Assembly (NCBI RefSeq): GCF_018977255.1
Contig: NW_024704742.1
Span: 17,982,001 to 18,046,000 of the forward strand
Reading direction: 5' to 3'
Length of the DNA stretch: 64,000 bases
Source of the DNA: Callorhinchus milii
Lineage: Eukaryota
Below, piece by piece: positions 1 through 64,000 of this stretch; position 1 is the first letter of the stretch; every line of letters begins with the position of its first letter. The translations under genes and the position numbers were made by a program. The notes under the pieces were generated by a model that saw only the letters and a list, made by a program, of their open reading frames with translations, was not told the DNA's origin and did no database searches.

Positions 1-882
1 ACAGGATTATAAGAGAGGTTTGGGTGTTGAAACCCATTTCTCTGACCTCATCATTCCAGAATAACAATTTTACAGTCTTACCAAGATGGCATCAAGCAAT
101 TTCCAAAACACTTACAATTTCTGGGAGAAAGTTTGTAATTTGTACGTACTATATGTGAAGACTCGTTTATCTAGAAGAATGTCATGTAAAATATAAAGAA
201 TTGTCTGTTACACATTTCGTCTCTGTAAAACACCTTGAGACCTTTTCCTGCATGAAAGATGCTAGATAAGTTCAAATTGTCGTTGCTGTTGTGGAAAAAC
301 CTATCTGAATAGGAAAATTCATCTGCTTTTGACACTGCTATTTGGCAGCTTTTCTTTAAGCCTTCAAAGTTTAACTATTTGTAAAATAAGGTAAGTATTC
401 ATGACTTTAGCATTTTAGTTCTTTCAGTACATATTGACTTAGAAAGACATTTTAGTGAATATTTACTAAATGCGTATTAGTAGTTTGGATTATCATTCAT
501 AACTTTTAGATTTTATCTTATTCAGATTAAGCTGTTCAAAACACAGGATGTGCCAGCGAGAATCAAACTAGGGGAACTAAACTCACGTTTATAAACAGAT
601 ATGATTTTAGGGAGTTTCAAAGGCAGCATTTTAGGGCAGCATCCATTTGTCTTGGAAACATTGTACTTCAAGTTCCTTTGACAGATGTGAGTAAGCATTT
701 CCATTCAGTAACATCTGGTTTATTGAGCAGCAATGAAACTGTGACCCACTCCAAGGCTGTCAGAATAAAAGAATTAAACGGGCCATCATAATCACTGGAA
801 AACAAAAATTTGTTTTCCACTGGGTTTTTGACAAAATATGTTTTTCTGGTCTACAAGTTCACAAGATAGTTCAGAGGAAGAA

Positions 883-921
883 GGCTCTTTGCCCCATTTG
901 ATGGCTCTTTGCCCCATTTGA
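883..921. repeat. 20-bp tandem duplication
   Basis: ggctctttgccccatttga(t) occurs twice. Confidence 0.9.
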
Positions 922-3427
922 CCAGAACACCCAACTGTATACCCATTACAGTATTTTTCCTGTTGTCTGTCCTAAAATTACTTTTGCAACTGTTTCCCCT
1001 TGTTCTCCTGCATCTTGGTGCATCTCGATGCATCCAACAATATTATTCTGGATTTATTTTCACAATCTCATTTAAAATCATTTGTACTTCTGTAAGGTAA
1101 TTTCTCAAACATCTCTTTTCAAGACCATGTACATTTTTTGTTAGTTTCATTTGTTCTTCTAATCTCATGTGCTATGTCTCTTCTCCTTGATTACAAATCA
1201 CCCATTAACCCGTGAAGGTACCTCATCCTAACACAAGGCTGCTGCCTTTTTCGAAACAGAAGACAGTTGGGTGTTTTGGTTCGGATGAGATCAAATGCAC
1301 CAAAGATGTGGAAAGAGAAACCTCTTGCTTATACTACACAAAACAAGAGGTTTGATAGTTAAATTATTATTGGTCTTAGATGTAGAAAGTGACTTGTGAT
1401 ACTCACATGTGCACGCACTTGACACCAACATGGGATCACAAACACGTATAAACTTTTACAACATTCTCTTCACTAAATTCTATGCTTCATTTGTACATAA
1501 GCTTAAAACTTAAAACTTAATCGTATTTTGCAAAAAAACGTATACTCTTTAATTTATTTTTGTTTCCTTTTATTTCTCCTCCACACTTCAATGCCAAGCA
1601 CCATGTCCATTTTTATATATCAAAAACCTTAATTTGCATTAATTTTAAAATGATCAAAAGTTACTATGTAGTACTTCAAATAAAGAATGTTAAAGACAGA
1701 TAATGTAAACTGTCAGATATGTTCATTTTGTTGTTCACAGCATTTTGTTCATTTTGTTTCACCCACAAAATATACAGTTAATTCACTTTGCAGTATATTC
1801 TGCGAAGCGCTTTGAGACATTTCGAAGACGTGATAAGGAGCTATATCAAATTCAAGGATTATTATTATTATAATTATTCTCAGCTTTCTGAATATATTAC
1901 TTTTCACCTGAGTATGAGAGTAGCCAGAGTTGAAGTAGTTTTGAGCTTCCAAACCAGTAAATGTAACATTTGCTCCTTATACCACTGGACATAGCTTCAG
2001 ACAGGCAGTGTAAGAGAGAAGTTGCTTGCAACATGAGCACTGCACTGCAGTATTAATAGCTGGCATCTTTAATTACTGATGCGGTTTGATTGGTGCAGTT
2101 CAGTCTGTGGTGGCCATCTTTTTTTCCAAGTATTTTTTGCAGCCCAAAAGCACACAAATGAAAGAGTATCCTTGTGTTGGATACAAGATCTTAAAGGTAC
2201 TAACTAAAAGGGATTTTTCAATTTGAGGTTGTAAAAATAAACAAGCCATCACTAGACTTTCATCCGCCATATTTTGCTGCACCATAGTATCGTTTGATCC
2301 AAGACAGTTCACTGCAGAACCCTGGGCCAGACGTATGAAGCGTCCACATCAAACGCATGCAAATTACACACATGGCATAAAGCGACACACTCATCATTTT
2401 CAGTTTGATACAAAGTGAAGGCAGATCTCTTGGAAAGTTAAAAGGATGCTTCATCCTTCTTTTGCACTATATTTCTCATACACCAGTTACCAGATCTTTG
2501 GGATTACATTTCTTCCTCTTAATTTTAAGCTCATAAAAAGTAGATATCAAATACACAGTCATTACATTTTACAGTGTATCCTGTGAAGTCCTGTGAGACA
2601 TCTTCCCGATGCGAAAGGTTGCTAAATCAGGTGAAAGAAACCTATAATATGCAGAATGGATGCATCTTAACTCTTCTTTAGCTTTGTGGAAATGTAGGTG
2701 TTCTTTGAAACATTCTGTAAAGAACCTACTGAATTTTAAATCAGAGCCTCAAAATTGGATCAAATGATGGTGGTGATACCACCCTATGTCAATGTGAACT
2801 GACTGTTAAACAAGATCCATTGTGTGCAAAGTAGAGACATTCTATGACTTTACGTAATGAAGAAATAAAATGTTCAATTCAGTTTTGCGCCCACAAACAC
2901 ATGCAGATGACACACCTCAGAAAGGATCACCTAACATATCATTTAAAGCTTTCCACAAATCAAGTGAGGACAGACAGCTCCCTTAAAGGATTAGTCATCA
3001 AAGGTTTGTGGATATGGGTTGTATTACTTTGTGTAGTAAATACCCATTGGGAGTTGTTGTGCTCTCTTCACCAAATGGTTGTTTGTTTATTGATGTACAC
3101 TCAAAACAGTTGAACATGCATAGGTCATTCAGCTCTTCAAACCTGTGTTCTCCTTCATTCTACAAATTGTTATCTGTGCACTTACAAATGACTGTAACTA
3201 CATTGTTTAAATTGTCAATAAAATAATCTGTATACAATTGCATTCTAATTCTAACATTTTATTACAGTTATGTATCTGCATTTAGGGGCAAATTTGCTGA
3301 AACAAGCTAACAGAGCAAAGTAGTCTTGAGCACTTCAACATGTGTGGAAAAAAAGTAACCCTCTACGTCTTTAAATCAAAACTGAACTCTCTTAGTTGAT
3401 CAGGACCTTTGAACAAACCATACTTAC

Positions 3428-3554
3428 TTGCAGATATACTCAGCGGAAAGGGCTTTACCACAGGTATGACATTTAAAGCAACCCAAATGCCAGTGCTTGT
3501 CCAGGGCTACCAAGGATTGTCCATTTTTAATCTCTAGGCCGCAGCCTCCACACT
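3428..3554 (-). CDS. ABLIM2: ABLIM2 coding exon (exon 5 equivalent), first part of LIM3
   Basis: Not in the ORF track; read manually. tattttgcag|AGTGTGGA...ATCTGCAA|gtaagt; 127 bp, phase 1-2. Encodes (K)CGGCGLEIKNGQSLVALDKHWHLGCFKCHTCGKALSAEYIC(K). Confidence 0.95.
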
Positions 3555-4128
3555 CTGCAAAATAGCAGATTTAGAAAAGCTTTAATGAAAATGTGTTACA
3601 AGACCATCATTCAGTTAGAAATATCTTCATACAACAAATATTGGACATGGCGGAACCCATCTGATTTTCCATTGCTCATTTTTCATGCATTTCTATGTTA
3701 ACGTGATAAGGGTGACTGATTCTTTGATTTTTGGAATAATTCACCTGATATTTGTTACCCGTTTTGCTAAACACGTCCTATCACAGCACCTTTTCCCATC
3801 TTCCCAGAATCCTACGTGCATTCTGTTAATTCAATTAATAATGAGATTTAAATGTCCTGAACACTTACCAACCATCTGATGGAAGTCCCAGCATCTCACA
3901 CGCCTCCGCTATGTGACAGCTCAGCAGCAGACTCTGCTGCATACTGAAAATATACCTGCAGGTCTGTACCTTTAAGGGTGTAACTTACATGTCCCCAAAT
4001 CAAGGCAATTGACCCATGAAAAAAAGACAAGTCTACAAAACACTCTACAGTAATTCTTGTGAAGTATTTTGAGGTATGTAGACTTGAAGATGTGCTGCAA
4101 ATGATTAGAGGTAATTGAGAGCACTTAC

Positions 4129-4244
4129 TTTGTAGAGAATTGGTAGGCACAAGTTCAGGGTTGGTGGTCAGAGGTTGAGAGCACTTTTGGCAAATGCATT
4201 CCTTCCCATTAAAGGTCACTCGGTCTCCAGGTGGGAACGGCTGT
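4129..4244 (-). CDS. ABLIM2: ABLIM2 coding exon (exon 4 equivalent), end of LIM2 and linker
   Basis: ttcttatattcag|ACAGCCG...CTACAAA|gtaagt; 116 bp, phase 2-1. Encodes (R)QPFPPGDRVTFNGKECICQKCSQPLTTNPELVPTNSLQ. Confidence 0.95.
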
Positions 4245-5774
4245 CTGAATATAAGAAAAAAAATAAGAAATGAAAAAGAACAAAAATCAGATTAACGCTA
4301 CCACAAACCAATTCATTGCAGATTTAATATTTTATTGAAGAATCCCCTTTTGATACATGTTGAATGGTATTCCTACCAATTTAATACTTCAAGGCTTCAA
4401 GATTTTACATCAAACACATTTCTTTCTACTTTGGTGCTTTTTTTTTAGAACACGTGGATGTAGACTCAAATATTGGATACCTCTGATATTACTTGCCAAT
4501 AGTTACAGAAGACAGAATGAAAACAAAGATGTAATAACTGTTACAACCTCGTACACAGTCAACAATTTCAAGGATTTTATAGCATCACCCTGCAAAAATA
4601 GAAACACGTTTTTTTATTACATAATGGTTTCCTCAAACCCATTATTATTTTCTCTACTTGTATTCAGTTCTTTGTAAAAGATTTTCAAGTTGTCAATATG
4701 CCTTGCAGTACTGTATATCAACAGACAAAATAATGTGTGTGGCTTGCCTTATTTATTTAGAAACCATCCATTAACAGCACAAAAGGAAAAACACTGCTTT
4801 TATAGCACCAATTTACATGATTTTAATGATTTAAATGATTTTCAAAATATGAACTAAAACTGTTGTTTAAAAAAAAACTCGAACATGCAACAATAGCACT
4901 GTGTGGAAGAGAATAACAGGCAGCTGATGTTTTGGATTGATACAGAATGTTGAGACACAGCGGAGGAGCCTGAAACACTAGCAAAAGTGAACTTTTACTT
5001 TACATGGCAATACAGTAATGAGATTTAGGCCACTTTTTAAATGCGAACATTAATTCTCTTCAGATTGATGAAACGCAGCCATTTAAAGACAGTATTAGGT
5101 CAGGGCATTGCAAAACTCTAATTTGTATTAATTGCTTGTGACGTTCTAACGTCTTCCATCTGTGGTGGCTTCATTAATTATTACACCAGAAAAAAACTAA
5201 GGGCGATACTTTCTTTCATTAAAATAATCTGTAAGTAGCTGCGTTATTTAAAAGTATGCTATTGAAGTCTGCAGTAATCCAGAACAATGCAGTCTTTCTC
5301 TCATGACACCCTAACCCCCACAGTTGCTGTGTACTGTATTACTATAATACAAACATAATAAAAAGGTAAGCTTTCTTTTCTTAGCTTTCCAGTCATAAAA
5401 TAGTTCATTCTTTTACTCATGCACTCATGCATAGAGCAGATGAGTAAAATTGTAATAAGGATGTTTCAATGCACATTTTTAATAAGAGGTTTTGTAATTA
5501 CTAAGAGAAGAATTAACTGTTCACTTAGGAAAGTAAGATGAAAGCTACTTGCCCAAGGCAATGGCATTCTCCAAGGAGACTGAATGCTTTCTCAACACAG
5601 GATAATAACGTTTTATTAATATGATACATTCTATATTACATGATGCATTCGGATCAATTGAGCAAAATAAACATATGCATTGTTATTTCAGTGAAAGGAC
5701 CACTTATTTTTACTCTGCTGACCATTACCCTAAAATGTGATGCATGAGATACACCCTAATGCATATTCACAGTG

Positions 5775-6211
5775 TGATCCTCACCCTCACCTACAAGGCC
5801 ATTCACGGCCTTGCTCCCTCCTACTTCTCCGACCTACTATCCCCCTACCTACCCGCCCGTACCCTCCGTTCCTCTGGCTCCGGTCTGCTCCACATCCCCC
5901 GCCCCAACCGCCCTACTATCGGTGGCCGGGCCTTGAGCCTCTCAGCCCCTCGGCTCTGGAACTCTATCCCCAGTGCCTTCGCCGCTTCCTCCCTTTCCTC
6001 CTTCAAGGCCGGTCTCAAGACCTTTCTCTTCGACCGTGCCTTCAGCTCCCCTCTCGACTCTCTACCCCCTCCTCACTCCCTCCCTTCCCTCCCCTCACCC
6101 TGACCATTTCCCCCTTGCTCGGGTCCTGACCCAACTGTACAGCGCCTTGGGACGTCCTCCCGACGTGAAAGGCGCTCAATAAATGGAATCTTGTTGTTGT
6201 TGTTGTTGTTG
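5775..6211 (+). mobile_element. L2 3' fragment ending in (GTT)n
   Basis: ILTLTYKAIHGLAPSY...APRLWNSIP...FKAGLKTFLF; tail gggacgtcctcccgacgtgaaaggcgc followed by (gtt)n. Confidence 0.9.
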
Positions 6212-6227
6212 ATGTGGTGGTTTTGAT

Positions 6228-6270
6228 ATGTGTGTGTGTGTGTGTGTGTGCATGTGGGGGTGGGGGGGTT
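6228..6270. repeat. (GT)n microsatellite and G-run
   Basis: tgtgtgtg... run followed by ggggtggggggg. Confidence 0.9.
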
Positions 6271-7114
6271 TGAGTTGTTGTAGACATTTTGAGAACTCCA
6301 GGTACAAATTTTAATACCTGTGCAATTTACTATGTGCCTGGTTTTATAGTTATAAGACAAATGTTTGATCATCAAAGATTGCTGGCAAATCCTTTCAAGA
6401 GGTACCCTTAATGTGAAATACCATGAAAAACTTAGTTGTAGAGACCTAGACTGCCACTAAAGAAAATTGTCTGCTCAACTTGTTTGTTGCTAGTCACTCT
6501 CTCTTCCTATCCTTTAAACCTTAGAACTACTGGTCAAGGGAAGCTTGAGAAGTGATGTGTAAAGAATGGCTCTGCAAAGATGCTGTGAGGATACAGGATA
6601 CCATGAATGGGCACCAAGTATCTGGAGACAAATTCTCTGTTCTTTGATCCAATGATTAGTCCATTTCCTCAAAATCTACATTCAAATTATTCTTGATTAT
6701 TTGTATCAGGGATACATAATACTTCCCTACACAATTAACAGTCATTACACATTACAGTAAATCCTGTGAAGGCTTTGGGATGTCTTACCAACATGAAAAC
6801 CTCTTTGTCAAAATGCAAGGATTATTTATTAATAGTTTCCCATGTTGTGTATTGTTGGTTTATTGAGGAAAAAACACCAATCTTGATAACTCAAATAATA
6901 GGCCAAAGTTTATGTTTTTAAAGATAGCTTCATTGTATTTTTTCCCACAGAAATTTTTTAGGTTTTATTTGCACTTAAATGTTAGAGTTAAAATAGGCCT
7001 TAAAAAAGCAATACCAAACAACGAGGAGCACTGATACACTGATGCCCACTCTAACCTGAATCGATGTCCCTCTTCTCACCTTCTCCTCTTTTCTTCATGC
7101 TCTATATTACTGGT

Positions 7115-7385
7115 TATAATAATCCTGGCATTTTGATATAGCAGCTAATCACCACTTCGAGACTTCTCACAGCGCTTCACAGAATATACTGTACAGTGAA
7201 TTGACTGCATATTTTGTGGGCGAAACGCGGCAGCCAATTGCGCACAGCAATGTCCCAAAAACAGTAGTGGATTAGTGACCAAATTATTATTACTATTTTT
7301 TGAGGGAATTATTAGCCCCAGAAAAGCGATCCATCCTTCGACTAGTAATCGGTAACCTACTTACTGCTGGGTAAACAGAGGTGTG
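7115..7385 (-). mobile_element. Truncated SINE (variant with internal segment)
   Basis: gcagccaattgcgcacagcaatgtccc body and tail as in other copies. Confidence 0.8.
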
Positions 7386-7711
7386 GTTCCAATGCTTGTC
7401 TGGTAGAGGAAAACTAATGTATTTGCCCTGATCTAGAAAGTAGGCCCTTTGTAAGAATCATTATAGGAAGGATGTAGCTAAATATTTATTTCCATGTCAG
7501 TCACACCCATGATGATGCCTTTGCTATTTCAAATGCAGAAATGGAAATATCATCTAAAATCAGCCAACGACATCAGCTACAGTATTCATAGGGGTGGTAT
7601 AAAGGCACCTTGCGGAAATCATAGCAATTCATTATTTCAAACTAACAAAAGCATTTGTATCCCTTACAGATGCAATATGCTTATTGATATGGATAGGCAC
7701 ACTGCATTTAC

Positions 7712-8250
7712 TATCATAGAATCACAGAATATTACAGCACAGGAGGCTATTCGGCCCATCATGCCTGTCCCAGCTCTTTGGAGGAGCTTCCAAATCAGTC
7801 CCACTCCGCAACTCTTTCCAATCTTTTCAAGTATCTATCCAATTCACATTTGAGAGTTGTTATTGAATCCCCTGGTTACTGACCCATCTGCCAGTGGAAA
7901 CAGTTTCTCCCCATCTACTCTGTCAAAATCTCTCATAATTTTGAACACTTCTATTAAATCTCCCCTTAACCTTCTTTGCTCTAAGGAGAACAATTCCAGC
8001 TTCTCTTGTCTCTCCACATAGCTAAAGGCCCTCATCCCTCCTACCATTCTCGTAAATCTCCTCTGCACCCTCTCCAAGGCATGGAAATCCTTCCAAAGGT
8101 GTGGTGCCCAGAGTTGAAAACAATACTCCAGTTGAGGCCTAACCAATGACTTGTAAAGGTTTAGCAAAACTTCCTTGCTTTGGTACTGTATGCCTATACA
8201 AGGATCCCATATGCTTTTTTTAATAGCTCTATCAACCTGTCCTGTCATGT
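7712..8250 (-). mobile_element. CR1 3' fragment
   Basis: LYKSLVRPQLEYC...LERVQRRFTRM...LFSLEQRRLRGDLIEVFKI; tail atcatagaatcacagaat. Confidence 0.9.
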
Positions 8251-8679
8251 TCTAAGACCTGGAATTCAACATTACTTATTTACATAAAAATACCATACCC
8301 ATATACCAATGGAAGATTCAAAAATCTATTTTAATTAATATCATTAGGATCAGAGAATGCTTACGACAGAACAGGAAGTCACTTGATCCTGTATCTCCGT
8401 CAGTGCTAACTCCACTGTGGAGTTTTCTAATTACTTTCCCTGTTCCCATAATATTATTTTTTCCTCAAGTATTGATTCAATTCTCATTAAAATACCCAAA
8501 TTATTATAGATGAGTGAGTCAATGCAGAGGTCAAATACTCCCGAAGCTTCAATGTGCCATAGTCTTATCTCATAACCTGTTCCAAAGTTATTCCATTTTG
8601 GGGCAAATCTAGCTTCTACATCACTCAATTATCTTTTAATGTTTGCTTGTAGCATTGACAGCAAAAATTAGTTGGTGGG

Positions 8680-9370
8680 GTTTAGGAGGTCACAGAGGTA
8701 GGGAAGAGCAAGGCCATGGAGGGCTTTGAAGGTGAAGATCAGTATCTTGAACTGTATCCTCTGAATGATGGGGAGCTAGTGGAGCTGGACGAGGATGAGG
8801 TCATGGAGCCTGGAGTGGGAGAGGACACGGGCTGCAGAGTTCTGGATGATCTGCAGATTGTGGAGAGAGCAGTTGGGGAGGCCAACAAGCAGGGAGTTTG
8901 CGTAGCTGAGCCTGGATGTGATGTATGCGTGTATGAGGATCTCGGCAGGCTGCGGTGAGAGTCATTGGCGGAGCTGGGCAATATTGCAGAGGTGGGAAAT
9001 GGCAGAGCCGGTCATTGCACAGCTGTGGAGGATGAAGACAGTTGAGAGTCGAACAGGACACCGAGGTTCTGAATTGGCTCCGTGCGATGTAGAGTGCATC
9101 CATGGAGGGAGATGCTCTCAGCGCCCGAGATATGGAGGTGCTGACGGGAGACAAGCAGAAGGTCTTCTTGACATTCAAATGGAGAAGGTTAGCTCTCATT
9201 CCAGCACTTAATGTCCGAGAGGCAGTCTTTGAGGGTGAGTTGGGACGTCTACGGATGATGTCACCAAGGCATGTAGATGTTGAAAAGGAGGCGACCAAGG
9301 ACAGAATCCAAAAGAATGCCACATGTGACGGTGCGGGGGCTGGCGGAGAAGCCATTAGTGGAGACAAACC
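8680..9370 (-). mobile_element. L2-clade LINE internal fragment
   Basis: Visible similarity to 10260-10990 and 41520-42300 (ggagaggacacgggctgcagagttctggatgat). Confidence 0.85.
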
Positions 9371-9934
9371 AGTATGATTAATGTGGTATAAATTTATGCT
9401 TGTGCACATTATACCCATTAAGTATTGCTGCACAGCTGTAAGATTAAAGCTGAATTCAATAACATGCCATTGACTATTTCTCCAACACAGTAATTTGAAA
9501 AGGTCACAGGAAACATTTATTTAAAACATAATGAGCAGTGATAATATGAAAAAAATAATGATTGCTTATGAAGTAATTTCAGACCGTGAAATAAATAATA
9601 TTTAGCCAAACAATGAGCAACAACCTCACAATTTCTGAACTACTAAAACAAACTAAACTTGCCTACATTTGATTATCATTCATTTGAGGGATGGAGAACA
9701 GTGAGGCCAGGGCACAGACAGGAAGGACAGTTCTTTGAATTCCTTGATGTCCTTACCTGTTAAGCATCCCATCTCCCTCCCTAATGTAATGTAATTTTAA
9801 GCTCCCATCACACTTTTATGCAATGTGCAATGGAGCTATACCCAGACCACCCAATTGCTAAATATACCTATAAAATGGTGCTCCTCCTCCAGTACTGAGA
9901 GACGCTATTCTGCATGTTTCACAATAAAAAACCC

Positions 9935-11730
9935 ATTACATTTGCATAGCGCCTTTCATGTTGGGAGGACGTCCCAAGACGCTGGACAGTCACTGTTTTG
10001 GACCCGAGCAGGGGGTTGGGATTGGGGAGGGTGGAGGACAGCGGGGGAGATCGAAAGCATGGTCGAAGAGGAGGGTCTTGAGATGGGCCTTGAAGGAAGC
10101 AAGGGAGGGGGTGAGGCAGAGGGATTGCAGGATGGAGTTCCAGAGGGTGGGGGCAGAGTGGCAGAAGGCTTGCCCGTCAATGAAGGGGTGGGCAAGGCGG
10201 GAGAAGCAGGCCAGAGCCTGCTGAGTGGAGGGAGCCAGCAGGTTGGTAGGGGGTTAGGACGTCGCAGAGGCAGGGGGAGCAAGACCATGGAGAGCTTTGA
10301 AGGTGAGGACCAGGATCTTGAACTGTATCCTCTGAGTGTTGGGAAGCCAATGGAACTGGGCAAGAATGGGGGTGGTAGGGTTGCGGAGCCTGATGAGGGA
10401 GAGGACACAGGCTGCAGAGTTCTGGATGATATGCAGCCTATGGAAGGAGGAGTTGGGGAGGCCGACAAGCAAGGAGTTTGCACAGTCAAGCCTCGATGTG
10501 AATTTACGAGGGTTTCTGTGGCCTGCGGTGTGAGACAGTGGCTGAGCTGGGCGATGTTGTGGAGGTAGGGGAAGGCAGAGCGGGTTATGGCATGAATGTG
10601 GGGTAGAAAGAATAGTTGAAGGTCAAACGAGATGCCAAAGTTCCGGACTGTCTTAGTAAGATGGAGTCGCTTCCATGGATGGTGATGCTGTCAGCGCCCG
10701 AGGTGTGGAAGCGCTGACAGGAGCCAATCAGGAGGGCCCCGGTCTTGTTGACATTCAACTGAAGAAAGTTAGCTCTCAGCCAGGATTTGATGTCTGACAA
10801 ACATTCTGTCAGGACAGTAGTGGTCCTGGAGCCAAGGGTAGAGGCAGAAAGGTTTAGTTGGGTGTCATGTGGAAGTTGACCCCATGTCTGCAGATGATAT
10901 CACCAAGAGGGAGTATATAGATATTGAAGACTTGAAGACCAAAGCACTGATCCCTGAGGAACGCTGCAAGAGACAGTGCAGGGGCTAGAGGATAAACCGT
11001 TTGTGGAGATGAAATGGAGGCGTGTGAGAGGTACGATCTGAACCAGTCAAGAACAGAACTGTGAAGGTTGAGGTGAGATGAGAGGTGGTGGATGAGGATA
11101 GAGTGGTCAACGGTGTCGAAGGCAGCAGAGAGTTCAAGGAGGACGAGGAGGTAGAGGGAGCCCTGGTCGCAGATGGACAGAATGTCATTTGTTACTTTGA
11201 CTAGGACTGTTTCTGTGCTGTGGGCAGCACGAAAACCCGATTGGAGGGGTTGTGAAGGGAGTGGCGGGAGAGGAAGAAGCGAAGAAAGGGAGGTTGGAGA
11301 TGGGGCTGTAGTTTGAGAGCAGAAATAGGTCCAGCGTGGGTTTTTTAAGGGTAGGAGTGATGAGATGGGATGGGAATGGTGCCAGTGGACAGTGAGAAGT
11401 TTATGATGTCTCTGAGTAGGGGGCAAGGAGGTGGAGCTTGGAGGTAAGGAGAGGGGTAGGGATGGAGTCGAGTGAGCCTGTGGTCGGTTTCATGTGGGTT
11501 ATATTGGTGATGAGAGAGGAGTGTGAGACAGCTTTGAAGGTGTGGAGGGAAGGATGGATAAGGGCTGGGGTGAGATGGGGAGAGCATAGTAGATGGAAGG
11601 GCAGAGGCAGCTGAGTGGATCCCCTCGACTTTGGATTCGAAGAAGTCCAGCATCGCCTCGCAGTTGGCATTGGAGCTGAGGATGGGCGAGGTGTGAGAGG
11701 GTGGAGAGGAGCCTGGGGTTAGCCTACTCC
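9935..11730 (-). mobile_element. L2-clade LINE fragment (RT and 3' end)
   Basis: [37 protein letters not shown]; same 3' terminus as the 41179 copy. Confidence 0.9.
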
Positions 11731-11762
11731 TTCAGCCTCCATCATGTTCTGAAGCTTGATGT

Positions 11763-12270
11763 TTGCCTACAGTGTGGTTCAGTTGGTCTCGCAATCTTGC
11801 CTCTCGAGTCTGAAAGTTGTGGGCTCAAACCCTTGGAACTCATACAGTATAAACTGATACTGCAATACAATGCTGTGGTGTGCTGCATTGTCATTCTGAG
11901 TACCATCCTTCAGATGAAACGTTAAACCAAGGCCTTGTCTGTCTGTTCAAATGGACGTTAAAGATCCCATAAAAACAGAAGTCGCTGGGAACACTCAACA
12001 GGTCAGACAGCATCGAAACAGAGAGGAAAATAAGTTAACGTTTCAGGTCAATGACCTTTTGTCACGTTTCATGTTGATGAAACTATTTGAAAAGAGAAGG
12101 GAGTTTATCGGGGTCCTGACCAACAGTAAGGCAAACACTGCTGTGCACAATTTGTCTGCTGCATTTCACCCACAAATATACAGTCAATTCACGATAGTAT
12201 ATTCTGTGAAGCACTTTGAGCCGTCTCAAAGACGTGAAAAATGCTATATCAAATGCAAGGATTATTATTA
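11763..12270 (+). mobile_element. Deu-domain-type SINE interrupted by a ~100-bp unrelated repeat fragment
   Basis: Core cttcagatgaaacgttaaaccaaggccttgtctg...ggacgttaaagatcccat / actatttgaaaagagaagggagtt resembles the DeuSINE central domain as recalled; same L2-like tail. Confidence 0.7.
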
Positions 12271-13849
12271 TATAATGGAATGCAATGAATATTGACAACG
12301 TTCCTGAAAAATAAGTGCCCTTACACTTTTAGGCTGATAGACCAGAGAACTATTCAGGATTCAGAATAGGGGTCATTGCTTCTGTACTCAGAGAAACGAA
12401 GAGTTGCATTCACTTTCAAGTTGAATATCTATTTATTATGGATATCGGATACCTTCGACCGCTTCATTTGATTTCTTGTAAATGCTACCTTCCCTCACCG
12501 TGAAGTCTGGATTAATTTGCCTTTCTAGTATGGCATAACTTAAAATGACTGCTGGTTTAGAGTTAAGTCTCTGATACTGGTTGAAGGGTTGGCTGTTCTT
12601 GTCTCATTTGGTTACTGTAGTTTTGAGTTTTTAGTTCATGGTGGAGCAGGAACACTCTTTCCAAAAATGGGTTGTGTCACACTCAGTTCAGTCACTGGGA
12701 ATATCTGTGGTGGAGCAGAAGCTGTATCTGCAGCACAAACTATTAGTGTAATTTTCCTGTATTATTGGCTGAGTTCCCTTTTTTAAATTATTCAATAGCA
12801 AATGAGACCGATGCTGCAATGATACCTTGGGATCAATTGCACAATTACAATGTCCCCTATCTATCAACCTTGTAAATTGACCACTTGGCAATGTCCCTTT
12901 ATATAACCAATTGTTCACATGCCATCAGCACTGTCAGCTACTGGAAATGTGAGAATATTGTGGAAAACATAAAACCCCATAAATCCCATATTTGAAACAT
13001 CCAAGGAAGCTACTTTTATTTGCCGAGTCAACAGAGTGAACAAGGAATACAGAGAGCAATAACATTTACCAACGCTTATAGAACCATGACTGGTATTCAG
13101 ACACCCGGTGATCAATCAATTGTCTCAGCAAATAGTTGACGATCATAATGATTAGCTGTGAAAATGCAGAGGTACTTAAAATAGACTAAAATAAACCAAT
13201 GGTGGCTATGTAAATGATAGGGAGTGAAAGTTAACCCAAAACAGGCTTTAAAGATACGCTGAAACAGCAGACCAAGAGGTCACATGTTCAGAGAGTTGTG
13301 AAGGACAGTTTTAGGGCAGCCAACAGGGAATGCACAGCCATGGACAGCCAGTGTGGTGCTGTATTGGGAATATGGTAGGGTTGGTATCCTGAAAGGTTGA
13401 GATCAAATTGACCCAATTCTTCATTCAAACCTCTCTTGTCAATTTAATTCTGACAAACTGAAATCCCTACTATTATTATCAACATCCTCTAATCTCCTTT
13501 ATTTGCCTAAACTCTCCTTTTCAGTTTAAGATAGAGGTCAGTAGTATTTACCAATTAACGTTTCTAACATCTAATATATACTGCTCACAAACTGCAACTA
13601 AATACATTTGGGGCGCAGAGGCATGCTAGAAAATAGAAAATTCTGCATGCAATATTTTAATATTACTTAATTATAATTTAGTTATAATATTATAATCATG
13701 GCCTTGTGATAACCAATGACTACTTTTGATGTGATCATAGCTCCAGTGATAATCACATCTTGCTTTTCCCCCACTTTGGGTGCATATTTCAACCTTGAGC
13801 GTTACAAGTAATTATTGCAATTGAGGTTAAAGGAGTAAATTCTCTCACA

Positions 13850-13898
13850 TACATTAATAATAAACAAAAGTCATGTTGCTGCTTTCTGTGGGTTTAAT
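13850..13898 (-). terminator. Candidate polyadenylation site of the KPNA4-like gene
   Basis: ATTAAA at 13898-13893 on the minus strand, CA dinucleotides ~10-20 nt downstream, then U/GU-rich TTTTGTTTATTATTAATGTATGTG. A second ATTAAA lies at 13966-13961. Confidence 0.4.
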
Positions 13899-14058
13899 CG
13901 TTATCCTGGAGGAGCAAATCCAAGTTTGGATACATTTACATACAACTGTGCACACTTTGATTTAATCCTGCAGAGAAGTAAATTGTGATTGAGCACAATG
14001 TTTTGTGATGCTTGATTTCAATGCAGGACTCCCGAAACAATGCCTTGTATTTTTTCTT

Positions 14059-15609
14059 TTAGAATTGAGTGCCATTTTCTGGGTTGTCTGTTGAAGAACT
14101 GAAAACAGGTTTGTCATCTTGCATTGCTTCTGGGGCCGGGGTAGACTCTTCATTTTCATCTGATGTCAACTGATCAAGGATGTCATAGGCCATCCTATAG
14201 ATATCCTCGTTTTCATGGAGTTGGAGCTGGTCAATCATTTGCAAACCTCCGCATTCTTCAATCTGGTGTGCTATGAGTTTCGTTTTATCGGTCGCTGTAT
14301 TAAGGATGTTACTTATTCCCTCGAGTACCACTAAAATTATCTGTGGGTCCACCATTGTAAGCAGGCTACAGAATGGAAATATCACATTCTGGTGGACCAG
14401 ATAATCAATCTGATCTTTTTGGCCAGAATTAGTTAGATTCGCTATCAGCCAAGCAGTTTCTTTCTGAACAGCAAAATCACTTTTGTCCATGAGATTTATA
14501 ATGAGAGGAATAAGGTTAGCATTGATCACGGCTTCTTCTTGTTGCTGGTTCCCGGCAGTCACATTGGACAGAAACCATGCTGCGTCCTTATTGACTTTTG
14601 TGTTCGGATGAGTGAGTAATGCTTGGAAGTGAGAAAGAGCTCCACAATTCAGGACTACTTGTGCTTGCTCATCAGTGCCCGTTACAATATTTCCTGCGGC
14701 TCGCAATGCTCCAGTCTGAACACTGATATCCTGGTGGCTGAAAAGCGGCACCAAGTAAGGAACTACTCCTGAATCTATAATCATCTGGATTTGTTCATTA
14801 TCACCATCTGTTATGTAGGAAAATATCAAAACCGTGTCTATCAAGATAGCAGTATCAGAGTGGTGGATAAGAGCACACAACTCTGGAAGGATTTCCTGTA
14901 CAACATTTTGGGATAAGGAAGGGTCCTTCCGTCGGCAGATATTTAGAATTACCCATGTGACTGTGCGAACAAAACTGAGGGACTTGGAAGGGTTGATGCA
15001 TGAAAGTAGCGGCTTTATCAACCCCAGGCCAATAATATAATCTCTAAATTTAGGCCCATCACTGATGATGTTGCCGATGGTCAGAAGCGCCTGTTCAGCA
15101 ACTTCCTCATACGTGGAGTCCAGCAACTTCAGGACAGATGGGACCACATTTGCCGTAATCACAGCTTCTGTGTTTTCAGCGGGACCATAAGCTATGTTTG
15201 CTAAAGTCCACGCTGCCTCTAGCTGTAACACATGGTTGTTGTCCTGTTGTATAAAGTGCACCAGAATTGGAAAAAATCCAGATTTGGTTATATCTTGAAT
15301 TGGTGGACCATAATTACTAGACATAAGTTCTCTGGCAGCTTTCAACCCACAGAGTTGAAGGTCTCGGTTATTGCTGGAAGTATTTCTTATGATTTCTTCT
15401 AGTGATGAGTTCTGGATTTTAAAGTCACTATCAAGCTCAGTATCTTCATCCCCTATTGGAACATTCCTTCGCTTTAAAAAGTGTTGGTCCCTTTTGATCT
15501 TTCTTAGTTCCACAACCAGCTCATTCTGTTGTCGTCTCACAGTCTCTAGATCACGCCCTTTTTTCTTGAAATTCCTTAGCCTTTGATTATCCAGTTTATT
15601 GTCTGCCAT
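14059..15609 (-). CDS. Intronless importin subunit alpha (KPNA4/importin-alpha3-like) retrogene, 516 aa, nested in an ABLIM2 intron
   Basis: Single uninterrupted ORF from ATG at 15609 (Kozak GAAAATGG) to TAA at 14059. N-terminus [25 protein letters not shown] with KRRNV, ARM repeats, IEECGGL...[10 protein letters not shown] and terminal ..QF are all colinear with KPNA4. No symbol given because it is a paralogous copy, not the multi-exon KPNA4 locus. Confidence 0.93.
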
Positions 15610-16415
15610 TTTCTTGCAGCTCGTTAGCGCCGATGGGTCGGTTTTAAAGAAAGACAAACAAATTAAAATGCCGTTAGGTTTTCTGTCCAATATTTCAAAA
15701 GCTTCTCTGGAATGGGTCACTCATTCTAACTTCTAAATGAAACAGAAGTGAATCACGACAATTTCAGAGATCATGATATTACTGCGAGGACTGTACAAAT
15801 AACAAATATGAAGTGGTGTTAATTCAAAGGACTCCCTCCTACTTACTTGCCTATGGCTGAGACTAGACTGTCATCACCTCAGCATTATGACAACATCTAA
15901 ATCAAGTCCCCCAACCAATCATACTTTATATTTCATCATAAGGATCGAGTTTTTCACTGCAACTCTTAGATTGGTTTGTGAAGGGCAAACCAATCAACCA
16001 GCTGGTAAACACTGCTCCTACTTAGTTAGAGCCTTTCAGTTTGGATGAGAAGATATCACAATTTCAAGACATCTTTCAAGACTAAAGAGCTCTAGCTTGT
16101 CCAATTACTGTTCATAGCTGATTTCTCTAATAATGGGGATCATCCTTGTTGTTCTCTTCTACACTGCCTGAATGTCATGGGAAGCCCCTTATATTGCAGT
16201 GACTAGAAATGTAATGCAGCACTCTTGGTTCAGCCTGATCAAAGCGCAATATAGCTTGAGAATGACATCTGGATATCTGACCTCTATTGATTTGGCAATA
16301 TAGCCCACCATCAAGTTTGCCTCATATTATTTGAATATGGCGAGCGATGAGTTAACTAACATCTAGATCTTTTTCTTCATGGTTTGTATGTGTGTCAGAC
16401 ATCTGGCTTACAGAA

Positions 16416-16484
16416 CCAGTAACCAAAAATCCTACAGCACCAGTAACCCAAAATGACTTACAGTAACCAAAAATCCTCTGGCAC
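16416..16484. repeat. Three imperfect copies of a ~22-24-bp unit
   Basis: cagtaaccaaaaatcct / cagtaacccaaaatgac / cagtaaccaaaaatcct. Confidence 0.7.
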
Positions 16485-18761
16485 AATTTTTATTCCTGTA
16501 GCTGTTCTACTGAGTTTTGCTTTTGAATCTCTCGTGTCATAGTGTCACTGTTAATGACATTGAACGTGGTATTCCTGGTGTCTAATGTTTCTGTAAGGAG
16601 AGTAGGAAAATTTGCTTTTCTTTCAGATGAACAACCAATGAATGATGGATGGAATATCCTTAGGAAAAAGACTGTTTAGTGTACAATGGTGCCAATTTGC
16701 CAAGTTAGCAAGTCAGTGATTTTACCCATGTTTAATTGGACTCATAACAATATAAACAAAACTGCAATGATTCTATCCCATGGCACTATTGGAAAAGAGA
16801 AGGGAGTTTCTCCCAGTGTTCTGGCCAACAAATCCCCCAAATGAAATTGGCCACTCACTCAATGACTTGTTTATGGGACACTGCTGTGCACAAAACTGGC
16901 TGTCGCATTTCACACACAAACATACAGTAATTAATTCCACTTTACAGTATATCCTGTGAAGCACTTTGAGATGTCTCAATGATGTGATAAAGAACTATAT
17001 CAAATGCAAGGATTATTATTGCTATAAAAAACACAACATAAAAATTTCACAAAACTGACAAAGTATACAAAGAGAGATTATATTTAGCAGTAGCGATACA
17101 TTCAGTGTGCCCTGGGTGACATCACTGAAAAAATGACCTAACAAAGCATTTTTGAGCTGAGCTGATAATTCTGAATCACTGAGCCACACCAGGTGTCTGC
17201 TCAGTCTTGAAGTATATTTGTCCCAGAAAATGTTTTCAGCTGACAAAGACCAACCTCAATTAGGATCTTGTACTGCATGAAAATTGGTCGAAGCTGCTTT
17301 ATTAAAAGCTATTTTAACAACAGCAACTTGCCTTTATAGAGTGCCCTTCACATAGGATTACATCTTGGAATGCTTGGTCACTAATGCAAGAGGCATTTTC
17401 TGACAAGAATCTAGCAAATAACAAAATATATTTGAGAAGTAGCAACCACCTGGGTCTAGAATTATTCTATTTACTTGACAGTTCATAGGGTAAATTTTGT
17501 AAATTTGGTATTTTGTAAATTGGAATTTGGTAAATTGGTGAATTTGGTTAAGCTGTTTTTTTTGTACTTCCCAAAAGAACTGGCTTCTGAATTAAGGTTA
17601 TATTCAAGAATTTGTCAATTTCTTGACACTAGAATACTAAATAAATCGAATAAATCTTAGATCTGGGAAGAATTTCTCCCCCATTGTCTATTCCCATTTG
17701 TATTGGATATGTGTCATAAAATGGATGATTCCTTACATTTACCTTTACATTTGAGGCTTCCTCTCCCAATATAGCTTTTAATCTGAGGTGGAAGAACAGC
17801 TAAAGGACAGTCATGTCAATTGAGCAAATTTTGAATTCCATCAAATCTACTGCATGCTTTAGCAGCCATGTTTCAACGGATTCTAATAAATTGTGCATTT
17901 GAACTCCTGTCCACATCGGACAGAGCTCAGGACACCATCATTGTCTGGGGAAGTGTTCCAAATACAGGAGATGTTGCATAAATATTTCAAATTGGCTTCT
18001 GGAGGCCGCTTGGATTCATAGACCTCCAGCACTCCTGTGTTCCTGCCATAATCAAACAGATGTTTCAACCAGAAAATGTATCAAGGTTTTTCTTGGATGT
18101 TGCACTCACTGAGGCTATTTTTCTAATTCTGCCACTATTCTTGTCTCTGCTACACACATGTGGTACATTCCTCACTGTGGTAAACACAACAACAAAAAAA
18201 CACTGAAGTAAACAAAAATAAAAAAAAACATAAACCCAATGCCATCAACTCCAAAACCAGTTTGTAATCTGATTCATTATAAACTTATTGTGAATACTCC
18301 CCTGATAGTTCAGTTGCATTGGTACTGCTATCTAATCTAACAATAATAATAATAACTGATATCTAATATGTGAGTTTTGCTAATCATATGTAAATATAGG
18401 AACACAATGCGAATTAAGAACTATTGGAAAGGAACACACAATTATTATTTTTTAATTTATTTAAAAAGTTAAAGGCATTTCTGATTCCCTCCGCACACAT
18501 ACTTGCTATTTTTTGATTAGACACGTGTCCGACACATGTGAAAACCCATCACCTTGCTTAAAACTATCCAAACCAATCCAATCCAAATGCCTACGTATTG
18601 TTGCCATATGTTGCAAATTATCCCCCACTGTTTATATGTCCAATTTAAATTCAGCCATGCTGTACCAGCTCTGGGAATATGCAGGAAACCAGCCAATCCA
18701 CACCGGAAATCAGAGTGCACTTACCGTAACCACATGTCCTCAGAATACCCATGCTCTAAGG

Positions 18762-19092
18762 AAACCTCTAGCCTTATAATGGGGTCACTCTGCAAAGCAG
18801 CCAGGGTTTTACTCCAACCTCTCTGCTGAATACTGTGCGAGAATGTGGGATTGTGTGTTTGTGTATGTGTGTGCATCGAAGTGTACCCTGGTGCAGAGAA
18901 GATTGGGCACAGTGACACCCACTGTCCGCAATGGTCATTTGGGGGATTATACTGTTGGTTGGATGCACGGCTTGAACCTGTGGACCTTTCTACCAGCATG
19001 GATCAGCTTTTTCAAAATAAGAAGTCTGAACATATGAAGCAGTAAAATCTTGGCTGCTTTGCAGAGTGATCTAATTATAAGGGTAGAGGTTT
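18762..19092. repeat. 52-bp inverted repeat pair (MITE/foldback-like)
   Basis: 18762-18813 versus the reverse complement of 19041-19092: 46/52 identical by manual alignment. Confidence 0.8.
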
Positions 19093-20306
19093 GTGATCCT
19101 GAGATACGAGGGCTGGAGGTCACCATCTCAAGCTTCAGACTCTGGGACAGGGAAATGTTTCAATTCTTGGGCGTCTGCACAGGTGATCTAGTAACCTGCT
19201 GGAGACCTCAGGACACAGTGAGTGCAGGCTGACTGTATCTGGTAAAAGGGCATTGCAAGGTTATATCTTGGATATTCTGTGATTCTGTCTGCAGGCGTTT
19301 AATGCGCCAGAGAAATGGATTTTAATGCTGTTCTATTCTTGTTTCAAGGGCCTAAATAAGATGTAAGGCAGCTCTTGGCAAGAACGAGAAGGATATTATG
19401 TGCAGACACACAACAGTGGCATTTGAGGCTTTGTTACAGTAAATATAGGTCATGAAGCACTTATTCCCACTAAACGCCTGTCGTCAACATAACCCTCCTC
19501 TTTCTATGGTTCCTAGATTAATTCTACTTAGAATTTGTTTTGGACCCTTGCAAGTTGCTAAGCAACAGCATAGCATCTGTGAAGAAATGAACCTGTCAGT
19601 GGGATGGTCATACATAGGTTGAGTATTGCTGATTGTATTAGTACTGTGGGACCTACAATACAACAACAAATTGTGTTGTTATAGGGCCTTCACGCATGGT
19701 TTGTTCCTTATTCTTGAGAAGGAATTCCCTTTTCATTTTGCCCAAGGTAAGAACACCTTGAACACTTGGGCACTGCAGGTTGGGTGTGAGTTCAATCCAG
19801 GGAAAAATCACATTGAATTGAAACCAAAAAAAAGCCATTTGATTTCCATTTTAGATCATTGGAAACTGGTACAATACAATGAGTTCAAATCGTCATTTAA
19901 TTCACAACATTGCAAAATTTAATTTGGAGAGAAGAAGACAGCAAAATGATCCTGGATGTGTCAGTGCAAATGTAAACTAAAGATCATGTTGTATAAAAGA
20001 GATAATTTTTTGCATTAATTGGGACCAGCTCTATACACAGATAATTGGTCATCAGGCGAAAAAAATTGGCTATGATGCTAACCAAAAAGTTTTTCCGTCA
20101 GGAGCTACACCATACACGGTAGACCCTTACTGCACGCTTCACTCTCTCGGCCACTCATTTTGCCAATTATTTCTCTTCAACTCTCCGAGCACCTCTCAGA
20201 GCAACTTCAGCAACTGTGAAGGAGAGGGAGGGACCTATCACAATAAGGGTAATAAGCAAGTTCCCCTTTGCCATTCCCCATCATTTTATGCAGATGTTTT
20301 ACTTAC

Positions 20307-20490
20307 CTGCAAACAGCACACACAAAGCACTTTGGGTGGTAGGTCTTCCCCAAAGCTGACACCACCTCGCCCTCTATAAATTCATTGCAGCTGAAGCAAC
20401 GTGTCCCATACAGTCTCTGATAGTCAGCGGTGCAGATATATTCCCCTCGCCTCACAAAAAATCCACCTTCGGCCAAGTCACATCCACACA
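20307..20490 (-). CDS. ABLIM2: ABLIM2 coding exon (exon 3 equivalent), end of LIM1 and start of LIM2
   Basis: ttctctccag|TGTGTGGA...TGCAG|gtaagt; 184 bp, phase 1-2. Encodes CGCDLAEGGFFVRRGEYICTADYQRLYGTRCFSCNEFIEGEVVSALGKTYHPKCFVCAVC, nearly identical to recalled ABLIM2. Confidence 0.96.
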
Positions 20491-23400
20491 CTGGAGAGAA
20501 AAATAAACATAGAAAGAGGTCAATCCAAATCTCAAACCAGTCTTATATTGCCAGGTAAGTCCCAACGTTTTGATCTGGGTATATTTTTTCAATCCCATTT
20601 AAAATTTTGTTCACCTCAATGAGGTCCCTTCTGGATCGTCTTCCCTCAAGACTCAACTTGCCTAGTCATTGCTCATAGCTCATTCATTAGGGATCATCCA
20701 CATTGCTTTCCTCTGTACCATCTCGAAGACCTAGGCAACCCCATTATTTTGTGGTGATTAAAACTGTTTGCAGTATTCAGGGTGCAGTCTATACCACCTG
20801 AGAACGACGTCTGGGGATCTAAACTCGACTGATTTAGTAATATAGCCCAGCATCCTGTTTGCCTTGTTTACTGTTGCCTCACATTGTTTTGAGATAGTGA
20901 ACTTCACAGTAAAGGCTGTGAAGCGCTTTGAGACATCTTTGTGATGTGAAACAGGATATCTGATAGAGGTAAGGCCAACACATCTACCAGATGATAGAAA
21001 TGTAAGTAGCTAAATGAGCAAATTTAATAACCGTTGGTGGTAGCAATTCCTCCTGCTACCAACAATCTGAAAATCATATTCTTTGTACAAAAGCATTATA
21101 CAAAGAAGGCTGTTGTGGAAAATCTTATTTCCAATTAATCAGAGGCACAATGGACTGGTATAATGGAGTGCATAATACTGAGGATTTTCTTTCCTTTAAA
21201 CTAGCAGTTCAAAACTTGATATTGGTTTTATATTTAATATTGATTAGGGCAGTAATGTGGAATCAGTGGCATTAATGTGGAAACATTGGTATAGAAACAT
21301 AAACATTTTCAGGACAAAAGGAGACCATTGTGTGTTTTTACAAAGAATACACAGCACAGAAACAGACCACTTGGCCCATCCAGTCTGTGCCAGTGTTTGT
21401 ACTCCACACAGGTTGTCACCTTCTATTCCTCTCTCCTTCATGTGAAGTACTAACTTCCTCTTGAATTCAACTATCACTTCAGGCAAAGATGTTAATCCCA
21501 CTTTCCCCATATCCCTTGATCTCTTTATTTTTTGGGTGCTTATTTAGTTTCCTTTTAAATGATCCAGTCTTATGAAATCTACCCTAAAGACCTTCTGGGG
21601 GAAGAAGTTCCTTTTAACTTGTCCCCCAATATTTATACTAACAATCCTGAGACTGTTCCCTCATCACAATTTCTCCAACTGAAGGATGTTGTTTTTCTCT
21701 ATTTTGTTCAACCCCATTAGTTTTTAAACACCTCTTTCATATCCTCTCTTAATCTCCCCTGTTCCCTTGAAAACAATCCTCAAATTAGTCATCCTCGTTT
21801 CATATGTCAATTGGCATCAACCTCGTGAATTTCTATTGTACCCTCTATAAATCTAAGAGTGAACAAACTAAAAGTGAACAAGTTATTCCAAATGGGATGT
21901 ACCAATATCTGATACAATTCCAACATGTTTGGGTTGAGGAGAAAATTAAGAAAGCAAGAGTAAAAGACCTTCTCCGTTGAGAAAGAAATGATAGACGAGT
22001 AACAAATAAATGTGCAATTTTGTTTTTAAACATATTATTCTTGAGTTACAAAAATATTTACAATGACACAACTAGTAACAAACCTCAGCTATCAAGTATT
22101 CCAATTTTACAATTCAGAAATGAGGATAGTGGGAGCTGAATTAATGGAATGCTGTATTGGATTAGTACAGAACAAAGACCCTTTTTGTTATTTACTAGAA
22201 CTGAAAAGGCTGGTTGCACACAGCAATTAATTCCATTGCTGTGCTTTACTTTGACATCCTATCTCCAACAGTATGTTAAATTCCTCTATTAGATGAACTT
22301 AGCAATAAAAAACACTTACCAAATAATGCATGTTAAAAATATCAACACCAATCTGTCCCATAATTTACTCAAAACAATTTATGCTGGTGTCCAGCTTCTT
22401 CAAACAAATGCTTGTCAGTGGCAACATTTTGTTTAGTTACAAAAAATAGTTCCCAAGTACTGCATGTCAAAATGGTAATTGACATACACAACTGGAGGTG
22501 CTTAACTGTATCACACTGCTGAGCAGAATGAAGTTTGATGGTGTAACATACGCACTTCATCAACATTAATGCTGCCACAAGACATGATTTATTGGAAACT
22601 ATTCCTCACATTTATCCCCCTACACAGCTTTTTTCACTGGCAGCTGATTGCTGGTAATAGCAAGAAAGATGTTTTTTCAGAAACCAGTTTTACAGCTTTA
22701 ATGCCTGGTGAGGGAATCTGATTATACACCCACTGACAACGAGTAAGGGGTTAAATTCTTGGGGTGGAATGGGCAATCATGCCAATAATAAATCTGTCAA
22801 TTATCTATGCAGGTCATTTTCCTCTTAAAATTAAAATTAAAGATTAAAATATGTAAATGACCGAGCTTTGGGCTATTTGGATGTAATATATTAGAATTAT
22901 ATGGTCTACCTTGAGTTGGCCCTATCTCCAGTCTCACTTTCTAAATGGATTGGTACTTCCGCAAACTTGGCAGCAATGTTACACTTCAGTCCCTTGGACG
23001 CCAATTGCTTATGGTCAGCATTGATGGAAGAGGAAATGCAATCTAGGATTAGTCCAAGAGTAATATCTTGGCATATTGTTAAATTATACTGTAAAATATG
23101 TTGGCTGAAATTATGTACCTCACTGTAAATAATTTTCACAATTTCTGCTAAGTCATGGCATGATCTGCTCTGCTTGTGTCAGAGATTTGTTTTAATGAGT
23201 CTGCTGGCTTCATGTACTCACCAGATGTTGGCAAATTTCAGCCTTTTGAAAGCATTTGTGAGATTAGATAATAAATCTATCGATACTAGAAAACAAAAGA
23301 TCAACTATAATAAATTGGGCTTGCTTCACAAATCATTGTATTTGGTTACTAGATTTAATCTCATCCAGCACCCACTGACATTTATCCTCTTCTCATTAAT

Positions 23401-24997
23401 TAGGTCATGCATCCATCAAGTAATAACTGGTGGCACTGAATTATTTTTAATGGCAATGCTGCAAAAGAGCACATCTCCAGGTAATAAAGCTAATTTGCAA
23501 TGATATCACTGTACAGCATATTGAAAATATGTTTTTTTTAAAAAATCAGAAACACATTGAGAAATTTTATTTAACAATTATTTCTTTTGCAGGAAAGAAC
23601 GACTTATAAAATCAGCAGGACCAGTTTTACAATGTGAAGTATCATGTATGTTTTCACTGAGAAGAGGGTCTTTTCTTTGAGATTGGTGGTCGTGTACTGG
23701 TGAATTATTTCCTATTTTGCACTTCAGAGATTTACACTCGAGCCCCAGCAGTTATTGACATACTTAACACGTCAATCCCCATTTCCACCACACCCAACAG
23801 CGCAGTGATTCCTTAGCCATCTGCTATTCTATTCTGGCTGCAGAATTTCCGGGCAATGAACTCCAAAGTATTTTCTCAATGTAGTTGCAACCAAGATGTC
23901 ATAGATATTAATCCTCAGTGTGAACATCATGTATCATTCAGAGCACTGGTCATCAGTATCACTGTATACCAAATGTAGGTGCAAAGTCTGTATTAAATAA
24001 TCATTTCAAATTAATGGTATATATTTTTAAATGTATCATAATGTAAAACAATTTCAGATTTTAAGTAATCCAATATTATAGTTCAGGTAATGAGCAGAAC
24101 AAGCAAAGCTTTGATCTTGCAGTTTATAATAATACCGGGATCACATTAATGCCTTTCTTTATTCCAAGATAACCATTATTCTCAACAAATTATAATTTGA
24201 AGATAACCAAAGTTCACCTTGCAATATAAATTATCCTATGTAAAAGGAAACAAAATTTTCAGAAACTACAAGGAATTTTCAGCATGATTATTGCACAGAT
24301 TACATTCTTTAACTGTTATATACCTGCTAAGAAAATATTGTTAACCCTACGTTCTCCTCAATGGAAAAAAAAACAATGTTAGTCCTATACAGTCTGGTTT
24401 AGCATTTGAAACATCAGTTTCCAATCATTGATTTAAACAACAAAGAAATATCAATCAGCTCTGTAACATTTTCCTTGCTAGCATTTCTGGCATTCGCTAA
24501 ACATATTAGCTTGTCTGTGACTATCTCCAACCACCCCCTTAACTACCAATGTTTTGACTCTCACTCTATCTCTGTAAAGCACTTTCAAGCATTCTTCTAC
24601 AAGAAAAGCTGTTCATAAGTACAAGTTGTTCTTTCTCTATTTGTGCAATGACAAGTAGTTTCTTTGAGATAGTGGGGAACAGTGGAGGGTGTTGAAAACA
24701 TACAATACAATCCTTATAGAAACAATACATTCATCTATGAGATTTATTTTGAGAGTATCTTCACGCCTATAAGAGCTCGCACATTTTCCTCTCACTGACT
24801 CTGCCTTATGGTCACATCTCCTGTTCCTGAAATAGCGGAGCAAGGCTGGCCAGCAACAGTCTTGTCCAGGAGCCCCAGTCATGGTGTCAGGATGAGTCCT
24901 CCATGCTCGGGCCCCGACACCTGACTGTTCAGCGCTTTGGGAAGTCCTCCCAACATGAAAGGCGCTCTATAAATGTTATTTTGTTGTTGTTGTTGTA

Positions 24998-27900
24998 GGA
25001 GAAAAAAGGGCTGAGATCCTACAGGGAGAGTGTTAGAAGCTACGGAATAAGCTAAAGAGTAGGACTCAAAGGTGGTTATCTCTGAGTTACTCCCAGTCCC
25101 TTGTGCAAGTGAGTGTCAAAATGGCAGGATCAAACACATGAATACATAGCTGGAGAAATGGTGCAGGCTTCTGGGTCATTGAGACCAGTTCTGGGGCAGG
25201 TTGCACCTGTACAAGGTTCATGGGTTACACCTGAACAGGGCTCAGACCAATGTCCTCGCAGGGAGGTTAACTCGTGCTGTGGGGAGGGTTTAAACTAATT
25301 TCGAGAGGGGAAGGGAATCAAGATGTAGCATTAGAGAGGACAAACAAGTTACAGAGAGGGCTGGGAGAGACAAATAGCATTGTAATCAGAAATAATTCAG
25401 AAAAAGGAGGCATTAGATGGGGGAGAAATGCAGAGCAGATTAAGTTAGTCATGAAGGGCATGTGCGTAAATGCACAGAGTGTGACAAATAAGATTGGTGA
25501 GCTGCAGACTCAAGTTGCCACATGGGGTTATGATGTAGTATCAATAACGGAGACCTGACTCAAACAAGGGCAGGAATGGGAGCTGAATATTCCTGGCTAC
25601 AATATATTCAGGAGGGATAGGGAAGGAAAAAAGGAGGGGGTTGGCAATATTGATTAAAGACTTGGTTACGGCCCTGGAAAGGGACGATGTGCTAGAGGGT
25701 CCAAACGAGAATCGATTTGGTTAGAGTTAAGGAGCAGAAAAGGATCTGTTACTCTGTTAGGTGTATACCATAGATCACCAAATAGTGGGAAGGCGATAGA
25801 CGAGCAAATCTGCAAGCAGATTTCAGAAAGATGCAAAACCGTTAGAGTAAGGAAAAGGAACAATCAAAGGTGAAGATACTCAACTGGAAGTGAGTCAAGA
25901 AGGGACCTAGCCAAAGTGATCTGGAAAGAAAGGTTGGCAGGTAAAACAGCTAACGGGCAATGGGAAACCTTCAAGGAGGAGATAGTTCGTGGACAGAACA
26001 AATACATTCCCACAAAGGGGAAAGGTAGTGCATCCAAACCTCCCTGGGTGAATAAGGAAATTGGGATTAAAATAAAACAGAAAAAGGAAGCTTATGATAA
26101 ATGTCAGGTCCAAAATACAGAAGATAATCAAACAGAATGTACAAAATACAGAGGAGAACTGAAAAAGGAAATAGAAGGGCAAAGAGATTGTATGAGAAAA
26201 GATTAGTGGATAACATAAAAGCCTAAGGTATTTTATAAGCATATAAAGAATAAAATATTAGTCAAAGATAGGGTGGGTCCAATTAGGGACCAACAAGGAA
26301 ATCTTCTTGTGGAGGCAGAGGACATGGCTGACATACTGAATAAGTACTTTGCATCTGTCTTCACAAAAGAAGAGGATGTAGCCAATGCCACAGTATCGGA
26401 GAAGAGGGTAGAGAAATTGGATAAGATAAGAATAAACCGAGAGCAGGTATTAAAAATGTTGTCGGTGCTCAAGGTAGATAAGTCACCCGATCCGGACAGG
26501 ATGAATCCTAGGTTACTGAGGGAATTGAAGGTCGAAATAATGGAAACTCTGGACACAATCTTTCAATCTTCCTTGGACACTGGGGTGGTGCCAGAGGACT
26601 GGAGGGTTTCAAATGTTACTCCCCTGTACAAAAAGGGGCAGAAGTATAAACCTGGAAACCACAGGCCAGTCAGCCTGATGTCAGTAGTGGGGAAATTTCT
26701 GGAGACTATAATCCAGGACAAAATAAATTTTCACTTAGAAAAATATGGGTTAATAAAGGACAGCCAACATGGATTTGTTAAAGGCATATCATGTCTAACA
26801 AACTTGATAGAGTTTTTCGATGAGGTACTGGAGAGGGTGGATGAAGGTAGTGCAGTTGATGTAGTTTATGTGGATTTTCAAAAGGTGTTTGATAAAGTGA
26901 CACATAAGAGACTTGTAAGCAAAATAGAAGCCCACGGTATTAAAGGGACAGTGGCAGCATGGATACAGACCTGGCTGGGAGACAGAAAGCTGAACATGGT
27001 GGTGAACGGTTGTTTTTCTGACTGGAGGGAAATTTTCAGTGGTGTCCCCCAGTGATCAGTATTGGGACCACTGCTATTTTTGATCTATATAAATGACCTG
27101 GACCTGTGTATGGGGAGTACAATATCCAAGTTTGCAGATGATACTAAGCTAGAAAAAGTAGTAAACAGTGAGGAGGATAGTAGCAGATTGCAAATGGACA
27201 TAGACAGACTGGTAAAATGGGCAGACACGTAGCTGAAGTTTAATGTGGAGAAATGCAAATTGATGCATTTTGGGAGGAAGAATGAGGAGAGGCAATATAA
27301 GCTGATGGTACAATCTTAAAGGGGTTGAAGGAACAGAGAGACATGGGGGTTCATATAAGTAAATCTTTGAAGGTGGCAGGACAGGTGGATAAAGCTGTTA
27401 AGCAAAGCATACGGGATACTTGGCTTTATAAATAGGGGCATAGAATACAAAAGTCAGGAAGTTTTGATGAACCTTTTATAAAACACTGGTTAGGCCTCAG
27501 CTAGAGTGCTGTGTTCAGGTCTGGGCACCACACTTTAGGAAGGATGTCAAGGCATTGGAGAGGATGCAAAGGAGATTTACCAGCATGATACCAGGAATGA
27601 GGGACTTCAGGAGAGGCTATAGAAGCTAGGATTATTCTCCTTGGAGCAGAGAAGATTAAGAGGAGACTCAATAGAAGTTTTCAAACTTATGAGGGGATTC
27701 GATAGGGTGAACAGGGAGAAACTATTTCCATGTGGCGGGTCGGTTGGTAACCCAAGGGCACCAATTTAAAATAGTTGTTAAAAGAAAGAGAGGGGAGGTG
27801 AGGAGAATTTTTTTTTACACTGCGAGTTGTTTGGATCTGGAATGCATTACCTGAAAGGGAAGCTGATTCGATAACGGCTTTTAAGAGAGAAGTAGATAAT

Positions 27901-28045
27901 TATTTGGGGTGGACAAGTTTGCAGGGTTATGGGGAGAGACCGGGGACGTGGGATTGAATTGGATAGCTCTTTTCAAAGAGCCAGCACAGACACGATGGGC
28001 CGAATGGCCTCCTTGTGTGCTGTATAATTCAATGATTGTATGTTA
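24998..28045 (+). mobile_element. CR1-clade LINE, 5'-truncated and decayed (end of ORF1, APE endonuclease, RT, 3' end)
   Basis: ORF fragments GYDVVSITET and VPEDWRVSNVTPLYKKG...QHGFVKG...DFQKVFDKV...GVPQ; FADD near 27131; 3' gatgggccgaatggcctcc motif; multiple stops and frameshifts. Confidence 0.93.
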
Positions 28046-30368
28046 TGGAGATTAATGCACTAACCACATGTGTACGCTGCAGTGTACAGTAACTGAAACC
28101 TTTCCAGCACATGTCATTTTCAGTTTGTGCTGAGTCAGATGATCTCAAATCAGGCAACAGTAATGAGGGGGCTGGAAGGGGAACGGGCTACAAATAGTTG
28201 TAGTGACCTTGAGCTGCTGTGGGGGGGAGAGAATAAAAATCAGTCAAGTTTCTACTCCTGATTGCGAGTCAGATACAGGAGTCCTGCTCAGCCTCTCCAT
28301 AGGTAAGAAGTGGGGTAAAGAAGGCAAAATAAAATTAAGAAAGCTATACTATAATGGCAATCAGCCATTGCAAAAGGAATTAATAAAACAACAATCAAAC
28401 AATCAATCTAATGACACGTTCATAGCTGAAGATATATAGAGCACACAATTTTCCAAACTCCGATTTGTATTTGCCACACACAAAGCGTCAAAACAAATGA
28501 GACCTACTCCGTATGGCAAGTTCCCGTTGATGTCAAGTTGAATGCATCCTGTCACAAGCTGATGGCAGACTCAAAACCATATTCCAACACATTCCTATTC
28601 CTGATATCTCTCCCCTTCCTCCTTTTCTTCCTCCAAGTTACATTCTTAGGTGAAAGATAAAATTCCATTATTTCTAAATCAAATATCTGTACTGTCTAAT
28701 GAGAGACATATATAACGCATGGGCATTTAGATATGCAACACACAAAGGAGGATAGATGATTACTCTGTGTAACCACTATTTGCAAGATGCCTCCACAAAT
28801 CCACCCACACAGATTCAATTACAAGGTCTGAAAACCTCGCAGTGGCTTTCAGGATAGACGTGATTTAATTCAGCAAACTCATGTCAACAATGACGCCAGT
28901 GACTGCTATTAATAGACTTCATCCATCTTGTTCACCACCATCTTTCCACATCTTTAGTTCCATTCAAGTAGGGAATCAAACCCAACTACATTTATACATA
29001 AAAAAAATCCCCTCCCTTCCCTTCCTAGTTGTTGTTGTTCAAAATTTGGGCACTGTGCTCAAACTCTTCATTCAATACTACAGCAGTACCGCCAATGCAC
29101 ACTATTTACCAGCTAAATCAACATAGATTGCCAGTGACACCTGTCTGGCAAGCTTCCCGCTGCTAGTCCACGATTTGTCCACTTCACAACCCATTTCAGT
29201 GAACAGGTCTTCCTCACACTACGTTCTTTAACTGCTTAAGAGGCAAAGCTCACCCACCCTATGCCATGCCCCAGAAAATCAAGTAACAAGTAACACTGTA
29301 TTTTCCACATCAGCATACATCTTGCAACCTGTACCTTTAATAAAATTCATGATTTCTAAAGATAAAAGGTGAAACCTATTGGGAAATGCTGCAGGGAAAA
29401 TTTTCAGCAAACCTTGTTGTTAAAAAGGCATATTTATTGAACAGTACTTTTAAATCCATTATTTTTAAATGAAAAACTGCACGTACTTTACTGTTCTCCC
29501 ACAGCTGTCACAGTTGGGCACTGTGGCCATTCTTTCCCTTCCTCGTCTTTTGAATGAGTGATAAATATAAATAAACTATTGCAAACATCAAAAATAGCCA
29601 ACCTTTGGAGGAACTCGTAGTGCTTCGCCCCATTACATCAATGTTTAAGTAAATCAATTCTACATGTCAAAACTAACTAAATATTTCAGAGAACATACTC
29701 ACAGTCCTCTTGAAAAGAACTTTTCATTAGATGAATCCACTCTCTTATAGCAGCCCAGATATAATTCCCCCTAGACCCCCATCCCCAACACACTTCAACT
29801 TCATGCAAACTAAACTATAAAAATAGGTTCAGTTATTTTTTCACGTAGCTACAATTCTATTGAGGAAGATTGCTATTAAATAAAGACACCGCAGGAACCA
29901 CAGTGGCTGATGATCATTTTATCAACAGCAACAATTTGCATTTATATCACACCATTCACGCAGGATGACTTGGAGTACTTCAGAGTGGTGGAGATTGACA
30001 TAGACTACAGGAAAAGAGAGAGGGAGGCCACTATAGTTGCAGTCACATAGGTAGGTTTCAAGGTGGGATTAAAAGTCAGACAGATAGATAGTTGGGGATC
30101 AGATGGGAGAAGAGTCAGAGAGTTCAAGAGGTTAGGGGTGTTGTGACTGAACGCTCAGTCTATCAGTTCACTGGAACTATGGTTCTTCTGTGGTCCCGTT
30201 AGTTAATTACAGTAGTTCATAAGAATTAAAGCATCCTGATGTACAAATATTAACCAAATATTTTACATTTAACTAAAATGGATACGGTGACCTTGACTAT
30301 TATTCTCACAATTAACATACCTAGAGTGTATTGAACAAATTCATACAACTTGCGCATAACTTGCTGTT

Positions 30369-33300
30369 GTCATAGGGGATACAATAGTGAGAGGTGCAGA
30401 CAGACGTTTCTGTTACAGAAAACAAGAGTCAAGGATGGTACGTTGCCTCCCTGGTGCAACAGTCTTAGACATCGTCGAAAGGGTGGATAATATTCTTCAG
30501 GGGGAAGGAGAACATCCAGAAGTGGTGGTCCAGGTGGGGATCCATGATATTGGTAAAAAAAAANGTGCTGAGACTCTACAGGGTCAATATCAAAAGCTGG
30601 GGAAGATGCTAAGGAATCGAACATCCAAGGTGGCGATCTCTGGATTTCTCCCTGTGCCTCGGGCAAATAAGTACCTGAATGGCAGGATCAAGCATATGAA
30701 TGCTTGACTGGAGAAATGGTCCAGAAAAGAGGGCTTCAAGTTTCTGGATCATTGGGACCATTTCTGGGGCAGGTGGGACCTGTATCATATGGATGGGGTG
30801 CACCTAAACAGGGCTGGGGTGAAGGTGCTTGCAGACAGGCTATCTAATGCTGTTGGGGAGGGTTTAAACTAGTTTTGAAGGGGAAAGGAAATGCAAAAAA
30901 CGAAGAGCTAGAAAATGGGAGAAATAAAACAGGAAGGAAGCGCAGAACAGGTCAAGTCGGTCTTGGAGTCCATGTGCCTAAATGCATGGAGTTTAGCAAA
31001 CAAGAGTGGTGAGCTGCAGGCTCAAGTGGTCATAGGGGGATACGATGTAGTAGCAGTAACAGAGACCTGGCTCAAACAAGGACAGGAATGGGAGCTGAAT
31101 ATTCCTGGCTATAATGTATTCAGGAAGGATAGGGAAGAAAAAAAAGGAGGGGGTGTGGCAATGTTAGTCAAAGATACGGTTATAGCCGTGGAAAGGGTCG
31201 AGGTGCTGGAGGGCCCCAAAACGGAATCTATCTGGTTAGAGTTAAGGAACAAAAAAGGAGCTGTTACGCTGGTAGGGGTATACTATAGACCACCAAATAG
31301 TGGGAAGGAAATAGATGAGCAGATCTGCAAGCAGATCTCAGACAGATGCAAGGCCAATAGAGTCGTGATAATGGGGGACTTTAATTATCCCAACATAGAC
31401 TGGCAAAACAACAGTGCAAAGGGCAAGGAGGGGGAAAGATTCCTAAAATACATACAGGCAACTTTCTTCATCAGTACGTTTCCAGCCCAACAAGGAAGGA
31501 AGCAGTGCTAGATCTAGTTCTGGGAATGAAGTAGGGCAAGTGGAGCAGGTTTCAGTGGGAATAGAATCTGGTTAATAGCGATCATAACATCATTAAATTC
31601 AAAGTGCATATGGAAAGAGACAAGGAACCATCTAAGGTAAAGATATTCAACTGGAAGAGGGCAAATTTCAGTGAGTTAAAAAGAGACCTAGCCAAGGTGG
31701 ACTGGAAAGAAAGATTGGCAGGTAAAACAACTAAAGAGTAGTGGGAAGTCTTCAAGGATGGGATAGCTTGGGGACAAAATAAATACATTCGCACAAAAGA
31801 GAAAAATTGGGCTTCAAACCTCCGTGGATGACGAAGGTAATTGTATCTAAAATGAAGCAGAAAAAGGAGGTGTATGACAAATGTCAAACCCAAGATACAG
31901 AAGACAACCAAATCAAATATAGGAAGTGCAGAAGAGGTTTGAAAAAGGAAATAAGAGGGGCAAAAAGATTATACGAAAAANGGTTAGCGGGTAACATTGA
32001 AGGGAATTCTAAAGTATTTTACAAACATATCAAGGTAAAAAAGGCTAGTCAAAGGTACGGTGGGGCCAATTAAGGACCAAGGCGCAAATATTATTGTGGA
32101 GGCAGAGGGCATGGCTGATGTGCTGAATGCGTACTTTGCATCTGTCTTCACAAAAGAAGTGGATGCACCAAATGCAGTTGTAAGGGAGGAGAGGGTAGAG
32201 GAAATGGATAGGATAAGTATAAACATAGAGGAAGTACTGAAAAGGTTGTCTGCGCTGAAGGTAGATAAGTCGCCCGGTCCAGACGGGATGCAACCAAGGT
32301 TACTATGGGAGGCACGGGTACAAATAGCGGAGGGTTTGGCTACAATTTTTTAATCTTCGTTGGACACAGGAGTGGTGCCAGAGGACTGGAGAGTGGCCAA
32401 TGTGACTCCCCTGTACAAAAAGGGACAGAAGGACAAATCTGGGAACTACAGGCCAGTCAGTCTAACATCAGTAGTGGGAAAACTCCTGGAGACTATAATC
32501 CAGGACAGAATAAATCTTCACTTAGAAGAATATGGGTTAATTAGGGACAGCTAACACGGATTTGTTAAAGGCAAATCTTGTGTAACAAATCTAATAGAAT
32601 TTTTCGATGAGGTAATGGAGAGGGTGGATAAAGGTAAAGTTGTGGTGAACAGCTGCTTATCTGACTGGAGGGAAGTGTACAGTGGTGTCGCCCAGGGATC
32701 GGTATTAGGACCACTGCTCTTCTTAATATACATAAATGATCTAGACTTGGGTATAGCAAGCACCATTTCCAAGTTTGCGGACGACACAAAGTTAGGTAGG
32801 GTGGTAAACAGTGAGAAGGATAGGAGCCAACTGCAGGAAGACATAGACAGAATGGTAAAATGGGCAGACACATGGCAGATGAGTTTCAATGTGGAGAAAT
32901 GCGAAGTAATGCATTTTGGTAGAAAGAATGAGGGGAGGCAATACAGGCTGGTAATACAATCTTAAGGGGGGTAAAAGAACAGAGAGACCTGGGGGTTCAG
33001 GTAAATGAATCCTTGAAGGTGGCAGAACAGGTAGATAAGGCTGTAAAAAGGGCAAATGGGGCATAGAGTACAAGAGTCAGGAGGTTATGATTAACCTATA
33101 TAAAACACTGGTTAGACCTCAGTTAGAATACTGCGCCCAGTTCTGGGCACCACACTATAGGAAGGATGTTAAGGCATTGGAAAGGGTGCAGAGGAGATTT
33201 ACGAGGATGGTACCAGGAATGAGGGACCTTGATTATGAGGAAAGACTAGAGAGGCTTGGATTATTCTCATTGGAGCAGAGAAGGTTACGAGGAGACCTAA

Positions 33301-33682
33301 TAGAGGTCTTCAAAATCATGAGGGGATTTGATAGGTTAGAAAGGGAAAAACTGTTTCCACTGGTGGGTGTGTCGGTGACTCGAGGTCACAGATTCAAAAT
33401 AGTATCTAAAAGAAGCAGAGGGGAGGTGAGAAGAATTTTTTTTACGCAGCAAGTTGTTCGAATCTGAATCGCATTGCCTGAAAGGGTGGTCGAGGCAGAT
33501 TCGATAACTACTTTTAAAAACGTGGTGGATGGGTATTTGAGGAGAACGGGTTTGCAGAGTTATGGGGAAAGGACTGGGGAGTGGGATTGACATTAATTGC
33601 TCTATTCAAAGAGCCGGTACAAACTCGATGGGCCGAATGGCCTCATTTTGTGCTGTACAATTCTATGATTCTATGATTCTAT
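30369..33682 (+). mobile_element. CR1-clade LINE, decayed, with ORF1 SGNH-esterase-like region, APE endonuclease, RT and (ATTCTATG)n tail
   Basis: VIGDTIVRG...CLPGA...VQVGIHDIG...DGVHLN (esterase-like); VAVTETWL, GVYYRPP, MGDFNYP (APE); QGSVLGP, KFADD (RT); ttctatgattctatgattctat tail at 33661-33682. Confidence 0.95.
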
Positions 33683-33976
33683 AATGTACCTTTGAAATTC
33701 TATTACACCATACAGCGAAAACCAACAATGGATGCCTTCAGTGGTTCATCAATGCTCATCTTGCTGAACCCGATTTGCCCACAATGACACAGAATTCTTT
33801 ATAATTGACAACTGATTGCCAAGCTTGTGTCTGTGCACTGCTATAACATTTGCCAACACTTTGTTGGTTTTCATCCATAAGGGACACTTTATTTTGATAA
33901 TAAAGACCCAATACCATTACAGGTGTGGCCTGAATCATGGACACAAACACTCAAGGGCGCATTTTTAACTGGTGTA

Positions 33977-34445
33977 TAACAACAATGACTTGCATTTATA
34001 TAGCACCCCTCACACAGGGTAGCGTTCCAGAGCGCTTGACAGTGGCAGAGCAAATGCTGAGCTGGGGGAGGTGACCGTAATCACAGTCGAAGAGGAAGAT
34101 CTTCAGGCATGACCTGAAGATGAGGGGGCCAATGTGGAGGGACAGAGTAAGAGTGCTCCAGAGTTTGGGAACATATTGGCTGAAAGACTGATGGTGGAAT
34201 AGAGGACATAAAGGACATGCAGGAGGCCGTAGCCAGTCAGTGGGTAGTGGGTTGGGGAGTAGCAGGTTGGCAAGGTAGGGAGGTGCCAGGGCATAAAGGG
34301 ATTTGAGAACGAGTGTGAGGATCATGAAATCAATCCGTTTGGCAATAGGGAGCCAGTGGAGCCTGGCTAGAACTGTTGTGATGGGGTTACAGAGTTTAGA
34401 GCGGGTGAGTATGCGGCCAGCAGAGTTTTGGATCAGCTGGATTTT
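33977..34445 (-). mobile_element. L2 3' fragment
   Basis: LVLKSLYALAPPYL...KLWS; L2-type tail and aacaacaa end. Confidence 0.8.
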
Positions 34446-36796
34446 GTGCCTGCCCTGTTACCTCCCTACCTCTCCGTTTGGGAACTGTTTATGTCAGAAA
34501 TTCTTGGTTTGTTTTTCCTTGTATGACAATTTTAAGAAATTCCAAGTGAATGTTGTTTGAATAATCTTTCTTCTAAAACAAACGCTGAATGTTTGGATGT
34601 ACTTTGAATGACTTCTTCTGATAATTAATTTAAATGCAAAAAGTAGTCTGAACAATTCAACCTCTTTTAGCTAAGGTTTATATTTCAAGTAGGCGTTTTA
34701 AGTAGGCGAAATACGTTTCATGTTTTGCTAGATTGTCGAGTGTGTATCCTCTCAGCTTGTGTAAGCTATGAGAAGATGGGGCTGCAAGTGGCTGTGCCTA
34801 TTCTCTGCTGTTATTTTGATGTTTACAGAAACAGATTCCGATGCGTCAGGAAGTCTTTGCATCTATGAGCTGCCGGAGGCGATGGATTTGACATTTGTAA
34901 GGCTTAAAATCAGTGTATTTTAAAAAGCCTGCACTGCTTTCGGCAACTGCTCCTTGGACAAGATGAGCCCGTCCACTAAAATCATACAGGGGGGGAACAC
35001 AGAATATTAGCAGCACAGAAAGAGGCCGATCAACCCATTATATTTGTGCTCATATGAGCTCTTCCAATTATATTGTTGTTGTTGTCTGCTCTATTCCCAT
35101 TCCCCTGTTCTTCCTCCACATCATTTTCTGCTAAGACACGTTGCAAGAGTGCTGCTCAGCAGAGAGGTACGTCAGAAACTACAGAGGAGACAGTCTATGC
35201 TGGTGTCAGGTCTTGTCCTTCAGTGAACAAGAGGTCAGGTGAGGACTGGAGCGCTTCCAGAAATACCAGCTGCTCTGTTCTCTGGCAGTGAAAATAATAT
35301 TTTTGGGCTTGAAGTTGAACAAAGCTGAATTAGCTGAGTCATAAAGAGAACTTTATTCCCCGTTAGATTAAGACTAGTCAAATCAAGAGACACACTTGCC
35401 AAAAGTGTGTTTATAGTGGCTTTATTATTTTTCATATCTGATGATATTTGGATTTGCAATGATGTGAGTGTAAATAAAGATACAGACCTCTTTAATCTGT
35501 AGCCTTCTGTGGCTGTGCATAGTGATAGCTGCCAATACAAAGATATTGTGGCAATATGGTGTGAGACTACACAAAATCGACTGAGCAGATGAGAACAAGC
35601 GAGTTAATCAGGAGCTGTTGAAATCCCAGCTCTGCAAAGGTAAAGAATGGAACAAGTGTCTTGAAAATTGCATCATTTTATCAACAAAGAAATATATATA
35701 TATATACAGCTCATTGTAACCCCATAAACTAACTATCCTTTGCTGGGGAACTTTACCAAAAAACACTCTTGTACTTCCTATGTATCTTTGACGTACTTAT
35801 TTGAATCTGTATAATTCCTTGTTTTTTGAATTTTTATATAGGCAAAATCTGCATCTAAATTTGCCAAATCAGTTAAAACGCCTATATCACGACCCTCCCT
35901 TCAGTCTTCCTTCAAAAGAGGAAACTACTTGAAAGAGTAAATATCACACACAGATCTTAAATCCGTAATTTGTGTTGAGGCATCAGATTACGGTGATTAA
36001 ATACCATCTCGAATTAAGATCTGAAAAGCTAAATTTGATATAAAAAAANTCATTTAGTGCAGAGCATACCACCAGATGGTATTCTTATCCCGATATTGTC
36101 AAGCCAAATTATGTAACATTTCAAGATTTTTAACTTAATATAGTTCCTTCTACTGTTAAAAATAGTGATTCTGAAATAGCTGCCACTTGGTAGGCATGTG
36201 AAATACCAACATTCTTTAAAACATTAGAAACTACAGTACTACCTACCCTGTTGCTATAAATATTTTTATTTGAAGCAATGCTATTAGGACCATTTACACT
36301 GGTGCTGAATTACAGAACAGAATATTTATTTTTTACTTCCTAACAAATAAAATGATAATTTCTTAATAAGAGCTATAGTGATGCTCTGGAATGTTACAAT
36401 GTGAGCGTGTTATCGTGTTACATTGAGTGACTTTCTACATCGTTATTTATACCCTAGCAGATGGTTCCAGCCTTGTAAACAACAGGCATCTTATTATAAG
36501 CTACTGATACCAGCCCACTGAAATTCCCACTAAATCCATCACAATGGCTCAAAGCCAGCACTTCATTTCAACTATTGCCTTGACTATATTTTTTGAATTA
36601 TGAAACCACCAGTTGTAGTTATCACACATAAAAATAACCTAATAAACGACAGCCAAGATAACTTCAAGAAGACAGCTTAACCCTTACTGATGTCATAGAA
36701 TTTTACTGGAGGTAATGTCCCAGAATGAACATGATAAGTCAGTCAATATGGTTTATGAAGACTTCCCAGGCTTTTTATGAATTACAGTACTACATG

Positions 36797-37119
36797 TAAT
36801 AATAATATAATAATCCTTGCATTTGATATAGTGCTTTTCACGTCTTCTCGACGTCTCAAAGCACTTCACAGAATAGACTGTAAAGTGAATTGACCGTATA
36901 TTTGTGGGCGAAATGCGCCAGCCAATTGCGCATATCAGTGTCCCACAAACAGTCGTGGATTGAAAATGACCAATTTATTATTGTTTTGTTTTGGAGGGAT
37001 TATTATTAGGCTCTGTGTGGAGAAAGGAAACTTGCCCAAGGTTTCGCCCTCTGCCTGGAATGGAACCCAGGTGTCTCACTTGCAAGGCGAGTGCTCTAAC
37101 CACTGAGCTACAGGACTCC
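36797..37119 (-). mobile_element. Full-length tRNA(Ala)-derived SINE
   Basis: Reverse complement closely matches 43543-43869. Confidence 0.9.
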
Positions 37120-38309
37120 AGTAATTAACCCATTACTGTAAAAAAAACACACCACTGATGAGCTGCAGTGGCTGTTGGCGAGTGCGGAAGAGCCCAGCTC
37201 TGGTAGCAGCATCATTCACAAGGTCGGTATGCACCGGTTTGGTTTGACTGACATATCCCACCAACTCTCTAGGTTCAACTTTTTTCACAGTTTGGTCTTC
37301 AATTCCACGGGCTAATTGGGTTCGTAGGTGCTACCTTTACCGTACCAATGCTCTCCTTTTACCTGCCCACCCCCCCCAATTTCTCCACTCGCAGGATAAT
37401 CTGAGACTTGCGCAAAAAGACACCAAATAACACACGTTCCAATTCACCATCAAATAACTTTCAGGATATGAGAGTCTTCACTGCCTGAGGCTTTTCAACT
37501 AATGGATGGGGGGTGACTTGCACAATGAAATGATCCAATATGCAGTAATCTGCTCCTGTTCTTTTAGATTTTTTTTATTGTAGCTCAACAAACTAATAGC
37601 AATTGGTGTATCAAGCATAAGCATTAATACAGATTAGTAACCAGCTGAAAAAAAGCAAGCAGAAGGTATTCACAAGGGGAAATAGTTCAAAATGAGAAAC
37701 ATATTGAGTGCAGTGCTTCAGGGATATGTGCTGGGACCCCTCCTAATCCTAGTGCACATAAGTTATCTAGATTTTCAGAGGGTAACCAATGAATGGAACA
37801 GGCTATCAGTGAAGGTGCTGTGGCCATGATACTGGCCTCATTTTAGAAAAAGCAGCTTGATGCTGTAATGGGAGGACAGTAGGGTGCGTGTTCGGAAAGG
37901 ATGAGAATGGATGGGCCAAAGGGCCTTCGTCATCCAAAGCAATCTTATGATTTTGTGCCATTCCAAATGAGACAACAAGGATGATCCTTCACGTTAGAAT
38001 GATGAACTATGATTAATGATAAAAATAGCAATAATTTACAAGGGCTCTTCAGCTTCAAAAGTAGATAGCGTGTGTGTGTGTATAAGGGAGGAGGAGAGAT
38101 AAGGAAATTATTCAATACACTCCTCCACTGTGAACCCCCATTAATTGAAAACACATCAAAGATGCAGTTCACAGATCCAGACATAGAAACAGGTATAACC
38201 TCAAAGAAATGTTTTTCCCCCTACCTAAAATGAATTCTATAAAAAGAAATCCCAATATATAAGAATATGCATAATACCAACATTCAATTGGTCACCAAGC
38301 TAATTAGTT

Positions 38310-38518
38310 AATAATAATAATAATCCTTGCATTTGATATAGCACCTTTCACGTCTTCTGGACGTCTCAAAGCCCTTCACAGAATATACTGTAAAGTGAAT
38401 TGACTGTATATTTGTGGGCGAACGTGGCAGCCAATTGCGCACAGCAATGTCCCACAAACAGTCGTGATTGAAAATAACCAATTTATTATTGTTTTGTTTT
38501 TTGGAGGGATTATTATTG
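38310..38518 (-). mobile_element. 5'-truncated copy of the same SINE
   Basis: Matches 36797-37008. Confidence 0.85.
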
Positions 38519-38623
38519 ATTATAGTTGATCTGCATTTCTGTTTTATACCAAAAATCTTTAGGGCTGCTTATCAATTCGATGAAAATATCTAAAACGTCA
38601 TATGTGTAAATCCATCACCATGC

Positions 38624-39022
38624 TTGCATTTGACATAGCACCTAATTATATAAGTTCTCAAAGAGCTTCAGAGGTTTTTTTCTTTAATGTGTAGTGACCG
38701 TGAATTTGTAGGCAACCACAGCAGACAATTTGCACCCAGTAATGTTCCATAAACAGCCATCATGTGAATGACCAATTTTGTATCTGAGGGATTGTTGGCT
38801 TGGACACCAGGAGAAACTCCTCTTTTCAAATAATAAAGTATCTCTGAGCAGGTTAATGGGCCTTATTTTAACGTGTTGTCTGAAGGATAACCTCCGATAA
38901 TGAAATCCCCCCAAGACTGTTCTGGTATATCAGCCTAGACTATGAACTCAAAGACTCCAATGTCAGGAGTTGACCTCGTGATTTTCTAACTCAAAGGTGA
39001 GAGTGCTACTATCTGAGCCAAG
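38624..39022 (-). mobile_element. Old Deu-domain-type SINE
   Basis: Reverse-complement similarity to 11763-12270; related decayed copies at ~48006-48290 (-), ~52255-52615 (-) and ~16775-17020 (+). Confidence 0.65.
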
Positions 39023-39309
39023 AAGACATTTACGGGAAATTACACCCGACACACCTTCAACGAGTCACGAGAAACACTTGGCAAACCTCCCATTTGCATT
39101 TGCCAAAGACTGTGTGATGAGGAAGCTCACATCACTGCTTCGTGAAAACTTAATTGTATTCATTGCTTGTACATGACATGGCACTAATAAAAATAGCATG
39201 CAGCTGTTGTGACTTGCCCCTCCCTTCCAGGGAAATGCCATGTCTAAATTATATTTTCCTGATCCAAATACTCTTGTCTACTGTAGGCAACCACAGCAGT
39301 CAACTTGTA

Positions 39310-39662
39310 GAGTCCTGGAGCGCAGTGGTTAAAGCACTCACCTTGCCTGGGTTCAATTCCCGGCAGGATGAAATGTTCGGCAAGTTTCCTTACTCCACAT
39401 GCCTCTGTTTACCTAGCAGTAAGTAGCAACCTAGTTGTTAGTCGATTGGTGGATCGCTTTGCCGGGGGTAGTAATCCCTTTAAAAAAAATTGGTCACTCA
39501 ATCCATGACTATTTGTGGGACACTGCTGTGCACAATTGGCTGTCGCATTTCGCCCACAAAATATAGTGAATTCACCTTACAATATATTCTGTGAAGCGCT
39601 TTGAGACGTCTTTGAAGACATGAGACGCTATATCAAATTCAAGAATTATTATTATATTATTA
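39310..39662 (+). mobile_element. tRNA-derived SINE, variant with extra internal segment
   Basis: A/B boxes; internal ctctgtttacctagcagtaagtag...gtcgattggtggatcgcttt, also seen at ~7320-7380 (-) and 58776-58810; same tail. Confidence 0.85.
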
Positions 39663-41178
39663 CTGCGATCAGCTCTCCAATCACTTTGCAAAGCATAAGG
39701 GCAGTCTAATTCAACCAATATTTAGGTCATTGGAAATTAGTTACAGTACAGACCAAAATTACACTGGAATTGAAACATCAATTTGACAGCATTGAATTGG
39801 CACTATCCACGTTGTATAAAAATAGATGAAATCAAGGGCTATCTTTGTAAACTGGTAAAAAAACAATAATTGTTAAAGATTACTATTTTTAGCTAGCAGC
39901 ATCTGATAGATGGATCCCAGTGACTCTTATCAGAAACCTGATGGTGTCACGTTTTAGCCTTAAGATAATTGGTTGCCTTAAAATTTTAGACCCTGCAAAA
40001 TTTTAGAAAATTCAGTCTTACTTTCAAGGTGGGCTTTCCAAAGTTTATTATATGTAGAACTTCACATGACAGGCTTTCAATTTTGGACTGAACCTAATAA
40101 TTTTCTAAAATGCTATGCTTTCTTAAACATTATGACAATGAGGTTAATTTACAGCCACATTAAGACTAATACTCTGGGATTCTGGATTACAGGACCCAAG
40201 CGATCATTCCTATTATCATCTCTTTTATTATCATCAAACATCATGTAACAGAAATGATGAAAATGAACTTGTGCAAGAAATTAGACCTCAGAGGGGAAAA
40301 TATTTCATTAAGTTCTGAGCCAAACAGCCTAGGAAAACTACACGTTCAAGTCCCAAATTTTTGCTGTTACCTGTTCTCAGTTAGGGTACCGGTGGGCGTG
40401 GTATAATTTACCTCAGTGTTCTTGGCCACAAAAAAAAATCAACTGAGGACCCTCTTCTCCTGAAAAGTGCTCATCCCTAGACGTTGAGTGAGGACCATAT
40501 TGGGCTTGGCTGTAATGTCATCCATGATTGATAGCCTCCCAATAATCATTCGCAACATGTGAAGATTTGCCCTTGAACAAGGTATCAAACAGCTGTCAAC
40601 ACCTGCAACATGATTCACTACTTCAGAAAAAGGTGAGAAATTGGGAGAGGAGAAGGGTACAACAGGTTATTGCAACCTAAGGTCATTTGAGGTTCTTTCC
40701 AACAAAAGATCTGGAAAATGACAGCTATTTTCCTAATTAAATGCTGTAGCATCTGAATAATGCAAAACAGGATATGTTTAGACACAATGGAATGCCACAT
40801 ACTAACAACCAATAGAGGTAGTGTATTATTCTTCATCAGAGGGAAAAGAACATTGCAATGTTCACATTTCTTTTCACCATTACAGATTGTATAACAGATT
40901 TGTTTTTAAAAGACTATTAACTTGAGATGATGTTCATTGGATCGTGCTGCAATTCTAAAGGAGGATCATAATTCATTTGAGTGAAAAAATAGTTCTAAGT
41001 CTACTCTGAAACCATAGCCTTGCTCAGTTTCAGTTATTGTTGTTTCACTGTAATAGCAAATGATTAAAGATTACAGGGGAGAAGAATAATATCTCACCAG
41101 GACAGTCCGATTACAACTACACCTGAGATTGAAGGTGTGTGTGTGCAGCTGACTTTCAGTTTCAGCTCAAGTTCAGAG

Positions 41179-43346
41179 AACAACAACAACAACAAGATTA
41201 CATTTGTATAGCGCCTTTCACGTCGGGAGGACGTCCCAAGGTGCTGGACAGTGTACAGCATTTCAGACCCAAGCTGGGGTCGGGGGGGAGAAGGGGGGAG
41301 GGAAAGGGGGGGTGACCAATGGCATGGTCGAAGAGTAGGGTTTTGAGGCGGGACTTGAAGGAGGCTAAGGAGAGGGCGAGGCGGAGTGATTGGGGAATGG
41401 AGTTCCAGAGGTTGGGCAGAGTGGCTGAAGGCTCTCCCACCAATGCTGGGACGGGTGGGTCGGGGGACGTGGAGCAGGCCAGAGCCGGCTGAGCGGAGGG
41501 AGTGAGCGGGTTGGTAGGGGGTTAGGAGGTTACAGAGATACGGTGGGGCGAGACATTGAGGGCTTTTTAAGTGAGGACCAGGATCTTAAACTGGCTCCTC
41601 TGAAGGATAGGGAGCCAATGGAGTCGGGTGAGAGTGGGGGAGATGGGGTCACTGAGTTTGGTGCGGGAGAGGACACGGGCTGCAGAGTTCTGGATTATCT
41701 GCAGCCTGTGGAGGGAGGAGTTGGGAAGGCCGACAAGCAGGGAGTTTGCATAGTCGAGCCTGGAGGTGATGAAGGCACGAACAAGAGTTTCAGCGGCCTG
41801 AGGGGTGAGGTAGTGGCGGAGTCGGGCGACGTTACGGAGGTCATGGAAGGTAGAGAGGGTCATGGCTTGGATGTGGGGAAGAAAAGACAGTTGAGGGTCA
41901 AACAAGACACCGAGGTTCCTGACTGGCTTGGTGAGTTGAAATGAGCAACCATGGAGGTTGATGCTGCCAAAGCCTGAGGTGCAGAGGCGCTGGCGCGAGC
42001 CAATCAGGAGGGCTTCAGTCTTGTTCACATTCAACTGCAGGAAGTTTGCACTCATCCAGGACTTGATGTCCGACAGACAGTCTATCAGGACAGCAGTGGT
42101 CCTGGAGTTGATGGTGGAGGCAGAAACATACAGTTGGGTGTCATCTGCATACATATGGAAGTTGACCCCACATCTGCGGATGATGTCACCAAGGGGGAGC
42201 ATGTAGATATTAAAGAGGAGAGAGCCAAGGACAGAGCTCTGGGGGATGCCAGACATGACAATGCGGGGGCTGGAGGAGAGACCATTAGAGGCAACAAAGT
42301 GGAGATGGTGAGAGAGATAGGAATTGAACCAGGCAAGGGCAGATCCGTGAAGATTAAGTAAGGAGGAGGCGGTGTATGAGGATGGAGTAGTCGACAGTGT
42401 CAAAGGTGGCAGAGAGGTCGAGGAGGAAAAGGAGGCAGAGGGAGCCCTGAACACAGATATTCAGAATGTGATTAGTGACTTTGACCAGGGCTGTTTCCGT
42501 GCTGTGGGCAGTGTGGAAGCCGGATTGGAGGGGTTCAAAGAGGGAATGGCGAGAAAGAAAGGAGAAGAGCTGGGAAGCGACGACTCGTTCCAGGACCATA
42601 GAGAGGAATGGGAGGTTAGAGATGGGGTGGTAGCTGAAGAGCAGGGATGGGTCCAGGGAAGGTTTTTTCAGGATGGGGGTGATGACGGCTGTTTATAGGG
42701 GGGTTGAAACTGAACCGGTTGACAAGGAGAGGTTGATGTCGTCGGACAGGAGAGGGGCCAGTAGGTGGAGCTGGGAGATGAGGAGAGAAGTGGGAATGGG
42801 ATCGAGGGAGCAGGTGGTGGGTTTGAGTTTGCGAATAATTGCGGAGAGGGAGGAGGAAGAGATAGGGTCGAAAGAGTATAGGTGGTGGGTGGGTCATGAG
42901 GGAGAGGTGATGTGGGGGTGGCTGTGGACGGGGCAGAGGTGGCTGAACGCATACCCTTGATTTTGGTTTAGCGGAAATCCAGCATCTCCTCCCAGTTGGA
43001 ATTTGAGGAGAGGATGGGCGAGGCATGGCAAGGGGGATGGAGGAGACGGTTTGTGGTGCAAAAGAGAAGCCGGGGTTTGTCCTTTGCCTCCAAGATAACC
43101 TTGGAGTAGAAGGAGGATTTGGCGGAGGCAAGAGCGCAGCTGTAAATCTTGGTGTGGTGAAGCCAGATCTGCTGATGGACCATTAGTTTGGAAGTGGTCC
43201 AGATGCGTTCAGCAACTCGCACTTGTGCCTTGAGGGAACAGAGATGGCTGGGGTGCCAGGGGGATTTACGGGAGTATGAGGCAGTTCGGGGGTGAGGGAG
43301 GCCAGAATGGAGGAGAGGGAGTTGTGGAGAAAAGAGAGTGAGGAGG
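41179..43346 (-). mobile_element. L2-clade LINE, 5'-truncated, RT region plus 3' end with (GTT)n tail
   Basis: Minus-strand ORFs [57 protein letters not shown]; (AAC)n on + at 41179-41194. Confidence 0.94.
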
Positions 43347-43542
43347 AATGAGAATTACAACTAATGTGCTATACCCCAAAAGATATGCACTAAAATTCAT
43401 TGTGAAACAATGCTTATTCTGTAAAAAAAATGCCAGTACAATGAGAGTGTCTGGATATATACACAATTAAAGTAATTGGAAGATCCAATCATAATGCAAT
43501 GACACAGGTTAGACAATGAATTGATAGTGTTATATGCAGAAT

Positions 43543-43869
43543 GGAGTCCTGTCGCTCAGTGGTTAGAGCACTCGCTTTTGCAAGCGAGAGACCCGAGTTC
43601 AATTCCAGGCAGAGGGCGAAACCTTGGGCAAGTTTCCTTACTCCACAGAGAGCCTAATAATAATCCCTCCAAAACAAAAAAAAACAATAATAAATTGGTC
43701 ATTTTCAATCTACGACTGTTTGTGGGACATTGCTGTGCGCAATTGGCTGCCGCGTTCACCCACAAATATACAGTCAATTCACTTTACAGTGTGTTCTATG
43801 AAGCACTTTGGGACGTCCTCCCGACGTGAAAAGCGCTTTATCAAATGCAAGGATTATTATTATTATTAT
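43543..43869 (+). mobile_element. Full-length tRNA(Ala)-derived SINE with L2-like tail and (TTA)n end
   Basis: Head ggagtcctgtcgctcagtggttagagc...ttgcaa...gagttcaattcc (Pol III A and B boxes); body gctgtgcgcaattggctgccgcg; tail aaatgcaagga(tta)n. Confidence 0.9.
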
Positions 43870-45012
43870 AGAATGAAGTTGGAAGCAAAAAATGAACATT
43901 AAACATCAATTGCAATTAAGAATCAATTGCAATATCATCAGATAACTATTTTACAAACACATTTGGATCAGTATAAATCCAGACTTTGAATGTAAAATAA
44001 CAGAGAAAGTGGAGTTTACATTTGAAGGTAAGAAATAAAGGACCGATATCTAATATTACAATCCACAAATTATATCAAAATAATCTGGCACACTTGCTGT
44101 CCATTAGCCTCTCTTGCTTTAAATTGTTAAAATTGCTAATTATATAACTACCAAAGCACTTACAGATAGTTTCTAACAACTACATGGACATTTTATATTC
44201 TATTTTATTTTAATGTTTAATTAATTAACACACATTTTCTTTTCTTTAATGCTGTAGAGGTATTGAGCTGTGGTACATTCAACAACAACCACAACAACTT
44301 GCATTTATTTAGCGACCTTCATGCGGGGTAGTGTCCCGGAGCTACATTCAGCATGGGAAACTGAGAAGCTTTGAAAGGACAGAGTTGTCCTTTCACCAAC
44401 TAATTGAGATGATGCCAAAACTCTCTTTAAATCACAAAAGTCTAGCTACTACGAAATCCCTTTGCATGTTTTTTTTTCCCCCTGTTGATCACTGGTAAGT
44501 TGTTAATTTTCCTGTTGAGGTACATTTGGTTCATGTGTATTTTGCTCAACTTCTCTAATGCTCAGTGCCTAGTTCTCAGCCTGATATACATGATGTTCTC
44601 TGGAGAAGACACAGCTTAGGTCCCAAGGTGCTTTTTCCATGGCAAGCTGCCACTTTCGCCTTTTCCCCTTGATAATCACGTCCAAATCCTCAATGTCACT
44701 GTCAAACTGGCAATAGTACATTACCTCTTACTCATCACTTCCAGACCTATTTTAAAAGCTAAAATTGTTTTTCTTTCCCTCAGCTGTTCAGGAGTTAGAA
44801 ATAAGATTAAAAATGTTGATTTGGGTGTTTTCATATTTAAGAGCACAACAGAAAAATGCACCACATCAGGAGATGAGCCCGACTATAGTCTAGATGTCAG
44901 GAACCTAAGAGGGTTAGAGAGAACTGGTAATTTAGATCCACAAATCTCTAAAAGAAGCTACAGAGGTAGATAAGGCTATAAAATGCCAATGGGGTCTTGG
45001 GCTTTACAGCCG

Positions 45013-45596
45013 GAACTCTTGTCCCTTTGTGACTTTCCGGTTGGACTTTTCAAATGCCCTCCTCGCTAGTCTCCCCAGTTCTACCATACACAAAATTCAA
45101 TTAATTCAAATCTCCACCATCCGGATACTCACCCGCACAAAATTCCAGATCCCCATCACACCAGTCCTTGCCAGGCTCCACTGGCTTCCAATTCCTGAAT
45201 GGATCGATTTTAAGAATCCTTTCACTCTTTTTCAAATCCCTTCATGCCCTCGCACCTCTCTACCTATCCAATTTGCTTACTCCCCACTCCACTACCCGCT
45301 GCCTCCGCTCGGTCGGCTCTGGCCTCCTGTTCATCCGTCACTCCCTCTGCTTACCATCAGTGGCCGTACTTTCAGTTACTATGCCTGGAAGCTTTGGAAC
45401 TCCCCCTACTCAATCCCTCCACCTTGCCCCCTCCCTCCCAACTTTCAAATCCCGCCTAAAGTCCTTCCTTTTTGATCGTGCTTACGGTCACCTCCCCCTT
45501 CCCTCTCCGCCTGGCTCGGTGTCAGATTAACTACTGTCAAGTGCTCCAGGATGCTACCCTGCATGAAGGGCACTATATAAATGCAAGTTGTTGTTA
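45013..45596 (+). mobile_element. L2 3' fragment inserted inside an older CR1 fragment (~44900-45012 and ~45600-45715)
   Basis: RLDFSNALL...LHWLPI; (gtt) tail; CR1 RT-downstream sequence on both sides. Confidence 0.8.
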
Positions 45597-46069
45597 TATC
45601 CTGAGGGATAGAATATAAAAGTGAGAAGGTGATGTTGAACTTATACAAAAACCTTGGTTAGACCACATTTGGTGTATTGTGTCCAATTCTAGTCTCCACA
45701 CTATAAGGATATAGTGAAACACTGTGGAAAATGTTTCTCTGGAACCAGAGCTCCCATGTCCTCTATTTTCCACATCTACCTTGTGTCTCATAGTTCTTTA
45801 GTTTTAGGATTGCAAAACATACAACAATAAAATACTGCTGCCCCTTCATCCCATCGTTCTCCACGTTCTCTCTCGATGTTGTATGATGTTGCAAATGTAC
45901 ATGATGTCATAAAACTAAAGAGGGCTTTTTGGAACCAAGCATCTTTTACATGTACACATTGCTCAATCTTTTAAATCTTGACAACAGAACTAAAGGAGAT
46001 CACAGTCAACAACAAAAAAAACAAAATCAATTAAAAAAATACACTTTACAGAAGAGGTCAGAAGCGATT

Positions 46070-46410
46070 CAACAACAACAACAAAATTACATTTATAGAG
46101 CGCCTTTGGGGTCGCGGAGCCTGGTGCGCGAGAGTACATGAGCTGCAGAGTTTTGGATGATCTGAAGCTTGTGAAGGGAAGAGTTGGGAAGGCCGATGAG
46201 GAGGGAGTTTCCGTAATCGAGCCTTGAGGGGTGAGGGTTTCGGCAGCCTGCGGGGTGAGGCAGTGGCGGAGTCTGGCAATATTGCGGAGGTGGTGGTAGG
46301 CAGTGCTGGTCATGGCGCGGATATGGGGGTGAAAGGACAGTTCAGGGTCAAATAAGACACCCAGGTTCCTGACTGGCTTAGTGAGGTTGAGTGTGCAGCC
46401 CTGGAGGCTG
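46070..46410 (-). mobile_element. L2 fragment, internally deleted, with tail
   Basis: [21 protein letters not shown]; (aac)n at 46070-46083. Confidence 0.85.
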
Positions 46411-46575
46411 ATTCAAATAAAAGCCCTCTATCTGGTTTACTTAGTGAATTTTCTCTTCAGTTTGGATGACTGCAAATTCCAAATCCAAAAACTAGAAGCA
46501 CACCAGAAGGATCACAATTCATATGTGAAAATTGTGCAGTGCAATTATAGAATGAAAAGAAAAGAAAAAAATTAC

Positions 46576-46719
46576 CTTTGCAGGAGAAACACTTGATGTG
46601 AAAGTATTTGTTTTGAACACGCAAGGCCTCTCCTTTGCAGGACTTCCCACATTTGTGACACAAGACCCCAATCCCAGATGGCTTTGCCAGGGGTTTATGC
46701 ATGGCCAGTTGCTCTGACA
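46576..46719 (-). CDS. ABLIM2: ABLIM2 coding exon (equivalent to human exon 2), start of LIM1
   Basis: Minus strand cttttctttag|TGTCAGAG...TGCAAAG|gtaat; 144 bp, phase 1-1. Encodes (V)SEQLAMHKPLAKPSGIGVLCHKCGKSCKGEALRVQNKYFHIKCFSCK, similar to ABLIM2 ILCNTCGNVCKGEVLRVQDKYFHIKCF as recalled. Confidence 0.93.
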
Positions 46720-49700
46720 CTAAAGAAAAGAAAGAAAAGCAACAAATATTACAATCTCTTTAAACAACTGCATGGGAGGGCAAGAAGAAGAAACGATCCT
46801 GCAACTTTATAGCTCAACGTCTTTCAGGGCACTCACTCTTTATTACCAAGTTATAATATTAAAACTCGAATTTTAATATGGCATCTTTCACATCATGAGG
46901 CTGTCTCAAAGCACTTTACTGAATTTACTGTACAATGCAGTGACTATGTTTTTTATAGACAAAGTTGAGGAATGAAGTGCGTTACTGAGTGCAATAAAAG
47001 ATACAAACACAGTTTAGCTACATATGCTTCATTCAGGACATGCACCACATTGGGTTCACCCATGATTAAACGTGGTCTATTTTAAAATTGCTGTTCTACA
47101 CAGCTGAGAAAGAAAATGAAAATTGACAAATATTTCATGTAACTTTGGCAAGCAAGCTGCAGTATCTGATAATAATCCATTTGCAGTTACCGCAGAGAGA
47201 GAATGAGAGGGCACAAAAGAGAAAAGAGGGTGACCACATGAGTAAGTGTAAGTGAACAAGATGTAGCTCAAAACAAGGGGAAAAAAAGCAGTGAATCAAT
47301 GGTTAAGATATGGATTCATCTTCTGGCCATTGTGTAGGGTGTCAAATAGCCCATTAAAAGGATTATTTCTCCTAAATACAGCTAGCTTCCTGTCATTAAG
47401 GTATGAAATAACTGCAATACTGAGAAAATCTTTTGCACTAACTCAACACACCCAGACGCTGAAAATCTGATGCTCCAATATTCCCATCTTCAATATTTAT
47501 TAAAAAGGTGGAGATCTATGTGTACAACAATGGAACAGCAGCAGATCTCACCATTAGAAGAACTGTTCAAGCCTACATCACTGCTGTCTATCCCTCGGAA
47601 TTAATATGTTTACAAAAAGGGAGGGAAACAAAAAGATTCAACAATCACCCCTCACCCCTACACACACCCTTGGCTCAATTAGTTAAAATATAACACAAAA
47701 TTACATTCAAACTGCACCTTTCACATTGGAGCACATCCCAAGGTACTAGACAGTCTACGGTTTGCACCCGAACTGGGGGTGGGTGGTTGGGGGAAAGATG
47801 CTCAAAAACACAAAGAGGAAGATCTTGAGGTGGACATGACTTTAAAATTAGACAAACCAGATTAGGACCAAGACAAGGTTGAATTCCGTCTGACTGTAGA
47901 TAAGAAGACACTGGAAACGCAGAGCTTGGGCAATCAGTTAAGGTAAAGAATGAGGTAAAGACTCAGTTAAACATTCTGAAGTACAACTACAGGAGTGAGA
48001 GAAGTATAATAATTCTTCCATTTTGATATAGTGCCTGATCATGTTGAAACGTCAGTTTCTTTTATCTGGAGGATGTTACCTAAGGCACCAGGAGAAACTT
48101 TTCTTTTGAAAAATTGATCCCATGGCACTATTATGTTTTTGAATTGAGCCATTCTCTAACTTCACCTGAACAGGCAGACAGGACCTTGTTTGACACCAAA
48201 AAGACAACAGCTCTGATAATGCAGTGCCCTCCGTGGGGCTTAAACCTTCGGACTTGGAGGCAAAAGTGCTACCAAATGAGCCAGACTGATATCGACAAAG
48301 AAGTTCTGTCATAGAACATGGAGTATAATTCACTCTCCTATATCAATCTGCAGGAGGAGGTGATAGCTTTGGCGAACAGCCATCATACAAACAGGCAGAG
48401 TAATTGTCATAACAGCCAAACTACCTGAGGTTGACAGAGGCGTAGGACATAATTAAGTTGAGGTCCGCCACATAGGTTGAAGTCCACCAGGGAGGCTTTA
48501 AATGAGCTCTGCCCCTTGATCTTGTTTCCAGGGGCTGTCCACCATTAAATTGCACAGTCAGCAGCTGTGTTGATCACTGGTGCAATGTGATGTAACGCTG
48601 AAGGGACATCCAGGCAGCCACAGGGATGGACTTGGGACTGAGATGCCTGACTGCTATCAAATTCAAAAGATAAAACTACTCTGACATTTTATTCTTTAGA
48701 TAAATTCCACATAGAGGAGACGCCTCATGCATATGATTTGTGTGAAGCTTCCCTGCAGTATTCGTTTAATGATGTGGATCTGCCTAAAGGCTCCTTTGTA
48801 GTTCATATTAACAACATTAAATATTCAGAGCATTTTCCTTGTGTAAAGTTCTGTAATTATGTAAATGTCCTTATTTTTGAGTTTAGCACAATTTCTTTTA
48901 TTTAAAAGGTTATTCAATCACCATTGTAGAACCAACTGCAACAGAAATATACATTCGCCCACTAATATAGAGTCAATTCACTTTACAGTATATTCTGTGA
49001 AGCGCTTTGAGACGTCTAGAAGATATGAAAAGCGCTAGATCAAATGCAAGGATTATTATTATTTATTACTTTAAAAGAAATTACTGATTTTAAATAAACC
49101 TCAACACATCTGAATGTTCACCATTTTAAAGTCAAGCTGTCAGCCCAAAAAGTGGCATAAATGCAACATTGGGTTGCATTGCCCCATTAATTCTACATAC
49201 TTCTTCGACATGAAAAGTGCTGTATCGAATGTAAGGATTCTTATTACAGTTGTTGCTTAGAGCGAAGGAACAATGTTTCTAAGATTGAATTCCATATCAT
49301 AATACCAGTTGAACTAAATGCTTGTAAGAAAAAGTGACTCACTTGGTCAGTAACTAAAAGCATTTGGCAGAAGCAATGCCAATGTTATTATTTTGACCAA
49401 AATGATCAAAATGTAAAATTCTCATGAAAATAACCTGATAATTGTTTGGCTCAGCCTAAAGAGATACAACAACAACTTGCATTTATACAGGGCCTTTCAC
49501 ATGGGGCAGTGTCTCAAAGCACTTAGAAATAAATTAGTGGCATTTCGTATTAGGTTTGATATGATTATTGAATAGGTTTATAAAATGCTGCTAATTTCAC
49601 CCCTTTGCTGTTTCTCTCTTCTAGTGACAATTCAATGTCGTCGCACTGCTTAAATCTACAAGCGCTGAGAAGCACTGAAATGAGTTATTCCCCATTAATC

Positions 49701-51247
49701 CACTCTGCTGAAGCTTCTTGGACAAGAGAATACATTACTGAATGTAGAGTTTAATAATGGCTACCTAATTCATCAGCAACCATACCCATTACTATTCTGT
49801 AGCATCTATTCGACACCTCAATAAATTGCAACTTTATTTTCTTAATTTAATTGACTCAGTCTTCAAATTCCAATTTTGAAAATTGGAATGTTTTTCCAGT
49901 TTGATGATTGCCAAAATCTCGTCAGGATCCTAAGGTGCTACCCATCAAGTACCGAGTTCAATAAAAACAACAACTTTCATTTATGTAGCGCCCCTTCACA
50001 CGATGTAGCGTCCCGGAGCGCTTCAAATATTCAGTTCAACTACTTTGATCATGATAAACTTTACTCAAATGACAATCTTTCAGTGCTGTAAACCAATGAT
50101 AGTTTTTCATTCTGCAGCTACACAGAATTTATATCTTGTATGAATGCTTTTGTAAATTGGTTAGATGTTTCCTCCCCAATGAATTGCTACTGAAATAATG
50201 GTAGCTAAGGGCAGGAGCTACGCCTGAATATCAGGCCATCTTGTTCTTGACCTTCCGTCCAGGTTCCACACATCGTTTAAACAGTGTTGATCAGTGGAAA
50301 AACAAGTTGCCAAAAAAAGCATGCAGTTTAATGTCATCTTGTGACTTTGCATGATGTTATTGTGCCACAATGACATTACCTCTGCACGTGTTACCAAATG
50401 GAAAAAAATTGTATTGTTCAGCTGCCAGGACAAAGGCTGTTGATAAGGAGGGAAAGAAGAGATGTCTGTCAGAGGATAGGTTTCATCCATCAAGGTAAAT
50501 CAGCATTTTTTCATTACAGTCTCCCCACGGAAGCAAAAATTCAATCCCCAGTAATCCCATAATGTAAAACTGGTTTGAATGTGGTTGAAATCCACTCAGA
50601 CTGATGGAATAGGTCTCTCACTCTGATAGCTGTAAGGTGCTTACTGAAACGAGTTTGTAAAGCCTCAACCTATTTTTTGATGTGCAACAACAAGAAGTTT
50701 TTACTTGTAGAGCTTTTCCACGTAAGGTGGCATCTTGAAGTGCTTTACAGAAACAGAATAGAAACCACAAGCAAAGTAGCAAAAGATGGGGTAGGAGGGT
50801 ATTTGATCAAAGCTGCAAAAGAAGAGGTAGGTTTTGGAAAAGTTTTTAAGGATTTTTGGGAGAGCAAGGTATAATGGCCAAAAGCTTGGCTTCCAATGGT
50901 TTGACGGAGTGGTGGGGATATAGAATGCTTTAAGTTCACAGCACAAAAGAACCCCTAATTCAGCACCAAAATGATGACTTTCCTGAGAGATGCTACAGCA
51001 CTGGCCAGTCTGAGAAGCGAAATAGTTTGCACAGCTGCAGGAAGAGTATTCTGAAGTTGTGGTTAAGAAATACTTTTGAGGCAGATATGCACCAAGTGCT
51101 TCAATGGGTGCCAAAAAGTGATGTCCTTCCAATCCATATAACATTCTCACAACGTGCAGAAAAATTGGAAGAATAATGGCAGACAGAAAAACATGCTGAA
51201 ATTAGATTTATTGAAGTTGATTTATTAGCATTAGTCACATACATATT

Positions 51248-51560
51248 TATAATAATAATATTCCTTGCATTTGATATAGCACTTTTCACATCTTCCAGAT
51301 GTCTCAAAGCACTTAAGAGAATAGACTGTAAAGTGAATTGACTGTATATTTGTGGGCGAAACGCGGCAGCCAATTGTGCACAGCAGTGTCCCACAAACAG
51401 TCGTGGATTGAAATAACCAACTTATTATTGTTTTTGTTTGAGGGATTATTATCAGGCGTGTGGAGTAAGGAAACTTGCCCAAGGTTTCGCCCTGCTGGGA
51501 ATCGAACCCAGGTCTCTTGCTTGCAAAGCGAGTGCTTTAACCACTGAGCTACACGACTCC
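51248..51560 (-). mobile_element. Full-length tRNA(Ala)-derived SINE
   Basis: Reverse complement closely matches 43543-43869; head ggagtcgtgtagctcagtggttaaagc...gggttcgattccc. Confidence 0.9.
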
Positions 51561-51914
51561 AATATTTGAAAAACAATGTTTAAATTGCCTTCTCTTTGTA
51601 AAAGGAATTGCTTCCTCAGCCTTTATATTGTTATATAGTTAGGCAGTTTGGACTAACACAGAATGCCTGCAATAAATATCTTTCCCAACTATTTGCACAG
51701 CCGGGTCAGTTTTGGGATGCTGTCCTTTTTCACCTCCTCAACATCCGGCAGATCTGCATATTGGCTTTACTATTCCTACTGTTCCTAAACTGTCAGCGGG
51801 TCATGTTGCCCATCAGTCTTATTAGTTTCATTTCCAAATCATTCTTAACCACTTTGGTAGCCCATTGTTTTGCCACCGTGATGTTGCAATGTAAATCCAC
51901 AACCTCTTGTGAAT

Positions 51915-52175
51915 TGGTGGTCGGGCATTCAGCATCTCTGCCCCCACACTCTGGAACTCTATCCCGCAATCCCTCCGCCTCATCCATCCTTTCTCTTACC
52001 ACCTTCAAGTCCTGTCTACAGATCTTCCTCTTCGACCTTGCCTTCGGCCACCCTCCCACCCTCACCCACCCTGCCCTCCACCCATCCTGACCCCAAATCG
52101 GGTCCAAAAACCCCTGACTGTCCAACACCCTGGAACGTCTTTATGATGTGAACAGCGCTAGACAAGTGTAATTTC
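51915..52175 (+). mobile_element. L2 3' fragment
   Basis: ctctggaactctatccc...ctcttcgaccttgccttc, similar to 5950-6180. Confidence 0.75.
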
Positions 52176-53678
52176 ATGTTACTCATTCATTTGTAATCAG
52201 ATCTCTTTACTTGAAAACCCCCAAAGAACTGAAATTAATATGGTAATACTAATTGTTGAATTTGATATAGCACCTCTTCATGTTGAAATGTCTTATAGTT
52301 TTCTGTAAAGTGTAATGACTGTGTATTTGTTGGCAAATACTGCAGCTAATTTCCACACGGCAGTGTCCCACAAACAACTATTAAATAAATGACCAATATT
52401 TTACTTAGATTGTTGGTCAGGTCACTGGGAGAAACTCGTTTCTCTTACAGGATCCACCTGAACTGGCAGATGAGACTTTGATTTAACGTTTCATCCAACA
52501 ATGCCACACTCCCCCAGCAAGGTATTGAAGTGTCAGTCTAGAGTACGAGTTCAAGGCTTGATCCCACAAACGTCCGATTCAGAGGCAAGATTGCTATTAA
52601 CTGAGCCAGGCTGACACTACAAAACAAAACCTGTATCACCCGTGAATAAGACTTTACTGCAGTTAGTTTCCGTGCACTTTCCTTTATTTGCTTGAAACTC
52701 TTCATCTGGAAAAATAATTTAACTTTTGGAAATCCACTTGCACTAATTCTCCCTTATTAACAGCTCACCACATCCCCAAATTAGCTCTGCACATGGTTAC
52801 TATTCTCCTCGATGGTACTTGTGGTTCTTAGTCCTTGCTATGAGCATTCCATGACCTCTTCTCAAGGCTACATTGCTCTTCACTCAGCCTGCCAGAAAGC
52901 ATCTCAGCTTTACCATAATAAACTCTTCCCCACCATCCTCCTCCTGTCAGAAACCAACAAAACAGCTTAGAAAAAGAAATGGTTGAGAATGGGACCCAAT
53001 TCTGAATCTTAGATTTGAATCTTTAAGCTGGATGTTCCAAGGAGCTGGTAATTTACTTTAAGCGCTATGGGACGCTACCCGACGTGAAGGGAGCTATATA
53101 AATGCAAATTGTTGTTGTTGCTCACTAGGCACAAGTCATATTCTTAGCAGCTGTTTTATTTAGATAGGTATATCCAATTAGACTTCAGTGTACAAATCTG
53201 TGGCTAACTACTTTACCATAGCACTCTCAACTAGAATATTCCTGCTTTGTACTGATTTGATTTTTCTGTTGACATATTCCCTTGGGTGCTTTACCTCGGT
53301 TGGTTAGTTTCGAATTTTCTTGCACAGCCCTTCCTAATCATTGCTCCCCAGTACTTCCTAATGCCATCTACAAATTTTCTGAATCTGATTAAAAGTCTTC
53401 TATTTTCAATTTTACAAATGAATGTATCCCTCTATAGCCAAAATACATGCACATCACAAGAACACACTTAATTTTAGAATCTGTAAGTAAAGCTTACTGT
53501 TCAGGTCCTATTAATTTGTGCATAACTACTGTTATTGAAATGTGGGCAAACATTCACGGACCACTGTGCGCTTTTTTTTACAGCACTTTTTTTTAAATGA
53601 ATGTGGGTTTTTTTTTGGCAGTTAATTTTTTCCCTCCTTCAATCAGGAAATTGGGACAGCAATTATAGTCCTTCCCAT

Positions 53679-53699
53679 CCCCCCCCCCCCCCCCCCCCC
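53679..53699. repeat. Poly(C) tract
   Basis: About 21 consecutive C. Confidence 0.9.
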
Positions 53700-56600
53700 G
53701 CACCCCCACTGACTCTTCCAAGCAACATTGCAGAGGTTATTCTTCCACCTTCCCTGCTCAATGCTCAGAAATGAAGCCCTTTGCAGTTTATCCAGTATTC
53801 CTCAGGCTGGCTGAAAACTAGTGTGCTCATTGAACTAGTGATCTATGAGTACAGCTCCAACATTAATGAAATCTGGGATGGTAACTCTATTTGGCAGGAT
53901 GATACACTCTACTGCTAGAAAGTAGTTCTTACAGTAAAGGTAGCAAGCAACACAAACATTGACACTGATGAAAATCATGCCAAGAGGTGGCATATTAAGA
54001 ATGTGGACTTGTAAACTGAATTTCAGAGCTATTTTTCACTAGGCTTTAGCAACCTCACCATCATGCACTTGCAATGCAATTTTCTTATTGTTAAGCGCTC
54101 AGCGCAATGGATTATTGTTCTTGATTCAGGCAAAGAGGAAGCAACTGCAAATGTCCAGTTTGCCAGTTATGATCCATTTCTAACAAACAGATTGATAAAA
54201 GATGACAACACTACCAGTTATGGAATTCTTCCTCATCCTGTCCACCACTTGCATGTGGCACAGTCTGCTCTCCCCACCATCCATGTATTTCCAACACCAG
54301 CTCCTGCCTTGGCTTCCATTTTATTCTGTTCCTCCACCCAAATGAAACTTACCATCCTCATTACTATTATACCAGCCTATTATAATAATCCTATAATAAC
54401 ATCCCTAAGACTGCAAAAGCAAAAGAGCTCATCTCAAGAACTGGTGCTAATAAGCACATTAAATTAGGCCAAGCTAAAAATGTAGACGTCTTAACTGGAA
54501 TACTGCATCTTAGTATTGATCATTTGGTGTCCCATTAATTAAACTGCCTGAACTGGATAATATAATTACTTTGCTTTCTGTTTTTGTCTGCAGAATATAT
54601 GGAGTATTGTTAACACTGATTTCAGGGCTGACTTACCATATTTCACTGTTTTCAATGCTGACGGCTACAACATTTGCACCAGGCAGAATACTTCCCTGAA
54701 TAGCAACTCGTGTTAATTATCCAGTTGGTGATATAATTCATCTATTCATGAAAAATCCCGTAAGAATACTAATATAAAGCATTCAGAATCGCTTCTATTC
54801 TAATTACCAGCTCTGATGAATTTATGATTATATTCTGGGTCTAATGAAAAAAGACTTAATTTCTTAAGTAAATAAATAATTGAGAGCAAATATTATGAAT
54901 GCACTAAGTAAACTACCAATGTGATAGGTGGGGGTCCTAGTCTTTGCCCTCAGCTCCATTCTTGTAAACATGTTTCATGAAACTGTTTAAACCCCGGGAC
55001 AGCTGTGCAAAGCTTTAGATGCCATCACTGCCATTTGACCAGAAGGTGCTGATTGTACTTATGTAAATGGTTTGGAAAATGCACCCTACTCATACAGTAA
55101 GGACATAAAATGGAACAATACAGAAACCAACTGTGATTTGGATTGCATGAGATCTAACACAGATATTGTCCTGTTAACATTCCTGCATTTAAATTGAAGG
55201 CTTTAAATCTTAATCAAAACATCTGAAGGAGTGAGTGAAGCAAAATGTGATTGGACTTGATGAGCCCAAAGAAATTGTTCGCCTGTTCATGGTTTGCAGC
55301 ATTGTGCTTTCAGGGCATGAAAGCTATTTAATTCCAGACATGTTGAGGATGGTCTGATTTGACAACAGAAATCACACTCAGTCATACTCAATTTTATAGT
55401 CAAGTTGTTTTAATTAAAGTCCTGAAAGTCTTAATGGATAATGGCTAAGCCAAGTAATTTTCTGGTTTCAAAAGGCTTTCCAGGTACACTTTCAAGTCCA
55501 ATTATAGATGGTGAGCCACTTGTCTCCCAGGTTTGTATAAATTAAGGCATAACATTTGTGTTCATGTTCTCTACTTCTATTCAGTGGGATTCACCCTTTC
55601 ATTTTACGATTTTTATATGAACTCTTTATTACCAGAAAAATTCTCTTCACAGACTAAGTTACCTTCCCAGGTGTGACCATGCCATTTTTGATTGATGACC
55701 ACAACAAAGTGGGTGTTAAGTAACCAAGGAGTTTGTTTTTAGGTGATTCAATTTTGTTTGAAGTTCCCAAATTTTCTGAGAGGGAAGCTCACTCCACAAC
55801 AGCCCATGCTGATACTTACTGCCAGAATCCGTGAGCTAGACTTGGGTAACTACACTGTCCGCAATGTGACACACTGCCCTAGGTACTGTTCAAAGTTGTG
55901 CCACTAATCAAGAGAGAAATGCTACATGATAAAACATCTGAAACAGGACTTGACTGAACCGACACAGACATGGCCTGGTTAAGACAGATGTCAAATGGAA
56001 TGCACAGAATACAGATCAACATTACTTGGGTGTGGGGGGAAGGAAGAGGGGAAGAGCATTTCTTTATTTTCCAGGATAAAGCCCACTTAAAGTAATGGAT
56101 AATACACACTAGTCCAGAAATACCTAAGGCCAAAATCTGCCACAATTTATAATAATCCTTGCAGTTGGTATAGTTCCTTATCAGGTTGTTGAGACGTCTC
56201 AAAGCACTTCACATCAAGGAAAAGAGCTCCTGTTGGTTAAATCAGGCTGCCCTCCAACACGTCTGTAATAATATCATTTTCATTTCTGGAACATCAGCAC
56301 TGTGTAATAATAACCTTTACTTCCTGGTTATTGATCCAATCTCATTAAACCTCAACTGCTGAGGATATGGATTCCAAATCCCATAAAGTTCAGTGAGCCT
56401 ACTGCTAAGATTTAATCGCACTTCATACCCTTACATTGCTTAAACATTCCAAGAGATGAACATCCAAATCCTGGTAGCCCATGGATATAGCGGTGTAGCA
56501 AAAGCTGCCAGGCTTGACACCATTGCTAACACTGCCATCATGCCACAGAATTATTCCACCACTTTGAAGGCTTGCTCATTATAATTCTGTAGCATGCACA

Positions 56601-57316
56601 GTATACGTCTAACTTTGCTCTATTGGGGAGAAATTCCACCTGGATCTATAGATTTACTCTCTTTAAGCAGGGATTTAGGGCATACAGAATTTGGAAAATT
56701 CTGAAATACACACTTAATTTTGAAGTTGTTATTCTCTAAGCTCTTTAAAAAATTACAGGAAACCTATTTCAAAGTTACAACCGAAAAAATTGCTAAATTC
56801 TGGATGCTCTAAAAAAAATTACTTTGAGTAATTGTAGGCTTAGGTGAATTTCTCCCCAACGTGAAAGTAACGTGTGACCATGTCTAACAGGCAAAGAACC
56901 TGCCAATATGCAGTCACTATGCAAGCAGCCCAGGGAACCATTTGTGTTTTTCTATTAACTTCATGTGAGATCAGACAAAAACTTGGTGATAATGCATTGC
57001 ATCAGGGCCACAGCTTCTGGGAATAAGCAGTCAGCAGTCAGCAGTCTGACACGGTCTGCTACACAGTGATACATGTAATGTTTTATGCAACACCTCTGGC
57101 ACTCAGAACACAAACTACCATTCTATAAAATGTCACACATTAGGTTTCAAGGCTTTCAGAAATACATTTCTGAATTGTATAACATGTCAGATTCCACAAT
57201 TTAACATAGGCTGACCCCATAATTACTACACCTACTGAAGTAGAATACTTTAACCAATTAGCTATCAAGAAGGAACCATAAACCTTCTGAAGAAACAAAG
57301 TTATCTATAGAATTCA

Positions 57317-57585
57317 ACAACAACAACAAAATTATATTTGTGAAGCGCCTTTCACTTCGGGAGAATGTTCCAAGGCCTGAACAGTCATGGATCAGGACCC
57401 GAGAGTGGGGGCAGGGTTGGGATTAGGCAGGGCAGAGGGGGTAGGGGGGCAGATGAAGGCACGGTCAAAAAGGAGGGTCTTGAGTCGTTCCTTGAAGGAG
57501 GCAAGAGAGGCAGCAAGGCGAAGGGTTTGTGGGATGGAGTTTCAAAGGGTGGAGGCAGAGAAGCTGAAAGCCCTGCCGCCGATTC
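57317..57585 (-). mobile_element. L2 3' fragment
   Basis: (aac)n followed by the L2 tail; similar to 41179-41440. Confidence 0.8.
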
Positions 57586-58775
57586 AGTACCACAAGCAAT
57601 GGCGGTATTTACTAGGATATAAATATATTAATATACACAGCGTATTTCTCTACTCCTTGCAGTGAAGTTAAACCTAATATCACCGCCATTTAAACCACTT
57701 GTATTTGAGTCCAATATGTGTGGATCTGATAGTAGTAGCCTGCCATTCATAGTTACTACAATTGACAATACTAGCAAAATAAAATAAAGAATAGAATGAA
57801 TCTACACCCACAATCTCTCACTATAACCATTATAAAGAACATACAGGGCAGTGTATCCAAATCCCAGTTCATGTTATCATCTGATAGCTTGGTGACTGTA
57901 ACCGTCTAGCAGAGCACTCAATGCACTGAAGCTTATCTGACAAGTACATTAAAATGCTCTGCTATTTTCCCCTGCAAGAAAAAGCCAGAACATGCTGCAA
58001 ACCTTTCTTTACAGTCAAGTGGTTAAACATTCAACTCCAGTACTGTTGTAGCCTACCATTGAAATATTGGAAGCAAGCAAATTTATAGATATCCTTAACG
58101 TATTCTTAGGCTGTTCAGTAAAAACAAGTCCCCTTCATACAACACAAGACTTAATTATAAATTTGTACATGTGGATTGAGTTACTATTGACTCAGTAGTA
58201 TTTTACCTGTTTCTTCAGGCATATCGGCAAATAATCAACATTCCACTCACAGATGTAATTCCATCAAATATGATTCAAATACAAAGTACTTGAGCGCTCC
58301 AGTGCCCAGTGAGTTGGTGAATGTCTGCTACAGCTGAGAAGTGAAACTCTGTGTTACTGGATCTTTCTCCTGATGGTTTAGGAATGGCAGTGAGGGATCA
58401 TATGACTACAGAAGCTCCCCGAGACAAACAGGCTGAGTTATTTCAGTTATGTTACTCAATAATATTAATAGAACTTCCCCTCCCTCTTCCACGTGCCAAG
58501 ATGAATCTGGACATCTTTAGGGCATCCCAAATGAAGGCTGCATGCTCAGCTCAAAGCAGATCTGCCTCTTAAAAGGTTAATGAGTGAGACAACGAGAGAG
58601 AGAAAAGTATCTTATCTCATCGCACAGGACTGCAAGACATTGAACCCGAATATAATTCTTCTCTGATTAGCTAGATGCTCACATCTTTGGTCAGGATTTT
58701 TTATGTGCAATTGCAGTTATTGCATATATAAGTCTAGTCACTAAATTACTGCAGCATATGACTGTGTGCACATTA

Positions 58776-59002
58776 TAGTTGTTAGTCGATTGGCAGATCG
58801 TTTTTCAGGGTAATAATTCCCCCTCCACAAAAAAAATGTGGTCATTCAATCCATGACTCTTTGTGTGACATAGCTGTGCATAACTGGTCGCCACATTTCG
58901 CCTACAATACAGTCAATCCACTTAATAATATATTGTGTGAAGCGCTTTGAGGCATCTCAACAACGTGATAAGGCGTTAAATCAAATGCAAGGATTATTAT
59001 TC
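58776..59002 (+). mobile_element. 5'-truncated SINE
   Basis: Body and tail as in other copies; more tail fragments at ~1760-1875, ~48950-49065, ~61718-61895 and ~61935-62035. Confidence 0.8.
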
Positions 59003-62000
59003 TTACCCAGTCACTAAAGTACTGCAGTGCATATAACCTACAGTACTGCAGCGTATGACTGTGTGCACATGCCAAAGTCATGCATGACCCAATCTACACT
59101 TACATAAGAATGTATAGGAATTTAGGAGCAAAGAAGGTATTCAGCTCATCGAGGCTCCTCCACCATAGATCATTCCAAAGCACTACTCACTTGGACCAAT
59201 GCCACTTTCTTGCCATCTCCCATAAGAGAGAAATTCCATCAATCTTCTTGAGAAATTCAGTAAATCTTGACCCAGGTGTAAATTCGGCAGCACCCCCCCC
59301 AAATCCTTTGATATTACTGTTACCCAAGTATTTAATATTTTGCTATCCTCTCCCATTCATTGTCTCATCCATAGCTTTCCAGGCAAATCCTTTTCAAATT
59401 CATATCACAGTATTATCCAAGAAGAAATTCAACTTTGGCCTCAGTATACACATTACTCTGATTTTAAAGTCATGTCCTCTTGTGCAGTGTGCAACAGTGA
59501 TGGGATGTGGTGTGTTATTGCAGGCACCATAATTGGAAATAATAATTCAGTATGTTTTTGCCTGACTCTTTTCATCATAGTGTTTTGCACACTTTGTTTA
59601 GTAATATAACACTCTGAAAAACATAACCAAAAACACAGGCAGGAAGATGGCTAACCATAGTTATAAAATTGGAGAAACAACTTCTAGTTTTAAAGATATC
59701 TGTAAACCTTTTGATGAAACAGTATGTAACTGTGTTTACGGTATCCAATAAATAATACATGATCCAGTTTGACCTAAAATTGAATATGGGGATGAATTCA
59801 AATCAATTCAATCTTTTACTCCATCTTATATGAAAAAAAGCCTTTAGGATTCAACAAATCAGATTAACGCTTGCAAAAATTGCTACTGGAGAGATCTGAG
59901 TTATCGCCAGCTGTGATGTTTCTCCTGACAAAGATAATAAAAGTGGGCTTCCAATCTTCCTCCTTGTCCAGGTCCAGGCGCAAGCAATAGGAAGCTATAT
60001 CCAGGCAAATGGGGGCTGCCAGAGGAGGTCAGTGCAGCACTCAAACTTGCCAGACTCAATTTGACTCCTGCACTTGTATTTATTACCATAGATAAGTGTG
60101 ACTTAATTATTAGGGGTCTTATCCCTAGTGCAGCAGCTGAAATAAATACCTTTTCACTTTCATATGGAGTCCTTGTGTCAGCAGAAGGCCATACACACCA
60201 AAAAAAAGTCTCACTCTACTCGCTCAAATCGACACACATCCATTCCTCGCCCCACAGCACCTCACAAAACTGGGCACAACAATAAGATATTAGTTACACC
60301 ATTAAATGTTTTCATTGCTGCGAGGTGTCAATTGGAGGAATGAGATAGTAGTGAATTTCTCACCAAACCACCCATGTAAAACCTACTAACCTAGTGTGAA
60401 AAACACATTCTCTTTTTTGTACAATGCCCTAAATGGATCTTCCTAACAGGTCCCAGAAAATACAGAAATACTGGTGCTCTATTTTCAGAGGGAAAAAAGC
60501 AAGAAAAAATTCCGGTAACAATTCCTATTCTTATTTTACAATTTTTGTCTTACTCGAGCGAGCCTAATCTGTACACGGAAATCCAATTTAATTAGCACTT
60601 CTAATTAATATTTATCTCTATTCTGTGTACAGGGAAAAGGGATAACCAGGAGCATTTACAGTGAGGTAACCTAGCAACCACACATTCATTCTCAAAGTTT
60701 ATAAATTACAATATATATGTAATATTAATATTCCTTCTTTCTACATTATAAATAGTTTTGAAGAACACTAGTGTATTTGTGGTTCTTTAAAGGTTTAGAA
60801 TTTGTAATAACTATCAGAATAAATCTTTTAATTTGCAGTGGAATATAATATTAAAACCCTATTGCTTGAACCCCTCCCTCCGTAGTATAACTTTAGGTGG
60901 ATGCCCAAAATGCAATATGTAGTAAAACTGCGCTCAATATCAGCTCTGCATGCAGTTTTAGCTGGTTAGACTCTGTGGGTCCCCAGGTCTTGGCTCTTGC
61001 TAACTTGTGCCTAATACTCTCCAGAATAAGGTAAGCATCACAAGAGCCTCCAGAAAGAGATTATGCACTCTGTTTAAGACAGAGAAATTTCCACGTGTGG
61101 AATTCTCAGGTGGTTTGGGTATTCTTAAGCATGGTGATGGGTTTCTGCAAGTGTCAGACATCTGGCTGACCAAATAAAAGTTAATGCACCCTCTAAATTG
61201 TGACAAATCCCAATGTGCTCCTTGTCATAGATGCTTAGTGACACTCATACAGTAGGACTTACCAACAATCACATAAAATTAAAACAGAAATGACTGCTGT
61301 TTGGAGTGTACCAAGAACACAGAAGTCACACTGAATAGTTTCCTAGATAAGAAGCAACTTACCTTGCTTCAGTCACCTACGAAATACATTGTACAGCGCT
61401 GCGGTCATTTAACTTTATGAACCCATGATACGTAGATCTCAAAATTAATGTTGAAATGAAGCTGTAATTATTTTTATACCTTTGTCAGTGTGATTGGTGT
61501 CAGCATGTTATTGATGGTTGGTGAGAAGCCTTACTCTCCTACTGCAACACAGAAAACATTTTAGAAGTCGGAGGAGCGACTGAATGTAAAAATTCATGAG
61601 AGGATTATATATGGATTAATGGTGAATGCAACTGAGGTTTAGCATCACAGGGGACATCATAAAGCTGATGGAGATGTAAGGTTCCGAGGAAAACATCTAT
61701 TTCCATCAGTGCCTATATAATAAATTGGTCACTTCAATCCACGGCTGTTTGTGGGACAGTGCTGTGCACAACTGGCTACCGTGTTTTGCTCACAAAATAT
61801 ACAGTCAATTCACTTTACAGTATATTCTGTGAAGCGCTTTGAGAAATCTTGAAGACATGATAAGGTGCTATAACAAATGCAAGGGTTATTATTATAGTGT
61901 TTGGTTCACGTATGATCACTTGCTTTTGTGGGCGTTTCGCCCACAAAATACAGTCAATCCACTTTACAATATATTCTGTGAAATGCTTTGAGACTTCTCA

Positions 62001-64000
62001 GTGATAAGGCTCTAAATCAAATGCAAGGATTATTGCTTCCATTGAGGTAGAGTTTCACACTTTAGTCGAAATTTAAAACAGAAATATATAGGTTTGATGA
62101 AAAGAGGACACCTCAGCCAATATAAGATACCCAACCAAAACAATTTGGTTATGAAAGGCCTGTAGAAAGGTTTCATCTCAGTTGTTAAGAAGTTACTTTG
62201 GCTTTTAATTTATTTTAAAATACCTTCTTGATAGCCCATTTTAAACTAATTCTTCTTTGCCTTCTTTAGAATATTTTGTGGCAATTGTATTTCCATGACT
62301 AAGAGGCTAGTTTTGTAACTGAGATACTGATGCAATCTGGTCTTTGTCATTTAGCAGTATCGCTCCCTGAAACAGCCACCCAGAAATAGGCAAGGATATT
62401 ATGAAAGTGGAGGAGCTGGTGTTTGAAATGGGGTGTGAGGCTCAAGGAAATGATGTGGAGGTGCTCTCTACATGGTCTAAACTGACTCATTAGATTTGAA
62501 TGTATAATGCTCGACTGAAGTTGATTGCTTGACCAACAACTTTGGCTGCTATTGATTCATATTTCTGCATCAGTCACAGATAAAATGACTTAATATAACC
62601 TAGAGGTCAGTTCTGAATGCCATGATCTCAGAGGGCTGGCCCACGCTCCAGAAGCAGTGCAGAGGAGAGCAACGAGGATGAGCCCAAGTGTTATGAGTTG
62701 ACAGCAAACATTAAACAAGCTTCATTCACAAAAACATGCCAACATTTCATAGGAATGTTTCATATTAAATGAATACAATTATCTTTCTTAACTTGCCAAA
62801 TTATAGCAGACAATTTTAGTTGCATCATTCATGTTCAGTGTGCAATTCCAACCACAAAGTCTCCATACCACAAAACTAAGTGAATAGATTGTACTAGTGA
62901 AGTAGATTGATGATTAAAAATTAGAAATGAACACAGCTAGAATCTAAAATACTAACTGTACCCATTACAGCTACGTTTGCAACCAAAGTATCTAACATGG
63001 AATGTAGACTGACAAATAGACAAACAGACATTTTATCTTTATCTATACTCATCTGGGAGGACTACTGTGGGAGGACTCCTTTTGAGAGAAGTCAGTGGGA
63101 GGACTCGGCACTTTAAAAATGTAATTTTGTTGTTGTTGCCATGGCTTAGCTTCAGCTGTGATCTTTATTTTGTTCCCGCTGCTTGGCTATGTATGTGCTC
63201 TGTAACATAGGATGCCACAGCGCTACGGTCAGCCGGTGCGGCCACCAGGTGTAACTGCAATGTGTTCGTACATATGTACATGCTCTATGATGCACGGTAC
63301 CACAGTGTTGTTTAGACTCGGTGGCCACCAGGTATAACTGCAGCGAAAAATGCAAAACTGAAAATAATTCATGAATGATAGGAGATACCCGAAAACAAAT
63401 ATGCCCATGTCATTCCCAGTGGAAGCCCTTTGCGATAAGGTATAAATCATGTCTCTAAGTCAATCGGCTATTGAGATCTTTCTTGAAGCGCAGACAGACA
63501 TTGTCCTCTTATTAGTATGTAGATAAAAAATAGATACTTCACGCAGAGAACAATGAGAATGTCTCTGAAGCGATGATTGAACCTGATAGTAAAGATGCAT
63601 TAAAGATGAAGCTAAATATATACATGAAAGGAAAGGGGAATGGAAGGATATGGAAGGGAGTAAGGAGTGGGTGAGACTTTTTTGGAGTATAAGCACCGGC
63701 ACAGACGAGTTGGGCTCCTGTTTCTGTGCTACACATGTTTTGTAAACCTTCACATTTTCGTACTTGACTCCAAGATACAGAATCATATAGTGTTTACTAC
63801 CAAAAGGTTGCAATTCAGTCCATCGTGCCTTGTTGGAGCCATCTTCTCTAATCCCATTACCCTGCTCTTTCGCCATACAGTTTAATGTTATTTTCGCTCA
63901 AGGTGTAATGCTTTCATATGCTAATTTAAGGATTTTCAAATTAGGAATTTATGCAGGAATTCAAATTACATTTTCACAGTCTAATATTTAAAGTGGAGAG

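Follow-up and report, generated by a model that had tools for sequence, protein, structure and literature searches.

What is an importin-alpha reading frame that has no introns doing inside the ABLIM2 gene of the ghost shark? We addressed this question in a stretch of 64,000 nucleotides of Callorhinchus milii (GCF_018977255.1 NW_024704742.1:17982001-18046000), hereafter referred to as the window, in which such a frame lies on the minus strand. The possible answers range from a copy in decay, through a redundant spare, to a gene with a function of its own. Importin-alpha paralogues determine which proteins enter the nucleus in which cells, and vertebrates are usually credited with seven of them. 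Taken together, the evidence makes it quite probable that the frame is a working KPNA4 retrogene, which has resided in or beside ABLIM2 since before the chimaera/elasmobranch split and is now a specialised import adaptor. A further subtype across all cartilaginous fishes would offer a natural experiment on how far the groove that binds nuclear localization signals (NLS) can change while the adaptor survives.

An initial annotation of the window had described an intact, intronless frame of 516 codons with a strong Kozak context, and our scan of the open reading frames (ORFs) agrees on each of these points. The frame runs from ATG to stop without an intron or an internal stop codon, and its start codon is embedded in aaaATGG (A at -3, G at +4). 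It is the sole ATG-initiated ORF of at least 100 aa between positions 13000 and 17000, and the stop-to-stop frame around it (14059..15720) comprises 553 aa. Pfam profiles recognized an importin-beta-binding (IBB) domain followed by armadillo (ARM) repeats (PF00514, E 1.2e-61, 6 stretches scored) and by the C-terminal Arm_3 (PF16186, E 1.7e-18). The best solved structure is that of human importin alpha-3 (KPNA4, chain 5tbk_A), aligned over residues 1-516 versus 1-521 with an E value of 2e-212, and the fold is certain because the identity to this full-length structure reaches 61%. In the alignment the IBB domain retains its basic clusters and the KRR autoinhibitory motif (LKRRNV); a basic stretch of 17 residues and LKRRNV itself line up with the canonical rows, and a deletion of 2 residues relative to KPNA4 is found past the domain. 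Both the N-terminus (11 residues compared) and the C-terminus (..QF) follow KPNA4. Compared with the canonical KPNA4 proteins of mammals, birds, frogs and teleosts, the product is 59-62% identical, slightly more than the roughly 55-60% estimated initially, and the few short in-frame indels noted at that time are indeed present. Judging from this domain content, the ORF product is a complete importin-alpha with IBB, ARM repeats and C-terminal Arm_3. Coordinates of all features are collected in Table 1.

Table 1. Features of the importin-alpha ORF and its surroundings, in positions of the window.
Feature	Position	Strand	Basis
Importin-alpha retrogene derived from KPNA4, ORF and stop codon	14059..15609	-	ORF scan, Pfam, structure alignment, genome search
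IBB (importin-beta-binding) domain, aa 10-87	15349..15582	-	Pfam PF01749, E 9e-16; alignment
ARM-repeat superhelix and atypical C-terminal Arm_3, ~aa 93-493	14131..15333	-	Pfam PF00514, PF16186; PDB alignment
Codon 28, Gln in the IBB (Arg in canonical proteins)	15526..15528	-	alignment; available text of preprint 10.1101/2021.10.25.465662
Codon 176, Leu replacing ARM3 Trp (KPNA4 W179), middle Trp of the major NLS site	15082..15084	-	alignment, 17/17 clade sequences; Trp roles from the available text of PMC3946659
Codon 261, Leu replacing ARM5 Trp (KPNA4 W264)	14827..14829	-	alignment, pattern count
CpG-rich 200 nt upstream of the ATG; candidate promoter or 5'UTR	15610..15810	-	CpG observed/expected
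Intron drawn by public protein model P0123	13359..14105	-	protein comparison
3' flank homologous to the KPNA4 3'UTR of the same genome	13781..13946	-	66% identity, 178 aligned columns, E 7e-14
ABLIM2 exon with LIM-domain sequence, 5' of the host intron	20306..20491	-	100% to public ABLIM2 protein
ABLIM2 exon with LIM-domain sequence, 3' of the host intron	4130..4246 (lower edge approximate)	-	maps to public ABLIM2 protein

The surrounding gene was identified by placing the public ABLIM2 protein on the window, which yielded minus-strand exons at 46720-46520, 20491-20306, 4246-~4130 and 3555-3427. Consistent with this assignment, all of the 120 matches listed for the exon piece 20303-20542(-) were ABLIM2 or unnamed ABLIM-type proteins. 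Since ABLIM2 exons at 20306 and 4246 flank the ORF, it sits within an ABLIM2 intron of 16 kb and shares the strand of its host, as the initial annotation had proposed. A search of the C. milii genome (991 Mb, 1762 contigs) returned a second, identical copy of the ORF on contig C44, with the frame open on both. This copy was ruled out as a second paralogue: 20 kb of C44 match positions 6002-26044 at 99.87-99.96% in inverted orientation, as is the case for an uncollapsed haplotig. At 624,212 bases, C44 is thus an uncollapsed haplotig of the ABLIM2 region that was kept in the assembly. In the public annotation, one ABLIM2 isoform is recorded separately on a contig with the same length of 624,212 bases, so that gene counts are doubled for this region.

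Where did the copy come from? Besides the ORF, the genome harbors three loci of the KPNA3/4 type, all of them multi-exon: KPNA4 on contig C11 (94% identity to the public ghost-shark KPNA4 over the matched parts), KPNA3 on C4 and a KPNA3-like gene on C15 (93.6% identity to a bamboo-shark "alpha-4-like" protein). The KPNA4 locus contains 16 colinear blocks, distributed across 11.3 kb, whose DNA aligns with the ORF at 65-83% identity; in the ORF these separated blocks are joined in one frame, so that 15 parental gaps (introns) are gone together. Homology continues into the 3' flank, where ATTAAA at 13898-13893 aligns with the AATAAA of the parental KPNA4, and the 5' flank has no similarity to the KPNA4, KPNA3 or KPNA3-like loci of the C. 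milii genome. Synonymous difference to KPNA4 is unsaturated (pS 0.607, dS 1.24). KPNA3 as the parent was ruled out by the tree, in which the KPNA4 clade received 100/100, together with a saturated synonymous difference to both KPNA3-type genes (pS 0.78-0.79). The collapse of 16 exon blocks, the homology to the KPNA4 3'UTR and a synonymous difference that is unsaturated only to KPNA4 identify the ORF as a retrocopy of KPNA4, in keeping with the retrogene origin suggested initially. Inspection of the flanks also bore out the reported absence of a poly(A) remnant, with no tract past the ORF and no target-site duplication remaining. The copy is not the single multi-exon positional KPNA4 orthologue, which is found on C11; as the copy in ABLIM2 is intronless and KPNA4 lies separately, the retrogene is a paralogue of KPNA4 rather than KPNA4 itself or its replacement.

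Two observations concern the KPNA3-type genes and their public models. The gene at C15:10507865-10519361 groups with the bamboo-shark 'importin alpha-4-like' protein (100/100), and the pair is sister to C. milii KPNA3 plus bony-vertebrate KPNA3 (88/77); it may represent an extra KPNA3 paralogue of cartilaginous fishes. The public ghost-shark 'importin subunit alpha' P0056 seems chimeric by eye, with an N-terminal half that is KPNA3-like and a C-terminal half that is letter for letter the KPNA4 sequence of P0053.

The proteins closest to the retrogene product were not KPNA4 but automatically named "importin subunit alpha-3-like" proteins of 515-519 aa with 64-69% identity. A cluster look-up assembled a clade of 17 sequences, all full length, which comprises the C. 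milii ORF, a public ghost-shark variant, 13 named elasmobranch species and 2 further assembled sequences. The named species are whale, epaulette, zebra and white shark, two bamboo sharks, two cat sharks, sawfish, devil ray, stingray and two skates, and the frame is intact in all 13. In a maximum-likelihood tree of 28 rows, 6 representatives formed a 100/100 clade within the 100/100 KPNA4 clade; the retrogenes are thus not placed outside the described importin-alphas, yet they constitute a distinct and long-branched subclade of KPNA4. Branching inside it, with C. milii first and then sharks and rays together, reproduces the species tree. The same clade is defined by 41 alignment columns that are invariant in 15/15 canonical KPNA3/4 rows, spanning acorn worm to mammals, and invariant but different in 15/15 elasmobranch copies. 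At these columns the C. milii copy has the derived residue in 27 cases, the ancestral residue in 6 and another residue in 8. The clade signature was absent from all 114 other proteins examined.

Linkage to ABLIM2 is equally widespread. In 12 of the 12 elasmobranch species for which both genes are listed, the retrogene and ABLIM2 lie on contigs of identical length, including a scaffold of 146.6 kb in one catshark. Their identifiers, which serve only as a proxy for the order of the genes, follow each other directly in 3 species and are 12 and 21 apart in two others. Because of the intact orthologues, the species-tree clade and the ABLIM2 linkage, the insertion is placed before the chimaera/elasmobranch split. 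The crown age of Chondrichthyes is about 400 million years or more, and vertebrate retrogenes this old that are still linked to their host gene are rare. Approximately unbiased (AU) tests rejected neither a union of the retro clade with chondrichthyan KPNA4 (p 0.55) nor a single clade of all canonical KPNA4 with the retro clade outside (p 0.59), and so the trees accommodate an insertion before or after the bony-vertebrate split equally well. If retroposition predates that split, as these values would allow, the gene would be ancestral to jawed vertebrates and lost in bony vertebrates. The initial annotation had considered a lineage-specific, undescribed import adaptor. Our literature search, which covered openly available papers, returned no description of a chondrichthyan importin-alpha retrogene or distinct subtype, but the gene occurs throughout Chondrichthyes instead of in a single species and is already in public databases under the automatic name "importin subunit alpha-3-like".

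We then turn to the residues in which the clade departs from its parent. Canonical KPNA3/4 proteins carry six groove tryptophans, at KPNA4 positions 137, 179, 222, 264, 348 and 390. Those of ARM3 and ARM5 are leucine in 17/17 clade sequences. Among the 114 other KPNA3/4-type proteins, the ARM3 tryptophan was found in 112 and the ARM5 tryptophan in 113, the remaining 2 and 1 having missed the search pattern. The tryptophans of ARM2, ARM4, ARM7 and ARM8 and all five asparagines are retained in the clade, leaving the minor NLS site (ARM7-8) complete and the major site (ARM2-4) without its middle tryptophan. According to the available text of PMC3946659, the P3 and the P5 pocket of the major site each have one wall made up by the ARM3 tryptophan; KPNA4 W179 was tentatively equated with mouse W184 by motif spacing (42, 43 or 47, 126, 42). 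A third change affects the IBB, in which codon 28 encodes glutamine in 16/16 aligned clade rows and arginine is present in 15/15 canonical KPNA3/4 rows. These substitutions predict altered NLS recognition. The glutamine also bears on a published comparison, given that the available text of preprint 10.1101/2021.10.25.465662 describes "KPNA4 in Callorhinchus milii" as having Gln where an IBB arginine is otherwise fully conserved, a residue that it connects with CAS binding. In our alignment the true ghost-shark KPNA4 has arginine at that position and Gln matches codon 28 of the retro copy, so the preprint, as far as its available part goes, appears to have used the retro copy as ghost-shark "KPNA4". 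Its case would illustrate how the automatic name "alpha-3-like" invites confusion with KPNA4.

Having established what the ORF is and how old it is, we weighed other accounts of its origin and persistence. The absent poly(A) tail and target-site duplication would be accommodated by an old duplication of KPNA4 as DNA, followed by the loss of every intron, or by cDNA contamination of the assembly. Such accounts would have to explain how the 15 gaps that separate the 16 exon blocks of the parent all disappeared together, why the copy is surrounded by unique intronic DNA on two haplotigs and why its orthologues lie on chromosome-scale contigs beside ABLIM2 in 12/12 species, and we give them almost no credence. 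A more serious proposition is that the gene was functional in the chondrichthyan ancestor and still is in elasmobranchs, and that the C. milii copy is in decay with a frame open by luck. The C. milii end branch is long, at 0.37 the clade's fastest as compared with 0.02-0.08 for the elasmobranch tips, and Tajima counts gave a significant excess over sharks (76 C. milii-only versus 34-36 shark-only changes, p <= 2e-4), with 71-74 versus 46-53 against rays (p 0.011-0.11). In addition, C. milii has changed 30 residues that vary neither between acorn worm and mammals nor in any elasmobranch copy, and no sequencing run containing the stretch is on record as RNA. Even so, these 30 changes are fewer than the variable columns would suggest: C. 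milii-only changes occupy 30/197 columns invariant elsewhere versus 48/164 variable ones (Fisher p 0.0014), so that invariant columns are avoided. The 78 C. milii-only replacements are conservative as well, with a mean BLOSUM62 score of +0.74 versus -0.48 +/- 0.17 for random single-base changes, a value reached in 0/5000 simulations. For each unit of neutral divergence, 57.7 changes in the frame would create a stop, and with indels left uncounted the probability of no stop is 0.056 at 5% neutral divergence and 0.003 at 10%. Chance does not explain the open frame at these probabilities, the first of which applies at merely 5% divergence on a branch with about 0.37 amino-acid changes per site. 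Both haplotigs carry the open frame, and the copy keeps 27/41 clade-defining states, the four remaining groove tryptophans and every asparagine. Decay would therefore fit only if the release from selection were very recent, and we consider it unlikely.

The initial annotation had argued for an old retrogene kept by selection rather than a processed pseudogene, and this is the picture that emerges from 17/17 intact frames, spared invariant columns and conservative replacements. On the whole path between the retrogene and KPNA4, dN/dS is about 0.25 and not near 1, a crude estimate by the Nei-Gojobori method on 436 codon pairs from local matches (dS 1.24). Because KPNA4 itself hardly changes, the retro lineage alone would have a dN/dS of roughly 0.4-0.5. 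These rates and the column counts indicate purifying but relaxed selection, most relaxed in the C. milii lineage. Selection for what is a separate matter, as the copy could be a redundant spare KPNA4, or could be kept for a role other than import (spindle, membrane, chromatin), with tryptophan-to-leucine changes of little effect on NLS cargo. In favor of this reading, the domains are all in place, most contact residues are preserved and binding is a prediction from sequence. However, a redundant copy would hardly have persisted in each of the lineages sampled while carrying 41 fixed differences at positions where the 15 canonical rows never vary, the lost tryptophans are invariant in 112-113 of the 114 other KPNA3/4-type proteins, and the available text of PMC3946659 has the ARM3 tryptophan lining the major-site pockets. 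We judge redundancy or a role outside import to be improbable.

The working, specialised adaptor that we favor could have come about as follows. A processed KPNA4 mRNA would have inserted in or beside ABLIM2 before the chimaera/elasmobranch split and would have been retained as a working gene ever since, alongside an unchanged KPNA4. Its IBB would pair with importin-beta and autoinhibit, the ten-ARM groove would bind cargo and the C-terminal region would serve recycling. In the stem of the clade the groove would have been remodelled by the replacement of the ARM3 and ARM5 tryptophans by leucine, and the IBB by that of arginine by glutamine. Loss of the ARM3 tryptophan is expected to remove one wall of the P3 and P5 cation-pi pockets in the major NLS site. 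Classical monopartite NLS binding at that site would be weaker and the cargo range shifted, with the adaptor leaning more on the intact minor site, and autoinhibition may possibly be weaker too. Importin-beta binding, altered specificity and the site of expression are what we infer from these features. A bolder proposal, which we put forward tentatively and think somewhat less likely to be right than wrong, is that of an eighth vertebrate importin-alpha subtype: a KPNA4 retrocopy would have entered ABLIM2 no later than the base of Chondrichthyes, the major NLS pocket of the copy would have been rebuilt, and the product would carry distinct non-classical cargo, perhaps with a germline or embryo role like KPNA7 and the fly alphaKap proteins.

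Comparison with known systems helps to place the gene. It resembles KPNA4/importin alpha-3 in domain order, in the full-length alignment to 5tbk_A and in its position within the 100/100 KPNA4 clade. In contrast, the KPNA4 of the same genome has 16 exon blocks and the retrogene no introns, and canonical KPNA4 is >90% identical across jawed vertebrates, whereas the retrogene, at 59-62%, evolves many times faster. The nearest functional parallel is KPNA7 (importin alpha-8), likewise a divergent extra importin-alpha beside a conserved parent. The available text of PMC2929220 reports that KPNA7 fails to bind the SV40 and nucleoplasmin NLS; changed NLS binding is thus measured for KPNA7 and proposed from sequence for the retrogene. 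KPNA7 differs in belonging to the alpha2 subfamily (KPNA2-type) and in not being a retrogene, while the present gene is of the alpha3 subfamily and retroposed. KPNA7 is also a vertebrate paralogue, and the present retrogene was found here only in cartilaginous fishes. In origin, the nearest parallel is provided by the Drosophila duplicates alphaKap4, alphaKap5 and alphaKap2, described in the available part of PMC8645118 as RNA-mediated, fast-evolving importin-alpha copies. As far as that text goes, the fly retrogenes are of recent origin, are gained and lost rapidly, show testis enrichment and in many cases come without an IBB, whereas the chondrichthyan copy has retained this domain and dates back to crown Chondrichthyes.

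Public records and reads also cover the gene and its flanks. The public protein model P0123 is the same as the ORF for aa 1-501 and is then joined to positions 13358-13314, which adds an unrelated tail of 15 aa. Its splice leaves codon 501 at the donor 14105 for 13358; the family C-terminus is kept by the unspliced ORF instead. Among the sequencing runs listed, 8 entries from 3 studies contain part of the stretch, none of them being on record as RNA, with run kinds that are estimates. Contigs of 4 of the 12 listed runs (X1-X4) were aligned to 12000-21000, where they extend over ORF and intron alike. In run X4, depth was 8.9 over 13204-13504, which contains the alternative terminal exon 13314-13358, with no cover in 13505-14106, although gaps in cover carry no weight as evidence. 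A spliced isoform using 13314-13358 might conceivably be real. A contig of 2065 nt from run X1 spans the whole ORF (13729-15793), but says nothing on transcription because the surrounding intron is covered at like depth. Run X4 also contains a record of 167 nt whose aligned part ends at 20307, the edge of an ABLIM2 exon, which suggests spliced RNA, and one contig of 236 nt within the ORF (14132-14367), a weak hint. Upstream of the ATG, the CpG observed/expected ratio is 1.03 over 200 nt, compared with 0.13-0.20 further out. This CpG-rich segment is a possible promoter or 5'UTR, again by way of a weak hint.

Apart from the genes, this part of the window contains repeats. A wide DNA search of the genome with positions 4000-21000 returned nothing but interspersed repeats. 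One of them, at 9922-11714, is a high-copy interspersed element with at least 38 copies scored on many contigs, at 73-84% identity over up to 1.8 kb, and it sits in a stretch with a G+C content of 0.53 and a GC skew of +0.42. Short elements of very high copy number were found at 12000-12271, 16775-17020 and 20916-21000, and each of the four runs gave summed contig depths there of between thousands and about 100,000. These three sites are connected by numerous contigs, as for dispersed SINE-like repeats.

Follow-up and report, generated by a model that had tools for sequence, protein, structure and literature searches.

The 64,000-nt stretch of Callorhinchus milii DNA analysed here (the window) carries an importin-alpha copy in a single uninterrupted reading frame of 516 codons plus stop. 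We consider, with a probability of about 0.6, that this is an ancient, functional KPNA4 retrogene restricted to cartilaginous fishes, its intronlessness being read from the Callorhinchus milii copy, and that its product would act as an importin-beta-dependent adaptor with a retuned major site. Such a product probably carries a different set of cargo.

The best solved relative of the ORF was human importin alpha-3/KPNA4 (PDB 5tbk), to which residues 1-516 aligned end to end (E = 2e-212). Pfam recognised the IBB domain (PF01749, E = 9e-16), the Arm family in seven stretches (PF00514, E = 1e-61) and Arm_3, the atypical C-terminal repeat (PF16186, E = 2e-18), with the boundaries of the IBB and of Arm_3 listed in Table 1. 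The AF2 model, built from a 30-sequence alignment, had a mean pLDDT of 81.8; residues 70-484 scored mostly above 90 and formed a helical solenoid, and the pLDDT was low over the IBB domain. The altered and kept groove motifs described below all sat in the third helix of their respective ARM repeat in this model. Together, the ORF, its domains and its alignment showed that nothing is missing from the predicted importin-alpha: the IBB and ten ARM repeats are present, the Asn ladder is whole, the P2 aspartate is kept and the minor site is untouched.

No sequencing run recorded as RNA contained the stretch, and we have compared four runs, of a type only guessed as RNA, with window positions 10000-20000. 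One of these presumed RNA runs gave a flat depth of ~5-7 over the gene and its non-coding surroundings alike and contained one 2065-nt contig spanning window positions 13729-15793; the other three, whose type is equally a guess, gave scattered short pieces over the same interval. Fragments of LINE reverse transcriptases and endonucleases make up most of the rest of the window.

Table 1. Features of the importin-alpha copy and its 3' flank, in window coordinates
Feature	Positions	Strand	Evidence
Full-length importin-alpha derived from KPNA4, intronless CDS of 516 codons + stop	14059..15609	-	ORF, Pfam, alignment, AF2 model
IBB domain (residues 10-87)	15349..15582	-	Pfam PF01749
IBB RXXR motif changed to RRQQ (R28Q)	15526..15537	-	Alignment; among 30 fixed differences invariant in 16/16 clade members
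IBB KRRNV retained; KRR is the motif that occupies the major site in autoinhibition (available text of bioRxiv 10.1101/2021.10.25.465662)	15460..15474	-	K46, R47, R48, N49 and V50 invariant in the 16-member clade
ARM2 helix 3, W134..P143: Trp and Asn kept; T137A, S141Y and T143P adjoin the P2-pocket Gly	15181..15210	-	Alignment, clade table
ARM3 helix 3, Q173..D184: W>L176 (CTG), V>L175, G>S183; N180 and D184 kept	15058..15093	-	Alignment, clade table
ARM4 helix 3, R215..R226: N>T216; W219, N223 and R226 kept	14932..14967	-	Clade table
ARM5 helix 3, D258..D268: W>L261 (TTG), V>I257; D258, Y265 and D268 kept	14806..14838	-	Alignment, clade table
ARM6-8 (R303..N391), linker and minor NLS site: contact residues of the available literature list all kept	14437..14703	-	Clade table
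Atypical C-terminal ARM, Arm_3 (residues 446-493)	14131..14274	-	Pfam
3' flank matching the KPNA4 3'UTR	13853..13946	-	113-206 nt after the stop; 70/94 nt identical (74%), co-linear

A preliminary description of this DNA had proposed that the major groove is remodelled in an otherwise intact importin-alpha, and every substitution that it listed was present in our alignment to human KPNA4. The ARM3 motif QAVWALGN is replaced by QALLTIGN, with the codon of Leu176 at window positions 15082-15084, and the ARM5 motif DTVWALSY by DTVLIFSY, with the codon of Leu261 at 14827-14829. The remaining changes are NIASGT to NIAYGP, RNVTW to RTVTW, GDG to SDG and, in the IBB, RRQR to RRQQ. The residues described as retained, namely the Trp/Asn pairs of ARM2 (W134/N138) and ARM4 (W219/N223), the minor-site motifs and KRRNV, were likewise found in place, as were the Trp/Asn pairs of ARM7 and ARM8. 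The range that had been assigned to the remodelled region, 14815-15210, spans exactly W134 to Y265 (ARM2-ARM5). The helix-3 Asn ladder, which has Tyr on ARM5, is fully present (N138, N180, N223, Y265, N307, N349 and N391). The Trp array of ARM2, 3, 4, 5, 7 and 8 is incomplete, with four of its six members present and Leu on ARM3 and ARM5. Groove-face changes in ARM6-8 are limited to E>D342 and I>N394.

We have searched a collection of 5.8 billion proteins for relatives of the copy. The nearest were five clusters at 65-68% identity, whose source labels read "importin subunit alpha-3-like" or "hypothetical protein", with canonical KPNA4 at ~61%. The resulting 16-member clade consists of this window, 13 named elasmobranch species and two Logan proteins. 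The sharks are Rhincodon, Hemiscyllium, two Chiloscyllium, Stegostoma, two Scyliorhinus and Carcharodon, and the rays and skates are Pristis, Mobula, Hypanus, Amblyraja and Leucoraja. When a profile of the 16 sequences was run against the same collection, six clade clusters scored 999-1114 bits and canonical KPNA4 at most 870 (best 120 of 874 matches); among these 120 matches, no clade member was found outside the cartilaginous fishes.

A maximum-likelihood tree was built from 21 rows; its six clade rows fell together (100/100) inside a 14-row KPNA4 clade (100/100), with the internal topology window, (sharks, rays). The nodes attaching the group within KPNA4 had supports of 47-55, in a set of rows that held no canonical elasmobranch KPNA4. 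One protein (P0056, UniRef V9KI83) was omitted because its exons match two different loci in the Callorhinchus milii genome. The stem of the clade measured 0.35 substitutions per site and the tip branch of the window 0.36, roughly double the corresponding distance from root to tip in sharks and rays; between the KPNA4 orthologues of different vertebrates the divergence is a few percent, with tip branches of 0.002-0.05 in the same tree. Since the holocephalan copy is sister to the elasmobranch copies, the gene would be older than the split of the two chondrichthyan lineages. The chimaeras separated from sharks and rays ~400 My ago.

We have tabulated the groove residues of the 16 clade members against 114 canonical KPNA3/4 hits in a MAFFT alignment, with the contact residues of mouse importin-alpha taken from the available part of PMC4892583 and mapped by their offset from the ladder tryptophans. 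Six positions differed between the two sets (Table 2). The other 20 are canonical in the clade, in 16/16 members except A148 (14 A, 2 V) and Y277 (14 Y, 2 F); in mouse numbering they comprise these two, the other four Trp, all Asn, T155, D192, R238, D270, D280, R315, V321, G323, K353, S360 and E396. The IBB motif RRQQ was also found in 16/16 members. The Leu/Leu/Tyr pattern, present in 16/16 aligned clade sequences and in 0/112, 0/114 and 0/114 canonical KPNA3/4 sequences, is not a chance finding. Hence, the Trp losses first seen in this window are not peculiar to one genome: they are fixed across the clade, which has lost neither the minor site nor the KRR motif.

Table 2. Groove positions at which the clade departs from canonical KPNA3/4
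Equivalent position (mouse numbering)	Clade	Canonical KPNA3/4
S149	Y 16/16	S 114/114
T151	P in 9, S in 7	T 114/114
W184	L 16/16	W 112/112
G191	A in 15, S in 1	G in 111
W273	L 16/16	W 114/114
E354	D 16/16	E in 108

Canonical KPNA3/4 proteins are at least 95% conserved at 368 positions; 60 of these carried a clade-fixed difference, and the 60 were spread along the whole protein. We have defined the groove face by the helix-3 offsets -4, -3, 0, +3, +4, +7 and +8 from the Trp, following the contact list in the available part of PMC4892583. With this definition, fixed differences affected 7/28 groove-face positions of ARM2-5 versus 53/488 positions elsewhere (p = 0.033), and 7/26 versus 53/342 when only canonically conserved sites were counted (p = 0.16). 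The corresponding values were 5/21 for ARM2-4 (p = 0.084), 2/21 for ARM6-8 (p = 1) and 9/49 for all groove-face positions (p = 0.155), and 2/20 of the listed contact residues were changed (p = 1). A strong groove enrichment of substitutions, having given a marginal value that did not hold among conserved sites and two changed contacts in this contact list, was dropped. The idea of a remodelled major groove was therefore borne out in part: the changes themselves are real and clade-fixed, but their enrichment in the groove is weak, and the protein-wide distribution of the 60 differences comes close to the even spread that the preliminary description had named as speaking against it.

The conservation of the groove inside the clade gave a different picture. 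On the same contact-list definition, 40/49 groove-face positions were invariant within the clade versus 229/467 elsewhere (p = 9e-6), which makes the groove the most conserved part of the protein, and 18/20 of the contact residues listed in the source were invariant. This supported that the groove is in use, in a new fixed state.

The literature on the parental fold suggests how such a state might act. In the available text of PMC4892583, the lysines and arginines of an NLS have their aliphatic portions sandwiched between the Trp side chains. For the mouse importin-alpha mutant W184R/W231R, the accessible part of PMC4548243 reports that the Kd of a major-motif peptide rose from 2.1 to 690 uM and that the minor-motif Kd was unchanged (8.4 vs. 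10.4 uM). According to the available text of bioRxiv 10.1101/2021.10.25.465662, the KRR and RXXR motifs of the IBB occupy the major and the minor site, respectively, in the autoinhibited and CAS-bound forms, and autoinhibition is weak in importins without these motifs, for example KPNA7.

We propose that a processed KPNA4 mRNA was reinserted. The parts serving the transport cycle were kept, and the copy would still act as an importin-beta-dependent import adaptor. It has fixed a new state of the major and linker groove, made up of Trp>Leu on ARM3 and ARM5, Ser>Tyr and Thr>Pro/Ser by the P2-pocket glycine on ARM2, Gly>Ala/Ser by the P2 aspartate, Asn>Thr on ARM4 and RXXR>RXXQ in the IBB. Classical Lys/Arg side chains would no longer be sandwiched between three tryptophans in its major pocket, and the protein would bind monopartite classical NLSs, as well as its own autoinhibitory KRR segment, less tightly. 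With a lowered major-site affinity, the cargo preference would move to the intact minor site and the C-terminal ARMs, or to a dedicated signal fitting a Leu/Tyr-lined pocket. We infer altered specificity and weaker autoinhibition on these grounds; as Leu, like Trp, is hydrophobic, the weakening of classical NLS binding may be only mild.

A more far-reaching version of this proposal, which we put forward as tentative, would make the copy an eighth, lineage-specific importin-alpha subtype that arose by KPNA4 retroposition. Its Trp sandwich would have been rebuilt as a Leu/Tyr-lined pocket, fixed since before the chimaera/shark divergence, and would read a non-classical signal or a dedicated, possibly germ-line, cargo. 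If so, vertebrates would have their own counterpart of the fly alphaKap retrogenes, one that has kept its IBB and its transport cycle.

A groove that differs from the canonical one and is nonetheless conserved would be explained by a single co-evolving partner as readily as by a new type of signal. The ARM groove could thus have been recruited for a dedicated partner or a non-transport role, for instance a germ-line or mitotic one in which it holds a spindle or chromatin factor, with the import of NLS cargo no longer its main job. The 60 fixed differences, which lie all over the surface and not in the groove alone, fit such a role, as does the testis enrichment acquired by Drosophila importin-alpha retrogenes according to the available part of PMC8645118. 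The IBB, the KRR motif, the minor site and Arm_3, all of which serve the transport cycle, are nevertheless conserved in 16/16 members, and we consider a role of this kind unlikely. Less likely still, and to our judgement improbable, is a decoy or dominant-negative protein that binds importin-beta, and perhaps CAS, via its IBB without carrying cargo and so damps classical import. The retained IBB and the loss of the central major-site Trp would be compatible with it, and RXXR>RXXQ would suggest an open IBB by analogy with KPNA7 as described in the available text on that protein. The preliminary description had considered this option, but the within-clade conservation disfavours it: a cargo-less protein would not need a groove, and here, on the available contact list, 40/49 groove-face and 18/20 contact residues are invariant, among them the whole Asn ladder, D184, R226 and both minor-site Trp/Asn/Glu sets.

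The reading of the copy as a retrogene depends on its relation to the parental gene. We have searched the Callorhinchus milii assembly (991.5 Mb, 1762 contigs) and found that it also carries three multi-exon KPNA3/4-type genes, on contigs C11, C4 and C15, each split into at least 10-11 exon-sized matches, whereas the copy has no interruption. The C11 gene is KPNA4: it ends in AEGFQF, and the UniRef KPNA4 entry of Callorhinchus milii matches two of its exons at 100% identity. The C4 and C15 genes are KPNA3-like. The motifs EQAVWALGNIIG and DTVWALSYLTD are kept in all three genes, and WALTNIASGT is present in C4 and C15, the two genes whose ARM2 exon was matched. The possibility, raised beforehand, that the parental KPNA4 of this species carries the substituted residues did not hold, since the three genes keep the canonical motifs. 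The copy lies on contig C1 and has a C-terminus of the KPNA4 type. It falls in the KPNA4 clade, yet it is not the KPNA4 orthologue, being a separate intronless locus alongside the canonical gene on C11, with the long stem and tip branches given above (0.35 and 0.36).

The 3' flank of the copy matched a part of the KPNA4 3'UTR of the same genome situated about 560-650 nt after the parental stop. The match scored 55.4 bits, compared with a maximum of 36.5 in 200 shuffles, and contained a polyadenylation hexamer (ATTAAA in the copy, AATAAA in the parent); the flank is single-copy in the genome apart from a duplicate on contig C44. The 5' flank (1091 nt) gave no match to the KPNA4 locus better than shuffles, and no run of at least 7 A was found within the 1758-nt 3' flank. 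A poly(A) remnant and target-site duplications are not expected to survive at such an age. The copy was called a retrogene on two grounds, its lack of introns and the surviving match between its 3' flank and the parental 3'UTR. We infer from these features that it goes back to a processed KPNA4 mRNA, inserted into the genome of an ancestor common to chimaeras, sharks and rays. A DNA duplication of KPNA4 followed by the loss of all introns would explain the lack of a poly(A) tract of at least 7 A in the 3' flank; it is very improbable, however, given that the introns are all gone at once, that copy and parent lie on different contigs and that the homology to the parent reaches into the 3'UTR, with none found in the 5' flank.

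We have then assessed the constraint acting on the retrogene. In a neutral simulation with random substitutions on the CDS, the frame stayed open in 389/5000 runs at K = 0.05, in 5/5000 at K = 0.16 and in 0/5000 at both K = 0.24 and K = 0.40. Comparison of the copy with the parental codons (282 pairs) gave a dN of 0.24-0.26 and a dS of 0.64-0.97. As KPNA4 hardly changes, most of the pairwise dN but only about half of the dS belongs to the retrogene lineage, so that the dN/dS of that lineage may be well above the pairwise value; as a rough estimate it could be around 0.5-0.75, which would represent considerable relaxation. The 15 elasmobranch copies agree with one another at 344 positions, and the window differed at 75 of these. 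These 75 window-lineage replacements had a mean BLOSUM62 score of +0.85, compared with -0.33 for neutral single-nucleotide changes, and none of 10000 resamples reached +0.85. Judged from these comparisons, the constraint is real but relaxed relative to the parent. A processed pseudogene or neutrally drifting copy with a frame open by chance, for which the lack of introns, the location among LINE fragments and the long terminal branch of the window could be adduced, is scarcely credible given the 0/5000 open frames at K of at least 0.24, the full-length orthologues in 13 named species, the conservative replacements and the invariant core and groove residues.

To our knowledge, few recognition surfaces in eukaryotes are as invariant as the Trp/Asn array of importin-alpha. 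In the retrogene, the central major-site Trp and the linker Trp are replaced with the rest of the array retained, and this state is held across a whole vertebrate class. The copy would therefore be a natural specificity variant for asking what each tryptophan contributes, and it is a candidate for a lineage-specific import pathway. Retroposed nuclear-transport genes have, as far as we know, been documented mainly in Drosophila so far; the chondrichthyan gene would show that they can become permanent in vertebrates too. Proteins of the clade are already in databases under the automatic name "importin subunit alpha-3-like", and no paper describing a chondrichthyan importin-alpha retrogene was found in the literature searched, which covered papers readable without a subscription.

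Compared with known importins, the copy shares its domain order and length with KPNA4/importin alpha-3 (5TBK, 6BVV, 4UAE), and the chondrichthyan clade is nested inside the KPNA4 clade. It differs from KPNA4 in being ~61% identical, in having no introns and in its 60 fixed differences, which include W>L (ARM3, ARM5), S>Y (ARM2) and R>Q (RXXR). KPNA7 (importin alpha-8), a member of the KPNA2 subfamily, is also a divergent paralogue. The altered IBB basic motifs of KPNA7 have been linked to weak autoinhibition and an open state (available text of bioRxiv 10.1101/2021.10.25.465662). The W184R/W231R mutant, as described in the accessible part of PMC4548243, also removes the ARM3 tryptophan; it carries Arg at ARM3 and ARM4, whereas in the natural protein the Trp of ARM4 is retained and those of ARM3 and ARM5 are replaced by Leu.

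The nearest precedents, by analogy, are the importin-alpha retrogenes of Drosophila, namely alphaKap4, which derives from importin-alpha3, alphaKap2A-H and alphaKap5 (Phadnis et al. 2012, as cited in the available part of PMC8645118). Like them, the chondrichthyan copy appears to be a retroposed importin-alpha that persists as a diverged paralogue, and one of the fly copies is also alpha3-derived. The alphaKap copies are testis-enriched according to the same portion of that source. As described there, they have no IBB, are young and have been repeatedly gained and lost, whereas the chondrichthyan copy keeps its IBB and is common to chimaera, sharks and rays.

We have found the whole retrogene locus (the intronless importin-alpha ORF L001, window 14059-15609, minus strand) present again on the small contig C44 of the same assembly (L002, 524400-525947). 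The two ORFs were 100% identical and, when flanks were included, the loci differed over 4548 bp by no mismatches and a single gap. Most likely, the C44 copy is a redundant piece of the assembly or stems from a duplication that is very recent.

The retrogene lies between two very high-copy segments spaced ~4.7 kb apart, over which the summed contig depth reached up to ~1e5 and which were apparently "joined" by many contigs. Both segments resemble members of a single interspersed repeat family rather than target-site duplications. The window also carries, on both strands, ORF2 fragments of non-LTR retrotransposons (RVT_1, Exo_endo_phos), which coincide with stretches where G strongly exceeds C (skew up to 0.42). 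Scanning the 35 window ORFs of at least 120 aa, we recognised no host gene besides the retrogene.

Features of the window and multi-exon KPNA genes of the genome
Feature	Location	Remark
ORF2 fragment, non-LTR retrotransposon	window 10854-11489	
ORF2 fragment, non-LTR retrotransposon	window 26219-27055	
ORF2 fragment, non-LTR retrotransposon	window 30912-31511	
ORF2 fragment, non-LTR retrotransposon	window 32555-32965	
ORF2 fragment, non-LTR retrotransposon	window 41567-42460	
Very high-copy repeat segment	window ~11970-12271	summed contig depth
Very high-copy repeat segment	window ~16776-16953	summed contig depth
KPNA4, multi-exon	contig C11 ~17.450-17.462 Mb	
KPNA3-like, multi-exon	contig C4 ~15.558-15.574 Mb	C-terminus ...KEFNF
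KPNA3-like, multi-exon	contig C15 ~10.507-10.519 Mb	

Retrogene and parental KPNA4 share a 94-nt 3'UTR element that contains a polyadenylation hexamer (window 13853-13946, minus strand; parental counterpart on contig C11, ~560-650 nt 3' of the stop). Since 74% identity persists in this element despite a coding-region dS of 0.6-1.0 between the two genes, the sequence comparison suggests that the element is itself under constraint.

The exon matches of the database protein P0056 (UniRef V9KI83) were split over two loci of the genome (L006 and L009), with residues 186-243 matching C15 at 98% and residues 301-344 and 404-458 matching C11 at 100%. Judged by these matches, P0056 looks like a chimeric transcript model and was therefore excluded, the KPNA tree being taken without it.

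The assembly holds three multi-exon genes of this type (together loci L013-L018), one KPNA4 and two separate KPNA3-like genes; the exon matches did not extend to the C-terminus of the C15 gene. The pair of KPNA3-type genes may represent a retained extra paralogue. The NLS-binding groove motifs were canonical in all three multi-exon genes.
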